From positions 230,055 through 294,054 of the forward strand of contig CBDCWP010000038.1 of the NCBI GenBank assembly GCA_965223505.1: a stretch of DNA of 64,000 bases, given 5' to 3'. The position numbers and the translations under genes are program-made. The stretch comes from Planctomycetota bacterium. GTDB taxonomy: Bacteria; Planctomycetota; PLA2; JAEUHO01. Below the pieces are notes generated by a model. The model was not told the origin of the DNA. It ran no database searches and was given only the letters and a program-made list of their open reading frames with translations. Position 1 is the stretch's first letter; each line of letters opens with the position of its first letter. This document shows, in pieces, positions 1 to 64,000 of the stretch.

Positions 1-513
1 GTGCTCGGCGCGGCGGACACGTTCCGCGCGGCGGCGGTCGAGCAGCTCACGATCTGGAGCGAGCGCAACGGCGTCGACATCGTGAAGCAGGCGACGGGCG
101 CGGATCCGGCGGCGGTGGCGTTCGACGCGTGCCAAGCGGGCCGCGCGCGCGACGTCGACTTCGTGATCCTCGACACCGCGGGACGGCTGCACACGCAGGA
201 GAACCTCATGCAGGAACTCGGCAAGATCCGCCGCGTGGCCGGCAAGGCGATTCCGGGCGCGCCGCACGAGGTGCTCCTGGTGCTCGATGCGACGACCGGC
301 CAGAACGCGGTGCGGCAGGCCGAGCTGTTCCACGAGACCGCGGAGGTGACGGGGCTTTTCGTCAGTAAGCTGGACGGGACCGCGAAGGGCGGGGCGGTGC
401 TGGCCGTGCGCGACACCATCGGGGTGCCCGTGAAGTTCGTCGGGTTGGGAGAAGGCATCGACGATGTCGAACCGTTCGATCCGGATGCCTTTGCCGCCGC
501 GCTTTTCGATTAG
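1..513 (+). CDS. ftsY: Signal recognition particle receptor FtsY (5'-partial)
   Basis: SRP GTPase motifs DTFRAAAVEQL, DTAGRL, KLDGTAKGG, GLGE; the protein ends after the G domain with no M domain, so FtsY rather than Ffh. Confidence 0.95.
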   Translation: MLGAADTFRAAAVEQLTIWSERNGVDIVKQATGADPAAVAFDACQAGRARDVDFVILDTAGRLHTQENLMQELGKIRRVAGKAIPGAPHEVLLVLDATTGQNAVRQAELFHETAEVTGLFVSKLDGTAKGGAVLAVRDTIGVPVKFVGLGEGIDDVEPFDPDAFAAALFD

Positions 514-543
514 GGACGCATCCGATCGGGTGGCGCGTCGAAG

Positions 544-3231
544 GTGGCGATGACGGCCCCCGCCACCACCCGCCGACCGCGCCTGGCATGGTGCGTCGCC
601 GCCGGACTGGTGATCGTGTTCCTGGCGGGCGAACCGGCGCTCTTCGGTACGCCGACGTTCCGGACCGGCGCGGCGCTGCGCGCGGTGCTCTTCGCGCTGC
701 TGCCGGGCGTCCTGCTGCTCGTCATCGGCGTACGTCGGCTGCCGGCGCGCTCCGCGTGGACCAGCCTCGTTTGGCTGTCGGCGCTCCCGCTGGTCGTCGG
801 TGGTCTCGGCCTCCTCGGCGGCGGGAGCGCGTCCAGCGCCATCCATTGGTGCAGTCTGGCGCTGCTCACGAGCTTCCTGGCGATCTGTTGGCTCGACGTC
901 GGCGAGATCCGGATCGCATGGCACGCCCTCACCGTCGCGTCGGTCGTACCGCTCGTGTTCGCGATCACCGACGCCGTCGATGGCGAGCAAGTCGCTTCGT
1001 TGTACGGCCGACCGGGCATCGCAGGCGTGGCGCTCGGTGCGATGATCGGTGTCGCGTGGGTCTTCTCGCCGATCCGGAGTCCTCGCTGGCGATGGGTTCC
1101 GGCGTTCGCGCTTGCGGTCGGGTGTGTGCTCACCGACAGCCGCACGGCGTTGATCGCGTCGGGGTTCGGCGTGCTCGTCGCGCTGGCGATCAGCGCGGGG
1201 ACGCCGGAGAAGCGTCGCGCAATTCGGCTGATCGCCGTCGGCGTTGCTGTTCTCGCTACATGTGGAGCCGGACTCGCGCTCAGCGACGTCATTCCGTTTC
1301 CGGGGAGTCGGGAGACCGTCGAAGTTCGGATCGGCCTTCAGCGCGCGTCGACGAAGCTCATCGCCGAGCGACCGCTCCAAGGGCATGGCTCGGGCTCCTT
1401 CGCGAGCGAGGTCTTGCGTGTTCGCGATCCGAAGGAGGCGCAGCTCGAGCGCGGGCTCAAGACCGTGCGGCGAGCGACGCATGCGCACAACGACTATCTG
1501 CACGTGGGCGTGGAGGGCGGATTGTTCGCGACGCTCGCGCTGCTGCTGTTCGCCGGCGGTTCGTTCTTTGCCGCGCGAAAGGCGTTGCGGAACGAACACC
1601 CGCTGGCACGGCCGCTGGTCGCAGCGGCAAGCGGCGTGCTCACGACGATCTCGATCGCGGCGCTGGCGGATGGCATGTTCCTGGATCCGGCGCTCGCGCT
1701 CCTCGCGGCGATCGCCGTCGCAACGATCTTGCGGCTCGCCTCCCCACCGTCTGACGAGCGGCGCAGGGAACGGGCGTCGATGATCGCCTGTCTCTTGTGC
1801 GGCGTCGTGCTGTTGGGAACCGTCGTCGTGCCGTTCCGGGAAGCCATGGCCGGCCGGGCGTTCGTGCGCTACCGCCAGGCCGTTCTCGGCGGCCTGACGA
1901 GCGCCAAGGCCGACGAAGCGGCGAAGCAGCATCTCGAGAACGGCGCGCTCGAGTGGTATCCCGACTACGCGGACGCGCATTACCAGCTCGGCGTCAACGA
2001 CGTGAAGCACGGCCGCTTCGACGCGGCGAAGCGGCACTACCGCGAGGCCCTGCGCATCGATCCGGGCATGACCGAGGCCCGGCTGGACATCGCCCTCATC
2101 CACGAGATGCAGGGCAAGTTCCGTGACGCGAAGGACGCACTGCTCGAAGCGGTGCGGCGCGACCCGACGCGCTTCGACGTTCGCCTGCGCCTCGCGCGAC
2201 TGGCGCTCGGGCCGGAGCCGGTCCCGGGCGACCCGTTCGACGAGGCGCAGGACTGGATCGAGGTGACGCGCCTCTACAACGAAGCCGAAGAGATCGCGCC
2301 CGAACGGTACGAGAACGACCTGGCCGACGCCGTCGTCGCACGCCGTCGTGCGCGCTCGCCGGACGATCTCGCCGTGGCGATCGAGCTGCTCGAGAAAGCG
2401 CTGTTGCGCGTGCCCGATCCGGCGCGCCGGACGCAGGAGACGGCGCCGGCCGACATCTTGCTGGAGGCGTTCCGTCTCGCGGAAGCGCAGAAGCTCGGCG
2501 ATCTCGAGCTGCGCACACGACTTCAAATCGCGCTGGCCACGGACTCGCGGCTCGCCGGCCGCATCCTCGGCGAAGCAACGCGCTTCCTCGACGAAGGCGA
2601 AGCGCGCGAAGCGAAGATCCGCGAGAGCGTGACATCGGTGGTGCCCAAGCTCGACTTCTCGTCCGCGAACCGCGCGTTCGACGCGGCCGCGGTTCGTCTG
2701 GCCGCGGTGCTGCTCGAAGGCCTCGCCGACGGCTCGTCGCAGCTTCGACTCGCGCAGGCCGAGAACGACGAGAAGCGTCACCGCCGCTCCCTCGCACGCT
2801 ACCGCGCGTTGCTGGCATTGATGGCGCCGCCCAACTCGTCGGATCGGCGAACGGACGATCCCTCGATGCCGTTCCGCGTGCGCTCGGAGCTGTTCATGCA
2901 GGCGGCCAAGGTCGCCGCGCGCGTGGACGGCGACCGCTCGCGCCTCTACTACACGCGCGGCTTCTCGATGCGCGGTTGGGAGCATCTCGCGGGGGGCGAG
3001 CCGCTCGCGGCGATCAAGGCGTTCAACGACGCGCTCGAGTACGACGCGGCGGACCTGGACTCGCGACACGGCCTCGCCAAGGCCCTCGCACGTTTGAAAC
3101 AGTACGACGACGCGGCGAGGGAGCTGCTCGAGGTGCTGCGAGCCAACCGCAACATGCGCGAAGCGGTCGCGCTCGACCCGGACTTCGCGCCGCTGATGGA
3201 CCGCCCCGAGATCAAGCGGGCGATGCGGTAG
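544..3231 (+). CDS. O-antigen ligase-like (Wzy_C) polytopic membrane protein with C-terminal TPR repeats
   Basis: About 12 hydrophobic segments, PLQGHGSGSF and HAHNDYLH motifs, followed by TPR-like helices (ADAHYQLG...ALRIDP); start may be ATG 550. Confidence 0.8.
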   Translation: MAMTAPATTRRPRLAWCVAAGLVIVFLAGEPALFGTPTFRTGAALRAVLFALLPGVLLLVIGVRRLPARSAWTSLVWLSALPLVVGGLGLLGGGSASSAIHWCSLALLTSFLAICWLDVGEIRIAWHALTVASVVPLVFAITDAVDGEQVASLYGRPGIAGVALGAMIGVAWVFSPIRSPRWRWVPAFALAVGCVLTDSRTALIASGFGVLVALAISAGTPEKRRAIRLIAVGVAVLATCGAGLALSDVIPFPGSRETVEVRIGLQRASTKLIAERPLQGHGSGSFASEVLRVRDPKEAQLERGLKTVRRATHAHNDYLHVGVEGGLFATLALLLFAGGSFFAARKALRNEHPLARPLVAAASGVLTTISIAALADGMFLDPALALLAAIAVATILRLASPPSDERRRERASMIACLLCGVVLLGTVVVPFREAMAGRAFVRYRQAVLGGLTSAKADEAAKQHLENGALEWYPDYADAHYQLGVNDVKHGRFDAAKRHYREALRIDPGMTEARLDIALIHEMQGKFRDAKDALLEAVRRDPTRFDVRLRLARLALGPEPVPGDPFDEAQDWIEVTRLYNEAEEIAPERYENDLADAVVARRRARSPDDLAVAIELLEKALLRVPDPARRTQETAPADILLEAFRLAEAQKLGDLELRTRLQIALATDSRLAGRILGEATRFLDEGEAREAKIRESVTSVVPKLDFSSANRAFDAAAVRLAAVLLEGLADGSSQLRLAQAENDEKRHRRSLARYRALLALMAPPNSSDRRTDDPSMPFRVRSELFMQAAKVAARVDGDRSRLYYTRGFSMRGWEHLAGGEPLAAIKAFNDALEYDAADLDSRHGLAKALARLKQYDDAARELLEVLRANRNMREAVALDPDFAPLMDRPEIKRAMR

Positions 3232-3236
3232 CCGGC

Positions 3237-4178
3237 GTGACTGCGGCGCCCTTCTCGGTCGTGATCGTCAACTGGAACGGGCGCGACGACCTGCGCCGTT
3301 GCCTACGTTCGATCGGCGCGCAGTCCACCCCGCCGGCGGAGATCGTCGTCGTCGACAACGCGTCGCGCGACGACTCGCTCGACATGCTGCGCGTAGAGTT
3401 CCCCGACGTCGTCGTGCTGCCGGTCGACGTGAATCTCGGCTTCGCCGAGGGATGCAACCTCGGCATCGACGCGACGACCGCCGCGTGGGTGCTGACGCTC
3501 AACAACGACGCGGAGCTGTCGCCCGGCTTCACCGACGTCATGCGCGCGGCCGCCGAGGCCGCCGACGACGACGTGGGAATGCTCCAGCCGCGGGTGATGC
3601 TGCACTCCGGTCGCGTCAACTCGACGGGCGTTCGCGTGTACGCGAACGGCGCCGCGCGCGATCGAGACTTCGGCCGCGAGCCCGGTCACGGCCGCGAGGC
3701 CGGCGAGGTGTTCGCCGCGACGGCGGGCGTCGGTCTGTACCGGCGCGCGATGCTCGACGCGCTGCGGGTGCGCGGGGTGGTGTTCGATCCTGCCTACTTC
3801 ATGTACTTCGAGGATCTCGACCTCGGGTGGCGGGCGCAGCTGGCCGGGTGGCGGGCGTGGTACGTCCCCGACGCCGTGGCGTCGCACGCATTTCAGGCGA
3901 GCAGCAAGAAGCGCGGACGCCACTTCGTGACGGTGCAGTGCATGCGCAACCGCATGCGTACGTTGTTCAAGAACGCGTCCGCGGGGTTGCTCGTGCGCTC
4001 GGCGCCGAAGACCGCCCGCGACATGTTCCACGTCCTTCGCTGTGACGGCGGCGGCGCGCTGGCGCGCTGGCTCGGCGCGGCGCTCGACGCGCTGCGGCAA
4101 CGCGGCGCGGTCACGGCGTTGTCGAAGCGCGCGCGGCGCGAGGTCGAGTCTTCTTGGGTGCGAGGCCGGATGCGCTGA
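3237..4178 (+). CDS. Glycosyltransferase family 2 (WbbL-like)
   Basis: SVVIVNWN, VVDNAS, NLGFAEGCN, LNND, FMYFEDLD motifs; GTG at 3237 just after the upstream stop. Confidence 0.9.
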   Translation: MTAAPFSVVIVNWNGRDDLRRCLRSIGAQSTPPAEIVVVDNASRDDSLDMLRVEFPDVVVLPVDVNLGFAEGCNLGIDATTAAWVLTLNNDAELSPGFTDVMRAAAEAADDDVGMLQPRVMLHSGRVNSTGVRVYANGAARDRDFGREPGHGREAGEVFAATAGVGLYRRAMLDALRVRGVVFDPAYFMYFEDLDLGWRAQLAGWRAWYVPDAVASHAFQASSKKRGRHFVTVQCMRNRMRTLFKNASAGLLVRSAPKTARDMFHVLRCDGGGALARWLGAALDALRQRGAVTALSKRARREVESSWVRGRMR

Positions 4179-4617
4179 TCAGTCGATGTCGCCGAGCAGG
4201 ATCTTGCCGCCGGCCTCGAGGCACGCGAAGACGGCCTTCTTCTCGCCGAACGTCATGTGCCATAGCAGCCAGGTACCTTCGGACTCCTTCTCGGTCGCGA
4301 ACTCGTCGAACGACGGCTTGCCCTTCATCGCCAGGAACTGGATCTGCGAGAACATCTGATCGACGCGGCTCTTCTCGTCCTTGGCGTCGTAGTTGGAGCC
4401 GTCCTTCCACTTGCGCGCCGCGTCGCCGCCTCGGTACGCGATGTGGGGCGCGAGCCCTTTGCGGTCCTCGGCCGCGACGGTCGCCAACATGCCCTCGATC
4501 GCCGTGCGTGCGCGGGCGGCGACGCCGTCACCGCCCCCCCCCACCGCCTTCGTCACCGTCGCCGCACCCCACCAAGGCCGTCATCGCGACCACGACGCTC
4601 GTCATCACCCACCGCAT
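4179..4617 (-). pseudogene. Putative lipoprotein, reading frame broken at a G9 tract (real frameshift or sequencing error)
   Basis: AAGGGAG SD, ATG at 4617, signal peptide MRWVMTSVVVAMTALVG-C; this frame stops at 4528-4530, while the body (ORF 4179..4556) is in another frame; G8 would give 145 aa. Confidence 0.7.
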
Positions 4618-4690
4618 CTCGTGCTCCCTTCGTCCTCGACAGGGGCGCGATTGTAGGCAACGGGACGAAAACGGACAGGAGCGCCGTTCG

Positions 4691-6220
4691 TCAGCGCTGC
4701 CGGGCCATCAGCCACTTGAAGATGCCGGCCACCCGGGGCGTGAGCTTGGTGCGGTTGTAGGCGTCGGCGGCGCGCTTCACGACCTCCGCCTGCGTCGGAT
4801 ACGGATGGATCACGTTGGCCAGATCGCCCAATCCGACGCCGTTGGCGATCGCGACCGTCAGCTCGCCGATCGTCTCGCCGGCGTGCCGCGACACCAGCGT
4901 CGCGCCGACGATCTCGGCCTTGCCCTTGCGCAGGTGGATCTTCACGAAGCCCTCGGTCTCGCGGTCGAGGATCGCGCGATCGACGCTGCCCAGGTCCTCG
5001 CGGATCGTATCGATCTCGATGCCCGCTTCCTCGGCCATCGAGGGCGTGAGTCCCACGTGCGCCACCTCGGGCTCGGTGTACGTGCACCAGGGCACGACGA
5101 GCTTGGAGCTCTTCGCTTTCGTCGGCAGGAACGGAAACAAGGCGTTGCGAATCACGATCCGCGCGTGCGCGTCGGCCGTGTGCGTGAACTGGAACCGCGA
5201 TGCGACGTCCCCCGCCGCGTAGACGCGCTTGTTCGTTGTGCGAAGCGCGTCGTCGACCGTCACGCCCTTGCGGGCGTCGAACGCGATGCCCGCCGCGTCC
5301 AGCGCCAACGACTCGACGTTCGGCGCGCGGCCGACCGCGACGAGAACGGCGTCGACCAACAGCTCGGTCGACGCGCCCTCGCGCCGCACCGTCACGCGCT
5401 TCTCGTCTCCGGCAGCGGACAGCTCGGTCTCCTCGCAGGCGCACAAGATCGTGACGCCGTCACGTTCGAGCGCCTTGCGCACGACGGCGCCCGCGTCGGG
5501 GTCTTCGCGCGGCAGCACGCCGCTCTCGCGTTCGATGAGCGTCACGTCGCTGCCGAAGCGCGCGAACGTCTGTGCCATCTCCGCGCCGATGGGCCCGGCA
5601 CCGATGACCGCCATGCGGCGGGGAAGCTCCGTCAACGAGAACAGCGATTCGTTCGTGAGGTAGTCGATGTCGTCGAGACCGGGAATGGGCGGCGCGGACG
5701 CTCGGGCCCCGGTCGCGATGCACGCCTTGGCGAAGTTCAGCGTCGCATCGCCGACCTGGATCGTCCGCGCGCCCGTGAAGCGCGCATCGCCGAGGAAGAC
5801 GTCGATGCCGAGCGAGCGGAAGCGCTCGGCGGAATCGTGATTCGCGATGCCGGCCCGCAGCGCACGCATCTGCGCCATGACGGCGCCGAAGTCGACGCGC
5901 GACGGCGACGCCTCGACGCCGAACGCGGAGGCCGCTCTCACGTCCGCGACCGCGCGCGCGCTGCGAATGAGCGCCTTGCTGGGGACGCATCCGAAGTTCA
6001 GGCAGTCGCCGCCCATGAGGTGTCGTTCGACGAGCGCGACGTTCGCGCCGAGGCCCGCCGCCCCGGCCGCCGTCACCAACCCGGCGGTGCCGGCCCCGAT
6101 GACGACCATGTTGTAATTCGCTTCGGGTTCGGGATTCACCCAGCCGGGCGGATGGACGAGCTCGACGAGCTCTTGGTTGTAGGGATCGGCCGGTTCTACG
6201 ATCTGCCCAGTGCCCGTCAT
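4691..6220 (-). CDS. Class I pyridine nucleotide-disulfide oxidoreductase (mercuric reductase/dihydrolipoamide dehydrogenase-like)
   Basis: GAGTAG FAD motif, GGDCLNFGCVPSK redox disulfide, GAGPIG, HPYPTQAE; no C-terminal Cys-Cys. Confidence 0.9.
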   Translation of the reverse strand: MTGTGQIVEPADPYNQELVELVHPPGWVNPEPEANYNMVVIGAGTAGLVTAAGAAGLGANVALVERHLMGGDCLNFGCVPSKALIRSARAVADVRAASAFGVEASPSRVDFGAVMAQMRALRAGIANHDSAERFRSLGIDVFLGDARFTGARTIQVGDATLNFAKACIATGARASAPPIPGLDDIDYLTNESLFSLTELPRRMAVIGAGPIGAEMAQTFARFGSDVTLIERESGVLPREDPDAGAVVRKALERDGVTILCACEETELSAAGDEKRVTVRREGASTELLVDAVLVAVGRAPNVESLALDAAGIAFDARKGVTVDDALRTTNKRVYAAGDVASRFQFTHTADAHARIVIRNALFPFLPTKAKSSKLVVPWCTYTEPEVAHVGLTPSMAEEAGIEIDTIREDLGSVDRAILDRETEGFVKIHLRKGKAEIVGATLVSRHAGETIGELTVAIANGVGLGDLANVIHPYPTQAEVVKRAADAYNRTKLTPRVAGIFKWLMARQR

Positions 6221-6268
6221 GCTGCTCCCCCACGTTGCGATACTGACGGGAACGGGGGGCCGCGGGTT

Positions 6269-8599
6269 TCAGCCCGCGTTGCGGCGAACGAGCTCTTCGA
6301 GCTGCCCTTGCAGGCTGGCGACGGCCGTTTCGAGTCGCACGAGCACCTCTTCGGCGCCGTCGAGCGTGCCGCCGCGCGCCATGGCAACCAGCTCCGACGT
6401 CGCGTCGATGGCCTCGGGAATGGCGAAGTTGCCGACGGAGCCCTTCAGCGCGTGGGCGCTGCGCTCGACGGCCTCGGCGTCACCCGACGCCACGGCGTCA
6501 CGAACGGCGGTCATCATCGACGGGCTGTGCTCCAGGAACAGCTTCCCGATCCGCACGACCAATCCGTGGTCGCCCAGCCGCTCGGCGAGCATCTCGGGGT
6601 CGAGCGGCGTCACCTCGGACTCGATCGGCTCGAGGCCGGCCAGTTCCTCGACCGTCGCACAGAGGAATTCCGGGTCGACGGGCTTCGGAACGTAGGCGTC
6701 CATCCCGGCGGCGAGGAACCGCTCCTTGTCGCCCTTCATGGCGTGCGCCGTCATCGCGACGATCGGGACGCGCCGGTCGCCGGGCGCCTGGCCGGCCCGA
6801 ATGGCGGCCGTCGCCTCGAGGCCGTCCATGTTCGGCATCTGCACGTCCATGAGGACGACGTCGTAGTCGTGCATCCCGACGGCACCCACCGCTTGCTCGC
6901 CGTCGTCGACCACCTGCACGCGATGGCCACGCTGCCCGAGAATGCCGACGGCGAGCGCTTGATTGATGTGATTGTCCTCGGCGAGCAAGATCGAAAGCGA
7001 TCGCGAAGACGTCTTGGCGTCGTCGGATGCCGCGGGCGCGTCGGCTTCCGGCGTTGCGAGCGCCTCGATCACCGCGTCGAAGAGCTCCGACTGCTTGACG
7101 GGTTTGAGCAACCGAGATCGAACGCCCAACTCCTCGCCGCGGCCGGCGAAGTGATCGTCGGCGCCCGACGTCAAGATCACCATGGGGGTGTCCGCGAAGT
7201 TGCCTTCGCGCATCCTTGCCGCGAGGTCGAGACCGTCCAGACGCGGCATCTGGTAGTCGCTGATGACCAGCGCGTACGGCGCGTCCTCCTCGAGCGCCCG
7301 TTCGAGCGCCTCGAGGCCCTCTACGCCGTCGTTCGTCACCGTCGGCTGCAGTCCCCAGCTCGACAGCACTTCGCTCAGGATCCGGCGGTTCGTGGCGTTG
7401 TCGTCGACCACGAGAACGGAGGCGCCCTTCAGCGACGCCGGCATGCTGTAGGACGAACGCGACGACGCAGCCGACGCCTCCACCGGAATCTCGAAGTGAA
7501 ACGCGCTGCCTTGTCCGACGCGGCTCTCGACCCAGATGTCGCCGCGCATCAGGTGGATCAGCTGTGAGCAGATCGCGAGTCCGAGGCCGGTGCCGCCGAA
7601 CCGCCGTGTGGTCGAGGCGTCCGCTTGCGAGAACGAGTCGAAGATGTGCTTGCGCTTCTCTTCGGGGATCCCGACGCCGGTGTCACGCACGGCCACGTGG
7701 AGGATGATGCCACCGGTGCCGGAAGCGCGGCTCGTCACCGTGACGACGACCTCGCCCTCGTCGGTGAACTTCACCGCGTTGCCGACGAGATTGACGATGA
7801 CCTGACGCAGTCGCACCGGATCGCCGAGAATCCCGTCGGGGACGTTGCCGTCGACGCGCAGCGCCAGCTCCAACCCCTTTGCATCGGCGCGCACGGACTG
7901 CGTGCGCACCGCGTCCCCCAGCATGTCGCGCAGCGCGAAGCCGACCGCCTCCAGCTCGAGCTTGCCGGCTTCGATCTTCGAGAAGTCGAGGATGTCGTTG
8001 AGGATCACGAGCAGCGAGTCCGCCGACGACTTCACGGCTTCGAGATACTGCCGTTGCTCCTTGCTGAGGTCGGTTCGCAGCGCGAGCTCTGTCATCCCGA
8101 GGATGCCGTTCATCGGCGTGCGGATCTCGTGGCTCAGATTCGCCAGGAACTCGCTCTTCGCCTTGGTCGCCGCCTCGGCCGCCTCTTTGGCCTCCTCCAT
8201 CAGGATCATCGCGTGTTTCATGTCGTCGACGTTGCGGGCGACGCAATAGAGCAGCTCCCGCTCCGGATCCGGGACGGCCGACCACGAGAGCCAGTGGTAG
8301 GTGCCGTCCTTGGCGCGATACCGGTTCTCGAAGTTGAGCGTGGGCGCGCCTTTCTGGAGCCGCCGCGCCTCGGCGATGGTCGCCTCGACGTCGGCGGGGT
8401 GAACGAGCCGGAGCCACGGCGTCGCGAGCATTTCCGCTTGCGTGTAGCCGAGCAAGCGCTCGAACGCGGGGTTCACGCGCTTGAAGTAGCCGTCCATGCC
8501 GGCGATGGCGAGCAGGTCGAGCGAGATCTCGAACAGCTTGGCGCGTGCGAACTCGAGTCGCTCGCGGCCTTCGGTCTTGGGGCGTTCGTCGTCCGACAT
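6269..8599 (-). CDS. Cytoplasmic hybrid sensor histidine kinase (PAS-HisKA-HATPase-REC-REC-Hpt)
   Basis: PAS (VNPAFERLLGY), EFLANLSHEIRTPMNG, NLVGNAVKFT, DTGVGI, GGTGLGL, two receiver domains, AHALKGS Hpt; GGGGAG SD before ATG 8599. Confidence 0.95.
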   Translation of the reverse strand: MSDDERPKTEGRERLEFARAKLFEISLDLLAIAGMDGYFKRVNPAFERLLGYTQAEMLATPWLRLVHPADVEATIAEARRLQKGAPTLNFENRYRAKDGTYHWLSWSAVPDPERELLYCVARNVDDMKHAMILMEEAKEAAEAATKAKSEFLANLSHEIRTPMNGILGMTELALRTDLSKEQRQYLEAVKSSADSLLVILNDILDFSKIEAGKLELEAVGFALRDMLGDAVRTQSVRADAKGLELALRVDGNVPDGILGDPVRLRQVIVNLVGNAVKFTDEGEVVVTVTSRASGTGGIILHVAVRDTGVGIPEEKRKHIFDSFSQADASTTRRFGGTGLGLAICSQLIHLMRGDIWVESRVGQGSAFHFEIPVEASAASSRSSYSMPASLKGASVLVVDDNATNRRILSEVLSSWGLQPTVTNDGVEGLEALERALEEDAPYALVISDYQMPRLDGLDLAARMREGNFADTPMVILTSGADDHFAGRGEELGVRSRLLKPVKQSELFDAVIEALATPEADAPAASDDAKTSSRSLSILLAEDNHINQALAVGILGQRGHRVQVVDDGEQAVGAVGMHDYDVVLMDVQMPNMDGLEATAAIRAGQAPGDRRVPIVAMTAHAMKGDKERFLAAGMDAYVPKPVDPEFLCATVEELAGLEPIESEVTPLDPEMLAERLGDHGLVVRIGKLFLEHSPSMMTAVRDAVASGDAEAVERSAHALKGSVGNFAIPEAIDATSELVAMARGGTLDGAEEVLVRLETAVASLQGQLEELVRRNAG

Positions 8600-8738
8600 G
8601 TTCTCCCCCCGGTCGCTACCGGGCGCCACAAGTCTATGAGGCCGGGCCGGTGTCGGCACGTCGCCGTGTCCCGGCCCGTTCTCCGGCGCAGCGAGCGGTA
8701 GAATCCGCGCCTCGGCCTGACTCCAATGAGGTACCCCT

Positions 8739-11700
8739 GTGCGCAGTCTCCTCCCCGCTGTCGTCCTCGTGCTCACGGCGCTCCCGCTCATCGGAAGCCC
8801 TCGGACCGCGTTCGCCGGCGACGCCCTGCAGCCGTTTCATCACACGATCAAGGCGAAGATCGATCCGGTGACGCATCGCATCGAGATCGTGGACGAGATC
8901 CGCATCCCCGATGACCGCCTCGGAACGCCGGGCGGCTTTCGCCTGCACGCGGGCCTCTCGGTCGACACCCTCTTCGGTTCCGACTTCAGGGTCGCGCCAA
9001 AGGACGGCGAACCGGAGGCGGGGGCGACCGGCAGCGGCGAAGAGGGAACGCAACACGCCCTACGCCTGAAGACGTGGCTGATGAGCCCGAAGGCACGGAC
9101 ACCGGCCGAGACCATGAAGCTGCGCCTGCGCGGGACGATCCACCATCCGCTGCAGACGGAGAGCGAAGAATACGCGCGCAGCTTCTCGCGCACGCCCGGC
9201 ACGATCAGCAAGGAGGGCGTGTTTCTCGGAGGCTCGTCGTGGTGGCTGCCGCGCTTCGGCGACGAGCTCGTCACCTACACCCTGGAGGTGACGCTGCCGG
9301 AGGGCTGGCGCTCCGTCAGCCAGGGCGCGCGCACGAGCTCGAAGACCGCCGACGGCAAGCACGTCGATACGTGGACGTGCAAGCATCCGATGGACGAGGT
9401 CTACCTCATCGCGAGCCGCTTCCACGAGTACAGCCGCTCCGCCGGCGGCGTGCTGGCGCAGGCGTTCCTGCGTTCGCCCGACGAGAACCTCGCGAACAAG
9501 TACCTCGAGGTCACTGCCCAGTACATCGAGATGTACCGCAAGCTCATCGGTCCGTACGCCTTCGAGAAGTTCGCGCTCATCGAGAACTTCTGGGAGACCG
9601 GATACGGCATGCCGTCGTTCACGTTGCTCGGTCCACGGGTGATCCGTTTTCCCTTCATCCTGCACTCGAGCTATCCACACGAGATCCTGCACAACTGGTG
9701 GGGCAACTCGGTCTATGTCGACTGGGATACCGGCAATTGGTGCGAGGGGCTGACGGCCTATCTCGCCGACCATCTCATCCGTGAAGGTCAGGGCCGCGGC
9801 GTCGAGTACCGGCAGGACACGCTCAAGAGCTATCGAAACTACGTCAAGGAGGGGAAGGACTTCCCGTTGACGAAGTTCCGCTCGCGCCACTCCTCGGCGA
9901 CGCAAGCGGTGGGCTACGGCAAGTGCCTCATGCTCTTCCACATGCTGCGGTCGCAGCTCGGCGACGACGTCTTCCAGCGCGGGCTGCAGCAGTTCTATCG
10001 CCAGAACAAGTGGCGCCGCGCTTCGTTCGGCGACATCCACGCGGTCTTCGAGGACGTCTCCGGCCGCGAGCTCGACCTGTTCTTCCTGCAGTGGGTGAAA
10101 CGCACGGGCGCGCCCGAGCTGACGCTGGGCGACGTCGTCGCGAAGGAGAACGCGATCGAGTTCGAGCTCCGGCAGGTGCAGGAGGGCGCCGCCTACCGCC
10201 TGCGGGTCCCCGTCGTGGTGACGATGGAAGCGGGAGCGCCGGCCAAGCGCGTCGTCGTCGACATGCTGGCGAAGAAGCAGGCCTTCACGATCGATGTCCC
10301 GCAACGACCGGTGCGCATCGATGTCGATCCGGAGTTCGACGTGTTCCGCCGGCTGCACCGCGCCGAGATCCCGCCCACGATGAGCCAGATGTTCGGCGCG
10401 GACAAGGTCACGCTCGTCGTGCCGGACGACGGCGATCCGGGCGCGGCGCGCTGGCGTGCGCTCACCGAGGCGTGGAGCCGCGGCGCCGACAAGGTCAGCG
10501 TGGTCAAGGCGGACGCGTTGAAGGCTCTGCCCCAGGACAGCGCGGTGTGGGTGTTGGGCGCCGGCAACCCTTGGTGCAGGGTGCTCGAGCCCGAGCTCGC
10601 GCGCCACGGCGCCGGTCTGACGGACGACAAAGCGGACTTCGGCCTGGTCGAGATCCCACGCGCGAACCACAGCTTCGTCTATGTCGTGCGGCACCCGGAG
10701 AACGCGGAGCTCGCCGTCGGGTGGATCGGATCGCCCGTCGCGGCGGCGGTCGTCGGCCTCGCGCGCAAGCTGCCGCACTACGGCAAGTACAGCTACCTCG
10801 GCTTCCAAGGCGAAGCGCCCGACAACGTCGCCAAGGGCCGCTGGCCGACGACCGGGTCGCCCTTGTCGCACCTCACGGACGCGAAGGCCGGTCCCGTTGC
10901 GCGCGGCAAGCTGCCGGCCCGCACCCCGCTTGCCCGGCTCGCGCCCGTATTCGATCCGAAGCGATTGATGGCGCACGTCGAGTGGCTCGCCGATCCGGCG
11001 CGCGAAGGACGCGGCGCGGGCACGAAGGGACTCGAAGACGCGGCGATGTACATCGAGGCCGCGATGAAGAAGGCGGGCCTGAAGCCGGGCGGGAACGACG
11101 GCACGTTCTTCCAGACGTTCGTGGCGCCGAACGGGCCCGAGGGGAAGCCGGTGTCGTTGCGCAACGTCGTCGGCGTCATCCCGGGCTCGAACCCGGAGAT
11201 GGCGAAGCAGTCCGTCGTCCTCGGCGCGCACTACGACCACCTCGGCCGCGGCTGGCCCGACAACCGCGCGGCGAAAAAGGGCGAGATCTACAACGGCGCC
11301 GACGACAACGCCTCCGGCGTCGCCGTGCTGCTCGAGCTCGCGCAGCTGCTCGGCAGGACGCACAAGCCCTCGCGCACCATGGTCTTCGTCGCGTTCACCG
11401 GGGAGGAGTGGGGCCTGAAGGGGTCCCGGCACTACGTCGAGACCATGAAGCGCTGGCCGGCGAGGCAGGCATTGGCCATGGTCAACATGGACACCGTCGG
11501 CCGTCTCGAGGGTAAGAAGGTGCAAGTGCTCGGGTCGAACACCGCGAGCGAGTGGCGGCACATCGCGATGGGCGTCGGGTTCACGACCGGCGTCGAGTCC
11601 GACTGCATCGCCGACGATCCCGGCGGCTCGGACCAGCAGAGCTTCGTACGCGTCGGCGTGCCGGCCGTGCAGATCTTCACGGGCGCGCACGCGGACTACC

Positions 11701-12128
11701 ACCGGCCGACGGACGACGTGGAGAAGATCGACGCGAACGGCCTCGTGAAGGTCGCGACGTTCGTACGCGAGACCCTCGTCTACCTGGGCGAGCGCCCGCA
11801 GCCGCTGACGTCGAACCTGAAGGCGGGGGGTGACGCGCCGCGTCCGCCGCGCAACGGCGGGGGCCGCCGCGTGAGCTTCGGCACCATGCCGGACTTCGCG
11901 TACCGCGGACCGGGCGTCAAGGTCGCGTCGGTGATCGAGGATTCACCGGCGGCGAAGGCCGGCATCCGGAAGGGCGACATCCTGCTCGGGATGGACGGAG
12001 AGGAGATGAAGGACCTGCGGTCCTTCTCGCAGATGCTCGGCCGTCACGAGCCTGGCGACGTCGTGAAGGTGCGCTTCCGCCGCGGGGACGAGGAGCAGAC
12101 CGTCGAAGCGACGCTCGTCGCGCGTTGA
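8739..12128 (+). CDS. Secreted fusion peptidase: M1 aminopeptidase + M28 peptidase + PDZ
   Basis: Signal peptide; HEILH...WCEG (HExxH-x18-E); GAHYDHLG, GADDNASG, FTGEEWG, SDQ, DYH; C-terminal PDZ (SPAAKAGIRKGD). Confidence 0.9.
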   Translation: MRSLLPAVVLVLTALPLIGSPRTAFAGDALQPFHHTIKAKIDPVTHRIEIVDEIRIPDDRLGTPGGFRLHAGLSVDTLFGSDFRVAPKDGEPEAGATGSGEEGTQHALRLKTWLMSPKARTPAETMKLRLRGTIHHPLQTESEEYARSFSRTPGTISKEGVFLGGSSWWLPRFGDELVTYTLEVTLPEGWRSVSQGARTSSKTADGKHVDTWTCKHPMDEVYLIASRFHEYSRSAGGVLAQAFLRSPDENLANKYLEVTAQYIEMYRKLIGPYAFEKFALIENFWETGYGMPSFTLLGPRVIRFPFILHSSYPHEILHNWWGNSVYVDWDTGNWCEGLTAYLADHLIREGQGRGVEYRQDTLKSYRNYVKEGKDFPLTKFRSRHSSATQAVGYGKCLMLFHMLRSQLGDDVFQRGLQQFYRQNKWRRASFGDIHAVFEDVSGRELDLFFLQWVKRTGAPELTLGDVVAKENAIEFELRQVQEGAAYRLRVPVVVTMEAGAPAKRVVVDMLAKKQAFTIDVPQRPVRIDVDPEFDVFRRLHRAEIPPTMSQMFGADKVTLVVPDDGDPGAARWRALTEAWSRGADKVSVVKADALKALPQDSAVWVLGAGNPWCRVLEPELARHGAGLTDDKADFGLVEIPRANHSFVYVVRHPENAELAVGWIGSPVAAAVVGLARKLPHYGKYSYLGFQGEAPDNVAKGRWPTTGSPLSHLTDAKAGPVARGKLPARTPLARLAPVFDPKRLMAHVEWLADPAREGRGAGTKGLEDAAMYIEAAMKKAGLKPGGNDGTFFQTFVAPNGPEGKPVSLRNVVGVIPGSNPEMAKQSVVLGAHYDHLGRGWPDNRAAKKGEIYNGADDNASGVAVLLELAQLLGRTHKPSRTMVFVAFTGEEWGLKGSRHYVETMKRWPARQALAMVNMDTVGRLEGKKVQVLGSNTASEWRHIAMGVGFTTGVESDCIADDPGGSDQQSFVRVGVPAVQIFTGAHADYHRPTDDVEKIDANGLVKVATFVRETLVYLGERPQPLTSNLKAGGDAPRPPRNGGGRRVSFGTMPDFAYRGPGVKVASVIEDSPAAKAGIRKGDILLGMDGEEMKDLRSFSQMLGRHEPGDVVKVRFRRGDEEQTVEATLVAR

Positions 12129-12140
12129 CGCTGCGCTGCG

Positions 12141-12785
12141 CTACCCGTCGATGGAGATCTGCCCGTTGAGGAACGGGTTGTGGATGCGCTCGGCGCCGAT
12201 CGTCGTGTCCTCGCCGTGGCCGGTGTACACGACGGTGTCGTCCGGCATGCCGAGGATCGTCTCGCGCAACGTCTTCGCGTAGACCGCGGCGTCGCCGCCG
12301 AGATCCGTCCGCCCCACCGAGAGCTTGAACAGGCTGTCCCCGAAGAATCCCTGGCCGTCGAAAAGGAACGTGACGCCGCCGGGCGTGTGACCGGGCGTGT
12401 GCACGACCTCGATCTCGCCGTCGCCGAAGGGAATGGACGAGACCTCGGCGAGGTCGATGTCCACGCGCGGGACGCGCAGGCCCTGCATGCCGAACATCAT
12501 CCCGTGCTGCGGGAGCTGCTGGAGTAGCTCGAAGTCACCTTGATGCAGCGCGAACGGAACGTCGAGCGCCTCCTTCACCTCGTACACCGCGCCCACGTGA
12601 TCGAGGTGCGCGTGCGTGCCCAGGATGTGCGTGATCGTCGCACCCGAGGCGTCGACGGCGGCGAGGATGCGCTCGGCTTCGTCGCCGGGGTCGATGATGA
12701 CGCCGTCGCCGCTCGCGCGATCCTTGACGATGCGGCAATTCTGCTGGAAAGGGCTCACGACGATGGTGGTGACGTCCAGGTCCAT
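12141..12785 (-). CDS. MBL-fold metallo-hydrolase (glyoxalase II/YcbL-like)
   Basis: THAHLDHVG, HTPGHTPG, GDSLF, SVGRTD, GHG motifs. Confidence 0.9.
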   Translation of the reverse strand: MDLDVTTIVVSPFQQNCRIVKDRASGDGVIIDPGDEAERILAAVDASGATITHILGTHAHLDHVGAVYEVKEALDVPFALHQGDFELLQQLPQHGMMFGMQGLRVPRVDIDLAEVSSIPFGDGEIEVVHTPGHTPGGVTFLFDGQGFFGDSLFKLSVGRTDLGGDAAVYAKTLRETILGMPDDTVVYTGHGEDTTIGAERIHNPFLNGQISIDG

Positions 12786-12879
12786 GGCGCGCATCTTCTC
12801 CCGCTCCGCAGGCCGACACGAGAAAGGAACACCCGGGGATCTGCGACCGCCGTGCCGCACCGGGACCTACAATTGAGGA

Positions 12880-13983
12880 ATGAGCATCCTCGCCCCCCGC
12901 CGCAAGACCCGCAGCGTCCGCGTGGGCGACCTGGAATTGGGCTCGGAGCACCCGATTCGGGTCCAGACGATGACCAAGGGCGATACCGCGGACGTGCATG
13001 CCACGTTCGACGAGATCATCGGTCTCGAGGCGACCGGCTGCGAGCTTGTCCGCGTGAGCGTGCCGAGCATGGCGCAGGCCGAGGCGCTCGGCGAGATCAA
13101 GAAGATGATCTCCATCCCCCTCGTCGCGGACATCCACTTTTCGGCGCCTCTGGCGCTGGAGGCCATCGCGCAGGGCGTGGACAAGGTGCGGATCAACCCG
13201 GGCAACATCGGTCGGCGGGACGAGGTCGAGAAGGTCGTGCGGGCCGCGAAGGACAAGGGCGTCGCGATGCGGATCGGCGTCAACTCCGGGTCGATTCGCG
13301 AGCGCAAGGGGCTGTCGGTCATCGAGAGCGACGAGGACCTGATCGAGCTGAGCGTGCGCGAGGCGCTGTACCACGTCGAGATCCTCGAAAGCCTGGACTT
13401 CTACGACACCGTCATCTCGATCAAGGCGCACACGATTCCGCTCACGGTCGAGGCGAACCGCCGTCTCGCGAAGGCGTGCGACTATCCGATCCACCTCGGC
13501 GTGACGCACGCGGGCAGCTTGCTGCCGGCGACGGTGAAGTCGTCGGCCGCGATGGGCCTGCTGTTGACCGAGGGGATCGGCGACACGATCCGGCTGTCGA
13601 TCACGGGCGACAACCGCGACGAGGTCAAGGTCGGTCACATGCTGCTCGAGCATCTGGGGTTGCGCGAGCCGACGTTCGACGTCTACGCGTGTCCGTCCTG
13701 TGGTCGCGCGGAGGTGGACCTGATCGGATTGACGAAGCAGGTCGAGGAGATCACGAAGGACCTGACGTATCCGTGCCGCGTCGCGGTGATGGGCTGCATC
13801 GTGAACGGACCCGGGGAAGCGGCGGATGCGGACGTGTCGATCTCCGCCGGGCGCGGATTCGGGTTCATCTACCGTGGTTCGCAGATGATCAAGAAGGTGC
13901 AGGAGGCGGATCTGGTGCGGGAGCTGCGCGCCGAGATCGACGCCTGGATTGCGGAGAAGCAGGCGGAGGAGGCCGCCGTTTGA
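12880..13983 (+). CDS. ispG: (E)-4-hydroxy-3-methylbut-2-enyl-diphosphate synthase
   Basis: PLVADIHF, RINPGNIG, RIGVNSGS, GIGDTIRLS, CPSCGR, AVMGCIVNGPGE. Confidence 0.97.
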   Translation: MSILAPRRKTRSVRVGDLELGSEHPIRVQTMTKGDTADVHATFDEIIGLEATGCELVRVSVPSMAQAEALGEIKKMISIPLVADIHFSAPLALEAIAQGVDKVRINPGNIGRRDEVEKVVRAAKDKGVAMRIGVNSGSIRERKGLSVIESDEDLIELSVREALYHVEILESLDFYDTVISIKAHTIPLTVEANRRLAKACDYPIHLGVTHAGSLLPATVKSSAAMGLLLTEGIGDTIRLSITGDNRDEVKVGHMLLEHLGLREPTFDVYACPSCGRAEVDLIGLTKQVEEITKDLTYPCRVAVMGCIVNGPGEAADADVSISAGRGFGFIYRGSQMIKKVQEADLVRELRAEIDAWIAEKQAEEAAV

Positions 13984-14008
13984 CGGCGAGCCTCGTCCGC
14001 ATGCTTCT

Positions 14009-14035
14009 GTAGGGGCGGGGCAACCGGGTTCGCCG
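14009..14035 (+). repeat. Degenerate GTAG-type REP-like element
   Basis: GTAGGGGCGGGGCAACCGGGTTCGCCG just after the ispG stop; shares the GTAGGGGC head with the REPs at 29504-29572. Confidence 0.4.
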
Positions 14036-14135
14036 TGTGCGCGTCGTCGTTCGCGGGCCGGAAACCAACGTTCGTATGGTCGTTTTCCGGTCCGCTGGGA
14101 GCCAATCGTACGGGTGTGACCGCTACAGTGGGCGC

Positions 14136-14537
14136 ATGGAGTTCCAACGGACGTTCTCCGGCGCGCCGTGGGAATCGAAAGTCGGATACTGCCGCGCGCT
14201 GCGTGCCGGCAATCACGTCTTCGTGACGGGGACCGCGCCCGTGGCCGACGACGGCTCGACGTTCGCCCCCGGCGATGCCTACGCCCAGGCCAAGCGGTGT
14301 TTCGAGATCGTCGAGCGTTCGATCGCTCCGCTGGGCGCGACGATGAAGGAGGTCGTGCGCACCCGCATGTTCGTCACCGACATCTCGCAGTGGGAGGCCT
14401 TCGGCCGCGCGCACGTCGAGGTATTCGCCGACCATCCCCCCTGCACGACGATGGTCGAGGTGAACGCCCTCATCGATCCGGACATGCTCGTCGAGATCGA
14501 GGTCGACGCGATCATCGGTGACGAGCCGTCGTCATGA
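14136..14537 (+). CDS. RidA/YjgF family protein
   Basis: WESKVGYCRA, VFVTGTAP, VVRTRMFVTDI, LVEIEVDA. Confidence 0.9.
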   Translation: MEFQRTFSGAPWESKVGYCRALRAGNHVFVTGTAPVADDGSTFAPGDAYAQAKRCFEIVERSIAPLGATMKEVVRTRMFVTDISQWEAFGRAHVEVFADHPPCTTMVEVNALIDPDMLVEIEVDAIIGDEPSS

Positions 14538-15022
14538 CGAGTCGAGGGCTGGGCACCTGGGCGCTGCAGCTGTGGGCGCTCTACTCGCTGGTCGCGTACG
14601 CCGCATCGCTCGCGTTGACGTCGACGCACTACGACCGCGCCTTCGACCACCTGTCCCGAACGTACGTCAACCGGGGGATGCTCGAGGGGGTCATCGTCGT
14701 CGTCGCGTCTGCCGCGTTGCTGTGGAAGGCACGATCGCTGGTTCGCCTTTTCGTCCCACCGCGCGACGACGCCGTCAGCAGCGGCGGGGTGTTCGACACG
14801 GCGCTCGTGTGCACCGGCGTCACGATCTTCGTCATCACGATGGGACGACTGGCCGGCCTGCTGGTGTTTCCCGTCGGCGAATGGGTCCAGCGGGAATTCC
14901 TGGAAAGCGGCGCGGAGCTGCGCTGGGACCTCGGAGCCGTGCTCGCGGCGCTTCTGGCGATCGTGACACCACGACTCATCGCCGTGATGAAGCTGCAGCG
15001 TGAATCGGGAGCAGCGCAATGA
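14534..15022 (+). CDS. Hypothetical membrane protein
   Basis: About 4 hydrophobic segments; ATGA overlap with the RidA gene. Confidence 0.65.
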   Translation: MTSRGLGTWALQLWALYSLVAYAASLALTSTHYDRAFDHLSRTYVNRGMLEGVIVVVASAALLWKARSLVRLFVPPRDDAVSSGGVFDTALVCTGVTIFVITMGRLAGLLVFPVGEWVQREFLESGAELRWDLGAVLAALLAIVTPRLIAVMKLQRESGAAQ

Positions 15023-15948
15023 CGCCGCGCGCGTACATGGCCGCCGGGGTGCGACTGCTGGGTGGCGATGCCCTCTCGCTGGCGGTGATCTACCTGACGT
15101 ACTCCATTCCCCTCCTCTTCTTCGGGCTCGTCTGGGACCTCGATGACATGCTGCTCTACTTCGGTTGGCCGTTGCTGACGGCCGTGTTGGGTGTCCTGCT
15201 CCTACGACAGTCGCAGTGGATCGCAGCTGTGGCCGGCCGTGGCGACGACCCTGAGCAGCCGCTGACGCACGGCGCCCTGCGCACGCTCGTCTTCGACCTC
15301 GTCGGCTGCTACGCGGCAATCAAGGCGTTGCACCACGTCGCCCTCGTCTTCATGACGGATCAGCCCGCCGGGCTCGAGCTCACGAGGCCCTACCTCATCG
15401 CGGGATACGCGCTGGTCGCCGTCGGTCTGCTGTTCGGCCCCCTCCGGACGCTGCGCGCAGTACGGGGGCTGAAGGTCGGCCCCCGGCACTTTAGCACGTC
15501 TCCCCTCGAAGCCCGGGAGCTCGAGGACATCGGCCGCCGCGCACTGAGCGCCTGGTTCGCGCTGGCCGCGTTGACGAGCGCGATCAAGTGGGTTTCGACC
15601 ACCCCCTGGCGACTCGAGGGTACCGACTTGTCGACGCTTGCGTCGATTGTTGCGACGGCCGTCGTCGCTTGGCTGTTCGCGCGCGCGGGTCGGCTGCCCG
15701 GACGCCTTCGACTCCCGACGACGCAGCTCGCATTCGAGACGGTCGCGGTCACCGTGCTGGTCGTGATCGTTCCCGACGTCGCGGCGTTCGCCCAGGGCCT
15801 TCGAATCGGGTTCATCATCCAGCTCGGGACGCCCACCGCGACACCGATCACGCTGGCGCTGATGATCGTCCTCTCGTTCGGCGCGCTCTATTGGGCGCAT
15901 CGACTGCGCACCCGCGGCCACCCGACGCTCGGAACGGTGTTCGAGTAG
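15019..15948 (+). CDS. Hypothetical polytopic membrane protein
   Basis: About 8 hydrophobic segments; ATGA overlap with the upstream gene. Confidence 0.65.
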   Translation: MTPRAYMAAGVRLLGGDALSLAVIYLTYSIPLLFFGLVWDLDDMLLYFGWPLLTAVLGVLLLRQSQWIAAVAGRGDDPEQPLTHGALRTLVFDLVGCYAAIKALHHVALVFMTDQPAGLELTRPYLIAGYALVAVGLLFGPLRTLRAVRGLKVGPRHFSTSPLEARELEDIGRRALSAWFALAALTSAIKWVSTTPWRLEGTDLSTLASIVATAVVAWLFARAGRLPGRLRLPTTQLAFETVAVTVLVVIVPDVAAFAQGLRIGFIIQLGTPTATPITLALMIVLSFGALYWAHRLRTRGHPTLGTVFE

Positions 15949-16111
15949 CCGGCGCGGCGTGCCGTCGGGAACACGGCGACGCCCCGACACGTATCTTCCC
16001 CGTGACAGGCGCCGCCCCAGCGATGCGCCCGCGACGCGCCGACCGCGGCTCGCGCCCCCATCGATGCGCGGATCTTGGGTAGCATCCGATTCGGTGCCGG
16101 AGGGTTGTGCC

Positions 16112-18103
16112 ATGCGTCGGTTCGGTTGGGTGTTGGTGGTGCTCGTCGCGTTGGGCGGGCCGGTGCAGGCGGAGGACGAGACGCCGAAGTACGAAGGCCG
16201 CGACGCTGCGGCCTGGGCCGAAGACCTCGACGCGGCCGATCTCGACCGACGGCGCAAAGCGGTGTTCGCGCTCTGGAACCTCGACGAGGCGGCGAAGACG
16301 GCGGTGCCGCAGCTCGCCGAGGCGATCGGTGACGACGACGACTACGTCGCGAGCACGGCGGCGAAGGTCCTCACCAAGTTCCAATGGATGAAGGCGCCGG
16401 GGGTGCTCGCGCCGGTCATGCCGACGCTGGCCAAGGCGCTCGAAGACGAACGCGCGCAAGTGCGCACCGACGCGGCGCAGCTGCTCTGGTATGCCGGACC
16501 GCCGCTGGACGACGCCACGGCCGTCTTGCTGACGGCGTTGCGCAAGGCGCTCAAGGACACCAGTCCGTTCGTACGCGCCAACGCCGCGGCCGCGCTCGGC
16601 AACTTCTGGCGCCGGGCCGAGGAGGCGCTGGACGACCTGAAGCCGCTCATGCGCGACGAGAGCCGGGACGTGCGCATCTGGGCCGTGCAGTCCGTCGGAG
16701 CGATCAACGCGAAGGCCGCGCTCCCCGAGCTGATGGCGTCGCTGAAGGACAACGAGCCGAAGGTGCGCGCGGCTGCCGCGGGCGCGCTCGGGGGACTGCC
16801 GCCGCCCCATCCCGAGGACGTCGTCGACGCGCTGCTCGATCGAGCGGAGAAGGACACCGACCCGCTGGTTCGCGTCACCGCCGTCAACGCCATCTGGGGC
16901 ATGCTCCCGGGTCGCGAGACGGTCCCGCGACTGCTGAAGCTCCTCGAGAGCAACGACACCGGCGTGCGCACGGCCGCCGCCGGCGCGCTGGGCGCCATCG
17001 GGGATCCGAGCTCGTTCGACGCGCTGCGCGAGCGCTTCCGCAACGACGACGACACCGGCGTTCGGGCGGGCGCCGCCATGGCGTTGGGACTCCTGGGCCC
17101 GGAAGCGGAGCCGATCGTCCCCGAGCTCGTCCGGGCGCTGAACGACACCGAGCCGTCGGTTCGGAGCGCCGCGGCGAACGCGCTGTCGTGGCTCCCGCTC
17201 TACGCGGCGCCGGCCGTGCCGATCCTCATCGAAGCGCTCGACAGCAGCGACGCGGGGCTGCGCACGATGGCGGCATCCACGCTGCGCCAGTTCGCGGTCA
17301 ACGGCGGGTTGCGCCGACACGAGAAGGCGCCGTTCGTCAAGGCGCTCGGCAGCGACGACGCCGAGGTGCGAACGGCGGGGGGCGACGTCCTCCTGTCCGT
17401 CGGCGCGAACGATCCGGTCACGGTCGAGGCGTTCATCGCGGCCTACCGGAAGCACGACGACTACCGAACGAAGAACACGTGCCTGCGCGCGTTCATGCAG
17501 CTGCGCACGAACGCCGCCGCGGCGACCGCGCTGCTGAAGGGCGCGCTGCCGAACGAGCAACAGATGCCCGCGCACGTCGCGGCGGCGCTGGCCTGTGTCG
17601 CGACCGACGAGAAGGACGTCGAGATCGGGGTGCAAACGCTGATCGACCTGCTGGCGGACGAGAGCTACCGGCTCACGGCGCTGTGGTCCCTGGGACAGGT
17701 CGGGCCGCGTGCGAAACGCGCCGAGATGGTGCTGCAGGTCTGGATGAAGAACGATTCGCGCGCGTTCTCCATCAACGCCGCGGGATCGCTGTCGAAGATC
17801 CAGCAGCCGGCGTCCAAAGCGGTCCTCGACGCGTTGATCTCCGATACGAAGAACCCGGGGCCCGCGACGGCGCTCAACTACCTCGCCGACCTCGGCGACG
17901 GGGCGAAGCCCGCCGTTCCGCGGATGATCGAGCTGGCCGGCAGCGCGGATTCCGGAACGCGAGCCGCCGCCGTCGACGCCCTTCGCCGTCTGGGCGTGCG
18001 CTCGCCGGCGGCGATTGCCGCGATACGCAAGGCACGCAACGACGACAAGGCGTGGGTGCGCATGCGCGCCGCCCTCGCGCTCCGGGAGCTCGGCTTGAAG
18101 TAG
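16112..18103 (+). CDS. Secreted HEAT-repeat protein
   Basis: GGAGG SD; signal peptide MRRFGWVLVVLVALGGPVQA; many L-x-D-x4-VR-x2-AA-x-AL repeats. Confidence 0.88.
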   Translation: MRRFGWVLVVLVALGGPVQAEDETPKYEGRDAAAWAEDLDAADLDRRRKAVFALWNLDEAAKTAVPQLAEAIGDDDDYVASTAAKVLTKFQWMKAPGVLAPVMPTLAKALEDERAQVRTDAAQLLWYAGPPLDDATAVLLTALRKALKDTSPFVRANAAAALGNFWRRAEEALDDLKPLMRDESRDVRIWAVQSVGAINAKAALPELMASLKDNEPKVRAAAAGALGGLPPPHPEDVVDALLDRAEKDTDPLVRVTAVNAIWGMLPGRETVPRLLKLLESNDTGVRTAAAGALGAIGDPSSFDALRERFRNDDDTGVRAGAAMALGLLGPEAEPIVPELVRALNDTEPSVRSAAANALSWLPLYAAPAVPILIEALDSSDAGLRTMAASTLRQFAVNGGLRRHEKAPFVKALGSDDAEVRTAGGDVLLSVGANDPVTVEAFIAAYRKHDDYRTKNTCLRAFMQLRTNAAAATALLKGALPNEQQMPAHVAAALACVATDEKDVEIGVQTLIDLLADESYRLTALWSLGQVGPRAKRAEMVLQVWMKNDSRAFSINAAGSLSKIQQPASKAVLDALISDTKNPGPATALNYLADLGDGAKPAVPRMIELAGSADSGTRAAAVDALRRLGVRSPAAIAAIRKARNDDKAWVRMRAALALRELGLK

Positions 18104-18111
18104 CGTCCGCC

Positions 18112-19659
18112 CTACTTGTCCTTGCGCTTGCGAACGGCCCCGCTCTCGCTCCGAAGGTCTTCGAGCTCGACGACGTGCGCCGTGACCATCACCAATCGGT
18201 CGATCTTGCGGTCCTCGACGTCGCTTCGCGCCGTGCGGATGAGCACCGTGCCGCCGGTCGGCAGCGTGGATGTCGTCTTCGAACGAAGCACGGAGAGTTC
18301 GGGAACCTGGATCTTCACCTTGTGCCCTTCGATCTCCGTCTCGAGCTCCGGGATCGGACGTCGAAGCTCGGCCCAGGTGCAATTCGCGTCGAGGGTCACG
18401 TACCGCTCGTCCGCGCTCAGCGTCGGCTCGAGCTCCACGACGACGCCCTCTTGAATGGTGTCGATGACCGGGTCGAGGGCCGTCTTGCCGTCCCTGCCTT
18501 CGACGACCGTGTACTCCTTCACGTACGAGATCTGCGAGAGCACCTGCACGTTCGCCGTCTGCTTGTCGTAGGCCGTGAGGCGCGGCGCCGTCAGCAGCTT
18601 CAGCCGCTCACTCTTCTCGACGGCGCGCAAGAGGACCTCGCACTGCGTGTCGTCGAGAAACGTGGTGTTGCTCGGCTCGTCCTGCTCGTCGCGAATGCTG
18701 ATGTCCTCGAGAAAGTTCTCGTACGCCTCGATCACGCGCACCTCGAAGTTGACGACGCGCTTCTTCTCGGACACGGCACGAGGCTCGGTGAACGACCGGC
18801 GATCGAGCTGCGTCACGGCCGCGGTGACCATCACCAGGTGCTCGGTCGAGCCGCCGGACCGGCCGAAGAGCTCCTCGGCGCGAACGAGCACGGTTCCGCC
18901 GTCGGGTACGTTCAGCTCGGCGTTCAACCGCCCGACCCGGATCGTCGGCAGCTGGATTTCGACCTCCTTGTCCCCGGCGACCTTCACGGGAATCGCCGGG
19001 ATCGGGCGCTCGACCTGGGCCCACGTGCCGTCGATGTCGAGCGTCACGAAGCGCCGGTCGGCGCTGAGCGTCGGCGTGACGCCGAGCAGGGCGCCCTCCT
19101 TGACCGTCTCGACGATGGGATCGGCCACACGGCTGCCGCCCATCGTGACCTCGACCTCGTAGTCGCTGACGAACGACACGTCGTTCAGGGTGCTGATGTC
19201 CGCCCGCTGGCGGTCGTACGCGGTGACGCGCGGCGCCGTGATGAGCTTCCAGCGCTCGCCCTTCTCGCAGGCACGCAGCAGGATCTCGACCTGGGTCTCA
19301 TCGAGCAGCATGCTCGCCGCCTTCAGGTCGTTCCCGAATCGACCCGGCAGCCCCAGATCGCGGAAGGCGACGTCGTCCGCCTCGATCAGGCGAACGGTCA
19401 TCGTCACGACGCTGCCGGACGCGCCGGCTTTCGGCTCGCGCGCCAGCTTCTGCAGCGCCTTGCACACCTGCATCAGCGTCTTCGTGTCGGCGCTCTCGAG
19501 AAAGGTCGTGGCCGCGGCCTGTTCGGCGTCGCTGCCGTGCAGGATGTGCCGCGCGATCTGTTCCGGCGACGGCGGCTCGGTATCGACCGCCGGGTCGCCG
19601 GCGAGCGACGGGGTGCAGAGCAGGAGAACGGCGAGGAGCGCAAGGGGGATGTGTTTCAT
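18112..19659 (-). CDS. Secretin-like protein with two tandem secretin-type domains
   Basis: Signal peptide; two copies of VRxIE...LxTAPRxTAYDxQ...EGx(4)xPTLSADxRxVTL...PxGGTVL. Confidence 0.75.
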   Translation of the reverse strand: MKHIPLALLAVLLLCTPSLAGDPAVDTEPPSPEQIARHILHGSDAEQAAATTFLESADTKTLMQVCKALQKLAREPKAGASGSVVTMTVRLIEADDVAFRDLGLPGRFGNDLKAASMLLDETQVEILLRACEKGERWKLITAPRVTAYDRQRADISTLNDVSFVSDYEVEVTMGGSRVADPIVETVKEGALLGVTPTLSADRRFVTLDIDGTWAQVERPIPAIPVKVAGDKEVEIQLPTIRVGRLNAELNVPDGGTVLVRAEELFGRSGGSTEHLVMVTAAVTQLDRRSFTEPRAVSEKKRVVNFEVRVIEAYENFLEDISIRDEQDEPSNTTFLDDTQCEVLLRAVEKSERLKLLTAPRLTAYDKQTANVQVLSQISYVKEYTVVEGRDGKTALDPVIDTIQEGVVVELEPTLSADERYVTLDANCTWAELRRPIPELETEIEGHKVKIQVPELSVLRSKTTSTLPTGGTVLIRTARSDVEDRKIDRLVMVTAHVVELEDLRSESGAVRKRKDK

Positions 19660-19715
19660 GCGCACAGGTTGAGCGCGCGCCGTCACTTCGCGCTCACTCG
19701 GCCGTCACATGCGAG

Positions 19716-20546
19716 TCACTTCGCCGGCGGCGGCGCGTTCCACTCGGGCGTCATGTCATCGGCGCGTGGCGGCACGGTCGCCTGTGCGTCTCCGACGAGC
19801 TCGGCGCCGGCATTCACTCCGTTGTCGCCGTTGGCGTATTTGGAGGAGATCTTGCGCATGAGCTTCCAGATCAACCAGAAGATGAACAACGCGAGCAGCA
19901 GTCCGAGCACGCGCTGCCACCACGGGATGTTCTCGGCATCCAGCGACGCCTTCAGCTTGTCCGCGAGGATCGCGTACGCGATCGAGACGACCAACCCGGC
20001 GATCGCGACCGCCCAGAACGCGGCGCGCTTGCTGATGCCGACGATGCGGCCGATGATCGCACCGCCCAGACATCCCGATCCCGGCAACGGCGTGATGACG
20101 AAGAAGCCGACGCCGATGGTGGCGAGCCGACGAATCCACGGCCGCTTGCGCACGGTCGCGACCGCTTCGCGGCGCGAGCGGCGTAGCGCCGGTCCGATCT
20201 TCGGCAGCTTGTGCAGCAGATCGAGGTTGTAGATGTACCAGAAGCCGCTGGCCGCATTGATCCAGATGACGACCATCGCCAGCTCCCAGGTCGTCAGGTC
20301 GACCTTGGCAGTGATGAACATGAAGTCGTCGAGGATCGCAGGCGCGAAGATGACCGTCGTTCCCAGGCCGAGCAGGCTGGCGACACCCGCAATGAGCGCG
20401 TCGTCCGCAAAGTGCTCGGACGCCGCGAATCCGAGCAGCAGCCACAGCAGCGCGGTGGCAGCGATGGGCCCGAAGAGGTAGCCGAGACGCCGGAAGAATC
20501 CGACGGGCTCGTCTCCACTGGGCTTTCGCTTCTTCGACTGGGCCAT
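19716..20546 (-). CDS. Small multi-drug export (COG2426-like) membrane protein
   Basis: FFVITPLPGSGCLGGAIIGRIVG motif; multiple TM segments. Confidence 0.7.
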   Translation of the reverse strand: MAQSKKRKPSGDEPVGFFRRLGYLFGPIAATALLWLLLGFAASEHFADDALIAGVASLLGLGTTVIFAPAILDDFMFITAKVDLTTWELAMVVIWINAASGFWYIYNLDLLHKLPKIGPALRRSRREAVATVRKRPWIRRLATIGVGFFVITPLPGSGCLGGAIIGRIVGISKRAAFWAVAIAGLVVSIAYAILADKLKASLDAENIPWWQRVLGLLLALFIFWLIWKLMRKISSKYANGDNGVNAGAELVGDAQATVPPRADDMTPEWNAPPPAK

Positions 20547-20731
20547 GGGCGTTCCTGGCGCGCTCGGCGCGGGGTCCAGGGAGGATATAGGCCCTCCCCC
20601 CGCTTCCGGCATGAAGCACACGGTCGTTGGCACCGCATTGTCCAGGGGGCGTGGGGTCGGGCGGCTGCGCCCTCCGGTCGGTCCGCGGCGGCCTTCGGCG
20701 AGTCCGCGCCCGTATGGTGTGGGGCCGCCCG

Positions 20732-21901
20732 ATGCAGAACGTGCTCGTCACTTTCGGAACCCGTCCCGAGGCCATCAAGATGGCGCCGGTGATCGATGCG
20801 CTGCGCGCGCAGCCGGGCCGGTTCCGCACGCACGTCTGCACGACCGGCCAGCACCGGGAGATGGTCGACCAGGTCCTCTCCCTCTTCGGCCTGCAGCCCG
20901 ACGCCGACCTCGACCTGATGCAGCGCGACCAGACGCCCGCGCAGGTGACGGCGCGCGTGCTCGAGACGATGACCGGGACCATCCGTGACGCGCAGGCGGA
21001 CGTGGTCGTCGTCCAGGGGGACACGACGACGGCGATGGCGTCGGCCATGGCAGCGTTCTATCTGCAGGTCCCCGTGGCGCACGTCGAAGCCGGGCTGCGC
21101 TCGGGCCGGATGGACGCCCCCTTCCCGGAGGAGATGAACCGCGTCGTGATCGACAGCTTCGCGACGCATTGCTTTCCCCCCACCCCGGCGGCGGCGGCCA
21201 ACCTCCGCGCCCAGGGCATCGTCGACCCGCTCGTGACGGGCAACACGACGATCGACGCGCTGCTTCGGTTGCGACTGCGGCTGCCCGAGCTGGACCTGCC
21301 CGTGCGCGATCGCATCGGAGAACCCGAGCGTCTGGTGCTCGTCACGGCCCACCGGCGCGAGTCGTTCGGGGAGCCGCTTCGCAACGTGTTCGTCGCGCTG
21401 CAGGCCCTGGCCGAGGCGCATCCGGACGTGACGTTCGTCTACCCCGTCCACCCGAATCCCAACGTCGAGGGTCCGGCGCACGAGATGTTGACTGCGCCGA
21501 ACCTGACGCTCGTCGCGCCGGTGCACTTCGCCGAGCTGGTATGGCTGATGGACCGTTGCGAGCTCGTGCTCTCGGACAGCGGCGGACTGCAGGAGGAGGC
21601 GCCCACGCTCGGCAAGCCCATCCTGGTGCTTCGCGACGTGACCGAACGGCAGGAGCTGATCGACGCGGGCGGCGGCCTGCTCGTGGGCACGGACACCGAC
21701 CGCATTCGCGAAGAGGCGACGCGGTTGCTCGAGGACGCCGACGCGCGCGCCGAGATGGGCCGGCACCGATTCCTGTTCGGCGACGGGTGCGCAGGCGAGA
21801 GGATCTCGCTCGCGCTCGCGGGCGAGACCGTCGATCCGTGGGTGCCGGGACTCGCGCCGCCGCCGACACTTCATCCGGCGAACGCGGGCGCCGCGACCTA
21901 G
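20732..21901 (+). CDS. wecB: UDP-N-acetylglucosamine 2-epimerase (non-hydrolysing)
   Basis: GTRPEAIKMAP, TGQHREM, QGDTTT, HVEAGLRS, PFPEEMNR, DSGGLQEEAP. Confidence 0.97.
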   Translation: MQNVLVTFGTRPEAIKMAPVIDALRAQPGRFRTHVCTTGQHREMVDQVLSLFGLQPDADLDLMQRDQTPAQVTARVLETMTGTIRDAQADVVVVQGDTTTAMASAMAAFYLQVPVAHVEAGLRSGRMDAPFPEEMNRVVIDSFATHCFPPTPAAAANLRAQGIVDPLVTGNTTIDALLRLRLRLPELDLPVRDRIGEPERLVLVTAHRRESFGEPLRNVFVALQALAEAHPDVTFVYPVHPNPNVEGPAHEMLTAPNLTLVAPVHFAELVWLMDRCELVLSDSGGLQEEAPTLGKPILVLRDVTERQELIDAGGGLLVGTDTDRIREEATRLLEDADARAEMGRHRFLFGDGCAGERISLALAGETVDPWVPGLAPPPTLHPANAGAAT

Positions 21902-21903
21902 AC

Positions 21904-22680
21904 GTGCGGCGCGACACCGACTCCCGCGGCTTGACGCTCTGGTTCATGCTCCCCGCCTACAACGAGGCGCAGAACCTGCCCGCGCTGCTGAACGACTTCC
22001 GCTCGACGCTTCAGCGCTGGCCCGGCGGCGCGCCGCCGACGAAGGTCGTGGTCGTCGACGACGGCAGCACGGACGACACCGCCGATGCGGCGCGTTCCGT
22101 CACGGGCCTGGATACGACCGTGCTGGTACACGATCCGAACCAGGGTCTGGGCGCGGCCATGCGCACGGGCATCGAGCACGTGCTCGACAACGCGCGGCCC
22201 GACGACCTGATGGTGAGCATGGACGCGGACCACACCCACCCGCCCGAGCTGATGCCGGGCATGGTCGAGCGCGCGCGCAACGGCGCCGATCTGGTCATCG
22301 CGTCGCGCTTCCAGCCCGGCGCGGAGGTGCACGGGCTCGACGCGCTGCGAACGTTCGTGAGCCTCGCCGCTTCGTGGCTCTTGCGCATCCTGTTTCCGTG
22401 CGCGCGCGACTACACGTGCGGCTACCGCTGCTACCGCGTCGCCCTGCTGGCGTGGGGCAAGCAGCGGTACGGCTCCGCGTTCCTCAATCAGTCGGGCTTC
22501 TCGGTGATGGTCGATCTCCTGCTGAAGCTGCGACGCAGAGCGCGGCGGATCGAGGAGGTGCCGTTGATCTTGCGGTACGACCGCAAGCAGGGCGCGTCGA
22601 AGATGAAGATCGTCCAGACGGCGGTGACGACGCTGCGGCTGTTGGGACGCCGGTTCGTGGGGAATCCGACGGGGCCGTAG
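21904..22680 (+). CDS. Polyprenol-phosphate glycosyltransferase (GT2, DPM1-like)
   Basis: PAYNEA, VVDDGSTD, NQGLG, MDADHTH, VIASRF, DYTCGYR; start approximate. Confidence 0.88.
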   Translation: MRRDTDSRGLTLWFMLPAYNEAQNLPALLNDFRSTLQRWPGGAPPTKVVVVDDGSTDDTADAARSVTGLDTTVLVHDPNQGLGAAMRTGIEHVLDNARPDDLMVSMDADHTHPPELMPGMVERARNGADLVIASRFQPGAEVHGLDALRTFVSLAASWLLRILFPCARDYTCGYRCYRVALLAWGKQRYGSAFLNQSGFSVMVDLLLKLRRRARRIEEVPLILRYDRKQGASKMKIVQTAVTTLRLLGRRFVGNPTGP

Positions 22681-22739
22681 GGCGATCCTGTCGAGTCGTA
22701 GAGGACGATCCGCGACTGGGGCGAATACGATGTGGGGCC

Positions 22740-23708
22740 ATGCCCAATCCCTGGGACACCGCCGCCAAGTCGTTCCGTAGCGAGCTCACCGACGCCGTTC
22801 CCCAGGCGGTCCTGCGCCGACTGCACCAGACCCGGCCGTGGCGCCACGCCCTCGTCGTCCTGCGACAGCTGCTGTTCCTCGCCGCCGCCGTCTACGTCGT
22901 CCTGCGCTTCGGCGATCGCTGGTACGCGTGGATCCCCGCCAGCATCGTCATCGGCTTCGTCATCTTCTCGTTCACCGTGCTGCTGCACGAGGTCGTTCAT
23001 CGCACGGTCTTCCGGGAGCGCCGCTCGGCCTGGAACCGCCTCCTCGGACACCTCTACGCGGCGCCGAGCGGACTCTCGAGCAGCCAGTTCGAGCGCTGGC
23101 ACCTCGATCACCACGACAACCTGGGCACCGACGACGGCGATCCGAAGCGGCACTACCTCACGCCCAAGATCGTCACGCGCCTCTTCAAGGCGCTCTACTT
23201 CACGCCCGTGTTGTTCCCGATCTACTTTCGCGCCGCGAAGAAGGCCGCTGCGAGCTATCCGCCCGCGCTGCGCAAGCGCATCGCCGTCGAGCGCTGGGTC
23301 GCGATTCTGCTGCACCTGGCGATTCCGGCCGTCCTCTGGTGGCAGCTCGGCTGGGAGGCCGCCCTCAAGCTGCACGTCCTCCCGGTGTTCGTCGTGTTCC
23401 CGGTCGCGTTCACGATCAACCGCCTCGGACAGCACTACGACATCGATCCGGACGACCCCGCCGCGTGGGGCACGCTGATTCGCCCGAGCCCGTTCTTCTG
23501 GGACCGCGTCTTCCTGTGGTCGAACTACCACATCGAGCACCACTACTTCCCCAAGGTGCCGTTCTACAACCTGCCGGCGCTGCACCGTTCGCTGCAGTCG
23601 TTCTTCGAGAGGCACGGCATGCGCAAGCGCACCTACGGCGGCCTGCTGTGGGATTGGCTGGTCAGGAACAAGACGCCCCACACGCGCTGGCACGCTACTC
23701 CTTCTTGA
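22740..23708 (+). CDS. Membrane fatty acid desaturase family protein
   Basis: Three histidine boxes HEVVH, HLDHH, HIEHH with TM segments. Confidence 0.9.
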   Translation: MPNPWDTAAKSFRSELTDAVPQAVLRRLHQTRPWRHALVVLRQLLFLAAAVYVVLRFGDRWYAWIPASIVIGFVIFSFTVLLHEVVHRTVFRERRSAWNRLLGHLYAAPSGLSSSQFERWHLDHHDNLGTDDGDPKRHYLTPKIVTRLFKALYFTPVLFPIYFRAAKKAAASYPPALRKRIAVERWVAILLHLAIPAVLWWQLGWEAALKLHVLPVFVVFPVAFTINRLGQHYDIDPDDPAAWGTLIRPSPFFWDRVFLWSNYHIEHHYFPKVPFYNLPALHRSLQSFFERHGMRKRTYGGLLWDWLVRNKTPHTRWHATPS

Positions 23709-24126
23709 CCTCCACGCTCACCTTGGTGACGTCCACGCCGGCGAGCGCGTTCGTGATGCGGACGACATCGCTCCACGGTGCGTCGCGCCCGGCCAGGAGG
23801 TGAACGCGCTCACGGCCGGTCGCCTGCCGCTGTTCCTTGATCCAGCGTCCCAGCGCGTCCTCGACACGCGTGCCCTCGAACACCCGAGTCGCCTCGCCGG
23901 CGGACGCGTGCAGCTGCCAACCGCCGTCGTCGGCCCGTTCGAACGTGACGGTGATCGTGTCGTCCGCGTCCACCTCGACCGGCGCGGGCTGTTCGGGGAT
24001 CGGCTCCGGTTCGGGCGTCGGCGCCTGAATCCGCCGGTGGAACCGCTCGATCGGCGTCGGCCCCTCCTCTTCGGGCCCGCAGCCCGCGAGCACCAGGAGA
24101 ACGAGACTGAGCAGCACCGGTCTCAT
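23695..24126 (-). CDS. Putative lipoprotein with ExbD/TolR-like C-terminal domain
   Basis: Lipobox LAG-C; C-terminus VHLLAGRDAPWSDVVRITNALAGVDVTKVSV resembles the ExbD/TolR periplasmic domain. Confidence 0.6.
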   Translation of the reverse strand: MRPVLLSLVLLVLAGCGPEEEGPTPIERFHRRIQAPTPEPEPIPEQPAPVEVDADDTITVTFERADDGGWQLHASAGEATRVFEGTRVEDALGRWIKEQRQATGRERVHLLAGRDAPWSDVVRITNALAGVDVTKVSVEVKKE

Positions 24127-24162
24127 GCGGCCCGAGCATACGCCGCGTCTAGACTGCGCCGC
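24127..24162. promoter_or_regulatory. Back-to-back -10 elements (candidate bidirectional leaderless promoter)
   Basis: TATGCT on minus (24135-24140) 8 nt before ATG 24126; TAGACT on plus (24150-24155) 7 nt before GTG 24163. Confidence 0.6.
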
Positions 24163-24408
24163 GTGGAGATCACCGTTCGCTACTTCGCCGCCGCCCGGGA
24201 AGCCGCCGGCACCGATGCCGAGACCGTCACCGCCGACGACGACGCCACAGTCGAGCGCCTCTTCGACGCGCTCGTCGCCGCCCATCCCGCGCTGGACGGA
24301 GCGCGCAAGGGATTGCGCTTCGCGCTCGGCGACGAGTTCGTTCCGGCGGACACGCCCCTTCGCGACGGCGCTACCCTTGCGCTCATCCCACCGGTCGGCG
24401 GAGGGTAG
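24163..24408 (+). CDS. moaD: Molybdopterin synthase sulfur carrier subunit
   Basis: VRYFAAAREAAG start, C-terminal PPVGGG; adjacent to moaE. Confidence 0.92.
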   Translation: MEITVRYFAAAREAAGTDAETVTADDDATVERLFDALVAAHPALDGARKGLRFALGDEFVPADTPLRDGATLALIPPVGGG

Positions 24409-24415
24409 GGCACGG

Positions 24416-24883
24416 ATGGCGTTTCGCATCACCAAGGAACCGATCGACGCGGACACGGTCCGCGCTGCCGTCCTGGGGCCCGACAACGGCGCCATCGTGG
24501 TCTTCCACGGCGCCGTTCGAAACCGGACCGCCGACCGCCGTGTAGAGCACCTCGAATACGAGACGTACGAGCCCATGGCGCTCAAGCAGATGGAACGGAT
24601 CGGCGCGGAGGTGATCGAGCGGCACGCGCTGTCGGCGCTCGCCTGCACCCACCGCGTCGGCCGGCTCGAGATCGGCGAGGACGCGATGGTGGTCGCCGTC
24701 TCGGCCCCCCACCGCAAGGCGGCGCTCGACGCCGTGGAGGACTTCATCGCCCGGCTCAAGCAAGACGTTCCGATCTGGAAGAAGGAGCACTTCGAGGGCG
24801 GCGCCGTCTGGGTCGGCACGCCCGACGATCCCCAGGCCACGCAGCGACCGATCAGCGACGCCCCCGTCGGGGAGAGCCGATGA
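24416..24883 (+). CDS. moaE: Molybdopterin synthase catalytic subunit
   Basis: GAIVVFHGAVRN, LEYETY, HRVGRL, VSAPHR, VPIWKKE. Confidence 0.95.
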   Translation: MAFRITKEPIDADTVRAAVLGPDNGAIVVFHGAVRNRTADRRVEHLEYETYEPMALKQMERIGAEVIERHALSALACTHRVGRLEIGEDAMVVAVSAPHRKAALDAVEDFIARLKQDVPIWKKEHFEGGAVWVGTPDDPQATQRPISDAPVGESR

Positions 24884-25740
24884 GCCCGTCACCGCTGGTC
24901 TACTCCGTCAGTGACGCGACGGGCGAAACCGCGCTGCAGGCATGCAAGGCCGCGCTCGCGCAGTTCGGTCAATTCGACGAGGGCAGCATCCGCTCCGTCT
25001 CGCACGTCCTGTCCGAGGAGGACCTGCGCGCTGTCGTGCTGAAGGCGAAGGAAGCGAACGCGATCCTCGCGTACACGCTCGTCGGTCCGGAGCTTCGCTC
25101 ACGCATCAAGGAGCTCGTGGAAGAGCACGAAGTCAAGGCCGTGGACCTGCTGGGGACGCTGATCGCGCGCTTCGCGCGGCATCTCGACCGCAAGCCGCTC
25201 GCCGTGCCGGGCCTGGGACACGAGCTCGACGAAGACTACTTCCGTCGCGTCGACGCCGTCGAGTTCGCGGTCGCCAACGACGACGGTCGCGAGCCGCGCA
25301 ACCTGCGCAAGGCCGACATCGTCATCGTCGGGATCAGCCGCACCGGAAAGACGCCGCTGTCGAACTACATCGCGCACCGCGGCTACAAGGTCGCGAACAT
25401 CCCCCTCGTGCTCGGTGTCGAGCCGCCCAAGGAGCTCGACGACGTCGACCCGCGGCGCGTCTTCGGCTTGAACATCGAACCGGCCACGTTGATGAAGATC
25501 CGACAGTCACGCATGGAGTCGCTGCGCATGGAGTCGTCCGACTACGGCGACATCCGGTACATCCGCCGCGAAGCCGCGTGGGCCCGCAAGGTCTTCGAAG
25601 CGCACCCCGAGTGGACGGTCCTGAACATGACGCGCAAGGCCATCGAGGAGACCGCGTCGAAGATCCTGGAGCACTACCGCGCCACGTTCGGGCCGTCTGA
25701 AGTCGAGAAGGACGACGCGTCGAAGGACCCGGACGCCTGA
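24880..25740 (+). CDS. PEP synthase/pyruvate phosphate dikinase regulatory kinase-pyrophosphorylase (DUF299)
   Basis: VSDATGETA, YFRRVDAVEFAVANDDG, GISRTGKTP, AIEETA. Confidence 0.93.
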   Translation: MSPSPLVYSVSDATGETALQACKAALAQFGQFDEGSIRSVSHVLSEEDLRAVVLKAKEANAILAYTLVGPELRSRIKELVEEHEVKAVDLLGTLIARFARHLDRKPLAVPGLGHELDEDYFRRVDAVEFAVANDDGREPRNLRKADIVIVGISRTGKTPLSNYIAHRGYKVANIPLVLGVEPPKELDDVDPRRVFGLNIEPATLMKIRQSRMESLRMESSDYGDIRYIRREAAWARKVFEAHPEWTVLNMTRKAIEETASKILEHYRATFGPSEVEKDDASKDPDA

Positions 25741-26702
25741 TGGCGATCGTCTCGATCCGCGACTTGACCAAGTCCTACGGGCGCCGTCCGCCGGCGCTGC
25801 GCGACGTGACCTTCGACGTCGCCGACGGCATCACCGGGTTGCTCGGTCCGAACGGCGCCGGCAAGTCGACGCTCATCCAATGCGTGCTCGGCCTGCTGCC
25901 CGACTACACGGGCACGGTCGAGGTGCTCGGGCTCGACACGCGCAGGCGCGGCCGCGAGATCCGCCGGCGTGTGGGCTTCATGCCGGAGACCGACGCGTAC
26001 CTGCACGCCATGACCGGGATCCGCGCGGTCCGTTACCTCGGTCAGCTCACCGGCATGCCCTACAACGACGCGCTTCGCCGCGCGCACGAGGTGCTGTTCC
26101 ACGTCGGCTTGGGCGAGGCCGTCTATCGTGACATCCGCCAGTACTCGACCGGCATGCGCCAGCGCTTCAAGCTGGCCCAGGCGCTCGTGCACGACCCCGA
26201 GGTGCTCTTCCTCGACGAGCCGCTCGCCGGCCTCGACCCGAGCGGTCGTGACGAGCTGCTCGACCTGATCCGCGATCTCGCCACCGACCACGGCAAGCAC
26301 GTCATCTGGTCGTCCCACATCCTCCCGGAGGTGCAGAAGGTCGCGCAGAACATCGTCGTGCTGCAGGACGGCCGCTGTCGCGGCACGTTTGCGCTCGAAG
26401 AGCTGCTGCCCCACGAGTCGATCTTCTCCGTCGAAGCCGAAGGCGAGACGCAGCAGTTCCGCTCGACGCTGGTCGCGCACGGCATCGACGTCGTCGAGGG
26501 CCGCGGTCCGCAGGAAGAGGAAGGCGTCGAGCTCGGGACGACCGCGAGGCGGTTCACCGTCACCTTGCCCGCGGACGACGGCGTGGCCGCGGTGTTCAAG
26601 CTCGCCCGCGAGAGCGGGGCGCGCGTGCGCAGCATCGCGCCGCTGACCGAAGGTCTCGAGGAGGTGTTCCTGCGCATCGTCGGACGCGAGGAGACCGACT
26701 GA
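25740..26702 (+). CDS. ABC transporter ATP-binding protein
   Basis: GPNGAGKST, YSTGMRQR, LDEP, SSH. Confidence 0.95.
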   Translation: MAIVSIRDLTKSYGRRPPALRDVTFDVADGITGLLGPNGAGKSTLIQCVLGLLPDYTGTVEVLGLDTRRRGREIRRRVGFMPETDAYLHAMTGIRAVRYLGQLTGMPYNDALRRAHEVLFHVGLGEAVYRDIRQYSTGMRQRFKLAQALVHDPEVLFLDEPLAGLDPSGRDELLDLIRDLATDHGKHVIWSSHILPEVQKVAQNIVVLQDGRCRGTFALEELLPHESIFSVEAEGETQQFRSTLVAHGIDVVEGRGPQEEEGVELGTTARRFTVTLPADDGVAAVFKLARESGARVRSIAPLTEGLEEVFLRIVGREETD

Positions 26703-27633
26703 TGGCGGTCTATGCGCGCGGCTACCGGCGGTACGAGGGCGGCTTCGACAGTCCCGCCGCCGTCTACACGATCTTCCGCGAGCACCACCGCCTGGCGATG
26801 CGCAACTGGGGGTTGCGCATCATCGGTGTGCTGTTCCTGATCTGGTTCGCCATCTGCGGCATGCGGCTCTACTTCGAGATCAAGCTCGGCGAAGGCTTCG
26901 CGCGCTACGGACGCGACTTCGGCATGCACTTCGAGTTCGACTTCGCGACGGAGTCGCTGCGCCTCCTCAAGGAGATCTTGATCTTCTATCACGCGCCGAT
27001 CACCGCCCTCGCCGCGCTCGTCTCGCTCTTCGTCGGCGCGGGGCTCATCTCCGACGACATGCGAACGCGCGCGTTGCCGCTCTACCTCGTGCGGCCCCTG
27101 CGACCGATCCGGTACGTGCTCGGCAAGACGATCGTGCTGCCGGTGCTGTTGCTCTGGTTCTGCCTGCTGCCCGGCGTGGCTATGTACGCGCTGGTGAGCG
27201 CGTGGCAGCCCGAAGGCACGAGCATGGAGTTCTTCACGGCCAACAGCGACATCCTCTGGACGATCGTCCGGCACTACGGCATCGCCGCGATGTCGTACAC
27301 CGGGCTGCTGATGCTGCTCTCGGCGCGCATCGCCCGGCGCGGCACCGTGATGGGCGTCGCCGCCGGCGTGTACTTCGTCGGATCGATGCTGGCCCTGGTC
27401 GCCGCGAGGCTTCGCGGTTGGCTGGGCGACGTGCTCCGGCTGCTGGGGCTGCCGGAGAACACGCTGGCCGAGTTCATTCGACTGGTCGCCGTCAGACCGG
27501 ACGACGTCGAGCGCATGCGCCGCATCGACCGTGTGCTGCCCGACCAGATCGCCGTCATGTGGGTGGCCGTCTGCTTGCTGCTGCTCGGCATGTACGCCGC
27601 CTACCGGCGCGCCAAGACGGTGGAGATCTCCGA

Positions 27634-27637
<4 letters not shown>
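26702..27637 (+). CDS. ABC-2 type transporter permease
   Basis: TM segments; ISDDMRTRALPLYLVRP...YVLGK motif. Confidence 0.85.
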
Positions 27638-28565
<928 letters not shown>

Positions 28566-28569
<4 letters not shown>

Positions 28570-29483
28570 GCAGCGACACCACCAGCGACCGGAGGCCGAA
28601 GACGGCGGGCGTGCGCGTGCTCGAGGGGTTCGGTCCGTCCTTCACGTGGGGCGTGCGCCAGGCGTGCCGCTGGAAGCGCCTGCTCGTCGTCGGCCTGCTG
28701 GCCGTCGCGGTCGGCGCCATCGTCGGCACGAGCATCGCGGAGTCGGCGGTGCCGCCCGACCAATACCGCCGTTGGTGGCACCGGGACGCGCCGCACCTGC
28801 TCGCCAAGCATCTGGACGAAGAGATCTTCCGCGTCGTACTCCCGTTGTGCGCGCTGTTGTTGATCGGCGGCGGCTTCTCGCGCGAGGTTCACCAGCGAAC
28901 GCTCGTCTATCACCTCGTGCGACCGGTCTCTCGCACGACGGTGTTCCTCTCCCGTTATCTCGCCGGCATCATCCCCGCCGCCGCGGTGGCGATCTTGATG
29001 ATCTCCACCGCGTGCCTGACATCGGGGGTCGAGCTGCCGGCGAGCTTCTGGTTCTCGGTCCCACTCACGGCGACGGCCGGCGTGATCGCCATCGGCGCGG
29101 TGTACTACACGTTGGGCGCGTTGTTCCGCCGCGGGATGGTGGCCGGTCTGATCTACACGTTCGTGCTCGAGAACCTCTTCGGGAGCGTGAGCGGTTCGAT
29201 TCAGCGGCTGTCGGTGATGTTCCACGTTCGCAGCATCCACCACTCGTTGAACGAGGAGACGTTCCTCTCGATGTCGAATTCGTTGCGGAGGCAGCGGGAG
29301 TGGGAACTCGAGGTGAGCGCGCGCTCGATCGCGCAGGGCGCGGAGCGTTTGATCATGGAGTCCGAGAAGCTCTCGTTCGAGACGCCCGGCACGGCGTTGA
29401 CGGTGCTGGGATGCCTGACCGTCGCGTTGATCGCGTTGGGCGCGTGGCGGGTGTCGCGGAAGGACTATCCCCTCAAAGACTGA
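28566..29483 (+). CDS. ABC-2 type transporter permease
   Basis: FSREVHQRTLVYHLVRPVSR motif; TM segments; ATGA overlap. Confidence 0.85.
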
Positions 29484-29503
29484 GCCGCGGGACGCGGACG
29501 TAA

Positions 29504-29572
29504 TGGTTGGGCAGCCACAAGGGCTGCCCCTACAGCGCGCTGGTTGGGCAGCCACAAGGGCTGCCCCTACAG
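29504..29572 (-). repeat. Two tandem GTAG-type REP elements (32-bp exact direct repeat, 5-bp gap)
   Basis: TGGTTGGGCAGCCACAAGGGCTGCCCCTACAG at 29504-29535 and 29541-29572; minus strand reads GTAG-G-GGGCAGCC-CTTGT-GGCTGCCC. Confidence 0.85.
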
Positions 29573-29585
29573 GTCATCCGACAGG

Positions 29586-29697
29586 CGTGAACGTGAACGT
29601 GCACGACTTCGGGTTCGGGATCGGGAGCCAGGGTCGGGAGCAGGTGCGGGAGCGGGCCAGGTAGCGGGTGCGGGAGTGGGAGCGGGTGCGGGCCAGG
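29586..29697 (+). repeat. Degenerate hexamer array (CGTGAA/CGGGWG) containing a G-quadruplex motif
   Basis: cgtgaa cgtgaa cgtgca ... cgggag cgggtg; five GGG tracts with 3-nt loops at 29666-29692. Confidence 0.75.
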
Positions 29698-29705
29698 CAG
29701 AATGG

Positions 29706-29733
29706 AGAAACGGGCGGCCACTCGGGCCGCCCG
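29706..29733 (-). terminator. Probable intrinsic terminator of the HEAT gene
   Basis: 9-bp stem CGGGCGGCC/GGCCGCCCG followed by TTTCT on the minus strand. Confidence 0.6.
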
Positions 29734-29764
29734 CAACACCGTTCCGCAAAGGAAGCTCGGATCG

Positions 29765-30937
29765 CTACTTGCCGGACTTCTTGCGCGCCTCCGCAATCTC
29801 CTGATAGCGCATGTTGCGCTCTTCGATCAGACGATTCGCGTTCTCACGCCAGAACTTGGACCACGGCTTCACGTCGTCGCCCAGGTCCGTACCCACGATG
29901 CCCTTCACCGCACCCTGGTACGCTGCTCGCTCGATCGTCGTGAACGTCTGGACCGTCGCCAGCACCTTCACCGACTGCACGACACCTTCCTGAATGACAC
30001 CCACGATCGGATCCGCGATGAACGACGTCTGCGCGACCTCGACATCGAAGTCCTGGATGTACGAAAGCTGCGCGGCGCTCATGAAGTAGACCTGCGGGAA
30101 GTCGCCCGAGCGGCCTTCCCACTTCTTGATCACGTAGCCCAGACCCAGCTCGTCACCGAGCTTGCCGAGCGCCTCGGCTGCGTTCACACGCACCTCGACG
30201 TAGCGGCTGTCGAGCGCGCGGCCCAACGGGTGGACCGTGGACGGCTCGCCGATCTCCTTGAGCGCGCCGACGACGGCGTCCCGCACGTCGTCTTCCTTGT
30301 CGTAGATCGCGCGCTTGAGCAACGCGGGCACCGCCAGCGGATCGTCGAGACGACCGAGTTCCTGCGCACAGTAGATGCGCAGCGACGCCGGCTCGCAGCG
30401 CAGGCACTTGGCAAGCGGCTGCAACTTGAACCGGTCTTCCTCGAGCGCCATCTGACGACGGGCCTTGGCGACCGTCTCCTCGTCCTCGGAAGCGATCTTC
30501 GCGAGCAAGGTGAATACGCGCTTCTCGCCCGCCTTCTGCTCGGCGGCCTCGCGCTGCGGACGCGTCGCCTCGGCGAACTGCTCCGACGTGATCCAGTCTC
30601 CGCCGTGGTGGATGAAGCCCTTGGCGCGCATCAGGTCGTCGCCGGCGTGCCAGCGTTCGTTGATCTTCTCGTAGCCGAGCGCACGCCGCGCGGCGACGTG
30701 ATCCGGCTCGATGCCGATCACGATCTCGTACGCCTTGGCCGCGAGATCGTCATGCCCCTTGGCTTCGAGCTGAAGCGCCAGCTTGAACGCCGCTGCGGCG
30801 TCCTTGGCGTCGAGGGAATCCAGGCGCTTCTCCCAGGCCGTGCGGTCTTCGTCGCCCGCGGCGGCGCCGCTGACGGGCAGCAGCAGGAACGCCGCCACGG
30901 CCAGCATCACGCCCCCGATAAGTAGCCCATGTCGCAT
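29765..30937 (-). CDS. Secreted HEAT-repeat protein with a secretin-like hairpin insert
   Basis: Signal peptide, HEAT repeats, and QLSYIQDFDVEVAQTSFIADPIVGVIQEG near the C-terminus. Confidence 0.8.
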   Translation of the reverse strand: MRHGLLIGGVMLAVAAFLLLPVSGAAAGDEDRTAWEKRLDSLDAKDAAAAFKLALQLEAKGHDDLAAKAYEIVIGIEPDHVAARRALGYEKINERWHAGDDLMRAKGFIHHGGDWITSEQFAEATRPQREAAEQKAGEKRVFTLLAKIASEDEETVAKARRQMALEEDRFKLQPLAKCLRCEPASLRIYCAQELGRLDDPLAVPALLKRAIYDKEDDVRDAVVGALKEIGEPSTVHPLGRALDSRYVEVRVNAAEALGKLGDELGLGYVIKKWEGRSGDFPQVYFMSAAQLSYIQDFDVEVAQTSFIADPIVGVIQEGVVQSVKVLATVQTFTTIERAAYQGAVKGIVGTDLGDDVKPWSKFWRENANRLIEERNMRYQEIAEARKKSGK

Positions 30938-30979
30938 CTGTTCGGTCTCCACGTGCGGGTGGGTTTCGTCCCTCATCCA

Positions 30980-31005
30980 AACGCCGGAATCGCCACAAGG
31001 TTACA
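30980..31005 (-). promoter_or_regulatory. Candidate ECF sigma factor promoter
   Basis: TGTAAC-N16-CGTT upstream of the HEAT gene. Confidence 0.5.
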
Positions 31006-31170
31006 CCTCGTCAGCAATTGGCGGGCCCGCGCCCGGTTTCCGCGCGGGCGACCCGGGACCAGTGGCTTCATGGGGCGTCTTGCATCCGGAACGCGCGCGA
31101 GCTCGCGCGCTGACGGTTTTTGTCCCCCACCGCCCGCCCGGACGGTATGACCCACGCAAAGGGAGGCCCC

Positions 31171-31620
31171 ATGACGAACGCCACGATTCAGACCTCGAAG
31201 GGCAGCATCGAGATCGAGCTGTACGACCAGGACGCGCCGGGCACGGTGGACAACTTCACGAAGCTGGCGGGCGAGGGGTTCTACAACGGCCTCACCTTCC
31301 ACCGGGTCGTGCCGAACTTCGTCATCCAGGGCGGCTGCCCCAACACGCGCGAAGGCGCGTCGGGCGTGCCCGGCACCGGCGGCCCCGGCTACAAGATCAA
31401 GTGCGAGACGGCCGGCAACCCGAACAAGCACGACGCGGCGGGTGTGCTGTCGATGGCGCACGCCGGTCCGAACACGGGCGGCAGCCAATTCTTCATCACG
31501 CTGAGCGCGACGCCGCACCTGGACGGCGTGCACACGGTCTTCGGACGGGTGACGAACGGCATGGACGTCGTCAACTCGATCCAGCAGGACGACCGCATCG
31601 AGACGATCACCGCGCAGTAG
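31171..31620 (+). CDS. Cyclophilin-type peptidyl-prolyl cis-trans isomerase
   Basis: [49 protein letters not shown]. Confidence 0.96.
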
Positions 31621-31632
31621 CGCCGCCGACGT

Positions 31633-32190
31633 CTATCGGATCGGCGCGATGTCCTTCGGGCGGTTCACGTCGTCCGCCAGCGCTTCCTCGATCCAGCGCG
31701 GCATGTCGCGCTGCCAGTTCACCGCGCCCTGGTGGAACGGCCCGCGGTTCATCGCGTGGATCTCGACGCGACTCTGATTCGGGTTGCCGATCACCGGATG
31801 CACGATCGCGATCATCGCGGAACGAAACGCCGGCATGTAGGCGTCGCTCTGGGACTCCTCCGCCGTGCGCTCCTTCGCGACGACCTCGCGACGAAGCTCC
31901 GAGACGAAGATCGCGCGCACCGGCTCGTCCCCGAGGCCGCGCGCCTTGCGCGCGGCGCGCTCCAACACGTCCACCATCTCGTCCGGTGAACGATCGAACG
32001 TCGTGAACGGCCCCGTACCGCGTCGGTTGCGAAGCTCCGACATCGTGCCGCCCTGCAACGTCAGCACGTTGACGATGGTCTCCCGCGTCTCCTTGTCGAG
32101 ACCGCTCCCGGACTCCTCGATGTCGCCGTGGTCCTGTCCGATGCAGCCCGTCAGCGCGGACGCGACGAGCAGTGCCACGAGGACCCGCAT
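31633..32190 (-). CDS. Hypothetical lipoprotein
   Basis: MRVLVALLVASALTG-C lipobox; start overlaps the ispF stop (TGATG). Confidence 0.75.
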   Translation of the reverse strand: MRVLVALLVASALTGCIGQDHGDIEESGSGLDKETRETIVNVLTLQGGTMSELRNRRGTGPFTTFDRSPDEMVDVLERAARKARGLGDEPVRAIFVSELRREVVAKERTAEESQSDAYMPAFRSAMIAIVHPVIGNPNQSRVEIHAMNRGPFHQGAVNWQRDMPRWIEEALADDVNRPKDIAPIR

Positions 32191-32663
32191 CAGGCCTCCA
32201 CCAACGAGACCACGGCCATCGCGGCGATCCCCTCCGCGCGCCCGACGGCACCGAGCCCCTCGTTCGTGGTCGCCTTGACGCTCACGTGCGATTCGTCCAG
32301 TCCCGTCAGCGCAGCCAGCCGCTCGCGGATCGCCGCGCGGTGCGGCGCGATCTTCGGACGCTCCGCGACGACGGTCGCGTCGACGTGCGCGGGCTTGAGC
32401 CCCTTCGCTTCGATCTTCGTCAGCACCTCGGCCAACAGCGCCGCCGAGGGCACGTCCGCCCACTGCGGATCGGAGTCCGGGAAGTGGTCGCCCAGGTCGC
32501 CGAGCGCCGCGGCGCCGAGCAGGGCGTCGGCAACGGCGTGCAGCAGGACGTCGGCGTCGGAATGGCCGCGCAGTCCCCACGCGCCGGGCACCTTCACCCC
32601 GCCCAGCACGAGCACCCGGGTGGGGTCGAACGCGTGAATGTCGTAGCCGATGCCGACGCGCAT
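32190..32663 (-). CDS. ispF: 2-C-methyl-D-erythritol 2,4-cyclodiphosphate synthase
   Basis: RVGIGYDIH, GHSDADV, GDLGDHFPD, KATTNEGLG. Confidence 0.97.
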   Translation of the reverse strand: MRVGIGYDIHAFDPTRVLVLGGVKVPGAWGLRGHSDADVLLHAVADALLGAAALGDLGDHFPDSDPQWADVPSAALLAEVLTKIEAKGLKPAHVDATVVAERPKIAPHRAAIRERLAALTGLDESHVSVKATTNEGLGAVGRAEGIAAMAVVSLVEA

Positions 32664-32788
32664 GCGCGGCAGTCTAACGGAGCGGACGGCGAAGCGCCGT
32701 CGAGCGTCCGGCGAGCCGGATGCGCGCGCCGATCCGCAAACCGTCGCGCGGCCCGGGCTCTTGCGGGGCCCGTTGGTAGGCTGCGGCC

Positions 32789-33457
32789 GTGCACGGATTG
32801 GTTCTCACAGCGGCCGGCGCCTCGACTCGCTTCGGCGGGGTCGTCTCGAAGGTGCTCGTCGACCTCGCCGGCAGGCCGGTGCTCATGCACGCGCTCGACG
32901 CGTGCCGAGCTGCCGTTGCCGACCTCGCGGTGGTCGTCACGGCGAGCGCGCAGGACCTCGAGGCCGTGCGCGCGGTGGTGCCCTTCGCGTTCGACGTCGT
33001 CGAGGGCGGCGCCACCCGCCAACAGAGCGTGATGCGGGGAATCGACGCGCTGCCCGACGACGTGGACATGGTGCTGGTGCACGACGCTGCGCGGCCGCTC
33101 GTCACGAGCGCGCTCGTGCGGGCGGTGCTGGACGCCGCGCTATCCGACGGCGCAGCGGCCGCGGTGCTGCCCGTCGCCGACACGCTGCACCGCGTCGAGG
33201 ACGCGGACGGCACGGCGCGGCTCGCCCCCGGCGTCGACCGCGCGGCGCTCGTGCGCGCGCAGACGCCCCAGGCGGCGCGCAGAGCGTTGCTGTTCGACGC
33301 GCTTCAACAGAGCGAGGGCACCGACGAGGTGAGCGCGTTGCTCGCCGCGGGCGTATCGGTCACGGCCGTCACGGGCGAGTCGACGAACCTCAAGGTGACG
33401 ACCGAGGACGACCTGCGCATCGCCGAGGCGCTCGTCCGGGCCCGCGCCTCGTCATGA
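32789..33457 (+). CDS. ispD: 2-C-methyl-D-erythritol 4-phosphate cytidylyltransferase
   Basis: AAGASTRFG, GGATRQQSV, VHDAARP, AQTPQ, NLKVTT. Confidence 0.93.
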   Translation: MHGLVLTAAGASTRFGGVVSKVLVDLAGRPVLMHALDACRAAVADLAVVVTASAQDLEAVRAVVPFAFDVVEGGATRQQSVMRGIDALPDDVDMVLVHDAARPLVTSALVRAVLDAALSDGAAAAVLPVADTLHRVEDADGTARLAPGVDRAALVRAQTPQAARRALLFDALQQSEGTDEVSALLAAGVSVTAVTGESTNLKVTTEDDLRIAEALVRARASS

Positions 33458-34029
33458 ACGACCCGATGGACAGACGCCGTTTCTGGCGGGAGGCGATCGG
33501 CAGCGTTCTTCCGGGGAAACGGCGACCGCGCGACGCGGGCGCGGCGAAGCCGCAGCAACCGAGCGCGTTGATCCGTCCGCCGGGCGCGTTGCCCGAAGCG
33601 CGATTCAAGGACGCGTGCGCGGACGGATGCCGCATCTGCACCGACGCGTGCCCGAGCTTCGCGATCATCCCGTCATTGGACGCGTCCCAACCGGGCGGCG
33701 GCGACGGCACGCCGTACATGCTGCCGGATCGCCAGGCCTGCGACCTGTGCGGTCTGTGCATGCCCGCGTGCCCGACGGGCGCGCTGCGGGTGACGCCGCC
33801 GATGGCGGTGCGAATCGGACTCGCGGTTCTCGACCGGCAGGCGTGCGTGCGTTCGCGCGACGAGGCCTGCGACGTCTGTCTGCAACTGTGTCCCTACCCG
33901 AGCATCGCGATCACCGACGGCGAGCAGTTCCCGTTGATCCTCGAGAGCGGGTGCACCGGCTGCGGTTTGTGCGCGATGTCGTGTCCGCCCCATGCCATCG
34001 CCGTCGTCGCGCACTCGATCGATACGTGA
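33454..34029 (+). CDS. NapF/NapG/MauM-like multi-[4Fe-4S] ferredoxin
   Basis: DRRRF, IRPPGA, four Cys clusters (CxxCxxxCP type); ATGA overlap with ispD. Confidence 0.85.
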   Translation: MNDPMDRRRFWREAIGSVLPGKRRPRDAGAAKPQQPSALIRPPGALPEARFKDACADGCRICTDACPSFAIIPSLDASQPGGGDGTPYMLPDRQACDLCGLCMPACPTGALRVTPPMAVRIGLAVLDRQACVRSRDEACDVCLQLCPYPSIAITDGEQFPLILESGCTGCGLCAMSCPPHAIAVVAHSIDT

Positions 34030-34056
34030 GTCGTCGAGCCGACCTACACTCGTCGT

Positions 34057-34641
34057 GTGGTCGAGCCCAATCCCGTCCTGCGCGTCATCGGCATCGATCC
34101 GGGTACGCGCGTCGTCGGCTGGGGCGTGGTCGAGGCGCACGGCGGTCGCTATCGAGCCGTCGATCACGGCGCGCTCAAGTCGAACCCGCGGCATGACGTC
34201 CCGACCCGGCTGGCGGCGCTCGTCGCCGCGCTACGCGAGGTGCTCGTGGCGTACGCGCCGGGCGAGGCCGCCATCGAAGAGGCGTTCCACGGCCGGGACG
34301 CGACGGCCGCGTTGCGCATCGGCGAAGCGCGCGGCGCGCTGGTCGTGGCGTTGGCCGAGCACCGCCTGTCCGTCTGCGGCTACACCAACAACGTGATCAA
34401 GAAGGCGGTCACCGGGGCCGGGCGGGCGTCCAAGCAGCAGGTGCAAGCCATGGTGCGCCGCGTGCTCGCCATGGCGGAGCCGCCGACGCCGTTCGACGCC
34501 GCGGACGCTCTCGCGGTGGCCGTCTGCCACCTGCAGCGCCGCGGCACGGCGGCAGGCGGCGCGCCCGGCATCTCGCCCCGATTGCGCGAGAGTCTGCGCC
34601 GGGCGGGCGTCGATCCCCGGAAGCTGGACCCGCGGCGTTAG
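34057..34641 (+). CDS. ruvC: Holliday junction resolvase RuvC
   Basis: IGIDPG, AIEEAF, IKKAVTGAGRASK, DAADALAVA. Confidence 0.95.
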   Translation: MVEPNPVLRVIGIDPGTRVVGWGVVEAHGGRYRAVDHGALKSNPRHDVPTRLAALVAALREVLVAYAPGEAAIEEAFHGRDATAALRIGEARGALVVALAEHRLSVCGYTNNVIKKAVTGAGRASKQQVQAMVRRVLAMAEPPTPFDAADALAVAVCHLQRRGTAAGGAPGISPRLRESLRRAGVDPRKLDPRR

Positions 34642-34755
34642 GACGAACAGATGTAGGACTGAAATCCGGTCGCGGCCGCCGAATGCGTACCGTATGGTCG
34701 AGCCAGGCGCGCGACACCCGCCAGTCGGGCCGACGCGCCGCGAGGCCTGCCTTCC

Positions 34756-36147
34756 TTGTCGAGTTGGAAACCACCAGGCGGACGAACCGCCGTCACCCCG
34801 ATCGTTTTCGTTCCTCTGACCGGCGTGTGGATCGCGGGAATCCTGTCCGATCTTGCGCTCGTCGCGTACTTCGTCGCGGCGGAGGCGATCGCGGTGTTCG
34901 GCACGCTGACCGAGGTGGCCCTCGATCGATTCAGCCGCGCGACGTTGCACGAGCTCGCGGATCGCGAGGACACCCGTCCGCGGGTCGAGCGCTTCCTGAA
35001 ACGCGAGGGCGGGCACCTGCTGACCGCCCGTCTGTTGCGGTTCCTCGGCAACTCGTTGTTGGTGGTCGGCATCGCATTCGTCGCGCTCGGCGGTGAGCTC
35101 GGCGGCACGGCCGCCTCGGACCTCACGACGTTGCCATGGGGCACGGTCTTCGCCGTGCTCGCGATCTCCTTCGGGTTGACCTTCCTGGTCAACGACGTCT
35201 TGGTGCGGCTCGTCGCCGCGCGCAAACCCGACGAGATGCTGCTGCGCCTGATCCCCTCGCTCGAAGTGGCGGGGGTGATCCTGATTCCGCTGCGTACGCC
35301 GCTGATCTGGTTCGTGCGCGTGATCTTCCAGCGGCGCATCGACGGCCCGGGGCGCAACACGCGCGAAGAGGTGCTGGAGACCGTCGAAGAAGGCGAACGC
35401 GAAGGCAGCCTCAGCAAGACGGAAGCCGACATGATCGAGTCGATCATGGACCTCGAGCAGAGCGCCGTGCGAGACGTGATGACGGCGCGCGCCGACATCA
35501 TCATGATCCAGGCCGACGCCACGCTCGCCGACGCGGTCGCGATGATCAACGAAGAGGGCGTGAGCCGCCTGCCCGTGTACGGCGAGGACCGCGACGACGT
35601 GGTCGGCGTTCTCTATGCGCGCGACCTCATCGCGCACTGGAAGCCCGACGACCCCAACGGCCTGAACCCGGCGAAGCTGCCCGACCTGATGCGCAAGCCG
35701 TTCTTCGTCCCGGAGAACAAGCCGGTGAACGACCTGCTGGCCGAGATGCGCGCGCGCAAGGTGCACCTCGCCGTCGTGCTGGACGAGTTCAACGGTACGA
35801 CCGGCCTGATCACGATCGAGGACGTGCTCGAGGAGATCGTCGGCGAGATCCACGACGAGTACGACGAGGACGACGTGCAGGCGCCGCCGCCGACCGCGGA
35901 AGAGCTCGCGTCCGGCACGATGGACGTCGACGGTCGCACGCCCATCGAGGACGTGAACAAGGCGCTCTCGGTCGAGCTGCCGGTCGAGGACGACTTCGAG
36001 ACGATGGGCGGCCTGGTCTTCCACCGTCTCGGCACCGTTCCGCGGGTCGGCGACACCGTACACCTCGACGAGGTCGAGCTGACCGTCCTCGAAGCGGACG
36101 AACGCACGGTCAAGAAGCTCAAGGTGCAGGTGAGCGGCGGCGGGTAG
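34756..36147 (+). CDS. HlyC/CorC (CNNM-CBS-CorC) family membrane protein
   Basis: N-terminal TM segments, SRLPVY, VLDEFNGTTGLITIEDVLEEIVGEIHDEYD; start uncertain. Confidence 0.9.
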   Translation: MSSWKPPGGRTAVTPIVFVPLTGVWIAGILSDLALVAYFVAAEAIAVFGTLTEVALDRFSRATLHELADREDTRPRVERFLKREGGHLLTARLLRFLGNSLLVVGIAFVALGGELGGTAASDLTTLPWGTVFAVLAISFGLTFLVNDVLVRLVAARKPDEMLLRLIPSLEVAGVILIPLRTPLIWFVRVIFQRRIDGPGRNTREEVLETVEEGEREGSLSKTEADMIESIMDLEQSAVRDVMTARADIIMIQADATLADAVAMINEEGVSRLPVYGEDRDDVVGVLYARDLIAHWKPDDPNGLNPAKLPDLMRKPFFVPENKPVNDLLAEMRARKVHLAVVLDEFNGTTGLITIEDVLEEIVGEIHDEYDEDDVQAPPPTAEELASGTMDVDGRTPIEDVNKALSVELPVEDDFETMGGLVFHRLGTVPRVGDTVHLDEVELTVLEADERTVKKLKVQVSGGG

Positions 36148-36212
36148 CGGCCGGCGCGCACGAAACGAGTTTCGCGGCAGGTCGTGTCCACGACCTCGGC
36201 GACAATGCTCCG

Positions 36213-36965
36213 GTGCCTCGCCGCTACACCACCGGCGCGCTGGTCGTGCGCACCGTGCCCTTCGCCGAGTCGAGTGAGATCGTCCATCTCGCGACGGCCG
36301 ACCACGGTCTCGTTCACGCGCTGGCCAAGGGCGCGTACCGACCGGGGCCGGAGTTCCAGGGCGGCATTCCCCTGGCGGTCCTCGGCGAAGCGAAGCTGCT
36401 GCAACGACGCGGGGCCGAGCTGGAGCTGTTGCGCGCGTTTCGCCTGACCGACGGCCTGCGCGGCCTGCGCCGCGATCTGCGCCGTTTCTACGCCGGCTCG
36501 TACGTCATCGACCTGGTGCGCACGTGGATGCGGCCCGCGCTGCCGTTGCCGGCGCTCTATCGTGCGACCGTGACCGCGTTGCGCGGTATGGCCGAGACCA
36601 CGCCCGCGTCGATTCCGTCGTGGATCGTCTGGTTCGAGGCGCGCGCCGTCGCGGCGGTCGGCCTGCGCCCGCAGCTCGAGGTGTGCGCCCAATGCGGACG
36701 AGCGGTGTCCGAGCGCGCGGTCTTCTCCCCCAGCGCCGGCGGCATCGCCCACCGCGCCTGCGCGCCCCCGGGGGAGCTGCGACCCCTCTCCGGCGCGGAC
36801 CACGCGGCGCTTGCGCGCCTCTACACCGCGCGACTCTCCGAGCTCTCCGGCGAGCCCCTCACGGAGCGGGAGGTGCGCTATGCGCGCGCCGCCCACGACC
36901 TGTGGATTCCGCACGTGCTGGAGCGGCGTCCGGCCAGCCTGCACGCCGCCGTGACAGGATCCTGA
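36213..36965 (+). CDS. recO: DNA repair protein RecO
   Basis: ALVVRTVPFAESSEIV, ALAKGAYR, CAQCG zinc motif. Confidence 0.85.
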   Translation: MPRRYTTGALVVRTVPFAESSEIVHLATADHGLVHALAKGAYRPGPEFQGGIPLAVLGEAKLLQRRGAELELLRAFRLTDGLRGLRRDLRRFYAGSYVIDLVRTWMRPALPLPALYRATVTALRGMAETTPASIPSWIVWFEARAVAAVGLRPQLEVCAQCGRAVSERAVFSPSAGGIAHRACAPPGELRPLSGADHAALARLYTARLSELSGEPLTEREVRYARAAHDLWIPHVLERRPASLHAAVTGS

Positions 36966-37018
36966 CCGGGAACACCGCGAAGCGCGGCGTCCGCCCCTCC
37001 AAGCGGTAAGGTGGTCGC

Positions 37019-38398
37019 ATGCGTTGGGCAGGGATACAGGCCGCGGCCGTGCTGACGGGCATGCTCGGACTCGCCGCGTGCGCGGGGACGACGGTGCCCG
37101 ACGAGCTCGACTTCCTCACGGAAGGCGTCGGCGGCAACCGCGAACCGCGGCAGGTCGTGATTCCCAATCAGGTCGCCGGCGGTGATCGCAGCGGCCAGCG
37201 CATGCCCGGCGAACGCACGGAAGAGCAGCAAGCGCTGACCGACGCCGAGATCGCGGCGTTGCGGTCGGAACGCCAGCAGGCCGCCGAGTCCCTGTGGGCG
37301 CGCGCCGTCCAGTCGCAGAATCCCGAAACGGCAGGCGATCTCTTCGAAGAGCTCGCGGACGACTATCCCGACTCGTTGCGCGCGGCGGAAGCGCGCTTCC
37401 AGCTCGCGAAGCGGCGTTTCCAGCAGGGCGAGTACGGCCCGGCCATCCGCGCGCTCGCGACCTACATGGAGGTGGCGCCCGTCAACCCGCACCTGGCCGA
37501 GGTCGAGGAACTCTTGTTCTTGAGCGCGACGCGCTTGCTCGAAGAGGACCAGGGCATTCGCGAGCTCTTCCGCACCGACGAGGAGCCGCTGCAGGCCCTC
37601 GTGTTCCTTTCGACGAGCTTCCAGGCCGGCGAGTACGCAGACGACGCGTTGTGGCGCCTCGGCCAGTACTGGCAGGCCGAAGGCGGCGACGCACTCGCCG
37701 ACGCGGTGCGCTACTACAAGGAGCTGCTGCTCGAGTACCCCGACAGCGAGTGGAGCTTCCTCGCGCGCATCGCGCTGGGCGACACGTACCTCATCCGCGA
37801 CCAGGGCGGTCCGTATCACGCCGGCTTCGTCGACGTCGATCACCGCGAGACGTTCCCGAACGATCAGGCGCGCATGATGGGCGGCCCCGTCAAGAGCGGC
37901 CTGCTCCTGGCACTCGAACAATACGAGGCCTTCCTCGACCGCATCGAGCGCGATCCGGGCCGGCGCGCGGAGTACGCAGAGCAGGTGGCGTACGCGCAAC
38001 GCAAGCGCGCCGAGGTGCGCGAGTCGTTGGCGAGCAAGGAGTTGGCGATCGCGGAGTGGTATGCGCGCCGCGGCGACCGCCAAGCGGCGCAGACCTACTA
38101 CAAGTACGCCGCGCGGTTCGACGGCACGCCGTCGGGCAATCGCGCGGCCTCGATGGTGCGCGGCGGCCGCTCGCTTCGCGCGCAGCCGCGCACGACGCGA
38201 CCCGCGACGGTCACGCCGGCGCCCAGGCGACCGGCGACGACGCCGGTTCCGCGCACGCGACCCGCGACGACGCAGCCGCCCCGCACACAACCGCGCACCC
38301 AGCCGCCCCGAACGAACGCGCCGACGTTCTATCCGGGGACGCTGCAGCGGCCGCCGCCCCCCCCGCCGCCGCCGAACGAGCAGCCCACACGCCGTTGA
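37019..38398 (+). CDS. bamD: BamD-like TPR lipoprotein with a Pro/Thr/Arg-rich tail
   Basis: Lipobox LAA-C; TPRs (LLEYPDSEW), LASKELAIAEWY; lies between recO and lptE. Confidence 0.7.
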   Translation: MRWAGIQAAAVLTGMLGLAACAGTTVPDELDFLTEGVGGNREPRQVVIPNQVAGGDRSGQRMPGERTEEQQALTDAEIAALRSERQQAAESLWARAVQSQNPETAGDLFEELADDYPDSLRAAEARFQLAKRRFQQGEYGPAIRALATYMEVAPVNPHLAEVEELLFLSATRLLEEDQGIRELFRTDEEPLQALVFLSTSFQAGEYADDALWRLGQYWQAEGGDALADAVRYYKELLLEYPDSEWSFLARIALGDTYLIRDQGGPYHAGFVDVDHRETFPNDQARMMGGPVKSGLLLALEQYEAFLDRIERDPGRRAEYAEQVAYAQRKRAEVRESLASKELAIAEWYARRGDRQAAQTYYKYAARFDGTPSGNRAASMVRGGRSLRAQPRTTRPATVTPAPRRPATTPVPRTRPATTQPPRTQPRTQPPRTNAPTFYPGTLQRPPPPPPPPNEQPTRR

Positions 38399-38883
38399 TG
38401 GCGCGCCGGCTTCTTCTCGTCTGCTTGCTGCTGCTGTCGAGCTGCGGCTACACGACGAAGCGCATCCAGGACTTCCCCCGCGCGCGCACCATCGCGATCA
38501 TGCCGTTCGACAACCTCGGCTACCGGCGCGACCTCGCGCTGCGGCTGACGCAGGCCGTCGCGAGGGAGGTGCGCGCGCGCACGTCGCTTGCGCTCGGGTC
38601 GCCCCAGTCCGCCGACCTGATCTTGAGCGGGCGCATGAACGCGCGGGAGCGCGTGGTGATCCAGGACGAGGACCGCACCGCGATCCAGAAACGGCTGGAC
38701 GGCGTCGTGGACATCACCGTCACCGAGCGTGCGACCGGGAGGGTCGTGCGGCAGGCCGCCATCAGCGCCCACGAGGAGTTCCGGCCGGGTCAGTACGGCG
38801 AGAGCCTCGAAGGCTCGGCGACCGACGAGTGGGTCCGGCGGGTCGCTGAGCGAATCGTGCACGCCCTCGAGCGCGGGTTCTAG
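38398..38883 (+). CDS. lptE: LPS assembly lipoprotein LptE-like
   Basis: LSS-CGY lipobox, TIAIMPFDN, ADLILSG, AERIV. Confidence 0.75.
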   Translation: MARRLLLVCLLLLSSCGYTTKRIQDFPRARTIAIMPFDNLGYRRDLALRLTQAVAREVRARTSLALGSPQSADLILSGRMNARERVVIQDEDRTAIQKRLDGVVDITVTERATGRVVRQAAISAHEEFRPGQYGESLEGSATDEWVRRVAERIVHALERGF

Positions 38884-38951
38884 CCCGCGCCCGTGCCCGT
38901 CGAAGACGAGGTTCCGGACATCTCACGAAGAACGGCCCTCGTTCGTAGAAC

Positions 38952-38977
38952 GAAACCCCGGCCCGGTTTCCGGCGTC
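38952..38977 (+). promoter_or_regulatory. Candidate ECF sigma factor promoter upstream of ftsH
   Basis: GAAAC-N17-CGTC. Confidence 0.45.
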
Positions 38978-39064
38978 TTCCAGGCGGCCTGATGTCCAGG
39001 TTTCCCCGTCACAACCCGATCTAGAAGGGGCATCCCGACCCCCGCGGGTACACTCGCTTTTTCC

Positions 39065-41115
<2,051 letters not shown>

Positions 41116-41119
<4 letters not shown>

Positions 41120-41910
41120 CGGCGCCCCCGTCCATCTGGGGCATCGTCAACGTCACGCCGGACTCGTTCAGTGACGGCGGCCGGTTCGCGACCACGGACG
41201 CCGCCGTCGCGCACGCGATGGCGCTCGCTGCGCAGGGCGCCGACGTCCTCGACATCGGAGGGGAGAGCACGCGGCCCGGCGCGACGCCGGTGTCGGTCGA
41301 CGACGAGATCGCGCGCGTCGTTCCGGTCATCGAGAGGCTCGTCGGCGGCGCCCGCATCAGCGTCGACACGCGACACGCCGCCGTCGCCGAGGCGGCGCTG
41401 CGCGCGGGCGCGACGATCGTCAACGACGTGAGCGCGGGCGCCGACCAGGCCATGTTCGCGCTCGTTGCGAGCGCCGGCGCCGGCCTGGTGCTCATGCACA
41501 TGCAGGGCACACCCGAGACGATGCAGGCCGAGCCGACCTACGACGACGTCTGCGAAGACGTGGCGTCCTGGCTCGAGGAACGCGTCGCCGCGGCCGAGAG
41601 CGCGGGGATCGAACGGTCCCGGCTCTGGGTCGACCCCGGGATCGGGTTCGGCAAGACCCTCGATCACAACCTCGCCTTGATGCGCGGGCTGGAGGACTTC
41701 CGGCGGCGCTTCGAGAACGTGCGTGTACTCCTGGGCGCCTCGCGAAAGTCCTTCCTCGGGTCGTTGACCGGGCGCAGGGATCCGCAGGAGCGGGGTCCGG
41801 CGTCGCTCGCTTGCGCGGCCCGCGCGTTCGAAGCGGGGATCTCCGACATTCGCGTTCACGATGTCGCGGCAACACGCGACGTGTTTCGGGTCCTCTCGCG
41901 CATTCGCTAG
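41116..41910 (+). CDS. folP: Dihydropteroate synthase (probable CTG start)
   Basis: GIVNVTPDSFSDGG, GGESTRPG, DPGIGFGK, SRKSF, RVHDV. Confidence 0.93.
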
Positions 41911-41965
41911 GTTCTCGAATCAGCTACGCCGACCGGGCATGGCGCCCCGTGACACGGGAGGTAGG

Positions 41966-42817
41966 ATGCGCCGACGCATGGACGCCCTACACCTCGCAGC
42001 CCTCTTCGACCTGCAGAACATGCAGGTCCTGGACTGGTTGCAGGTCGTCATCCTGTTCTTCCTGATCTACGCGTTCCTGCGGTTCCTGCGCAACACGATC
42101 GCGGGTGCCATGTTCAAAGGCCCCGCCTTGATCCTCTGGTTCCTGGTCCTGGGCGGCATCCTCGCGCTCGGTGAAGCCAACCTCGAGGTGCTCGAGACCG
42201 TGCTCGTCGCCTCGACGCCCATGATCGTCCTGGCGCTGGTCGTGACCTTCCAGACGGAGCTGCGGCACGGCATCGCCCGGCTCGGACAGATGAAGCTGCT
42301 GCGTGGACTGTTCTCGCGCGGCGGACGCAAGGCGCGTGAGATTCGCTCGGTCGACGAGATCGTGCGCGCCTGCACGGCGTTCGCGAAGGACAAGATCGGC
42401 GCCCTGATCGCCATCGAACGCGACATCGATCTCGGCCAGTACATGGACACCGGCGTGGCAATGGGCGCGATCATTCGCGCGGAGACGCTCGACACGATCT
42501 TCAGCACCCACACGGTGCTGCACGACGGCGCCGTGGTGATCCGCGGCAATCGGATCGCGGCAGCCGGCTGCCTGCTGCCGCTCACCGAGCGGCCCGAGCT
42601 GGCGCGCAAGTACGGGACGCGACACCGCGCCGCCATCGGCCTGAGCGAGCAGTCCGACGCGGTGATCATCGTCGTCTCCGAGGAGCGCGGGCACATCCAC
42701 CTCGCCGAGCGCGGCGAGCTGACCAAGTACGACGACCCCGGATGGTTGACGGCGTATCTGAACGTCGTCTTCGCGGAGAAGCAGGGGCTGGCGCCCCGCG
42801 CGATCGAGGAAGCGTGA
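41966..42817 (+). CDS. cdaA: Diadenylate cyclase CdaA/DacA
   Basis: Three TM segments, FQTELR, HDGAV, GTRHRAAIG; start 41966 or 41978. Confidence 0.93.
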   Translation: MRRRMDALHLAALFDLQNMQVLDWLQVVILFFLIYAFLRFLRNTIAGAMFKGPALILWFLVLGGILALGEANLEVLETVLVASTPMIVLALVVTFQTELRHGIARLGQMKLLRGLFSRGGRKAREIRSVDEIVRACTAFAKDKIGALIAIERDIDLGQYMDTGVAMGAIIRAETLDTIFSTHTVLHDGAVVIRGNRIAAAGCLLPLTERPELARKYGTRHRAAIGLSEQSDAVIIVVSEERGHIHLAERGELTKYDDPGWLTAYLNVVFAEKQGLAPRAIEEA

Positions 42818-43986
42818 CGGATCCCGAAGCACAGGACGGCAAGCCGGTCGACGACGCCGATCAGGGCGCCGCGAAGTCCGAGCCGAAGCACGCCTCGCGC
42901 GCGCCGCAGCTGCCGCGCCGCGGCTTCTCGCAATGGCTGCGCGGCGACGCCGTCCTCATCCTTCTGGCGGTGATCCTGACGTTCATCGTCTACACGCGCG
43001 TGAAGACCGGGCTCGAGAAGGACTACGTGCTCGCCGTGCGGGTGATTCCGGTCGTGGCCCCCGGCAACCCGGTTCGGCCCGTGCTCGCCGAAGAGGGCGA
43101 AACCGTCAAGATCCGCTTGCGATGTTCGCAGCGCGAGTTCGAGAGTGTCTCGGCGCAGCTGCGCGACGGGCTCGTGCTCGAGATCGGCCCGGTGCGACGA
43201 GACTGGCGTCCCATCGGCAACCCGAGCGATGCGGACGCCTATCGCGACGTGCCGGCACAGTTGGAGCGGCTGCTGCAGAGCACGGCGGCCGAGCTCCCGC
43301 TGCCCAAAGGGCAGGTGTTCAAGCTGACCCGCCAGGACGTGCGCTTCCTTCAGCCGTCGGTTCCCGAGCTCGACGGCGGACTTGCCGTCATGGTGGAGGG
43401 CATCGAGCCCGAGGTCTTCTCGACGCTCGAACCGGAGGGCGTGTTCGGCCCGTCGGCACGGATTCAACCGGACGCCCTCACCGCAAGCGACGTCCAGCCG
43501 GCGGTCGAGGCGCCGAACGTGCGCAAGCGCGTGCGCCTGAAGTTCGAGACGTGGCGCACGACCTCGAACGGCGGCGCGGACCGTGCGACGGTGAAGCTGC
43601 CCGACGAGGTCTGGGCGACGATCGTCGTACGCCGGAGCGGAGAGAGGGAGCTCACGAACACGCTTTACGTTCCGCCCGTGCTCGACGCGGAGTTCGAGTG
43701 GGACTTCGAAGGGGAGCTCAACTTGCTCCGTGTCAGCGCGACGGAGGATCAGCTGACCGGCAAGATCGTCGGAACGACGCAAGAGCTCGACGAGCTCGAG
43801 GCCAATCCCGGCCGATGGAAGTGGGTGCTGCACATCCTGGACGAGCTGCCGGGCCCGGAGGACAAGGAATCCAAGCGCATCAACGCCGTGTTCCAGCTGT
43901 GGCGGGACGCCGAGTTCGCAACGGGGGCCCGCTTCAAACCCAACGTGGACCAGAGCCGGCTGAAGATCGAGGTCACACGCAAGTAG
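42814..43986 (+). CDS. Single-pass membrane protein, probable CdaR/YbbR-like regulator
   Basis: One TM followed by a beta-rich domain; GTGA overlap with cdaA; assignment mainly positional. Confidence 0.55.
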   Translation: MTDPEAQDGKPVDDADQGAAKSEPKHASRAPQLPRRGFSQWLRGDAVLILLAVILTFIVYTRVKTGLEKDYVLAVRVIPVVAPGNPVRPVLAEEGETVKIRLRCSQREFESVSAQLRDGLVLEIGPVRRDWRPIGNPSDADAYRDVPAQLERLLQSTAAELPLPKGQVFKLTRQDVRFLQPSVPELDGGLAVMVEGIEPEVFSTLEPEGVFGPSARIQPDALTASDVQPAVEAPNVRKRVRLKFETWRTTSNGGADRATVKLPDEVWATIVVRRSGERELTNTLYVPPVLDAEFEWDFEGELNLLRVSATEDQLTGKIVGTTQELDELEANPGRWKWVLHILDELPGPEDKESKRINAVFQLWRDAEFATGARFKPNVDQSRLKIEVTRK

Positions 43987-43990
43987 CGCG

Positions 43991-45361
43991 CTAGCCGTCG
44001 CGCTCGGCCACCGCCTGGATGCTGCGAACCGCCGCCTCGACGAGCGCTTCGTCGCGGCCCTCGGCCATGATGCGCAAGAGCGGCTCGGTCCCGCTGTAGC
44101 GGATCACCAACCGGCCCGTCCCCGCGAGCGCTTCTTCCTGCCGCGCGATCTCCGCCGAGAGCTCCGGCCACTCGGCGATCGGCCGCCGCTCGCTCTTCGT
44201 GACGCCGACGAGCAGCTGCGGATACCGCGGGCGGGCTGCGCGAAGCTCGCCCAGCGACCGCCCCAGCCTCCGGGCGGCCTGAAGGACGGCGACGCCCGCC
44301 GCGAGCGCGTCACCCACCAGGAAGGGCGCCGGCACATCGGTTCGCATCATCAAGATGTGGCCGGACGGTTCCCCACCGAACGACGCGCCGACGGCGCGCA
44401 TGTGCTCCGCGACGTTGCGGTCCCCCACCGGCGCGCGCTCCAACGACACGCCGAACGAACGCAGTCGTTCTTCGAGGCCGAGATTCGACATCACCGACGA
44501 CACGACGACGTCGTTCGAGAGGACGCCGCGCGCGTAGGCGTCCTCCGCGAGGATCGCCAGCATGTCGTCGCCGTCGAGGCGAACGCCGTCCGGCGTGGCG
44601 AGAACGACGCGGTCGGCGTCGCCGTCGAACGCAAAGCCGGCATCGGGGCTCGCTGCCACGACGCGTTCGAGCCAGGCGTCGGGTTGCTCGCTTCCGCAGC
44701 CGTCGTTGATGTCCCGCGACAGTGCGGGGTGGAGCGTCGTTACCGTCGCACCGAGCGCTTCGAGAATCGCGGGCGCGGTATCCGTGGCGGCGCCTGCCGC
44801 GAGATCCACGACCAGCGAAACGCCCTCGAGGTCGCCCCCCTGACGCAGCCACGCAACGGAGCGATCGATGAAACGCCCGCGCGCCTTGAGGTCACGCACG
44901 GGCGGCAGCGGCTCGACGTCCGTGGCGACCTGCGCCGCTTCGGCCTCGATCTCCGCCTCCTCCGCGACGGTCAGCTTTCGGCCCTCGACGAACGGCTTGA
45001 CCCCGTTGTAGTTCACGGCGTTGTGGGAGGCGCTCACCATGCAGCCGAGATCGAAGCCGCCGTCCACCACGCCCCACGCCAACGCCGGCGTCGGGACGAT
45101 GCCCATGTCGATCACGCGCGCGCCTTCGGCGGCGAGCGCGCCGGAGAGCAACGCGACGAGCTCCGGGCCGCTCGGCCGCGGGTCGGCGGCAAGCAGTACG
45201 CGCGGTCCCTCGGCATCCTGCGCGCGCTTCGCGGCGAACCGGGCCAACGCGCGGCCCAGCCGCACGATGTTCTCGGACGTCAACGGCCCCTCGTGGAAGA
45301 CGCTGCGTACGCCGTCCGTGCCGAAGAGCCGGGGCGCCCGTTCGTGGTCGCTCGTCTGCAT
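43991..45361 (-). CDS. glmM: Phosphoglucosamine mutase
   Basis: LFGTDGVR, SASHN, FDGDADR, GGEPSGH, IRYSGTEPLLRIMAE. Confidence 0.93.
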   Translation of the reverse strand: MQTSDHERAPRLFGTDGVRSVFHEGPLTSENIVRLGRALARFAAKRAQDAEGPRVLLAADPRPSGPELVALLSGALAAEGARVIDMGIVPTPALAWGVVDGGFDLGCMVSASHNAVNYNGVKPFVEGRKLTVAEEAEIEAEAAQVATDVEPLPPVRDLKARGRFIDRSVAWLRQGGDLEGVSLVVDLAAGAATDTAPAILEALGATVTTLHPALSRDINDGCGSEQPDAWLERVVAASPDAGFAFDGDADRVVLATPDGVRLDGDDMLAILAEDAYARGVLSNDVVVSSVMSNLGLEERLRSFGVSLERAPVGDRNVAEHMRAVGASFGGEPSGHILMMRTDVPAPFLVGDALAAGVAVLQAARRLGRSLGELRAARPRYPQLLVGVTKSERRPIAEWPELSAEIARQEEALAGTGRLVIRYSGTEPLLRIMAEGRDEALVEAAVRSIQAVAERDG

Positions 45362-45440
45362 GCGCGCGTCGTTATACCCGCGCCTGTCCGGGGTCCGGCG
45401 CGTTGCGCAGGACATGCCCCGCGCGGGCTAGGATGCCTGC

Positions 45441-46112
45441 ATGGCGATGCTGGCCCTGGCCACAAGCGGACCTCGCGGCGAGGTCGGACTCCGCTCGGAC
45501 GACGGTTCGGTGCGCACGCTCCCGATCGGCGCGCGTACGCGCGGACGCGAGCTCGCGCCCGCGATCCAATCCCTCCTCGAAGACGCCGGGCTCGCACCGT
45601 CGGCGGTCGAGGCGATCGCGGTCGACGTCGGTCCCGGTTCGTTCACCGGCGTGCGGGTGGGCGTGACGACGGCCAAGACCCTGTCGTTCGCGTTGCGCGT
45701 CCCGGTGATGCCGCTCACGAGTCTGGCCGTTCTCGCCCACGGCGCGGAGCACGACGGCCCGGTCGTGGCGCTTCGAGACGCGGGTCGAGGGCGCGCCTAC
45801 CTCGCGACGTACGGACCGCGCGGCACGGACGGCGTGCGGCCGATCGTGCACGCCGCCGCGCGGGGCGCCGAGGAAGAGATCCGGGCGGCGTGTGCCGACG
45901 CGTGCGCGGTCGGCGAGTCCGTCCAGGCGCTCCTGACGACGCTCTCGATCACGTGCGAGGCGGTGGACCTGGACGCCGACGCACGGTTGCTGCTCTCGCT
46001 GGCGGACGTCGTCGGCGTGCCGCAGGAGGCGCACGACCTCGCGCCCGCGTACCTCCAGGCGTCCGCACCCGAGCGCCTGCGCGCCGGGGAGGCGCCCGGC
46101 CCGCAGACCTAG
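45441..46112 (+). CDS. tsaB: tRNA threonylcarbamoyladenosine biosynthesis protein TsaB
   Basis: AVDVGPGSFTGVRVG, DAGRGRAY, LAPAYL. Confidence 0.92.
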   Translation: MAMLALATSGPRGEVGLRSDDGSVRTLPIGARTRGRELAPAIQSLLEDAGLAPSAVEAIAVDVGPGSFTGVRVGVTTAKTLSFALRVPVMPLTSLAVLAHGAEHDGPVVALRDAGRGRAYLATYGPRGTDGVRPIVHAAARGAEEEIRAACADACAVGESVQALLTTLSITCEAVDLDADARLLLSLADVVGVPQEAHDLAPAYLQASAPERLRAGEAPGPQT

Positions 46113-46224
46113 GCGGGGCCGCAGGCTCACCCCGCCGCGGTTGCCAACCGACCTCAGGGATGGGAGACGACCCCCTTACGCTGGGCTCTCGCCGTAGACC
46201 CGCCCCCACAAGGAACCGCCGCGC

Positions 46225-47469
46225 GTGATTCGTGACGACGCCCCCCCGAGCTCGCCCTCGACCTCGACGCCCTCACCGGCGTCCACCGGGCGCGGCGCGA
46301 GCCGAGGCCGGACATCGGGACGGATGGCGTCGTCGGTTTCCGCCACCCCCATGGCCCACGAACGCACCTGGGTCGAGGTCGACCTGGGACGTCTGCGCAA
46401 GAACCTCGCGTACGTGCGCGCGGAAGCGGGGACCGACAACGCGATCATGCTCGTCGTCAAGGCCGACGCCTACGGACACGGCGCCGTTCCCGTCTCGTGG
46501 CACCTGCTCGACCACGGTGTCACCTGCCTCGGTGTCGGCGACTCGACGGAGGCGCTCGAGCTTCGCAACGCCGGCATCACCGCTCCGATCCTCGTGCTCG
46601 GCGCCGTCGTCGCGGGCGAGATGGAAGGCATCATCCGCGGCGACATCCGCGTCACCGTGCACTCGGGCGATCGCGTGCGGGCGCTGCGTCGCGAGCTCAA
46701 GCGTCGGGGCGGACGGCTCGCCGTTCACTTGAAGGTCGACACCGGCATGGGCCGGCTCGGGTGCCACCCCGAACGCGTGCTCGGCATCGCGCGCGAGGTC
46801 AAGCGATCGAAACAGCTCGCGCTCGAAGGCATCGCCACGCATCTCGCCGGCACGAACGCCGGCGTGGGCGTGGACGCGCACAAACAGCTCCAACGATTCC
46901 GACGCGTGTGTCGCGCGCTCGACAAGGAAGGGCTGCTGCCGCAGTGGCGGCACGCCTACGCGAGCGGCGGTGTGCTGAGCAGCCTGCCGAGCGAATTCAA
47001 CATGGTGCGTCCGGGTCTGGCGGTCTACGGCCTGCACCCGCACGGCTCGCGCAGCGGGGCGCTCGAGCCCGCGCTCTCCTGGCGCACGCAGGCCGTCTTC
47101 CTCAAGGACCACCGCAAGGGATCGCGCATCGGATACGGCGGAACCTGGCAGGCCCCCCGCAAGAGCCGCATTGCGACCCTGCCCGTCGGCTACAACGACG
47201 GCTACCGGTTCGCGTTCTCCAACCGCGCCGAGGTGCTGGTGCGGGGAACGCGCTGTCCGGTCGTAGGACGCGTATCCATGGACTACACCTGTGTCGATGT
47301 CACGCACGTGGACGGCGCCGCCGTCGGCGACGTCGTGACGCTGCTCGGATCGGACGGCGGCGAACACATCGCCGTCAGCGAGCTGGCCGGCCACGCCAGG
47401 ACCATTCCGTACGAGATCCTCTGCGCGATCGGCACGCGCGTGAAACGGCGATACGTTCAACCGGACTGA
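46225..47469 (+). CDS. alr: Alanine racemase
   Basis: VVKADAYGHG, HLKVDTGMGRLG, GYGG, GYNDG, GRVSMD, TIPYEI; start 46225 (GTG after AAGGA) or 46351. Confidence 0.96.
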   Translation: MIRDDAPPSSPSTSTPSPASTGRGASRGRTSGRMASSVSATPMAHERTWVEVDLGRLRKNLAYVRAEAGTDNAIMLVVKADAYGHGAVPVSWHLLDHGVTCLGVGDSTEALELRNAGITAPILVLGAVVAGEMEGIIRGDIRVTVHSGDRVRALRRELKRRGGRLAVHLKVDTGMGRLGCHPERVLGIAREVKRSKQLALEGIATHLAGTNAGVGVDAHKQLQRFRRVCRALDKEGLLPQWRHAYASGGVLSSLPSEFNMVRPGLAVYGLHPHGSRSGALEPALSWRTQAVFLKDHRKGSRIGYGGTWQAPRKSRIATLPVGYNDGYRFAFSNRAEVLVRGTRCPVVGRVSMDYTCVDVTHVDGAAVGDVVTLLGSDGGEHIAVSELAGHARTIPYEILCAIGTRVKRRYVQPD

Positions 47470-47472
47470 CCC

Positions 47473-50400
47473 ATGCGTGTGCGTCGCCGCTACGTTCAGC
47501 CGATCCTCCTGATCGCCCTGGTGGCCGGCGGCACGTTCGCGTATCGCCGCGCCGCGCAGCCCGAGCCGCGCATGCTGACGGACCTCGCGCAGGAAGCGCT
47601 CGAGGAGATCTTCGGTCCGAACGTCCAGCACGGCGCCGTCTCGCTGGACCTGATCAACGGCGTCGTCATTCGCGACCTCAGCGTCCCCAGCGGTGTCCAT
47701 CTCGCGCGCTCCGAAGACGGAGACGTCGAGTCCCTCGCGGGGTTGAGCGCCAAGACGGTCGAGATCCGGCACGACGTGCTGTTGCTCGCCGCCGGGCATT
47801 ACCACCCGACTTCGATCCGCATCGACGGCGCGCAAGTGATCACCCACGAGACGGAGTCCGGCATCGAGCCGGCCTTCCCCTTCACCCTGCCGAGCGGTCA
47901 CGACGGCGGCGAGTTTCCGGCGGTGCGCATCTCGGACGCGCTCGTCTACTACCGCTCGCTGCCGGGGTCGACGCGGCTTCGCGGCGGCGCCGTGCTCGTG
48001 TGCCGGCTCGAGGAGCTCGCCGTCGTTCCGAAACCGAACGGGAAGGTCGACATCCGCGGGGCCTTCTACACGCGCGAGCTCGGCCAGGACGACGCGCGCG
48101 TGGAGATCGCCGGCGAGGCCACGCCCGACACGGGCGCGTTCGAGTTCTCCGCGCAGTGGGACCCGCTGGAGCTGACGGACGCGCTGCTCGCGAAGCTGGA
48201 CGAAGACCTCGCGGCGAAGCTCGAGCAGGACTCCATTCAGTCCGGCAAGCTCGTGCTGCGCGTCACCAAGGAGCCGCCGGGCGAGGCCAAGCTGGTCGCG
48301 GAGTGGGACGCGGACGTCACGGTGCGCATGGACGACCTGCCCGGACTCGAGGAGATCGAGGCGGAGACGCGCCAGCAGCTCCAGGAGCTGTTCGGCGTCG
48401 GCGCGGTCACGGTCGTCGTCGACGGCGACCGCGTCATCATCAAGAGCTTCGAGAGCAAGCTCGCCGACGGACGCGTGATCGCCACCGGCTGGATCCAACC
48501 CGAGGACGGGTCCCTCGAGCTGCACTTCGAGATCCGCGACCTGCGGCTCGAGAAGCACGACGCCGTGAAGGCCGCGTTGGGCGCGGAAGGCGCGGCGGTC
48601 TTCGAGGAGTTCGACGCGAGCGGCCTCGTGACCGCGTTCGGCAAGGTGACGCGAAGCACCGAAGGCCAGCTCAACTGGGAGGTCGACGTCGAGCTGGAGA
48701 AGGCGTCGTTTCGCTACCTCGGCGCGAAGAACGCCGCCGGCAAGCGCGAGGGCTTTCCCTACCGCGTTTCGGACGCGACCGGCTGGGTGCGCATTCGCGA
48801 GGACGGCGTCTACTTCGACGACATCACCGGCTTCAACCGCGGCGCCGAGATCACCGTGTTGGGATTCAAGCACAACAAGGCGTGGACCGGCGGCGAGACC
48901 GGTCGCATTCGGTTCTCCGACGTCGGCGAGGACATCCGCCTCACGGTCGTCGCCACCAACATGGCGGTCGACGAACGACTGCGGGAGGCCGTGGCGGGCA
49001 GCGAATTCGCCGGGCTGCTCGACGAGTTCCAGCTCGGCGGCGTGATCGACAAGGTCGAGGTCGACATCATCTCGATCCCCAATGTGGATACGACGGCGAA
49101 GACGGAGGTGCGGCTCACGCTGGAGGGCGAGCAGTTCCGATACGCGCCGTTCCCGCTTCCGCTCGAGGACGTGCGCGGCGAGATCATGCTGCGTCGCCCG
49201 GTGCTCGCGTCGGGGGAACGCGGGCGCATCTACTCGTTCGAGGTCAGCGGGTGGGCCGAGGGCTCTCCCATCGAGGTGCGCGCGAAGATCGTCGACCACG
49301 AAGACCGCGGTCGGCTCGAGGTGATCGCCGAGAGTCTGCCGCTCGCCGGCGAGGTCACGCAGACGATCCTGACGTCGGAGGTCACGGAGGGCGGCGTCGC
49401 CGAAGCCTGGCGCTGGCTCGATCCGCGCGGCCGGGCACACGTGCGGGCGTCGCTGCCGATCGGCCAGGACGGCCGGCCGATGGTCATTCACGCGGATCTG
49501 AACGAAGCGACGGTGTTCCTCGACGCGACGGCGTCCGACGCCCCGCTCGAGCTGACGAAGCTGACCGGCCGCATCAGCGTGCTGGGCGACGACATCCACC
49601 TCGTGAAGCTGCGCGGGACCATGGCCGGCGCGGGCGTGCGGCTCGAGGGGGCGCTCAACGGCGGCACGAGCGGCGCGTGGGACATTCGGATCGTGACCGA
49701 GCCGGTGCGGCTCACGCGCGACGTCGAGCGAGGGCTCGCGCATCTGGCCGAAGACGACGAGCTCCTGCCGGGCGGGTTCCGTTTCGAGCCGGGCGGGCAG
49801 CTGGGGCTGGACGTTCATCTGGTGCGCAAGGACGGGCCGGACGAGACGCTTCGCGCCGATCTCACGGCCACGAAGTTCGACGTCGGCTTGCGCGCGCCCG
49901 ACGGCGTGGTGCTGCAGCTGCGCGGCAAGCGGCTGGACGTCAAAGACGACATGTTGCTCGTCGAGGATGTCGTCGCACAGCTCCCCGGCATGACCGCCGA
50001 GATCCCCCATGCGCGCATTCCGGTGCCGGACGAGAGCGCCGAAGGCGAAGCGCCCGCGTTGGAAGGACAATTCGGCCTGAAGATCGAGCGCCTCGAACCC
50101 AACGACGCGTTCCTCGAGCTGCTGCCGGACGACGTGCGCGACCTGCTCAGTGAATGGGCCGCAAGTCGCCTGATCTCGACGGAAGGTCTGCGGGTCGATG
50201 CGCCGAAGGGCGGACCCGTCACGCTGCGCGGTGACCTGAGCTTCATCGTGCCGCCCGGCGAGCCGGTCGGCGACGGCGTGCTCGGCCGGCTCTCGTTCGC
50301 GCCGCTCGTCATCGCCGACACGGCGGAAGGGCAGACACTCAAGGGCCTGGTGCGACTCGAAGGCTTCTCGATGACGGAGGCCGTCGATCTCAAGGACCTC

Positions 50401-51249
50401 GAAGGCGACATCCACGTCGAGCGTCTCGTGCTCGGTGACAATCCGAGCGGGAGCGGGCGGCTTGCGGGCATCTCCGGGCTGATCTCCGACATCCGGGTTC
50501 GCGACCTCGCCGCGCCGCTCTCGTGGCAGGACGGCATCTTCCGCGCCGACCCGATCACCGGATTCGTCGCGGACGGCGCGCTGCAGGGGAAGATCCTCGT
50601 CCACACACGCGCGCCGGTCGCCTACGAAGGGCAGGCGCGCGTCGATCAATTCGACGTCGCGCGGCTCGCCGAGGATCTGGCCCCCACCGGCGCGCCCTAC
50701 AAGGGCATCGGGACCGCGCACGTCACCTTCCAGAACCGTGGCGGCACGCTGCGCGATCTGACGGCCGCGGGCGCCGTCCACGTCCGTCGCGGCGCGCTCG
50801 GCGATCTCCCGTTCGTGGCCAACATCTTCGCGCTCGCGGATCGCGTGTTCGATACCGACGATCCGCCGAAGTTCGAACGCGCCGACGTCGAGTTCGTGCT
50901 GAAGGACGAGGTGTTCGAGCTTCAACGCATCGACCTGGCGGGTCCGCTGTTCGAGATGCCGGGCTCCGGCACCCTCGATCTCGCCGGCGTCATCGACCTG
51001 CGCTTCACGCCCGACTTCATCAAGTCCATGGCGGTGCCTGGCATGATGCAGATGCCGGTCGTCGGCGACGTGGTCGGCGGCATCCTCCGTGAGGAGCTCC
51101 TGTACGCGGTGCGCGTGCGCGGGGACCTGTCATCCGCCGACCCGGAGATCGTGCTCTTTCCGCTGCTGGGCGTCGAGTTCGGGCCGAGCTTCGAGGGCAC
51201 GGGCGCGCCGAAGCTCCCGAAGCGTCGTCTTCCGAAGTGGTTCCGCTGA
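47473..51249 (+). CDS. AsmA-like/YhdP-TamB superfamily large beta-rich envelope protein
   Basis: N-terminal TM anchor, about 1250 aa of amphipathic beta repeats, AsmA-like C-terminus (FERADVEF...GSGTLDLAG). Confidence 0.7.
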   Translation: MRVRRRYVQPILLIALVAGGTFAYRRAAQPEPRMLTDLAQEALEEIFGPNVQHGAVSLDLINGVVIRDLSVPSGVHLARSEDGDVESLAGLSAKTVEIRHDVLLLAAGHYHPTSIRIDGAQVITHETESGIEPAFPFTLPSGHDGGEFPAVRISDALVYYRSLPGSTRLRGGAVLVCRLEELAVVPKPNGKVDIRGAFYTRELGQDDARVEIAGEATPDTGAFEFSAQWDPLELTDALLAKLDEDLAAKLEQDSIQSGKLVLRVTKEPPGEAKLVAEWDADVTVRMDDLPGLEEIEAETRQQLQELFGVGAVTVVVDGDRVIIKSFESKLADGRVIATGWIQPEDGSLELHFEIRDLRLEKHDAVKAALGAEGAAVFEEFDASGLVTAFGKVTRSTEGQLNWEVDVELEKASFRYLGAKNAAGKREGFPYRVSDATGWVRIREDGVYFDDITGFNRGAEITVLGFKHNKAWTGGETGRIRFSDVGEDIRLTVVATNMAVDERLREAVAGSEFAGLLDEFQLGGVIDKVEVDIISIPNVDTTAKTEVRLTLEGEQFRYAPFPLPLEDVRGEIMLRRPVLASGERGRIYSFEVSGWAEGSPIEVRAKIVDHEDRGRLEVIAESLPLAGEVTQTILTSEVTEGGVAEAWRWLDPRGRAHVRASLPIGQDGRPMVIHADLNEATVFLDATASDAPLELTKLTGRISVLGDDIHLVKLRGTMAGAGVRLEGALNGGTSGAWDIRIVTEPVRLTRDVERGLAHLAEDDELLPGGFRFEPGGQLGLDVHLVRKDGPDETLRADLTATKFDVGLRAPDGVVLQLRGKRLDVKDDMLLVEDVVAQLPGMTAEIPHARIPVPDESAEGEAPALEGQFGLKIERLEPNDAFLELLPDDVRDLLSEWAASRLISTEGLRVDAPKGGPVTLRGDLSFIVPPGEPVGDGVLGRLSFAPLVIADTAEGQTLKGLVRLEGFSMTEAVDLKDLEGDIHVERLVLGDNPSGSGRLAGISGLISDIRVRDLAAPLSWQDGIFRADPITGFVADGALQGKILVHTRAPVAYEGQARVDQFDVARLAEDLAPTGAPYKGIGTAHVTFQNRGGTLRDLTAAGAVHVRRGALGDLPFVANIFALADRVFDTDDPPKFERADVEFVLKDEVFELQRIDLAGPLFEMPGSGTLDLAGVIDLRFTPDFIKSMAVPGMMQMPVVGDVVGGILREELLYAVRVRGDLSSADPEIVLFPLLGVEFGPSFEGTGAPKLPKRRLPKWFR

Positions 51250-51271
51250 CCATCTCGGGTACGGTTCGGCC

Positions 51272-52363
51272 ATGGCGAAGCGTCGAATGACGATTGCCGT
51301 CCTCGCGGGCGGTTCGGGCACCCGGTTCTGGCCTGCGGGCCGCGTAACGCGCCCGAAGCAGCTGCTCGCGCTGGACGGCGACGACGAGCGGCCGTTGCTG
51401 CTGGGCACCTACGAACGCGTGGCGTCGCTCGCCACGAACGCTCCCTGGATCATCGCGCCGAACGCGCTGGAGCGGCAGGTACGAGCGCTCATTCCCGCCC
51501 TGCGCGACGACGCGTTCATCGGCGAGCCCCGGCCGCGCAACACCGCGGCGGCCGTCGCGCTCGTCGCGTTGTTCGCGCGCGAGCGCGCGCCCGATCAGCC
51601 GGTCGTCGTGATTCCGGCCGACCATCACGTGCAGCCCGAGGGCGCCTATCGCCAGGCGTTGCGCGCGATGGCCGCCCGCGCCAAGCAGAGCACGTCGATC
51701 GTGACGTTGGGTCTCGAGCCGACGCGTCCGGCGACGGGCTACGGCTACCTGCAGCTTGGCGAGCAGACCGCGAGCCGCAAGATCGGCGCGTTCCACCGCG
51801 TCGAACGCTATGTCGAGAAACCGGACGGGCGCCAGGCCCGACAGCTCGTGCGCGACGGCAATCACCTCTGGAACGGCGGCACGTTCGCGTTTCGTCCCGA
51901 GACCTTCCTGCGCGAGTTCCACGTGCAGATGCCGGACGCCGCGAGAACGCTCGAAGACGCGTTTCGCAAGTACGGCGAGCGCGGGTTCGCCGCGGCGCTC
52001 GAGCGCGCGTACGACCAGCTCCCGAGCATCTCCGTGGACTTCGGCGTCATGGAGCAGGCGCGCGACGTCGAGGTGCTCGTGGCGTCGTTGGACTGGGACG
52101 ACCTGGGCAGCTGGGACGCGGTCGCGCGCCATCGACGGCCCGACGAGCGCGGCAACCGCGCGCGGGGCGACGTGACGTTGGTCGGCGCCAACAACTGCGT
52201 CGTCGACGTCGAAGAGGGACACGTCGCGCTGCTCGGCGTCAGCGATCTGATCGTCGTGCGCACGGAAGACACGGTGCTCGTCGCGCGCCGCGGCCGCGGC
52301 GAAGACGTGCGACAGGTGGTCGACGAGCTGAAGCGCGCGGGTCGCGAGGACCTCGTGAAGTGA
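51272..52363 (+). CDS. manC: Mannose-1-phosphate guanylyltransferase
   Basis: LAGGSGTRFWP, PKQLL, EPRPRNTA, PADH, TGYGY, WNGG, SVDFGVME, WDDLGSW. Confidence 0.93.
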   Translation: MAKRRMTIAVLAGGSGTRFWPAGRVTRPKQLLALDGDDERPLLLGTYERVASLATNAPWIIAPNALERQVRALIPALRDDAFIGEPRPRNTAAAVALVALFARERAPDQPVVVIPADHHVQPEGAYRQALRAMAARAKQSTSIVTLGLEPTRPATGYGYLQLGEQTASRKIGAFHRVERYVEKPDGRQARQLVRDGNHLWNGGTFAFRPETFLREFHVQMPDAARTLEDAFRKYGERGFAAALERAYDQLPSISVDFGVMEQARDVEVLVASLDWDDLGSWDAVARHRRPDERGNRARGDVTLVGANNCVVDVEEGHVALLGVSDLIVVRTEDTVLVARRGRGEDVRQVVDELKRAGREDLVK

Positions 52364-52782
52364 GCGGCGTCGCGGCGGTGGACTACGGCCGCAAGCGCAT
52401 CGGGCTGGCCGTGACGGATCCGATGCGGATCACCGTGAACGGTCTCGAAACCGTGCGCGGCGGACCCGATCCGCGCACCGCGGCGAAGCGGGTGGCCAAG
52501 GCGCTGGCGCCCCACGAGGTCGCCCTGATCGTGGTCGGGCTGCCGCTCCACCAGAGCGGCGACGAGAGCGAGATGTCCGCCGAGGCCCGCGAATTCGGGG
52601 ACGCGCTGGGGAACACGGCCGAGGTTCCCGTCGACTACTACGACGAAGGCCTCACGTCCTGGGCCGCCGAGAAGGCGCTGAAGGAGCGAGGAATCGATCT
52701 TCGGAAAGCCCGCAAGACGGGCGCGATCGACCGCGAGGCCGCCTGTGGCCTGCTGCGGGCCTGGCTCCGGGACCATCCCTGA
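52360..52782 (+). CDS. ruvX: YqgF/RuvX pre-16S rRNA nuclease
   Basis: AVDYGRKRIGLAVTD, VGLP, DEGLTS, IDREAA. Confidence 0.92.
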   Translation: MSGVAAVDYGRKRIGLAVTDPMRITVNGLETVRGGPDPRTAAKRVAKALAPHEVALIVVGLPLHQSGDESEMSAEAREFGDALGNTAEVPVDYYDEGLTSWAAEKALKERGIDLRKARKTGAIDREAACGLLRAWLRDHP

Positions 52783-52837
52783 GCCCCAGCCTCGAGGCCG
52801 AGGCCTGTTACGTGATTGGCGGGGACCCCCGCAAAAC

Positions 52838-52977
52838 TTGCTTGACGGGCCCACAGCGGGGGTACGCTTCCGCATTAAGAGAAGAATCTCGAAACAAAGA
52901 CAAATGTGATCCAACAGACCCCGGATGCGGGGGCGCCCGATGCGGCGCCTCTACGCCGGAGGTGACACGGAGGCCTG
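52838..52977 (+). promoter_or_regulatory. rpsO promoter and structured 5' leader
   Basis: TTGACG (52842)...TACGCT (52863); hairpin 52921-52959 with a GGGGCGCC/GGCGCCTC core; GGAGG SD at 52969. Confidence 0.55.
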
Positions 52978-53247
52978 ATGGCCGTCAAGAACCCCGACAA
53001 AGCGAAGATCATTGAAGAATTCCGTCTGGACGAGTCCGACACGGGCTCGACGCCGGTGCAGGTTGCGGTTCTCACGCACCGCATCAAGGCGTTGACGGAG
53101 CACCTCAAGAAGTTCAAGAAGGACCACTCCACGCGCCGCGGCTTGCTGCGCCTCGTGGGTCGTCGCTCCGCGATGCTTCGCTACTACGCTCGGACGAACC
53201 CCAATGGATACAAGGAGTTGATCCAGAGGTTGGGGCTGCGTCGGTAA
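52978..53247 (+). CDS. rpsO: 30S ribosomal protein S15
   Basis: DTGSTPVQVA, KKDHSTRRGLL, LGLRR. Confidence 0.98.
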   Translation: MAVKNPDKAKIIEEFRLDESDTGSTPVQVAVLTHRIKALTEHLKKFKKDHSTRRGLLRLVGRRSAMLRYYARTNPNGYKELIQRLGLRR

Positions 53248-53279
53248 GGCGCCGGAGGATCACGTAGCTAGGAGGACAG

Positions 53280-55592
<2,313 letters not shown>

Positions 55593-55617
55593 TCGCAACG
55601 ATCGGCAACGAACCACC

Positions 55618-55649
55618 GGGAAGGTGCGGGCTTCGGCTCGCACCTTCTC
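55618..55649. terminator. Strong hairpin between convergent pnp and kinase genes
   Basis: GGGAAGGTGCGGGC-TTCG-GCTCGCACCTTCTC with a cUUCGg tetraloop. Confidence 0.75.
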
Positions 55650-55655
55650 GCACTT

Positions 55656-58349
55656 CTAGCGCGGCAGCGCTCTCTCGAGCTCCTGGACGAACTCGAGATG
55701 GATGTCCAGGCGTCCGGTCGTCAGCCCCCATCCGCCGTCCACCATCACGAACCGCTTGCCGTCGCGCGTGACGTCGTAGTTCGCCCGGTCGTTGAAGCCG
55801 TCGACGAACTGACCCTCGAACAGTTTCTTGGGCTGTCCGGTGGGCTGCCCGTCTTCCGAGATCCGGACGACGAAGAGAGCCGGCCCATGGCGAAAGAAGA
55901 GCTCACGGCCGTCCTTGGACCAGACCGGCTCGTCGCCGCCTCCGTCCGACACCGCCTCCTTGGGCCCCAACGGATCGTACCGACGCACGTACACCTTCGG
56001 GCGTCCGGTCTCGTCTGACACGTACGCAATCCACTTTCGTTCAGGCGAAAGGACCGCTGCTTGATCGGAAGCGACGGTCTTGATGACTTCCCGGATCTCT
56101 TCGGTCTCCAGGTTGAGTTCCAGAACGTCGAAACCACGACCCGGCGCGACCTCGTGAAAGAGCACACGGTCTTCGGACCACTCGAGAGGCATTTGCATGC
56201 TGGGACGAGAAAGCAGCTCGCGCGGCTCCGACCCGATCGGCTGCATGATCCACAGGTTGCGCCGCGCGAACGATGTGAAGATCAATGCGTCGCCCGTCGA
56301 GGACCATACCGGCTGGACGAAGTTGCCTCCGCTCGTGATCTTCGTCGGACGGTTCAGCCCATCCTGAAACGTGATGGTCCAGATGTCGTGCCTCGCCATC
56401 TCGGTGTGATTCGCAAAGACGACTTTGGGCTCCGTCGGTGACAGGCGTGGGTACTCGTACCCCATGCCCTCGTGCAACGGTTCTTGATTGCCTTCGCGAT
56501 CGAGCCAGACGAGGCTCTTGCCGGGAGACGGGGGGCGGGCCGGTTCGTACACCAACACTCCGGCCGCAGAGAACGCGATGTTGGGATTGCCCAAGTCCGA
56601 GACCTGGATCCCCGTCACGACGCGTTTCGGATCTCCAGTCGTCGTCGCGGACGCGATGTCGACCCTCACGGCCCACAGCTCGTTCCCGCGCAGGTACACC
56701 AGGAAGCCGGTGGTCTTGGCGTCGGTCGAGGGCAGATACGTCGCGTTGGACCCCTGCACGGGGAGCGGGGTCGCCTCCCCGGAGTCCAAATCGAGAATGC
56801 GCGGCTGGAACCGCCCCCGCATGAACGCCGTGAAGAGCACGGCCTTGCCGCCGGGCAGGACCTGAGGCCACCGATGGTCGCGCTCGTGCTCACTGAGATG
56901 TGTGAGTCGGGTGCGTTCCTCGCCGATCGAACGCGTGAAGAAGAGGCCCTCGTCCTGGAGCGCGAACACGATCATGTCGTTTTCGCCCCAGCTGACCCCT
57001 CTGACGGTCTGCGCCGTATGGGAGATCGGGCGAACGGACCCGTCGGCCAACGTGATCTGGAACAAATCGACGCCGCCGTGCCGCGTAAAGGCGACGCGCT
57101 TGCCGTCGGGAGCGAAGAAGGGACTTGCCGCGCCGTCGGTCCCTTCGAGCGGTCGAACTTCGCGGTCGGGGGCGGTACGCAAGTAGAGGCGTCGCTCCCC
57201 GTCCGGGTTGCGGGCGGCGAAAACGACGCTTTGACCGTTCGGCGAGATGGCCAGCGGCGGCGACAGGCCGCTGGGCGTACCGAGATAGAGGGTCCGCGGC
57301 GGAGACGGCAGTGCGATCGAATAGCGTCGGATGTGCGGCCGCGGGTCGTCGACGGGCGCCGCTCTCGGCGCCACGGCCCATCCGATGGCCGCGCCGACCA
57401 CGGCCGTCAGGAGCAGCCCGACCAGCAGGTTCACCGGCGAGCGCTTCGTCTTCGGCGCGGTCTGCTGCTCGCCGGTGCGCCCCGCGAGTACGTCTTCGAG
57501 GACGACGCGGGCGTCGCCGATGTCCCGCAGGCGCTGCCGCGGATCCTTGCGCAGGCACCGTTCGATCAGTCGCCGAACCGGCGCCGGCGCCGCGCGAAGC
57601 CGCTCGACGTCCACGGATTCCGTCGCGATCGCGGCGAAGAGCGAACCGAGCGAGTCCGCATCGAAAGCGCGCTTTCCGGACAGGCACTCGTAGAGCACGC
57701 AGCCGAACGCCCAGATGTCGGCACGCCGGTCGATCGGCTTGCCCCCCACCTGTTCCGGGGCCATGTAGGTCGGCGTGCCGATCAACCGGCCGTCGTCCAT
57801 GGTGAGCGCGCTCTCGGGATCCGAACCGAGCAAGCTCGCCTCCGTCGGCTTCGCCAGCCCGAAGTCGAGGAGCTTGGCCACGCCCTCGGCCGTGACCCGT
57901 ACGTTCGCGGGCTTGAGATCGCGATGGACGACGCCGGCCTCGTGCGCCGCTTCGAGTCCCTCCGCGATGTCGCGGCCGATCCGTAGCGCGTCTTCAAGCG
58001 GCAGGGGCCCGCGCGCGAGTCGGTCCTCGAGTGACTCGCCCGGCACGAGCTCGAGTGACAGGAAGTGGGTGTCGTCGATGTGATCGACGGCGTAGATCTG
58101 CGCGATGTTGGAGTTGTTCAAAGCGGCGAGCGACTTCGCCTCGCGCTGGAAGCGCCCGAGCCGTTCCGGATTCGCGGCGAGGTCACGCGGCAGCACCTTG
58201 ATCGCCACCTCGCGTTCGAGGGTCGAGTCACGCGCGCGGTAGACCTGTCCCATAGCGCCCGCGCCGAGCGGTTCGAGAATCTCGTAGATGCCGAGGCGGC
58301 TCCCCGAGGTGAGCTCGTCGTTCTCCTGGGTGATGACGTTCCCCCCCAA
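55656..58349 (-). CDS. Hanks-type Ser/Thr protein kinase with TM and TolB-like beta-propeller
   Basis: LGAGAMGQVY, VAIK, HRDLKPAN, DFG, GTPTYMAPE; TM; PD40-like repeats (ISPNG, FAPDGK, WSKDG); start uncertain. Confidence 0.92.
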   Translation of the reverse strand: MGGNVITQENDELTSGSRLGIYEILEPLGAGAMGQVYRARDSTLEREVAIKVLPRDLAANPERLGRFQREAKSLAALNNSNIAQIYAVDHIDDTHFLSLELVPGESLEDRLARGPLPLEDALRIGRDIAEGLEAAHEAGVVHRDLKPANVRVTAEGVAKLLDFGLAKPTEASLLGSDPESALTMDDGRLIGTPTYMAPEQVGGKPIDRRADIWAFGCVLYECLSGKRAFDADSLGSLFAAIATESVDVERLRAAPAPVRRLIERCLRKDPRQRLRDIGDARVVLEDVLAGRTGEQQTAPKTKRSPVNLLVGLLLTAVVGAAIGWAVAPRAAPVDDPRPHIRRYSIALPSPPRTLYLGTPSGLSPPLAISPNGQSVVFAARNPDGERRLYLRTAPDREVRPLEGTDGAASPFFAPDGKRVAFTRHGGVDLFQITLADGSVRPISHTAQTVRGVSWGENDMIVFALQDEGLFFTRSIGEERTRLTHLSEHERDHRWPQVLPGGKAVLFTAFMRGRFQPRILDLDSGEATPLPVQGSNATYLPSTDAKTTGFLVYLRGNELWAVRVDIASATTTGDPKRVVTGIQVSDLGNPNIAFSAAGVLVYEPARPPSPGKSLVWLDREGNQEPLHEGMGYEYPRLSPTEPKVVFANHTEMARHDIWTITFQDGLNRPTKITSGGNFVQPVWSSTGDALIFTSFARRNLWIMQPIGSEPRELLSRPSMQMPLEWSEDRVLFHEVAPGRGFDVLELNLETEEIREVIKTVASDQAAVLSPERKWIAYVSDETGRPKVYVRRYDPLGPKEAVSDGGGDEPVWSKDGRELFFRHGPALFVVRISEDGQPTGQPKKLFEGQFVDGFNDRANYDVTRDGKRFVMVDGGWGLTTGRLDIHLEFVQELERALPR

Positions 58350-58427
58350 GCGCGAAGCGCAGAGCGTACGATCCCCGGCACGCGCGGGGCAAGGCGCCCT
58401 GGAAGGCCGAATCGTCCGCGATTCGTT

Positions 58428-59795
58428 TCAGCGCCGCTCGCGGCCGACCGCCGGCGGATGCCCCAAGTCCCCGCTCGACTTCGGATCGAGCTTCGGCGGG
58501 ATGCGCCACGTGTCCTCGCCGTCACGCCAGGGGTCGTGCGGCCCGCGCGCTTCGCGCTCGACCTCCGACAGCGGTTCCGCACAACACGGCTGCAACGGCG
58601 GCCGCTGCTTCTCGAGCGGCTTGTCGTCCGAGAGCGTCGTCAGGCCGCGTGCCGGCCGCGGTGTCACGATCCGCGCCCGCACCAACACCAGGAGCTCGGT
58701 ATCGATGCACTCCGAGTCCCGCGCCGACAGGAGCGCGTCGACCAGGGACAAGCCCTCGAGGCGCGGCAGGCCGCGACGGTTGCGTGTGTTGCGCCGCAGG
58801 TGCAGTCCGCCGATCAACAGCGGCTCCCGGTCTCTGACCGTCACACGCGTCGTCACCTGCCGGCTGCGCAGGTTGAGCTGCGAGACGGGCGCGTTCGGCT
58901 CCTCCGACGGCTCGGCGATGCGGAACCACAGGTCGAGATCCAGGACGGCATGGTCGTCGGCGACCCGAACGGGCGTGACCCGCAGGCGCACGCCGACCTC
59001 GCGGGTCGACGTCAGATCGATCGTCGGGTTCCCGTTGCTCACACGCACCTGGGGCTGCGGAAGCGACTCGGTGGCCGACATCTCGGCCGGCCGCCCCTCG
59101 ACGCACATCAGGTTCGGCCAGCCGAGGAAGTGGGCTTCCCCGCGCTTCGAGAGCATGCGCAGCGTCCATTCCCACGATCCGCCGAGGGTGTTGTCGTCGC
59201 CGAAGGTCAGGGTGGTGCCCTCGAAGGGCCGCACGCCCGTCACCGTCGACGCGAGATACGCGTCCGGATCGAAGTCGAGCGCGGTGCCGCGATAGAGCGT
59301 GCTGCCCGGGTTCGCCACGCCGTCCTTGTCGTAGAGCAGGTTGGCACCGCTGCCCTTGCTCTTGTGGGCGCTCACCTCCGACAAGAGAACCGACACGGAC
59401 ACCCCGCGTGTCGGCGCATCGAAACGCGCGAGCACGTTGCGCGCCTCCGCCAGCTGCGGGCGCGGTCCGGCGAGAAGGATGCGGCTATGGACCGGCGCGC
59501 CCGGCTTCTGCCGCGGCCCCGTCGGCAGCGGAACGACGCGCGGCAGCACCAGCTGCGCGGTCAGCACGCCTTGTTCGTACCCCTTCCTCCCCTTCATCCA
59601 GTCGTCGAGCTCGGCGAGCAGCTCGGACGCGGGCCGAAACTCGGGCTGAAAGATGTGCCGCACACGGTTCTCGCCCTCGAAGGCGGTGCGCGTCGGTGGG
59701 TGCCACTTCGGCGGAGGCCGCTTGGGCTCGTCGGCGTCCGCGTTCGGCGCGAGCAGCGCGACGAGGAGAGCGGAACACCGGAAAACGCTATGCAA
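58428..59795 (-). CDS. Short secretin (type II/III secretion outer-membrane) family protein
   Basis: Signal peptide, one N-domain-like segment (RILLAGPRPQLAEARNVLARFDAP), VSVLLSEV, EVGVRLRVTP, VTVRDREPLLIGGL, TELLVLVRARIV. Confidence 0.78.
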   Translation of the reverse strand: MHSVFRCSALLVALLAPNADADEPKRPPPKWHPPTRTAFEGENRVRHIFQPEFRPASELLAELDDWMKGRKGYEQGVLTAQLVLPRVVPLPTGPRQKPGAPVHSRILLAGPRPQLAEARNVLARFDAPTRGVSVSVLLSEVSAHKSKGSGANLLYDKDGVANPGSTLYRGTALDFDPDAYLASTVTGVRPFEGTTLTFGDDNTLGGSWEWTLRMLSKRGEAHFLGWPNLMCVEGRPAEMSATESLPQPQVRVSNGNPTIDLTSTREVGVRLRVTPVRVADDHAVLDLDLWFRIAEPSEEPNAPVSQLNLRSRQVTTRVTVRDREPLLIGGLHLRRNTRNRRGLPRLEGLSLVDALLSARDSECIDTELLVLVRARIVTPRPARGLTTLSDDKPLEKQRPPLQPCCAEPLSEVEREARGPHDPWRDGEDTWRIPPKLDPKSSGDLGHPPAVGRERR

Positions 59796-59823
59796 AGGAT
59801 GGACTCCGACTCGAGACGCGGAG

Positions 59824-60267
59824 CTACTTGAGGTTCTGGATCACCTCGTCCGTTCGCTCGGGAACGTCCTTCGCTTCCTTTTTCGCCTTGCTCACGGCGC
59901 CGTCTTCGGCGATCAGGTCGTGATCGAGATCGCGCGCGGTCTGCTTGACGGCCTCCGTGAAGCGGGCCGAGGCCTTCTTCATCAGGAAGTGGTAGCGAGC
60001 GTCTTTGTCGTCGAGCCCCTTCTTGACGATCTCCTTGTACTCGGGGATGTGACGGTAGACCTCGTCACTGGAGATCATCGCGGGTCTCTGGAACAGGCGG
60101 GCGTTGCCGTAGTAGACCTTCGTCGGGTCGGTGCATCGGTAATCGCCCACGCCGGCCGACGCCGTGCCGGTCAGCAGGGCAAGCACAGCGAGGAATGCGA
60201 CGGAGCCCCGCAGTGCGCGCAGCCCCCCCTTGATCGATTCGTGTCCGTCACTTGATTCCGCCCCCAC
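59824..60267 (-). CDS. Small secreted protein, Skp/OmpH-like with a shortened coiled coil
   Basis: Signal peptide; C-terminus AVKQTARDLDHDLI...TDEVIQNLK resembles the OmpH C-terminal pattern; start uncertain. Confidence 0.55.
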   Translation of the reverse strand: MGAESSDGHESIKGGLRALRGSVAFLAVLALLTGTASAGVGDYRCTDPTKVYYGNARLFQRPAMISSDEVYRHIPEYKEIVKKGLDDKDARYHFLMKKASARFTEAVKQTARDLDHDLIAEDGAVSKAKKEAKDVPERTDEVIQNLK

Positions 60268-60331
60268 GGAATGGCCACCGCCGCCGCCAGTGTATGCACG
60301 CTACCCCTCGTGTCAGGGGCTCACCTCATTG

Positions 60332-60357
60332 GACGAGCCACAAAGCGAAACGTTTCC
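60332..60357 (-). promoter_or_regulatory. Candidate ECF sigma factor promoter
   Basis: GGAAAC-N16-CGTC upstream of the Skp-like/secretin gene pair. Confidence 0.55.
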
Positions 60358-60640
60358 CTACTTCCGCCACAAAGTTTGGATGAGGTTCACCCGCGAGCGC
60401 GCCCGGGCGGGCACGCCACACACAGGAGGATGACCTCGCGGCGGAAGCTGGTCCAAATCGCGTGCCCGTCGAGGCCCGCTCCCCTTGGAGTCGGATCGAA
60501 TCGCGCTCGGTTGAGCGCTGGGCCCTGAATCTCGCGGTTTCGTTTCGTCGTTGCATGGCCAGGCGCGCAATTCCACGTGCGCTGCGGCTCGCATTCCGCC
60601 AGATTCCGCCCCATCGTCAGCTGCCTGCACGCGCCACGAA

Positions 60641-60679
60641 TCAAAAGGAGGCCCCGACCCTCGCGAGGATCGGAGCCCC
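60641..60679 (-). terminator. Intrinsic terminator
   Basis: Minus strand GGGGCTCCGATCCTC-GC-GAGGGTCGGGGCCTC followed by CTTTTGATT; the G-U pairs form only on this strand. Confidence 0.8.
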
Positions 60680-60849
60680 AGTGGAAAGCACCTGGCGGGG
60701 TTCAGGAAAAAAGGCCCGTCCGACCCGTTCCCGTTCGGCCTCGCGCCCTGTTCCCGCTTACCTCCGTCTTGGCCTGAGCCTAGTGGGTGGTGACCAGATC
60801 TTCCCGCGACCAGGACCACTCGAACCATTCGAGCGCCCGTGCCCCGGTA
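60641..60849 (-). ncRNA. Candidate ~200-nt structured non-coding RNA (family not recognised)
   Basis: Bounded by a TTGACT-N16-TAGAGT promoter and an intrinsic terminator; 5'/3' pairing GGGGCAC/GUGCUUU, GGCG/CGCC, GGUUC/GAACC; repeated GGA motifs; no credible ORF. Confidence 0.55.
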
Positions 60850-60855
60850 GCCCCC

Positions 60856-60938
60856 ACTCTATCGAAACTAACTAGTTAGTCAAGTTCACATTCCTGGTAA
60901 CTTTCCAGAAAGTCAATCGTCGGGATCGCGCGTAGGAT
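60856..60938. promoter_or_regulatory. Divergent promoters with two palindromic operators
   Basis: ACTAACTAGTTAGT (60867-60880) and ACTTTCCAGAAAGT (60900-60913), both AACT-N8-AGTCAA; minus-strand -35 at 60878-60883 and -10 at 60856-60861; plus-strand -10 TAGGAT at 60933-60938. Confidence 0.75.
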
Positions 60939-60944
60939 CACGGC

Positions 60945-61892
60945 GTGCCCAAGTCGAAATTCGCCGCCGCCCTGAAGCGCGCCCGCAAGCGCGCCGGCCT
61001 TTCCCAGGTGGCGCTCGGCAAGAAGGCGGGGCTAACAGGCTCCTACATCTCCATGCTGGAGTCGGAGCGCAAGCCGCCGCCGCGGCCCAAGGTCATCACG
61101 CGGCTCTCCAAGGTACTCAACCTCTCCGAGAAGCACATGCAGGAGCTCGCTGCCGTCGAGCGCTCCCCCGCCCCCATTCGGCAGCGCCTGGAGGAAATCG
61201 ACGAGGAGAAGGGCGCCGTCGCCCGGACGCGGGACCGCATCCTGACGACGACGTTGTTTCACATCGCGCAGCGCCACGGCCACGGCAACCCGTTCGGCGA
61301 CTTCCTCGATCTCTCGCCCGGCCAGCGCACCCTCGTCGGCCGTCTGCTCGGACGGGCGCGCACGGTGCGCGACCTCGACGAAGCCGAGTCCAAGTCGTCG
61401 CAGTTGCTCGAGGACGCCTCGCCCGACGAACGGGAGATGCTCGCCAAGGTCCTGCCCGAGGTGCTGTCGAAGGGTGCGCCCGCAAGGGAAAAGGGCGAGG
61501 CGGCCCGCTCGCGGCGCAAGCCGAGCTCGGACAAGACGCCGCCGCTGCCGGTCTACGCCGACCTGGCCCGCGGCGAAGAACCGGTCGACTGGCTGGTCGT
61601 CGACCCGCAGCTGTGGCACGAGAAGGCGTTCCTCTGGCGTGTGTCCGGCGACGACTACTTCCCGCGCATCGAAACCGGTGACGACCTGCTGATCGATCCG
61701 CTGGCCGAGCCGAAGAGCGGCGACCTCGTCGCGTTCACCCACGGCGGCAGCGATCTGGTTCGAACGCTACAGCGATCGGGCACACAGGTGCGGCTCGACG
61801 CGCCCCGGCCCGACGTTCCGCCGATTCGCATGAAGGCCACGGTGTTTCGACCGGCCGGCGTGGTCGTCTGGATGTGTCGCGGTCTCAGATGA
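60945..61892 (+). CDS. XRE-family HTH regulator with a degenerate S24 (LexA/CI-like) C-terminal domain
   Basis: LKRARKRAGLSQVALG...YISMLESE HTH; RVSGDDYFPRIETGDDLLIDP...SGDLV S24-like fold. Confidence 0.85.
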   Translation: MPKSKFAAALKRARKRAGLSQVALGKKAGLTGSYISMLESERKPPPRPKVITRLSKVLNLSEKHMQELAAVERSPAPIRQRLEEIDEEKGAVARTRDRILTTTLFHIAQRHGHGNPFGDFLDLSPGQRTLVGRLLGRARTVRDLDEAESKSSQLLEDASPDEREMLAKVLPEVLSKGAPAREKGEAARSRRKPSSDKTPPLPVYADLARGEEPVDWLVVDPQLWHEKAFLWRVSGDDYFPRIETGDDLLIDPLAEPKSGDLVAFTHGGSDLVRTLQRSGTQVRLDAPRPDVPPIRMKATVFRPAGVVVWMCRGLR

Positions 61893-61909
61893 CCCGCGGC
61901 GCGCGTGCG

Positions 61910-63298
61910 CTACTTCTGTTCGTCGAGCCACTGGAGCCACGACTCGGCTTGGGTGCGACCGTCTTCGTCGGACGCCGGCGCGATCTCGAGGAAGCGCTTC
62001 AGGTGACGGCGCGCCCCGGCGGCGTCGCGCAGCGCGGCGGGGGTGTCCGGGTCGGCCAGGAGGGCGCCGAGCGCCAGGTGCGCTTCGGCGAGAGAGTCGT
62101 CGAGCGCGAGCGCCTCTTCGTACGCACGCTTCTCCGCGGCGATGTTGCCGCCGCCCTCGCGGGCGAGCAGCCCGAGGTTGTATCGGACGGCTGCGTCCTT
62201 GGGCGCGAGGCGCGCCGCCTGACGAAACGCATGCCGCGCCTCCTGCATGCGGCCCTGCGAGGCGTAGATCACGCCGAGGTTGTAGTGCGCGCGGTGAAAG
62301 CGCGGGTCGGCCCGGATGATCTCTTCGAACACCGCGATCGCGCGTTCCATGTCGCCCCGGTGAACGTGCACGATTCCGATGTTGTTCTCGGCGACACGCA
62401 GGTCGGGATTGCTTCGCATCGCGGCGGCGAGGTGCATGAGCGCGTCGCGGTCCATGCCGAGCTGGTCTTCCACGACGGCGAGGTTGTTCAGGATGGCGGA
62501 GGCGTCCGGCCGCATCTTCAGCGCGCGCAGATACAGGGTGCGGGCGTCTTCCCAGCGCCGCGCCGCGGCCGCGCGCGTCGCCTTGGCCGACAGGGCGCGC
62601 ACGCGAATGTCGATCGACGCGCCGGGCCGCTGGGCGAGCTCCTGAAGACGTTGATAGGTCTTCTCGTCGTTCAGATCGGGATCCGAGAGCAACGCGAGGT
62701 TGAGCACCGGCGCACCGAAGTTCGAGTCCAGCTCGGCCGCGCGCGCAAATGACGCCGCCGCGGCGTCGACCTCGCCGTTCTTGAGCTGCACGGCGCCGAG
62801 GTTGTTGTGCGCCGCCGCGTGGTTGCCGTCGATCTGCGTCGCGCGCTCGTAGGCCTGGCGCGCATCGCGCATGCGGTTCAGCCGCTCGAGGGCGACACCG
62901 CGGTTGTTCTGCGCGTCCGCGTACTTCGCGTTCAGTGTCGCGGCCAGCTCGAACGAACGCAGCGCCTCTTCGACGTCGCCGAGGTCGAGCAGCAGCGTTC
63001 CGAGGTTGTTGTGCGCGATGGCGTCGCCGGAGTCGAGCCGCAGTGCCTGCCGGTAGGCGGTGATCGCGGACGACTTGTCGCCGGACTGCGAAAGCACGTA
63101 GCCACGCACCCGCCACGCGACCGCGCTTTCGGCGTGCGCGTCGATCGCGCGACGGCTTTCTTCCAGCGCGCGCGGCATGTCCGAGCGGCGCAGCGCCTGA
63201 TAGGCCTCGAGCGCCGGCGCCGGAACGTCCTCGGCGAAGGCGGGCGGGACCGCGATCAGCGCGATCGCGAGCACGAGAATGGCGGGGCCCTTCCCCAT
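61910..63298 (-). CDS. Secreted TPR-repeat protein
   Basis: Signal peptide; about 10 TPRs (AHNNLG, AQNNRG, AHYNLG). Confidence 0.9.
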   Translation of the reverse strand: MGKGPAILVLAIALIAVPPAFAEDVPAPALEAYQALRRSDMPRALEESRRAIDAHAESAVAWRVRGYVLSQSGDKSSAITAYRQALRLDSGDAIAHNNLGTLLLDLGDVEEALRSFELAATLNAKYADAQNNRGVALERLNRMRDARQAYERATQIDGNHAAAHNNLGAVQLKNGEVDAAAASFARAAELDSNFGAPVLNLALLSDPDLNDEKTYQRLQELAQRPGASIDIRVRALSAKATRAAAARRWEDARTLYLRALKMRPDASAILNNLAVVEDQLGMDRDALMHLAAAMRSNPDLRVAENNIGIVHVHRGDMERAIAVFEEIIRADPRFHRAHYNLGVIYASQGRMQEARHAFRQAARLAPKDAAVRYNLGLLAREGGGNIAAEKRAYEEALALDDSLAEAHLALGALLADPDTPAALRDAAGARRHLKRFLEIAPASDEDGRTQAESWLQWLDEQK

Positions 63299-63335
63299 GG
63301 CGTCTAGAGTGCCGTCCGATCGGGGATTCGGAAGC

Positions 63336-64000
63336 TCAATTGTCGGAAGTCGCCGTGCGAAGCGCGTCGAGGACCTCGTCGATGCGGCGGCGGCCGATCT
63401 CGACGGCCAGGGGCGCCGGTTGCGCCGCGTCGAAGTGAGCGGCGTTCGGCTTCCAGTCCACCCAATAGAACACCCCGGCAGCCTCGCGCGTTCCGGCATG
63501 GTCTTTCAGGAAGGCCTTGGTCAGACGCCGAACTTCGTCGCGCTGAACGTCGAGCGGCAGCCGGCCGCGAATGTCGCGCAGGTCGGCCAGGTACGCCTCG
63601 AACGCGCGCGCGGCCTTGATGTCCCCGACACGAACGCGCCGGTCGCCGCCACATCCGACGCAGGCGCGGGCGCCGAAGCAGACCTGGCACTCCACCTCGT
63701 CCTTCGATCCGAGCGTCGCGAGCTCGATGCCAGTGCCGCCGCAATGCCCGCAGCGCCCGCGACCGATCGTCTCCAGGTACGCCGTCGCCGCCTCCACGCT
63801 GATCGACAACGCCGTCGCGACGTTGGCGGCCGCCGCCTCCTTGCCCATGGCGGAGACCAGACCACGCAGGTGCTCGTCTTCGAGCGCGGACAGGCTGTAT
63901 TCGGAGATCGGACTCGCTTCGTCGGGCGCGACGCTCCAATCGAACTGGGCATTGCACCCGGCGCACTTGCTGCTGAAGTCGTTCACCTCGGCCATGCACT
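63336..64000 (-). CDS. Hypothetical Cys-rich zinc-binding protein (probably 5'-partial)
   Basis: CAGC, CGHCGGTG, CQVCFG, CVGCGG motifs; frame is open to the window edge. Confidence 0.65.
   Translation of the reverse strand, partial: CMAEVNDFSSKCAGCNAQFDWSVAPDEASPISEYSLSALEDEHLRGLVSAMGKEAAAANVATALSISVEAATAYLETIGRGRCGHCGGTGIELATLGSKDEVECQVCFGARACVGCGGDRRVRVGDIKAARAFEAYLADLRDIRGRLPLDVQRDEVRRLTKAFLKDHAGTREAAGVFYWVDWKPNAAHFDAAQPAPLAVEIGRRRIDEVLDALRTATSDN

Follow-up and report, generated by a model that had tools for sequence, protein, structure and literature searches.

Pilotins and related accessory proteins of secretins include the TPR lipoproteins PilF/PilW/Tgl and TadD, as well as GspS/AspS. 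Known pilotins are lipoproteins, and they bind the C-terminal S domain or the outer surface of the secretin. To our knowledge, no pilotin has a secretin-derived hairpin. We also know of no HEAT solenoid with such a hairpin. Secretins themselves (PF00263: f1 pIV, GspD, PilQ, InvG and RcpA) contain the Gate-1 hairpin. According to PMC8563730, G267 and G297 of pIV are the hinge glycines flanking Gate 1, and the Gate-1 hairpins of solved secretins touch mainly adjoining gates and the inner barrel.

The window, a stretch of 64,000 nucleotides of a Planctomycetota bacterium, contains a gene (here called HEAT-A) whose product carries a copy of this hairpin. Its GC3 was 0.86. Public runs listed no RNA data for this stretch. 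The features of the window are listed in Table 1. The three peptides quoted in an earlier note, namely the 29-residue motif and its two more distant versions, are encoded exactly at the positions given there, but on the minus strand; the plus strand reads unrelated peptides.

Table 1. Positions of the HEAT-A gene, its parts and other features in the window (aa, amino acids; AF2, AlphaFold2)
Feature	Positions	Strand	Basis
HEAT-A gene: 403-aa exported TPR/HEAT protein with C-terminal gate-hairpin module	29765-30976	-	ORF listing
N-terminal region, residues 1-39, hydrophobic helix 13-31: signal peptide or membrane anchor	30860-30976	-	AF2
TPR-like helices and two small beta-hairpins, residues 43-137	30566-30850	-	AF2 secondary structure
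HEAT-repeat solenoid, residues 139-290	30107-30562	-	Pfam HEAT_2/HEAT/HEAT_PBS
Long beta-hairpin, residues 295-337	29966-30094	-	AF2 strands 295-312 and 321-337; hhalign
29-residue motif, residues 303-331, Gate-1 equivalent	29984-30070	-	Translation; pIV alignment
Two C-terminal helices, residues 347-361 and 369-401	29774-29938	-	AF2
Tandem secretin-like protein, 524 aa, two truncated secretin domains	18112-19686	-	Pfam PF00263
More distant motif versions, one per truncated secretin domain	19093-19179; 18445-18534	-	Translation
714-aa all-HEAT protein, without hairpin motif	15959-18103	+	Pfam HEAT_2 E 1e-71

The 3D structure of HEAT-A was modeled using AlphaFold2 with a pLDDT of 90.2. The N-terminal hydrophobic helix had low pLDDT, and its uncharged run was 17 residues long. 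No lipobox-like motif was found in the first 50 residues with a crude pattern script. The TPR-like region gave a weak MamA/TPR-type NCBIfam match. HEAT repeats were identified both by family model (HEAT_2 at residues 186-271, E 4e-12, 46.6 bits against a cut-off of 27.7) and by fold, and the region is a typical short-HEAT solenoid like those of PBS-lyase-type HEAT/alphaRep scaffolds (PF13646, PF03130). The best Foldseek matches of the whole model in the PDB were only alphaRep/HEAT proteins (E 6e-6), uninformative on the hairpin. When the HEAT family profile was searched against PDB sequences, HEAT and TPR proteins dominated. Apart from the two long strands of the hairpin, the model contained only four strands, of 3 residues each, at residues 103-129. 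The earlier note, which described the protein as all-alpha apart from a beta segment, was thus essentially right. After the hairpin, the chain forms two helices and ends. These helices are specific to the HEAT family, in which G362 and W372 are nearly invariant. A fragment of a secretin gene or a mis-assembled one was ruled out, because the HEAT-A ORF is complete and its conservation and synteny extend to 12 close orthologues.

BLASTP aligned HEAT-A with true secretins of its own genome at 62% identity (E 1.3e-12) and 65% identity (E 2.7e-11). The former is a TPR-secretin of 955 aa. The genomes of this group contain at least two motif-bearing secretins (A and B) and matching HEAT paralogues (A and B). 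The cognate TPR-secretins of HEAT-A and HEAT-B are located on another contig, and 27/29 (A pair, the 955-aa protein) and 22/29 (B pair) motif residues are identical. When the profile of 101 HEAT-family sequences was aligned with that of 40 TPR-secretin sequences using hhalign, the probability was 99.4%, with E 2.4e-21 over 59 columns. HEAT-A residues 293-351 were paired with secretin residues 785-844, and the alignment ended at HEAT-A 351. The significance of the BLASTP and hhalign results ruled out chance resemblance. The earlier note had tied its reading to conservation of the motif in HEAT orthologues and to significant profile-profile similarity. Both were observed: the motif is conserved in 101 relatives, in which P323 is invariant and Q303, D309, D311, V312, E313, A315, D322 and G331 are present in at least 90%, and the hairpin is the best-conserved part of the family.

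To place the motif within a secretin, a motif-bearing secretin of the same genome served as a bridge. In its phmmer alignment to f1 pIV (PDB 7ofh), the motif fell between G267 and G297, where posterior support was moderate. The segment corresponds to a gate-type hairpin, as the earlier note had proposed. In the RcpA alignment (PDB 8odn), the terminal G of the motif fell on a conserved Gly preceding the next strand. The secretin family profile searched against the PDB aligned the motif start to pIV, a stretch not significant alone. An AF2 monomer of secretin A placed the motif (795-823) between strands 788-794 and 822-832; this model is poor (pLDDT 65.6, gate residues 795-819 below 50) and supports the flanking strands only. 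Sequence comparison indicates homology of the hairpin to a stretch of secretins made up of an inner-barrel strand, Gate 1 and the inner-barrel strand after it, and this homology extends ~15 residues on each side of the motif.

The pIV mapping and hhalign both indicated that HEAT-A has the Gate-1 hairpin with its flanking inner-barrel strands. The final Gly of its motif lines up with the second of the two hinge glycines that PMC8563730 describes in pIV. The first hinge position is Gly in pIV, Asn in the cognate secretins and Ala in HEAT-A. Compared with full secretins, HEAT-A has one hairpin only. It lacks the outer barrel, Gate 2, the lip and the C-terminal strands that are conserved in secretins, and it has no C-terminal GGL / P-L-G-x-I-P region. 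No PF00263 match was found at E <= 0.1 with the whole protein or at E <= 10 with the C-terminal 135 aa. The gate sequence S-Y-I-x-D-F-D-V-E-V-A-Q is specific to the Planctomycetota TPR-secretin subfamily and was present in only 3/8 full-length secretins of the source genome.

The earlier note had compared the motif with the tandem secretin-like protein of the window. PF00263 gave two partial matches on it (profile positions 2-118 of 169). The resemblance is beyond chance: BLASTP aligned HEAT-A 304-349 with residues 170-217 in the first repeat (35% identity, 48 residues, E 1e-4) and HEAT-A with the second repeat (39% identity, 33 residues, E 6e-4). At 35-39% identity, however, the tandem protein is not the closest relative, and the TPR-secretins of the A and B pairs take that place. 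Relatives of the tandem protein (E <= 1e-25) were present in 16/17 genomes searched, mostly in secretin-size frames; frames of comparable size covering most of it were found in only a few of the 17. The all-HEAT gene is convergent with the tandem gene, 8 bases apart. Its homologues (E <= 1e-40) were found in at least 3/17 genomes, and one adjoins the secretin-like gene in one other genome (G003). Around the HEAT-hairpin genes, the available flanks of 78 related loci contained no separate secretin domain (0/78). Close HEAT-A orthologues are located among housekeeping genes (PPIase, IspD/F, RuvC).

The TPR/HEAT plus gate-hairpin architecture marks out a large unnamed family found almost only in Planctomycetota. 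A search with the 135-aa C-terminal query gave 713 related clusters at E <= 1e-3, with matches covering its residues 1-115. In the ESM Atlas only 'hypothetical protein' clusters were found, all from Planctomycetota. HEAT_2 was detected in 96/101 family members scanned, PF00263 in only 2/101 and TPR Pfam families in 5/101. Most members have N-termini that look like signal peptides: a crude script, not a signal-peptide predictor, found an N-terminal uncharged run of at least 12 residues in 65/101 relatives and a lipobox-like motif in 10/101. In a phylum sample of 61 genomes, 21 had matches, 12 of them with both HEAT-size and secretin-size frames and 9 with secretin-size frames only; HEAT-size frames without secretin-size frames occurred in none of the 21. 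No published description of the HEAT-hairpin family or of the Planctomycetota TPR-secretins was found, with most subscription journals outside the search, and secretin combined with HEAT repeat gave nothing relevant in the literature searched.

HEAT hairpins were then compared with secretin gates within and between genomes. Cognate pairs from 13 (A) and 11 (B) genomes of one order were used. Residue identity of A pairs was 26.1/29 within a genome and 24.2 between genomes; for B pairs the values were 23.5/29 and 18.9, with the A and B classes assigned by the analyst, in part from the motif itself, and with genomes of one order not being independent samples. The excess identity of cognate pairs was found only at motif positions 2-28 and not in the flanks. 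It was highest at the tip (positions 15-17) and in the descending strand (22-27). A cross-family test used 11 genomes from 11 families. The best secretin-hairpin match was in the own genome for 10.0/15 HEAT hairpins, whereas permutations gave a mean of 1.38 and a maximum of 8.5, and 0/5000 reached the observed value. The other 5/15 had their best match outside their own genome. For L153 (G056) and L168 (G076), the likely partner secretin hairpin was absent from the test; only one secretin-type locus of G056 was included, and the motif script found nothing in L167, the locus of the partner in G076. The hairpin thus co-varies with the gate of one secretin, lineage by lineage, which points to functional coupling. 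It suggests that these proteins are an undescribed partner of secretin channels. The earlier note had proposed that the HEAT protein docks into or mimics a secretin ring. Functional coupling is in keeping with that proposal, while binding to the ring is a step that we infer.

Matching of this kind could be a by-product of gene conversion, in which an old secretin-derived segment with a job unrelated to secretins was repeatedly homogenised with the secretin gene as the only stretch of sufficiently similar DNA. Codon identity between HEAT and secretin hairpins was 27/29 in G020, 25/29 in G016 and 25/26 in G028, far over the background of ~0.7, and gene conversion was therefore behind at least part of the matching. 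The identical stretch also stops abruptly where similarity stops, as homology-limited tracts do. However, synonymous sites of hairpin pairs were at background level on average, three lineages excepted, and mean synonymous-codon identity was equal within and between genomes (A, 0.732 vs 0.718; B, 0.695 vs 0.682). The G047 hairpins were identical at 29/29 residues but at only 21/29 codons, with 8 synonymous differences. The G006 B pair has two lineage-specific residues in common and differs at 9 positions, three of them between those two, which does not fit a single conversion tract. A pairs of one family kept gene-type-specific residues in most genomes, for example E or D at position 28 and V or I at position 25. 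Conversion also sits poorly with the hairpin being conserved better than any other part of the HEAT family, and its fixation in two paralogue pairs over many lineages would itself require selection. We consider a mere by-product unlikely.

The gate and the HEAT hairpin might instead bind the same co-evolving ligand and make no mutual contact. Examples of such a ligand are the transported fibre or substrate, an assembly factor, and an invader aimed at the gate; the HEAT protein would then serve as a receptor, a sensor or a decoy. Co-variation demonstrates a common constraint only, not contact, and the absent gene linkage suits a looser relationship. On the other side, gene neighbourhoods gave no candidate, and the Gate-1 contacts described in PMC8563730 are mainly with adjoining gates and the inner barrel, so that the simplest partner of a Gate-1 copy is the secretin itself. 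A shared third partner is decidedly unlikely in our judgement. It is more improbable still that the HEAT-hairpin proteins form a periplasmic beta-barrel or iris of their own, independent of secretins. A hairpin of 2 x 17 residues for which no packing was seen in the AF2 model is of the sort that forms barrels when multimerised, and it descends from a ring-forming element. An independent ring would nevertheless not account for the way in which the hairpin follows the gate of one particular same-genome secretin, nor for the lack of genomes with HEAT-size frames alone among the 21 that matched.

A third class of HEAT paralogues has a conserved in-frame TGA at the hairpin tip. This TGA probably encodes selenocysteine. 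An Rfam search for a SECIS element in these paralogues found nothing relevant. In six sequences, RNAalifold found nothing beyond an apical stem that lies 12 nt after the UGA and lacks covariation support (term +0.67). On inspection of the sequences, paralogues that lack the TGA were seen to have part of a comparable stem, because the peptide A-D-P-x-x-G encodes it. With a probable selenocysteine at the hairpin tip, these proteins would be a family of candidate selenoproteins in which no redox-enzyme context is evident.

As a whole, the observations are best explained, in our opinion, by a HEAT protein whose secretin-derived Gate-1 copy engages its cognate secretin in the periplasm, and we lean modestly towards this explanation. 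The motif forms the centre of the C-terminal module, in which two helices come after a long beta-hairpin, on an exported and mostly helical TPR/HEAT protein. The hairpin is homologous to Gate 1 and the flanking inner-barrel strands of a Planctomycetota-specific TPR-secretin subfamily, and each HEAT paralogue has its hairpin kept identical, or nearly so, to the gate of the secretin that belongs with it. In the periplasm, the gate copy may make the contacts that gate hairpins normally make with the adjoining gate and the inner-barrel strands in the ring. One possible role of the protein is that of an assembly chaperone, capping protomers that have yet to assemble; another is that of an accessory or plug subunit located at the periplasmic gate. 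The HEAT solenoid would offer a platform for further partners in both roles. The proposed role resembles that of pilotins, which are also exported helical-repeat proteins for one cognate secretin. A difference is that HEAT-A has no lipobox and that its hallmark is a copy of the gate itself.

A bolder proposal is that HEAT adaptors are a new class of secretin subunit, with the adaptor's hairpin inserted among the Gate-1 hairpins or lying against them. The gate would then be heteromeric and externally controlled, each secretin would have a matched adaptor, and the third class with its Sec- or Cys-containing tip would be a redox-sensitive latch at the pore centre. We regard this proposal as speculative and rather doubtful.

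The co-variation predicts that swapping the hairpin tip would abolish binding and that the matching change in the secretin would restore it. A family that has the gate hairpin alone, and in which this hairpin stays matched to a single secretin, would represent a novel type of secretin partner. If engagement of the cognate secretin is true, nature would here provide a case in which a target is recognised through a copy of part of itself. The family would also offer a way into the TPR-secretins of Planctomycetota, which are unstudied.

Translation of the minus strand gave all three peptides on which the earlier note had built a by-eye alignment, exactly at the motif positions in the table, whereas the plus strand encoded unrelated peptides there. 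The motif QLSYIQDFDVEVAQTSFIADPIVGVIQEG lies in HEAT-A, a TPR/HEAT protein. GC content across the codon positions of its ORF was as in real genes of this GC-rich genome, and Pfam detected HEAT_2, HEAT and HEAT_PBS at residues 186-276. BLASTP aligned HEAT-A with the tandem secretin-like protein at 35% identity over 48 residues (E 1e-4), and with its second repeat at E 6e-4. The alignment was therefore real, and it reached about 20 residues past the quoted peptide. The tandem protein, which the note had taken as the hairpin's relative, was not the best non-self match; paralogues and true secretins of the same genome scored better.

Coordinates of the features, with strand and observations (C, contig; G, other genome; L, fetched locus)
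Feature	Position	Strand	Observation
All-HEAT gene	window 15959-18103	+	714 aa; convergent with tandem secretin-like gene, 8 bases apart
Tandem secretin-like gene	window 18112-19686	-	524-aa ORF; two truncated PF00263 matches, profile positions 2-118 of 169
Motif copies in tandem protein	window 19093-19179; 18445-18534	-	
HEAT-A gene	window 29765-30976	-	403-aa ORF
HEAT-A motif	window 29984-30070	-	residues 303-331
HEAT-A N-terminal hydrophobic helix	residues 13-31		AF2
HEAT-A TPR-like helices	residues 43-137		AF2; with four 3-residue strands
HEAT-A HEAT solenoid	residues 139-290		AF2
HEAT-A single long hairpin	strands 295-312, 321-337		AF2
HEAT-A two C-terminal helices	residues 347-361, 369-401		AF2
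Ser/Thr kinase gene	window 55656-58349	-	897 aa, PD40 repeats; adjoins canonical secretin
Canonical secretin gene	window 58428-59795	-	455 aa; full PF00263; special gate motif absent
TPR-secretin	C44, L079:11346-14213	-	955 aa; 62% identity, E 1.3e-12 to HEAT-A C-terminus
Second TPR-secretin	C44, L080:5136-7901	-	921 aa; among best own-genome matches to HEAT-A C-terminus
RHS-repeat/secretin fusion	C5:74-6019 (L083)	-	1981 aa; RHS repeats, DUF6531, full C-terminal secretin domain, same gate motif; 65% identity, E 2.7e-11 to HEAT-A C-terminus
Other truncated secretin-like repeats	C6:754-4686; C44:190939-191820; C31:112132; C2:13466		one to several per protein, more distant motif (as in tandem protein); C6 frames apparently frameshifted or overlapping
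TGA paralogues, six loci read	own genome C41:3562-3888 (L082); L001, L003, L005, L054, L118	- (L082)	
SelD match	C8:38315-39232	+	one in-frame TGA
All-HEAT/secretin-like adjacency	G003:C1:107818-110841		recurrence in one other genome
Tandem HEAT-hairpin paralogues, two or three	G001:C4:22381-24313 (L001); G014:C7:1591442-1592689; G015:C17:14354-15480		some relatives

The C-terminal 135 residues of HEAT-A were searched against the genome holding the window (own genome; 44 contigs, 5.15 Mb). The best non-self matches were two paralogues of the same architecture (C41 and C36) and true secretins. The HEAT-A motif and the 955-aa secretin were identical at 27/29 residues, with unrelated flanks. The own genome has eight full-length PF00263 domains, and only three of these secretins carry the gate sequence. 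Comparison of 101 HEAT-family proteins with 40 TPR-secretins by hhalign gave a probability of 99.4% (E 2.4e-21, 59 columns; HEAT residues 293-351, secretin residues 785-844). The Pfam Secretin model did not match HEAT-A at all, and only the hairpin piece of the secretin domain was present. One of three defining secretin features was found in HEAT-A and the other two were not; HEAT-A is a HEAT-repeat protein and not a secretin. An AF2 model built on the 101-sequence alignment had a pLDDT of 90.2, and a structure search with HEAT-A returned HEAT/alphaRep proteins only.

The secretin domain of the 955-aa protein was searched against PDB sequences with phmmer. The best match was f1 pIV (7ofh), in one whole-domain alignment that placed the stretch N-QLSYIQDF...IIQD-G on pIV G267...G297. 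In the pIV structure paper (PMC8563730), Gate 1 is an inner-barrel projection delimited by two conserved hinge residues, Gly267 and Gly297, and its tip (275-289) is disordered. With RcpA (8odn), the motif's final Gly fell on the same conserved Gly. An AF2 monomer of the secretin was poor (pLDDT 65.6). It placed the motif, itself at low confidence, between strands 788-794 and 822-832, consistent with a gate that protrudes between two strands of the inner barrel. We infer, from alignments whose local confidence is moderate, that the motif corresponds to Gate 1.

With the same 135-residue query, HMMER was run over the full set of 1.84 billion representatives. It matched 713 clusters at E <= 1e-3, of which 126 reached E <= 1e-10 and 7 reached E <= 1e-30. 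Most matches were 270-450 aa long with a C-terminal module. We aligned 100 of the 150 listed matches with the window's own protein (101 sequences), omitting 50 matches under 240 aa. HEAT_2 was found in 96/101 and PF00263 in 2/101. The motif was the best-conserved part of the family: P323 was invariant, and Q303, D309, D311, V312, E313, A315, D322 and G331 were each present in at least 90% of the sequences. A crude script found an uncharged N-terminal run of at least 12 residues in 65/101 and a lipobox-like motif in 10/101; the N-termini of most members look like Sec signal peptides. Among GTDB species genomes, 552 of 594 pattern matches encoded relatives. The best 78 loci comprised 76 labelled Planctomycetota or a subgroup and two labelled only 'bacterium'. 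No source searched had a name for HEAT-A (Atlas clusters, 'hypothetical protein'), and no description of the HEAT-hairpin family was found in the literature searched.

Next to HEAT-A are ABC-transporter genes and, in divergent orientation, a cyclophilin gene followed by IspF, IspD and RuvC. The 12 closest orthologous loci retained parts of this housekeeping synteny (cyclophilin in 9/12), and none of 66 more distant loci did. No separate secretin domain was found in the flanks covered for the 78 loci; the four alignments of at least 110 aa all lay inside the HEAT genes themselves. The cognate secretins are likewise 'orphans': secretin A has a sulfatase and an ExbB/ExbD x3 cluster for neighbours, and the genes next to secretin B encode TPR proteins. 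The two own-genome TPR-secretins are about 14 kb apart, and most related genomes likewise have matches in secretin-size frames on a single contig at a spacing of 11-14 kb. Their secretin domain shows 60-90% identity among 120 relatives listed, which sources call only 'hypothetical' or 'GspD'. In G001 and G003, as in the window, about 10-12 kb separate the secretin-like gene from HEAT-A.

In a third class of paralogues, the codon at the very tip of the hairpin, that of Q in V-E-V-A-Q-T, is an in-frame TGA. In the six loci read, the stop codon was always TGA and the conserved frame went on after it; G021 has two more matches with one TGA. The middle paralogue of the G001 tandem carries the TGA codon. 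One family member (P0050) has Cys at this position. The own genome has tRNA-Sec, SelA, SelB and SelD, and SelB was over the cut-off in 5/5 other TGA-bearing genomes. No convincing SECIS element was found for the TGA paralogues. The tip TGA probably encodes selenocysteine. In many bacteria SelD is a selenoprotein too.

All 25 searched genomes of the same order had matches. A typical one has secretin A (about 950 aa), secretin B (1000-1100 aa, 11-14 kb from A) and HEAT-size frames of two kinds; a HEAT protein and the secretin of the same letter form a cognate pair. Sixty hairpin regions came from 12 of the 25 genomes, and the motif script gave no result in five. With extra paralogues and unread loci excluded, 53 hairpins (49 fetched loci, four from the own genome) were classed as HEAT-A, HEAT-B, secretin-A or secretin-B, and HEAT and secretin copies tracked each other. 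In one family both A proteins read ...AQTSFIADP... and both B proteins ...AQASNIANP..., whereas the two B proteins of the sister family share ...AQAAAIGDP.... Both partners also had private changes in common: AQSAAIGDP in G020 B, K at position 1 plus AQAANIANP in G006 B, and, in the A pair, TA in G016 and G020 versus TS in G017 and G018. Identical residues numbered 26.1/29 within genomes versus 24.2/29 between genomes for the A pair, and 23.5/29 versus 18.9/29 for the B pair. Cognate pairs exceeded non-cognate pairs in identity only at motif positions 2-28, most strongly at the tip (15-17) and descending strand (22-27), and the excess was nil in the flanks.

Since kin are not independent and the A/B classes were partly motif-based, the test was repeated without classes in 11 genomes from 11 different families. 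Of 28 further regions fetched, one gave no result with the motif script; the sequence after the hairpin identified two long frames as HEAT-type. The best match among 21 secretin hairpins was in the same genome for 10.0 of 15 HEAT hairpins. When genome labels were shuffled, the count averaged 1.38 and peaked at 8.5, and none of 5000 shuffles reached 10.0. AQFQAVADPQ was common to both hairpins in G028, and D-F-D-P-E-I in G041. Five HEAT hairpins had no best match at home; for two of these (L153, L168), the likely partner hairpin was absent from the test, in one case because the script detected no motif in the locus fetched. In a sample of 61 genomes spread evenly across the phylum (at least 85% complete, own genome included; E <= 1e-7), 21 had matches. 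By frame size, a proxy checked by reading sequences in nine of the both-type genomes and in none of the secretin-only ones, 12 had HEAT-size and secretin-size frames, nine secretin-size only and none HEAT-size only.

Such matching might be a by-product of gene conversion. Identical codons in G020 (27/29), G016 (25/29) and G028 (25/26) were far above the background of about 0.7, and conversion probably occurred in those lineages. However, average synonymous-codon identity within versus between genomes (0.732 versus 0.718 for the A pair; 0.695 versus 0.682 for the B pair) speaks against general recent conversion. The G047 pair was identical at 29/29 residues, including an unusual G-R-I-E-E-G, despite eight synonymous differences (21/29 codons identical); the private residues of the G006 B pair were interrupted by differing positions; and gene-type-specific residues were stable across one family. 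We infer that selection acts on the matching and that conversion may be one way of reaching it; a mere by-product is unlikely. A third partner common to the secretin gate and the HEAT hairpin seems a little less probable still, and an independent self-assembled ring of HEAT-hairpin proteins is the most doubtful of these alternatives.

The results show an apparently exported helical-repeat protein carrying a copy of one secretin's putative Gate 1, and this copy is kept matched to that secretin. Direct engagement of the cognate secretin is the most likely reading, held with somewhat better than even confidence. HEAT-A would then work as pilotins and other accessory proteins do, although it has no lipoprotein signal; to our knowledge, no described pilotin has its secretin-gate element. 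A free copy of the gate hairpin could take the place of a neighbour, and the HEAT protein may engage its cognate secretin either by capping protomers during assembly or by occupying the gate once the ring is complete.

Follow-up and report, generated by a model that had tools for sequence, protein, structure and literature searches.

A CI-type regulator and a candidate divergent small RNA predicted to pair with exbD leaders in Planctomycetota

The locus

The window analysed here, a stretch of 64,000 nucleotides, is the end of contig C38 of a planctomycete genome (G000; 5.15 Mb, 92% complete). Near its right-hand end, a gene for a CI/LexA-like regulator stands back to back with a predicted small RNA, and two operator-like palindromes lie between them. 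The features are as follows.

60641-60850, minus strand: predicted small RNA of ~210 nt, its 5′ end placed by reference to the −10 (covariation in an alignment of 21 homologues)
60641-60679, minus strand: intrinsic terminator hairpin and T tail (covarying among homologues, with two-sided changes at 5 of 6 modelled pairs)
60683-60807, minus strand: long domain closed by stem P2, 60807-60794 with 60695-60683 (12 pairs, 11 with two-sided changes, 95% paired)
60713-60740, minus strand: apical stem-loop with a 4-7 bp stem and an invariant, purine-rich loop of ~20 nt (invariant columns; stem in 23 of 23 same-family RNAs)
60718-60727, minus strand: predicted 10-nt seed (exact complement before exbD1; in all 23 RNAs it opens more readily than the median 10-mer)
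60809-60848, minus strand: 5′ hairpin P1, whose 5-nt loop is conserved (two-sided changes at 5 of its 6 modelled pairs; 98% of cells paired)
60856-60883, minus strand: sigma-70-type promoter of the RNA, −35 at 60883-60878 and −10 at 60861-60856 (spacing conserved in orthologous loci)
60865-60882, no strand: operator 1, an 18-bp palindrome over the −35 and spacer of the RNA promoter (31.1 bits, best matrix match in the genome)
60898-60915, no strand: operator 2, a weak 18-bp site that covers the −35 position in the regulator promoter (9.8 bits)
60933-60938, plus strand: −10 hexamer of the predicted leaderless regulator promoter, which has no canonical −35 (sequence; many orthologues have it ~6 nt ahead of their start codon)
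60945-61892, plus strand: regulator gene, 315 aa (Pfam, AlphaFold model, Foldseek and VIA-align)

The neighbours of this switch are secretin, TPR and housekeeping genes, with no phage genes among them. The DNA of the locus is confirmed by three sequencing runs of one study. Two of these runs carry one extra base at window position 60222, near the start of a small secreted-protein gene whose true start may differ from the listed frame. This gene (59824-60267, minus strand) encodes a 147-aa exported protein of no convincing family, and 36 of 48 loci, drawn from three families, have a homologue next to the RNA. Upstream of it are a conserved direct repeat (60593-60610, minus strand; 21 of 27 loci) and, ~140 nt further on, a motif at 60454-60466 (minus strand; 13 of 27 loci) that we take to match the sigma-54 −24/−12 consensus. 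Together with a secretin-like gene at 58428-59795, the small gene likely forms an enhancer-driven operon.

Relatives of the locus were sought across the phylum. Family codes are used below, where f1 is the host's own family, f2 a sister family of the same order, and the others further families of the phylum.

The regulator

The regulator comprises a Cro/C1-type helix-turn-helix (HTH; residues 6-68), a helical middle region (about 76-177) and an S24/LexA-type C-terminal domain that Pfam PF00717 recognizes above its cut-off. An AlphaFold model (mean pLDDT 88.8, pTM 0.43) places ~100 helical residues between the HTH and the S24 domain. The best structure matches from Foldseek and VIA-align were the C-domains of LexA, lambda CI and 186 CI and the N-domains of the 434 and P22 repressors. 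The LexA C-domain, for example, aligned over 117 residues with Z 15.3 and rmsd 2.2. The middle region gave no informative Atlas match (best 0.78), and the structure-search lists were filled by HTH and S24 domains.

The S24 domain has lost both catalytic residues, a feature beyond the earlier note on this DNA. When aligned with the genome's own LexA, Asp237 and Arg273 of the regulator occupy the catalytic Ser and Lys columns, and Ser is missing from its column in the 23 listed rows of a 45-row alignment. By this sequence comparison the Ser-Lys dyad for self-cleavage is gone and the protein is predicted to be protease-dead. The regulator is not the genome's LexA: it scores 31.9 bits against TIGR00498, which has a cut-off of 111, a separate LexA is encoded on contig C44, and the operator matches form no coherent DNA-repair set.

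Regulator matches, some of them partial, occur in 25 of 28 f1 genomes and 10 of 11 f2 genomes. A profile search of the phylum found matches at E 1e-12 in 54 of 401 genomes, the weaker of these being HTH-only or S24-only. In a midpoint-rooted tree of 40 rows picked to cover families, one 7-row clade (100/100) keeps the serine motif in 6 of 7 rows, and the motif is missing from all 22 extractable rows among the remaining 33. Cleavable CI/LexA proteins are widely spread, and it is for this reason, rather than from the rooting, that change is read as running from cleavable to dead.

Operators and promoters

Both 14-bp palindromes reported earlier lie where they had been placed, 33 bp apart; that at 60867-60880 is perfect, whereas that at 60900-60913 has perfect arms but two central bases that do not match. 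Their shared outer consensus occurs exactly twice in the 5.15-Mb genome, both times here. The part that is conserved, however, is not this outer consensus but the inner arms of an 18-bp palindrome (60865-60882). The leftward sigma-70-type promoter was also read correctly, being one of 2 promoter-like matches in 59500-64000 against 0.1 in shuffles. The same holds for the leaderless promoter of the regulator, whose −10 ends 6 nt before the GTG at 60945 in a layout that recurs in many orthologues. The second palindrome does occupy the −35 position of that promoter, but only as a weak version of the first.

An 18-bp palindrome overlaps the leftward −35 beside 29 orthologues, and the first site reaches at least 17 bits in 25 of the 29, scores that are circular since the operator matrix was built from these first sites. 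Conservation beside orthologues, proposed in the earlier note as a check, was found for the divergent RNA and the first operator; a second site of at least 9 bits at 30-41 bp spacing was present at only 12 of 29 loci. It is the second site that is the stronger in G018 and two metagenome loci. Operator 1 is kept beside orthologues in f1, f2, f17, f35, f45 and f96. We infer that the operators are binding sites of the regulator.

A structured RNA family

The leftward transcript is predicted to end at the intrinsic terminator seen previously, now confirmed as a 14-pair hairpin (60679-60648) followed by a T tail. As had been stated, it holds no credible open reading frame: G000 has no start-to-stop frame with a ribosome-binding site, and a small peptide product was rejected on finding no frame common to the relatives. 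A covariance model of the RNA, termed R1, matches the window at 60639-60856 with 151 bits.

Taken alone, the RNA of the window has no advantage in folding over its shuffles (z −1.24), and the case for structure rests on covariation. Across an unfitted alignment of 21 sequences, a 28-pair structure has 92% of cells paired and two-sided changes at 21 of 28 pairs, figures to be read with the knowledge that the helices come largely from RNAalifold on the same 21-sequence alignment and that related genomes are not independent. None of 500 shuffles scored as high, and slid controls gave 38-56%. G-U pairs fix the RNA strand. Within this structure, the P2 domain holds a variable side hairpin as well as the apical loop, and the P1 loop is also present in families f35 and f96.

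The element is present at all f1 loci that have upstream DNA. Of the 28 f1 genomes, 22 have a single strong R1 match; the training set of the model included 20 of these. Among the f1 genomes with no R1 match, the regulator is missing from G005, G021 and G024 and is a mere fragment in G007, G012 and G017, at a contig end or in an incomplete assembly. R1 also matches 5 of 95 metagenome and viral loci, 4 of which have the regulator. None of 15 pattern matches in viral DNA was a full-length RNA. A 15-nt core pattern followed outside the family was discarded: the 12 loci examined were unrelated coding DNA, and most metagenome matches and all viral ones were chance.

At ten f2 loci an RNA lies at the same place with a different invariant core, consisting of three other invariant blocks. 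Four f35 loci have a shorter RNA with the P1 loop and a core intermediate between those of f1 and f2. R1 scores the f2 and f35 RNAs weakly or not at all, so the kinship of the f1 and f2 RNAs rests on position and a short motif. The element is likely a real, uncatalogued small RNA (sRNA) family under a non-cleavable CI-type regulator, and comparison across relatives supports the earlier suggestion of a conserved regulator-sRNA module in a chromosomal setting free of phage genes.

Known RNA classes do not account for the element. Rfam searches at gathering and E-value thresholds returned no relevant match, and ARAGORN found nothing in the window. (Elsewhere in G000, at least 11 tRNA genes lie on one strand of contig C40, at 191174-192297.) The tmRNA, SRP RNA and RNase P RNA were each found elsewhere in the genome above cut-off. 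A CsrB/Rsm-type sponge was set aside, as a search for CsrA (PF02599) in 6 genomes, each 90% complete or more, found it in none. Hfq was not found in 5 of 5 genomes searched.

The element is probably not 6S RNA either, given no RF00013 match at the locus and a 6S-like rod elsewhere in G000. RF00013 detects 6S RNA in 10 of 11 f2 genomes but in 1 of 28 f1 genomes. The rod-folding RNA of G000 (C34:209761-209960; L074:262-461, plus strand) scores 13.6 bits, below cut-off, has a promoter-like site and a terminator, and sits in synteny with the normal 6S of f2. It seems that f1 has a divergent 6S, missed by RF00013 in 27 of its 28 genomes. With this rod at the syntenic place, the switch RNA was not taken for the missing 6S.

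Predicted pairing with exbD leaders

The first clue to a target was a second pattern match in G001, antisense before an exbD gene. In G000 the seed complement lies at about 68410-68401 on the minus strand of C44, between exbB and the ribosome site of exbD1, and ends 20 nt before the exbD1 start codon. The operon, unlinked to the switch, encodes a secretin, two TPR proteins, exbB/tolQ, three exbD/tolR and a further secretin. This predicted exbD target is new relative to the earlier note.

The exact 9-mer site is present in 14 of 20 f1 exbD1 leaders and in 0 of 11 f2 leaders, counts to which the non-independence of same-family genomes applies. One-base variants occur in G004, G006, G008 and G024, and G005 and G010 have no site. 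The site is the only widely common word in the otherwise variable exbD1 leaders of f1. Its background in G000 is low: the 9-mer occurs in 2 of 3,898 gene windows, one of them that of exbD1, and the 10-mer in 1 of 3,898 (contig-edge genes being left out, 3,898 of 3,912). The exbD1 matches at L133 (G016), L139 (G024) and L140 (G006) each contain one in-frame TGA, reflecting possible recoding or breaks.

A different solution is found in f2. There the leaders carry complements of the three invariant f2 RNA blocks, in antiparallel order, in 7, 8 and 6 of 11 cases against 0, 1 and 0 of 20 in f1. The 6- and 8-nt f2 blocks alone have a background of 124 and 47 of 3,898 windows, and the joint pattern 3. 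Paired changes occur within the family: G029 has one base changed in both RNA and site, and in G037 a G run and a C run are shortened together. Mean duplex energies are lower for cognate than for crossed pairs (−33.0 versus −27.7 and −41.3 versus −35.0 kcal/mol), and the cognate duplex is stronger than 95% of those with shuffled leaders in no more than 9 of 16 and 8 of 10 genomes. Extra exbD copies, the second and third, carry sites of 9-16 nt in G001, G008, G011, G013, G014 and G017.

The presence of the switch and that of the site coincide imperfectly. G005 and G034, in which neither regulator nor operator was found, also lack their own family's site. Neither regulator nor RNA was found in G021 and G024 (94% and 88% complete), yet the former keeps two sites and the latter a near-site. 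Conversely, G010 has the RNA and no clear site, and G031 has an f2-type RNA and no site. The exbD1 leader of G005 (L137) carries one block of the f2 site despite its f1 membership, beside its want of a regulator, operator or f1-type site.

A prediction fixed beforehand, that long complements would be found upstream of exbD in other families, failed in f35 (0 of 11 upstream regions) and held in f96 for 1 of 10 (G293 exbD2, 12 nt), giving 1 success in 21 across the two. Half of the invariant f1 loop and the central f2 block are unused by the exbD1 site. No second common target was found, the counts of the central-block pattern in f2 and f35 being no higher than control. A search of G000 for a wider target set showed no excess at 8-10 nt; at 11 nt there were 5 windows against a mean of 1.0 (1 of 149 shuffles). 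One 20-of-22-base complement, on contig C11 of G000, lies inside a Tad-pilus coding region and is likely chance. On balance we consider it quite probable that the RNA pairs with exbD, a confidence that is the sum of those given below to its repressing and to its activating the gene.

Relatives with other divergent partners

Likeness to a phage CI/Cro switch had been remarked on from the sequence of the window, and the relatives take it beyond likeness. In f45 and f89 (three loci), the same operator precedes a small divergent HTH gene of 76 aa, and the regulators, which fall in the 7-row clade, retain the catalytic serine motif. In other lineages the partner is exbD itself. The operator-covered promoter drives an exbD pair directly in G054, and in 3 of 3 genomes of f96 what it drives is an RNA-like leader followed by exbD. 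In G063 the regulator faces a TPR gene whose product is 23% identical to the one encoded before exbB. Families f51, f58, f62 and f67 show other partners or no operator.

Two further arrangements were noted. In f51 the regulators at L196 (G095) and L207 (G119) face a short, terminated RNA-like element unrelated to R1, with operator-like sites in the transcribed part. Opposite the cleavable relatives at L214 (G412) and L217 (G079) stand a sigma-factor-like HTH gene and, after it, a gene for an ABC-type ATPase, which make up another conserved set of partners.

These loci can be arranged as a history, which we judge as apt to be right as wrong. A CI/cro switch would have been domesticated as the controller of ExbD in a secretin-linked proton motor, its partner passing from cro to a spare exbD, then to an RNA leader and finally to a free, Hfq-independent trans-acting sRNA; self-cleavage would have been lost, and seed and target rewritten at least twice. 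Such a passage from CI/cro-like switch through cis leader to trans sRNA would be a rare series.

Proposed mechanism and alternatives

Our leading reading, held with slightly less than even confidence, is that a protease-dead CI-type regulator represses the ~210-nt RNA through an operator over its −35, and that the RNA loop pairs just upstream of the Shine-Dalgarno (SD) sequence that precedes exbD1 and extra exbD genes, lowering translation. The RNA would be transcribed from the operator-covered promoter, and the regulator would bind the operators as a dimer and hold the RNA off, with operator 2 letting it set its own leaderless promoter. Some signal or partner, not RecA-driven self-cleavage, would lift this repression, the input perhaps being sensed by the middle region or by the cleft of the dead S24 domain. 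Pairing would then begin as a loop-to-UTR contact without Hfq. The duplex beside the ribosome site would block 30S loading, so that ExbD would fall and exbB, upstream of the site, would be spared.

The same circuit and pairing may instead activate exbD, a credible reading that we nonetheless think less probable. Much as GlmZ does for glmS, the RNA would capture a C-rich stretch and keep it from folding over the ribosome site, or from attracting Rho or a nuclease. With the site blocked, the ribosome site is freed in 8 of 8 f2 leaders, by 2.55 versus 0.50 kcal/mol (with only 2-6 control windows each), and in G000 itself by 1.9 kcal/mol. Moreover, the site never overlaps the SD or start codon, and the long sites 40-65 nt upstream of extra exbD genes in G001 and G017 are outside the ribosome footprint. 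Activation would also keep one logic in every lineage, with ExbD rising on derepression as it would where the promoter drives exbD directly (G054, f96); repression would flip the sign relative to those lineages. Ribosome-site release in f2 and the direct wiring in f17 and f96 thus favour activation.

Position speaks for repression. A distance of 0-10 nt separates the end of the exbD1 site from the SD in 12 of 14 f1 cases, and it is only 0-2 nt in 3 of 14 f1 and 6 of 8 f2 leaders; most sRNAs that pair at such a position repress. The f1 leaders have no conserved anti-SD hairpin: blocking the site frees the ribosome site there no more than control blocks do (0.86 versus 0.45 kcal/mol; 8 of 14), and in a longer window release exceeds 1 kcal/mol in 12 of 27. 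On the closeness of the site to the SD and this lack of a conserved anti-SD fold in f1, repression is slightly favoured over activation.

It is improbable, though worth weighing, that the RNA is real and under the regulator but mainly binds a protein or another target, the exbD match being secondary or lineage-specific. Pairing does not explain the large covarying scaffold, the conserved P1 loop or the unused invariant blocks, and the f35 RNAs occupy the same locus with no exbD site. On the other hand, two families have reached two different matched RNA-site solutions, CsrA was not found in the 6 genomes searched, and a 6S role is unlikely.

We regard as very improbable the idea that another transcription factor reads the palindrome and that the RNA is not controlled by its HTH neighbour. 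Such an operator is indeed missing upstream of the orthologues in f58 and f62. However, the operator accompanies the regulator across families with quite different divergent partners and was found in none of the 5 searched genomes without an intact regulator match. In addition, G000 has no second strong site that would mark another regulon, and no wider regulon is evident there, as the next-best operator matches form no set and none lies before exbB. Least probable of all is a cis-acting attenuator or DNA feature for the leftward genes in place of a free RNA; the related f96 element is the leader of an exbD gene and the same small secreted-protein gene comes next in most loci, but a strong terminator lies ~370 nt before that gene, no alternative fold is evident, and the gene has its own conserved upstream motifs.

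Comparison with known systems

The closest architectural parallel to the switch is the lambdoid CI/cro pair. Shared with it are a repressor of HTH plus S24 fold, a leaderless promoter for that repressor, and two operators between divergent promoters. The locus described here differs in being a single-copy chromosomal gene with fixed neighbours and no phage genes, in the loss of the catalytic Ser and Lys from its regulator and the ~100 extra helical residues there, and in having an RNA rather than cro as the divergent partner. Phage 186 CI is a non-cleavable example of such repressors.

Regulator genes that stand back to back with a base-pairing sRNA are known in GcvA-GcvB, SgrR-SgrS and OxyR-OxyS. 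As in these divergent pairs, the sRNA here is predicted to act near the ribosome sites of unlinked genes. GcvA, SgrR and OxyR are activators of other families, and GcvB, SgrS and OxyS need Hfq. By contrast, the present system has a CI-type repressor, no Hfq found, a seed placed in the loop of a large scaffold, and no Rfam match. With 6S RNA (RF00013) the element shares its size, a long irregular stem and a single copy per genome, and differs by the extra 5′ hairpin, the open apical loop, the operator-covered promoter and the failure to match the model.

On the target side, GlmZ offers a precedent. According to a published account (PMC4152352), this ~200-nt multi-stem RNA has its pairing site inside an operon, before the SD of the downstream gene glmS, which it uncouples from the preceding gene. 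It acts by opening a defined anti-SD hairpin, depends on Hfq and is itself regulated through decay (PMC4152352). Our system departs from it in having no conserved anti-SD hairpin in f1, control that is apparently transcriptional, and no sequence likeness. The predicted target operon also resembles the PVC motor clusters made up of a TPR gene, one tolQ-like and two tolR-like genes, whose function is called unknown and whose regulation goes unmentioned in the available portion of the source (PMC12204202).

A literature search of titles and abstract openings, beyond which supplements might list such an RNA, returned no described Planctomycetota base-pairing sRNA, no link between an sRNA and exbD, and no such module. 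If the proposed circuit is true, this base-pairing sRNA would, as far as our searches reach, be the first of Planctomycetota for which regulator and target are both defined, and a switch for the supply or exchange of a motor subunit. It points to switching of the PVC-type ExbB-ExbD motor and suggests control of ExbD apart from ExbB within one operon. The proposed circuit is complete and testable, from regulator, operator and RNA to seed and target, and reporters in E. coli suffice without culturing the host. Set beside the systems above, its logic is of a known kind, and its parts and proposed route of origin are new.
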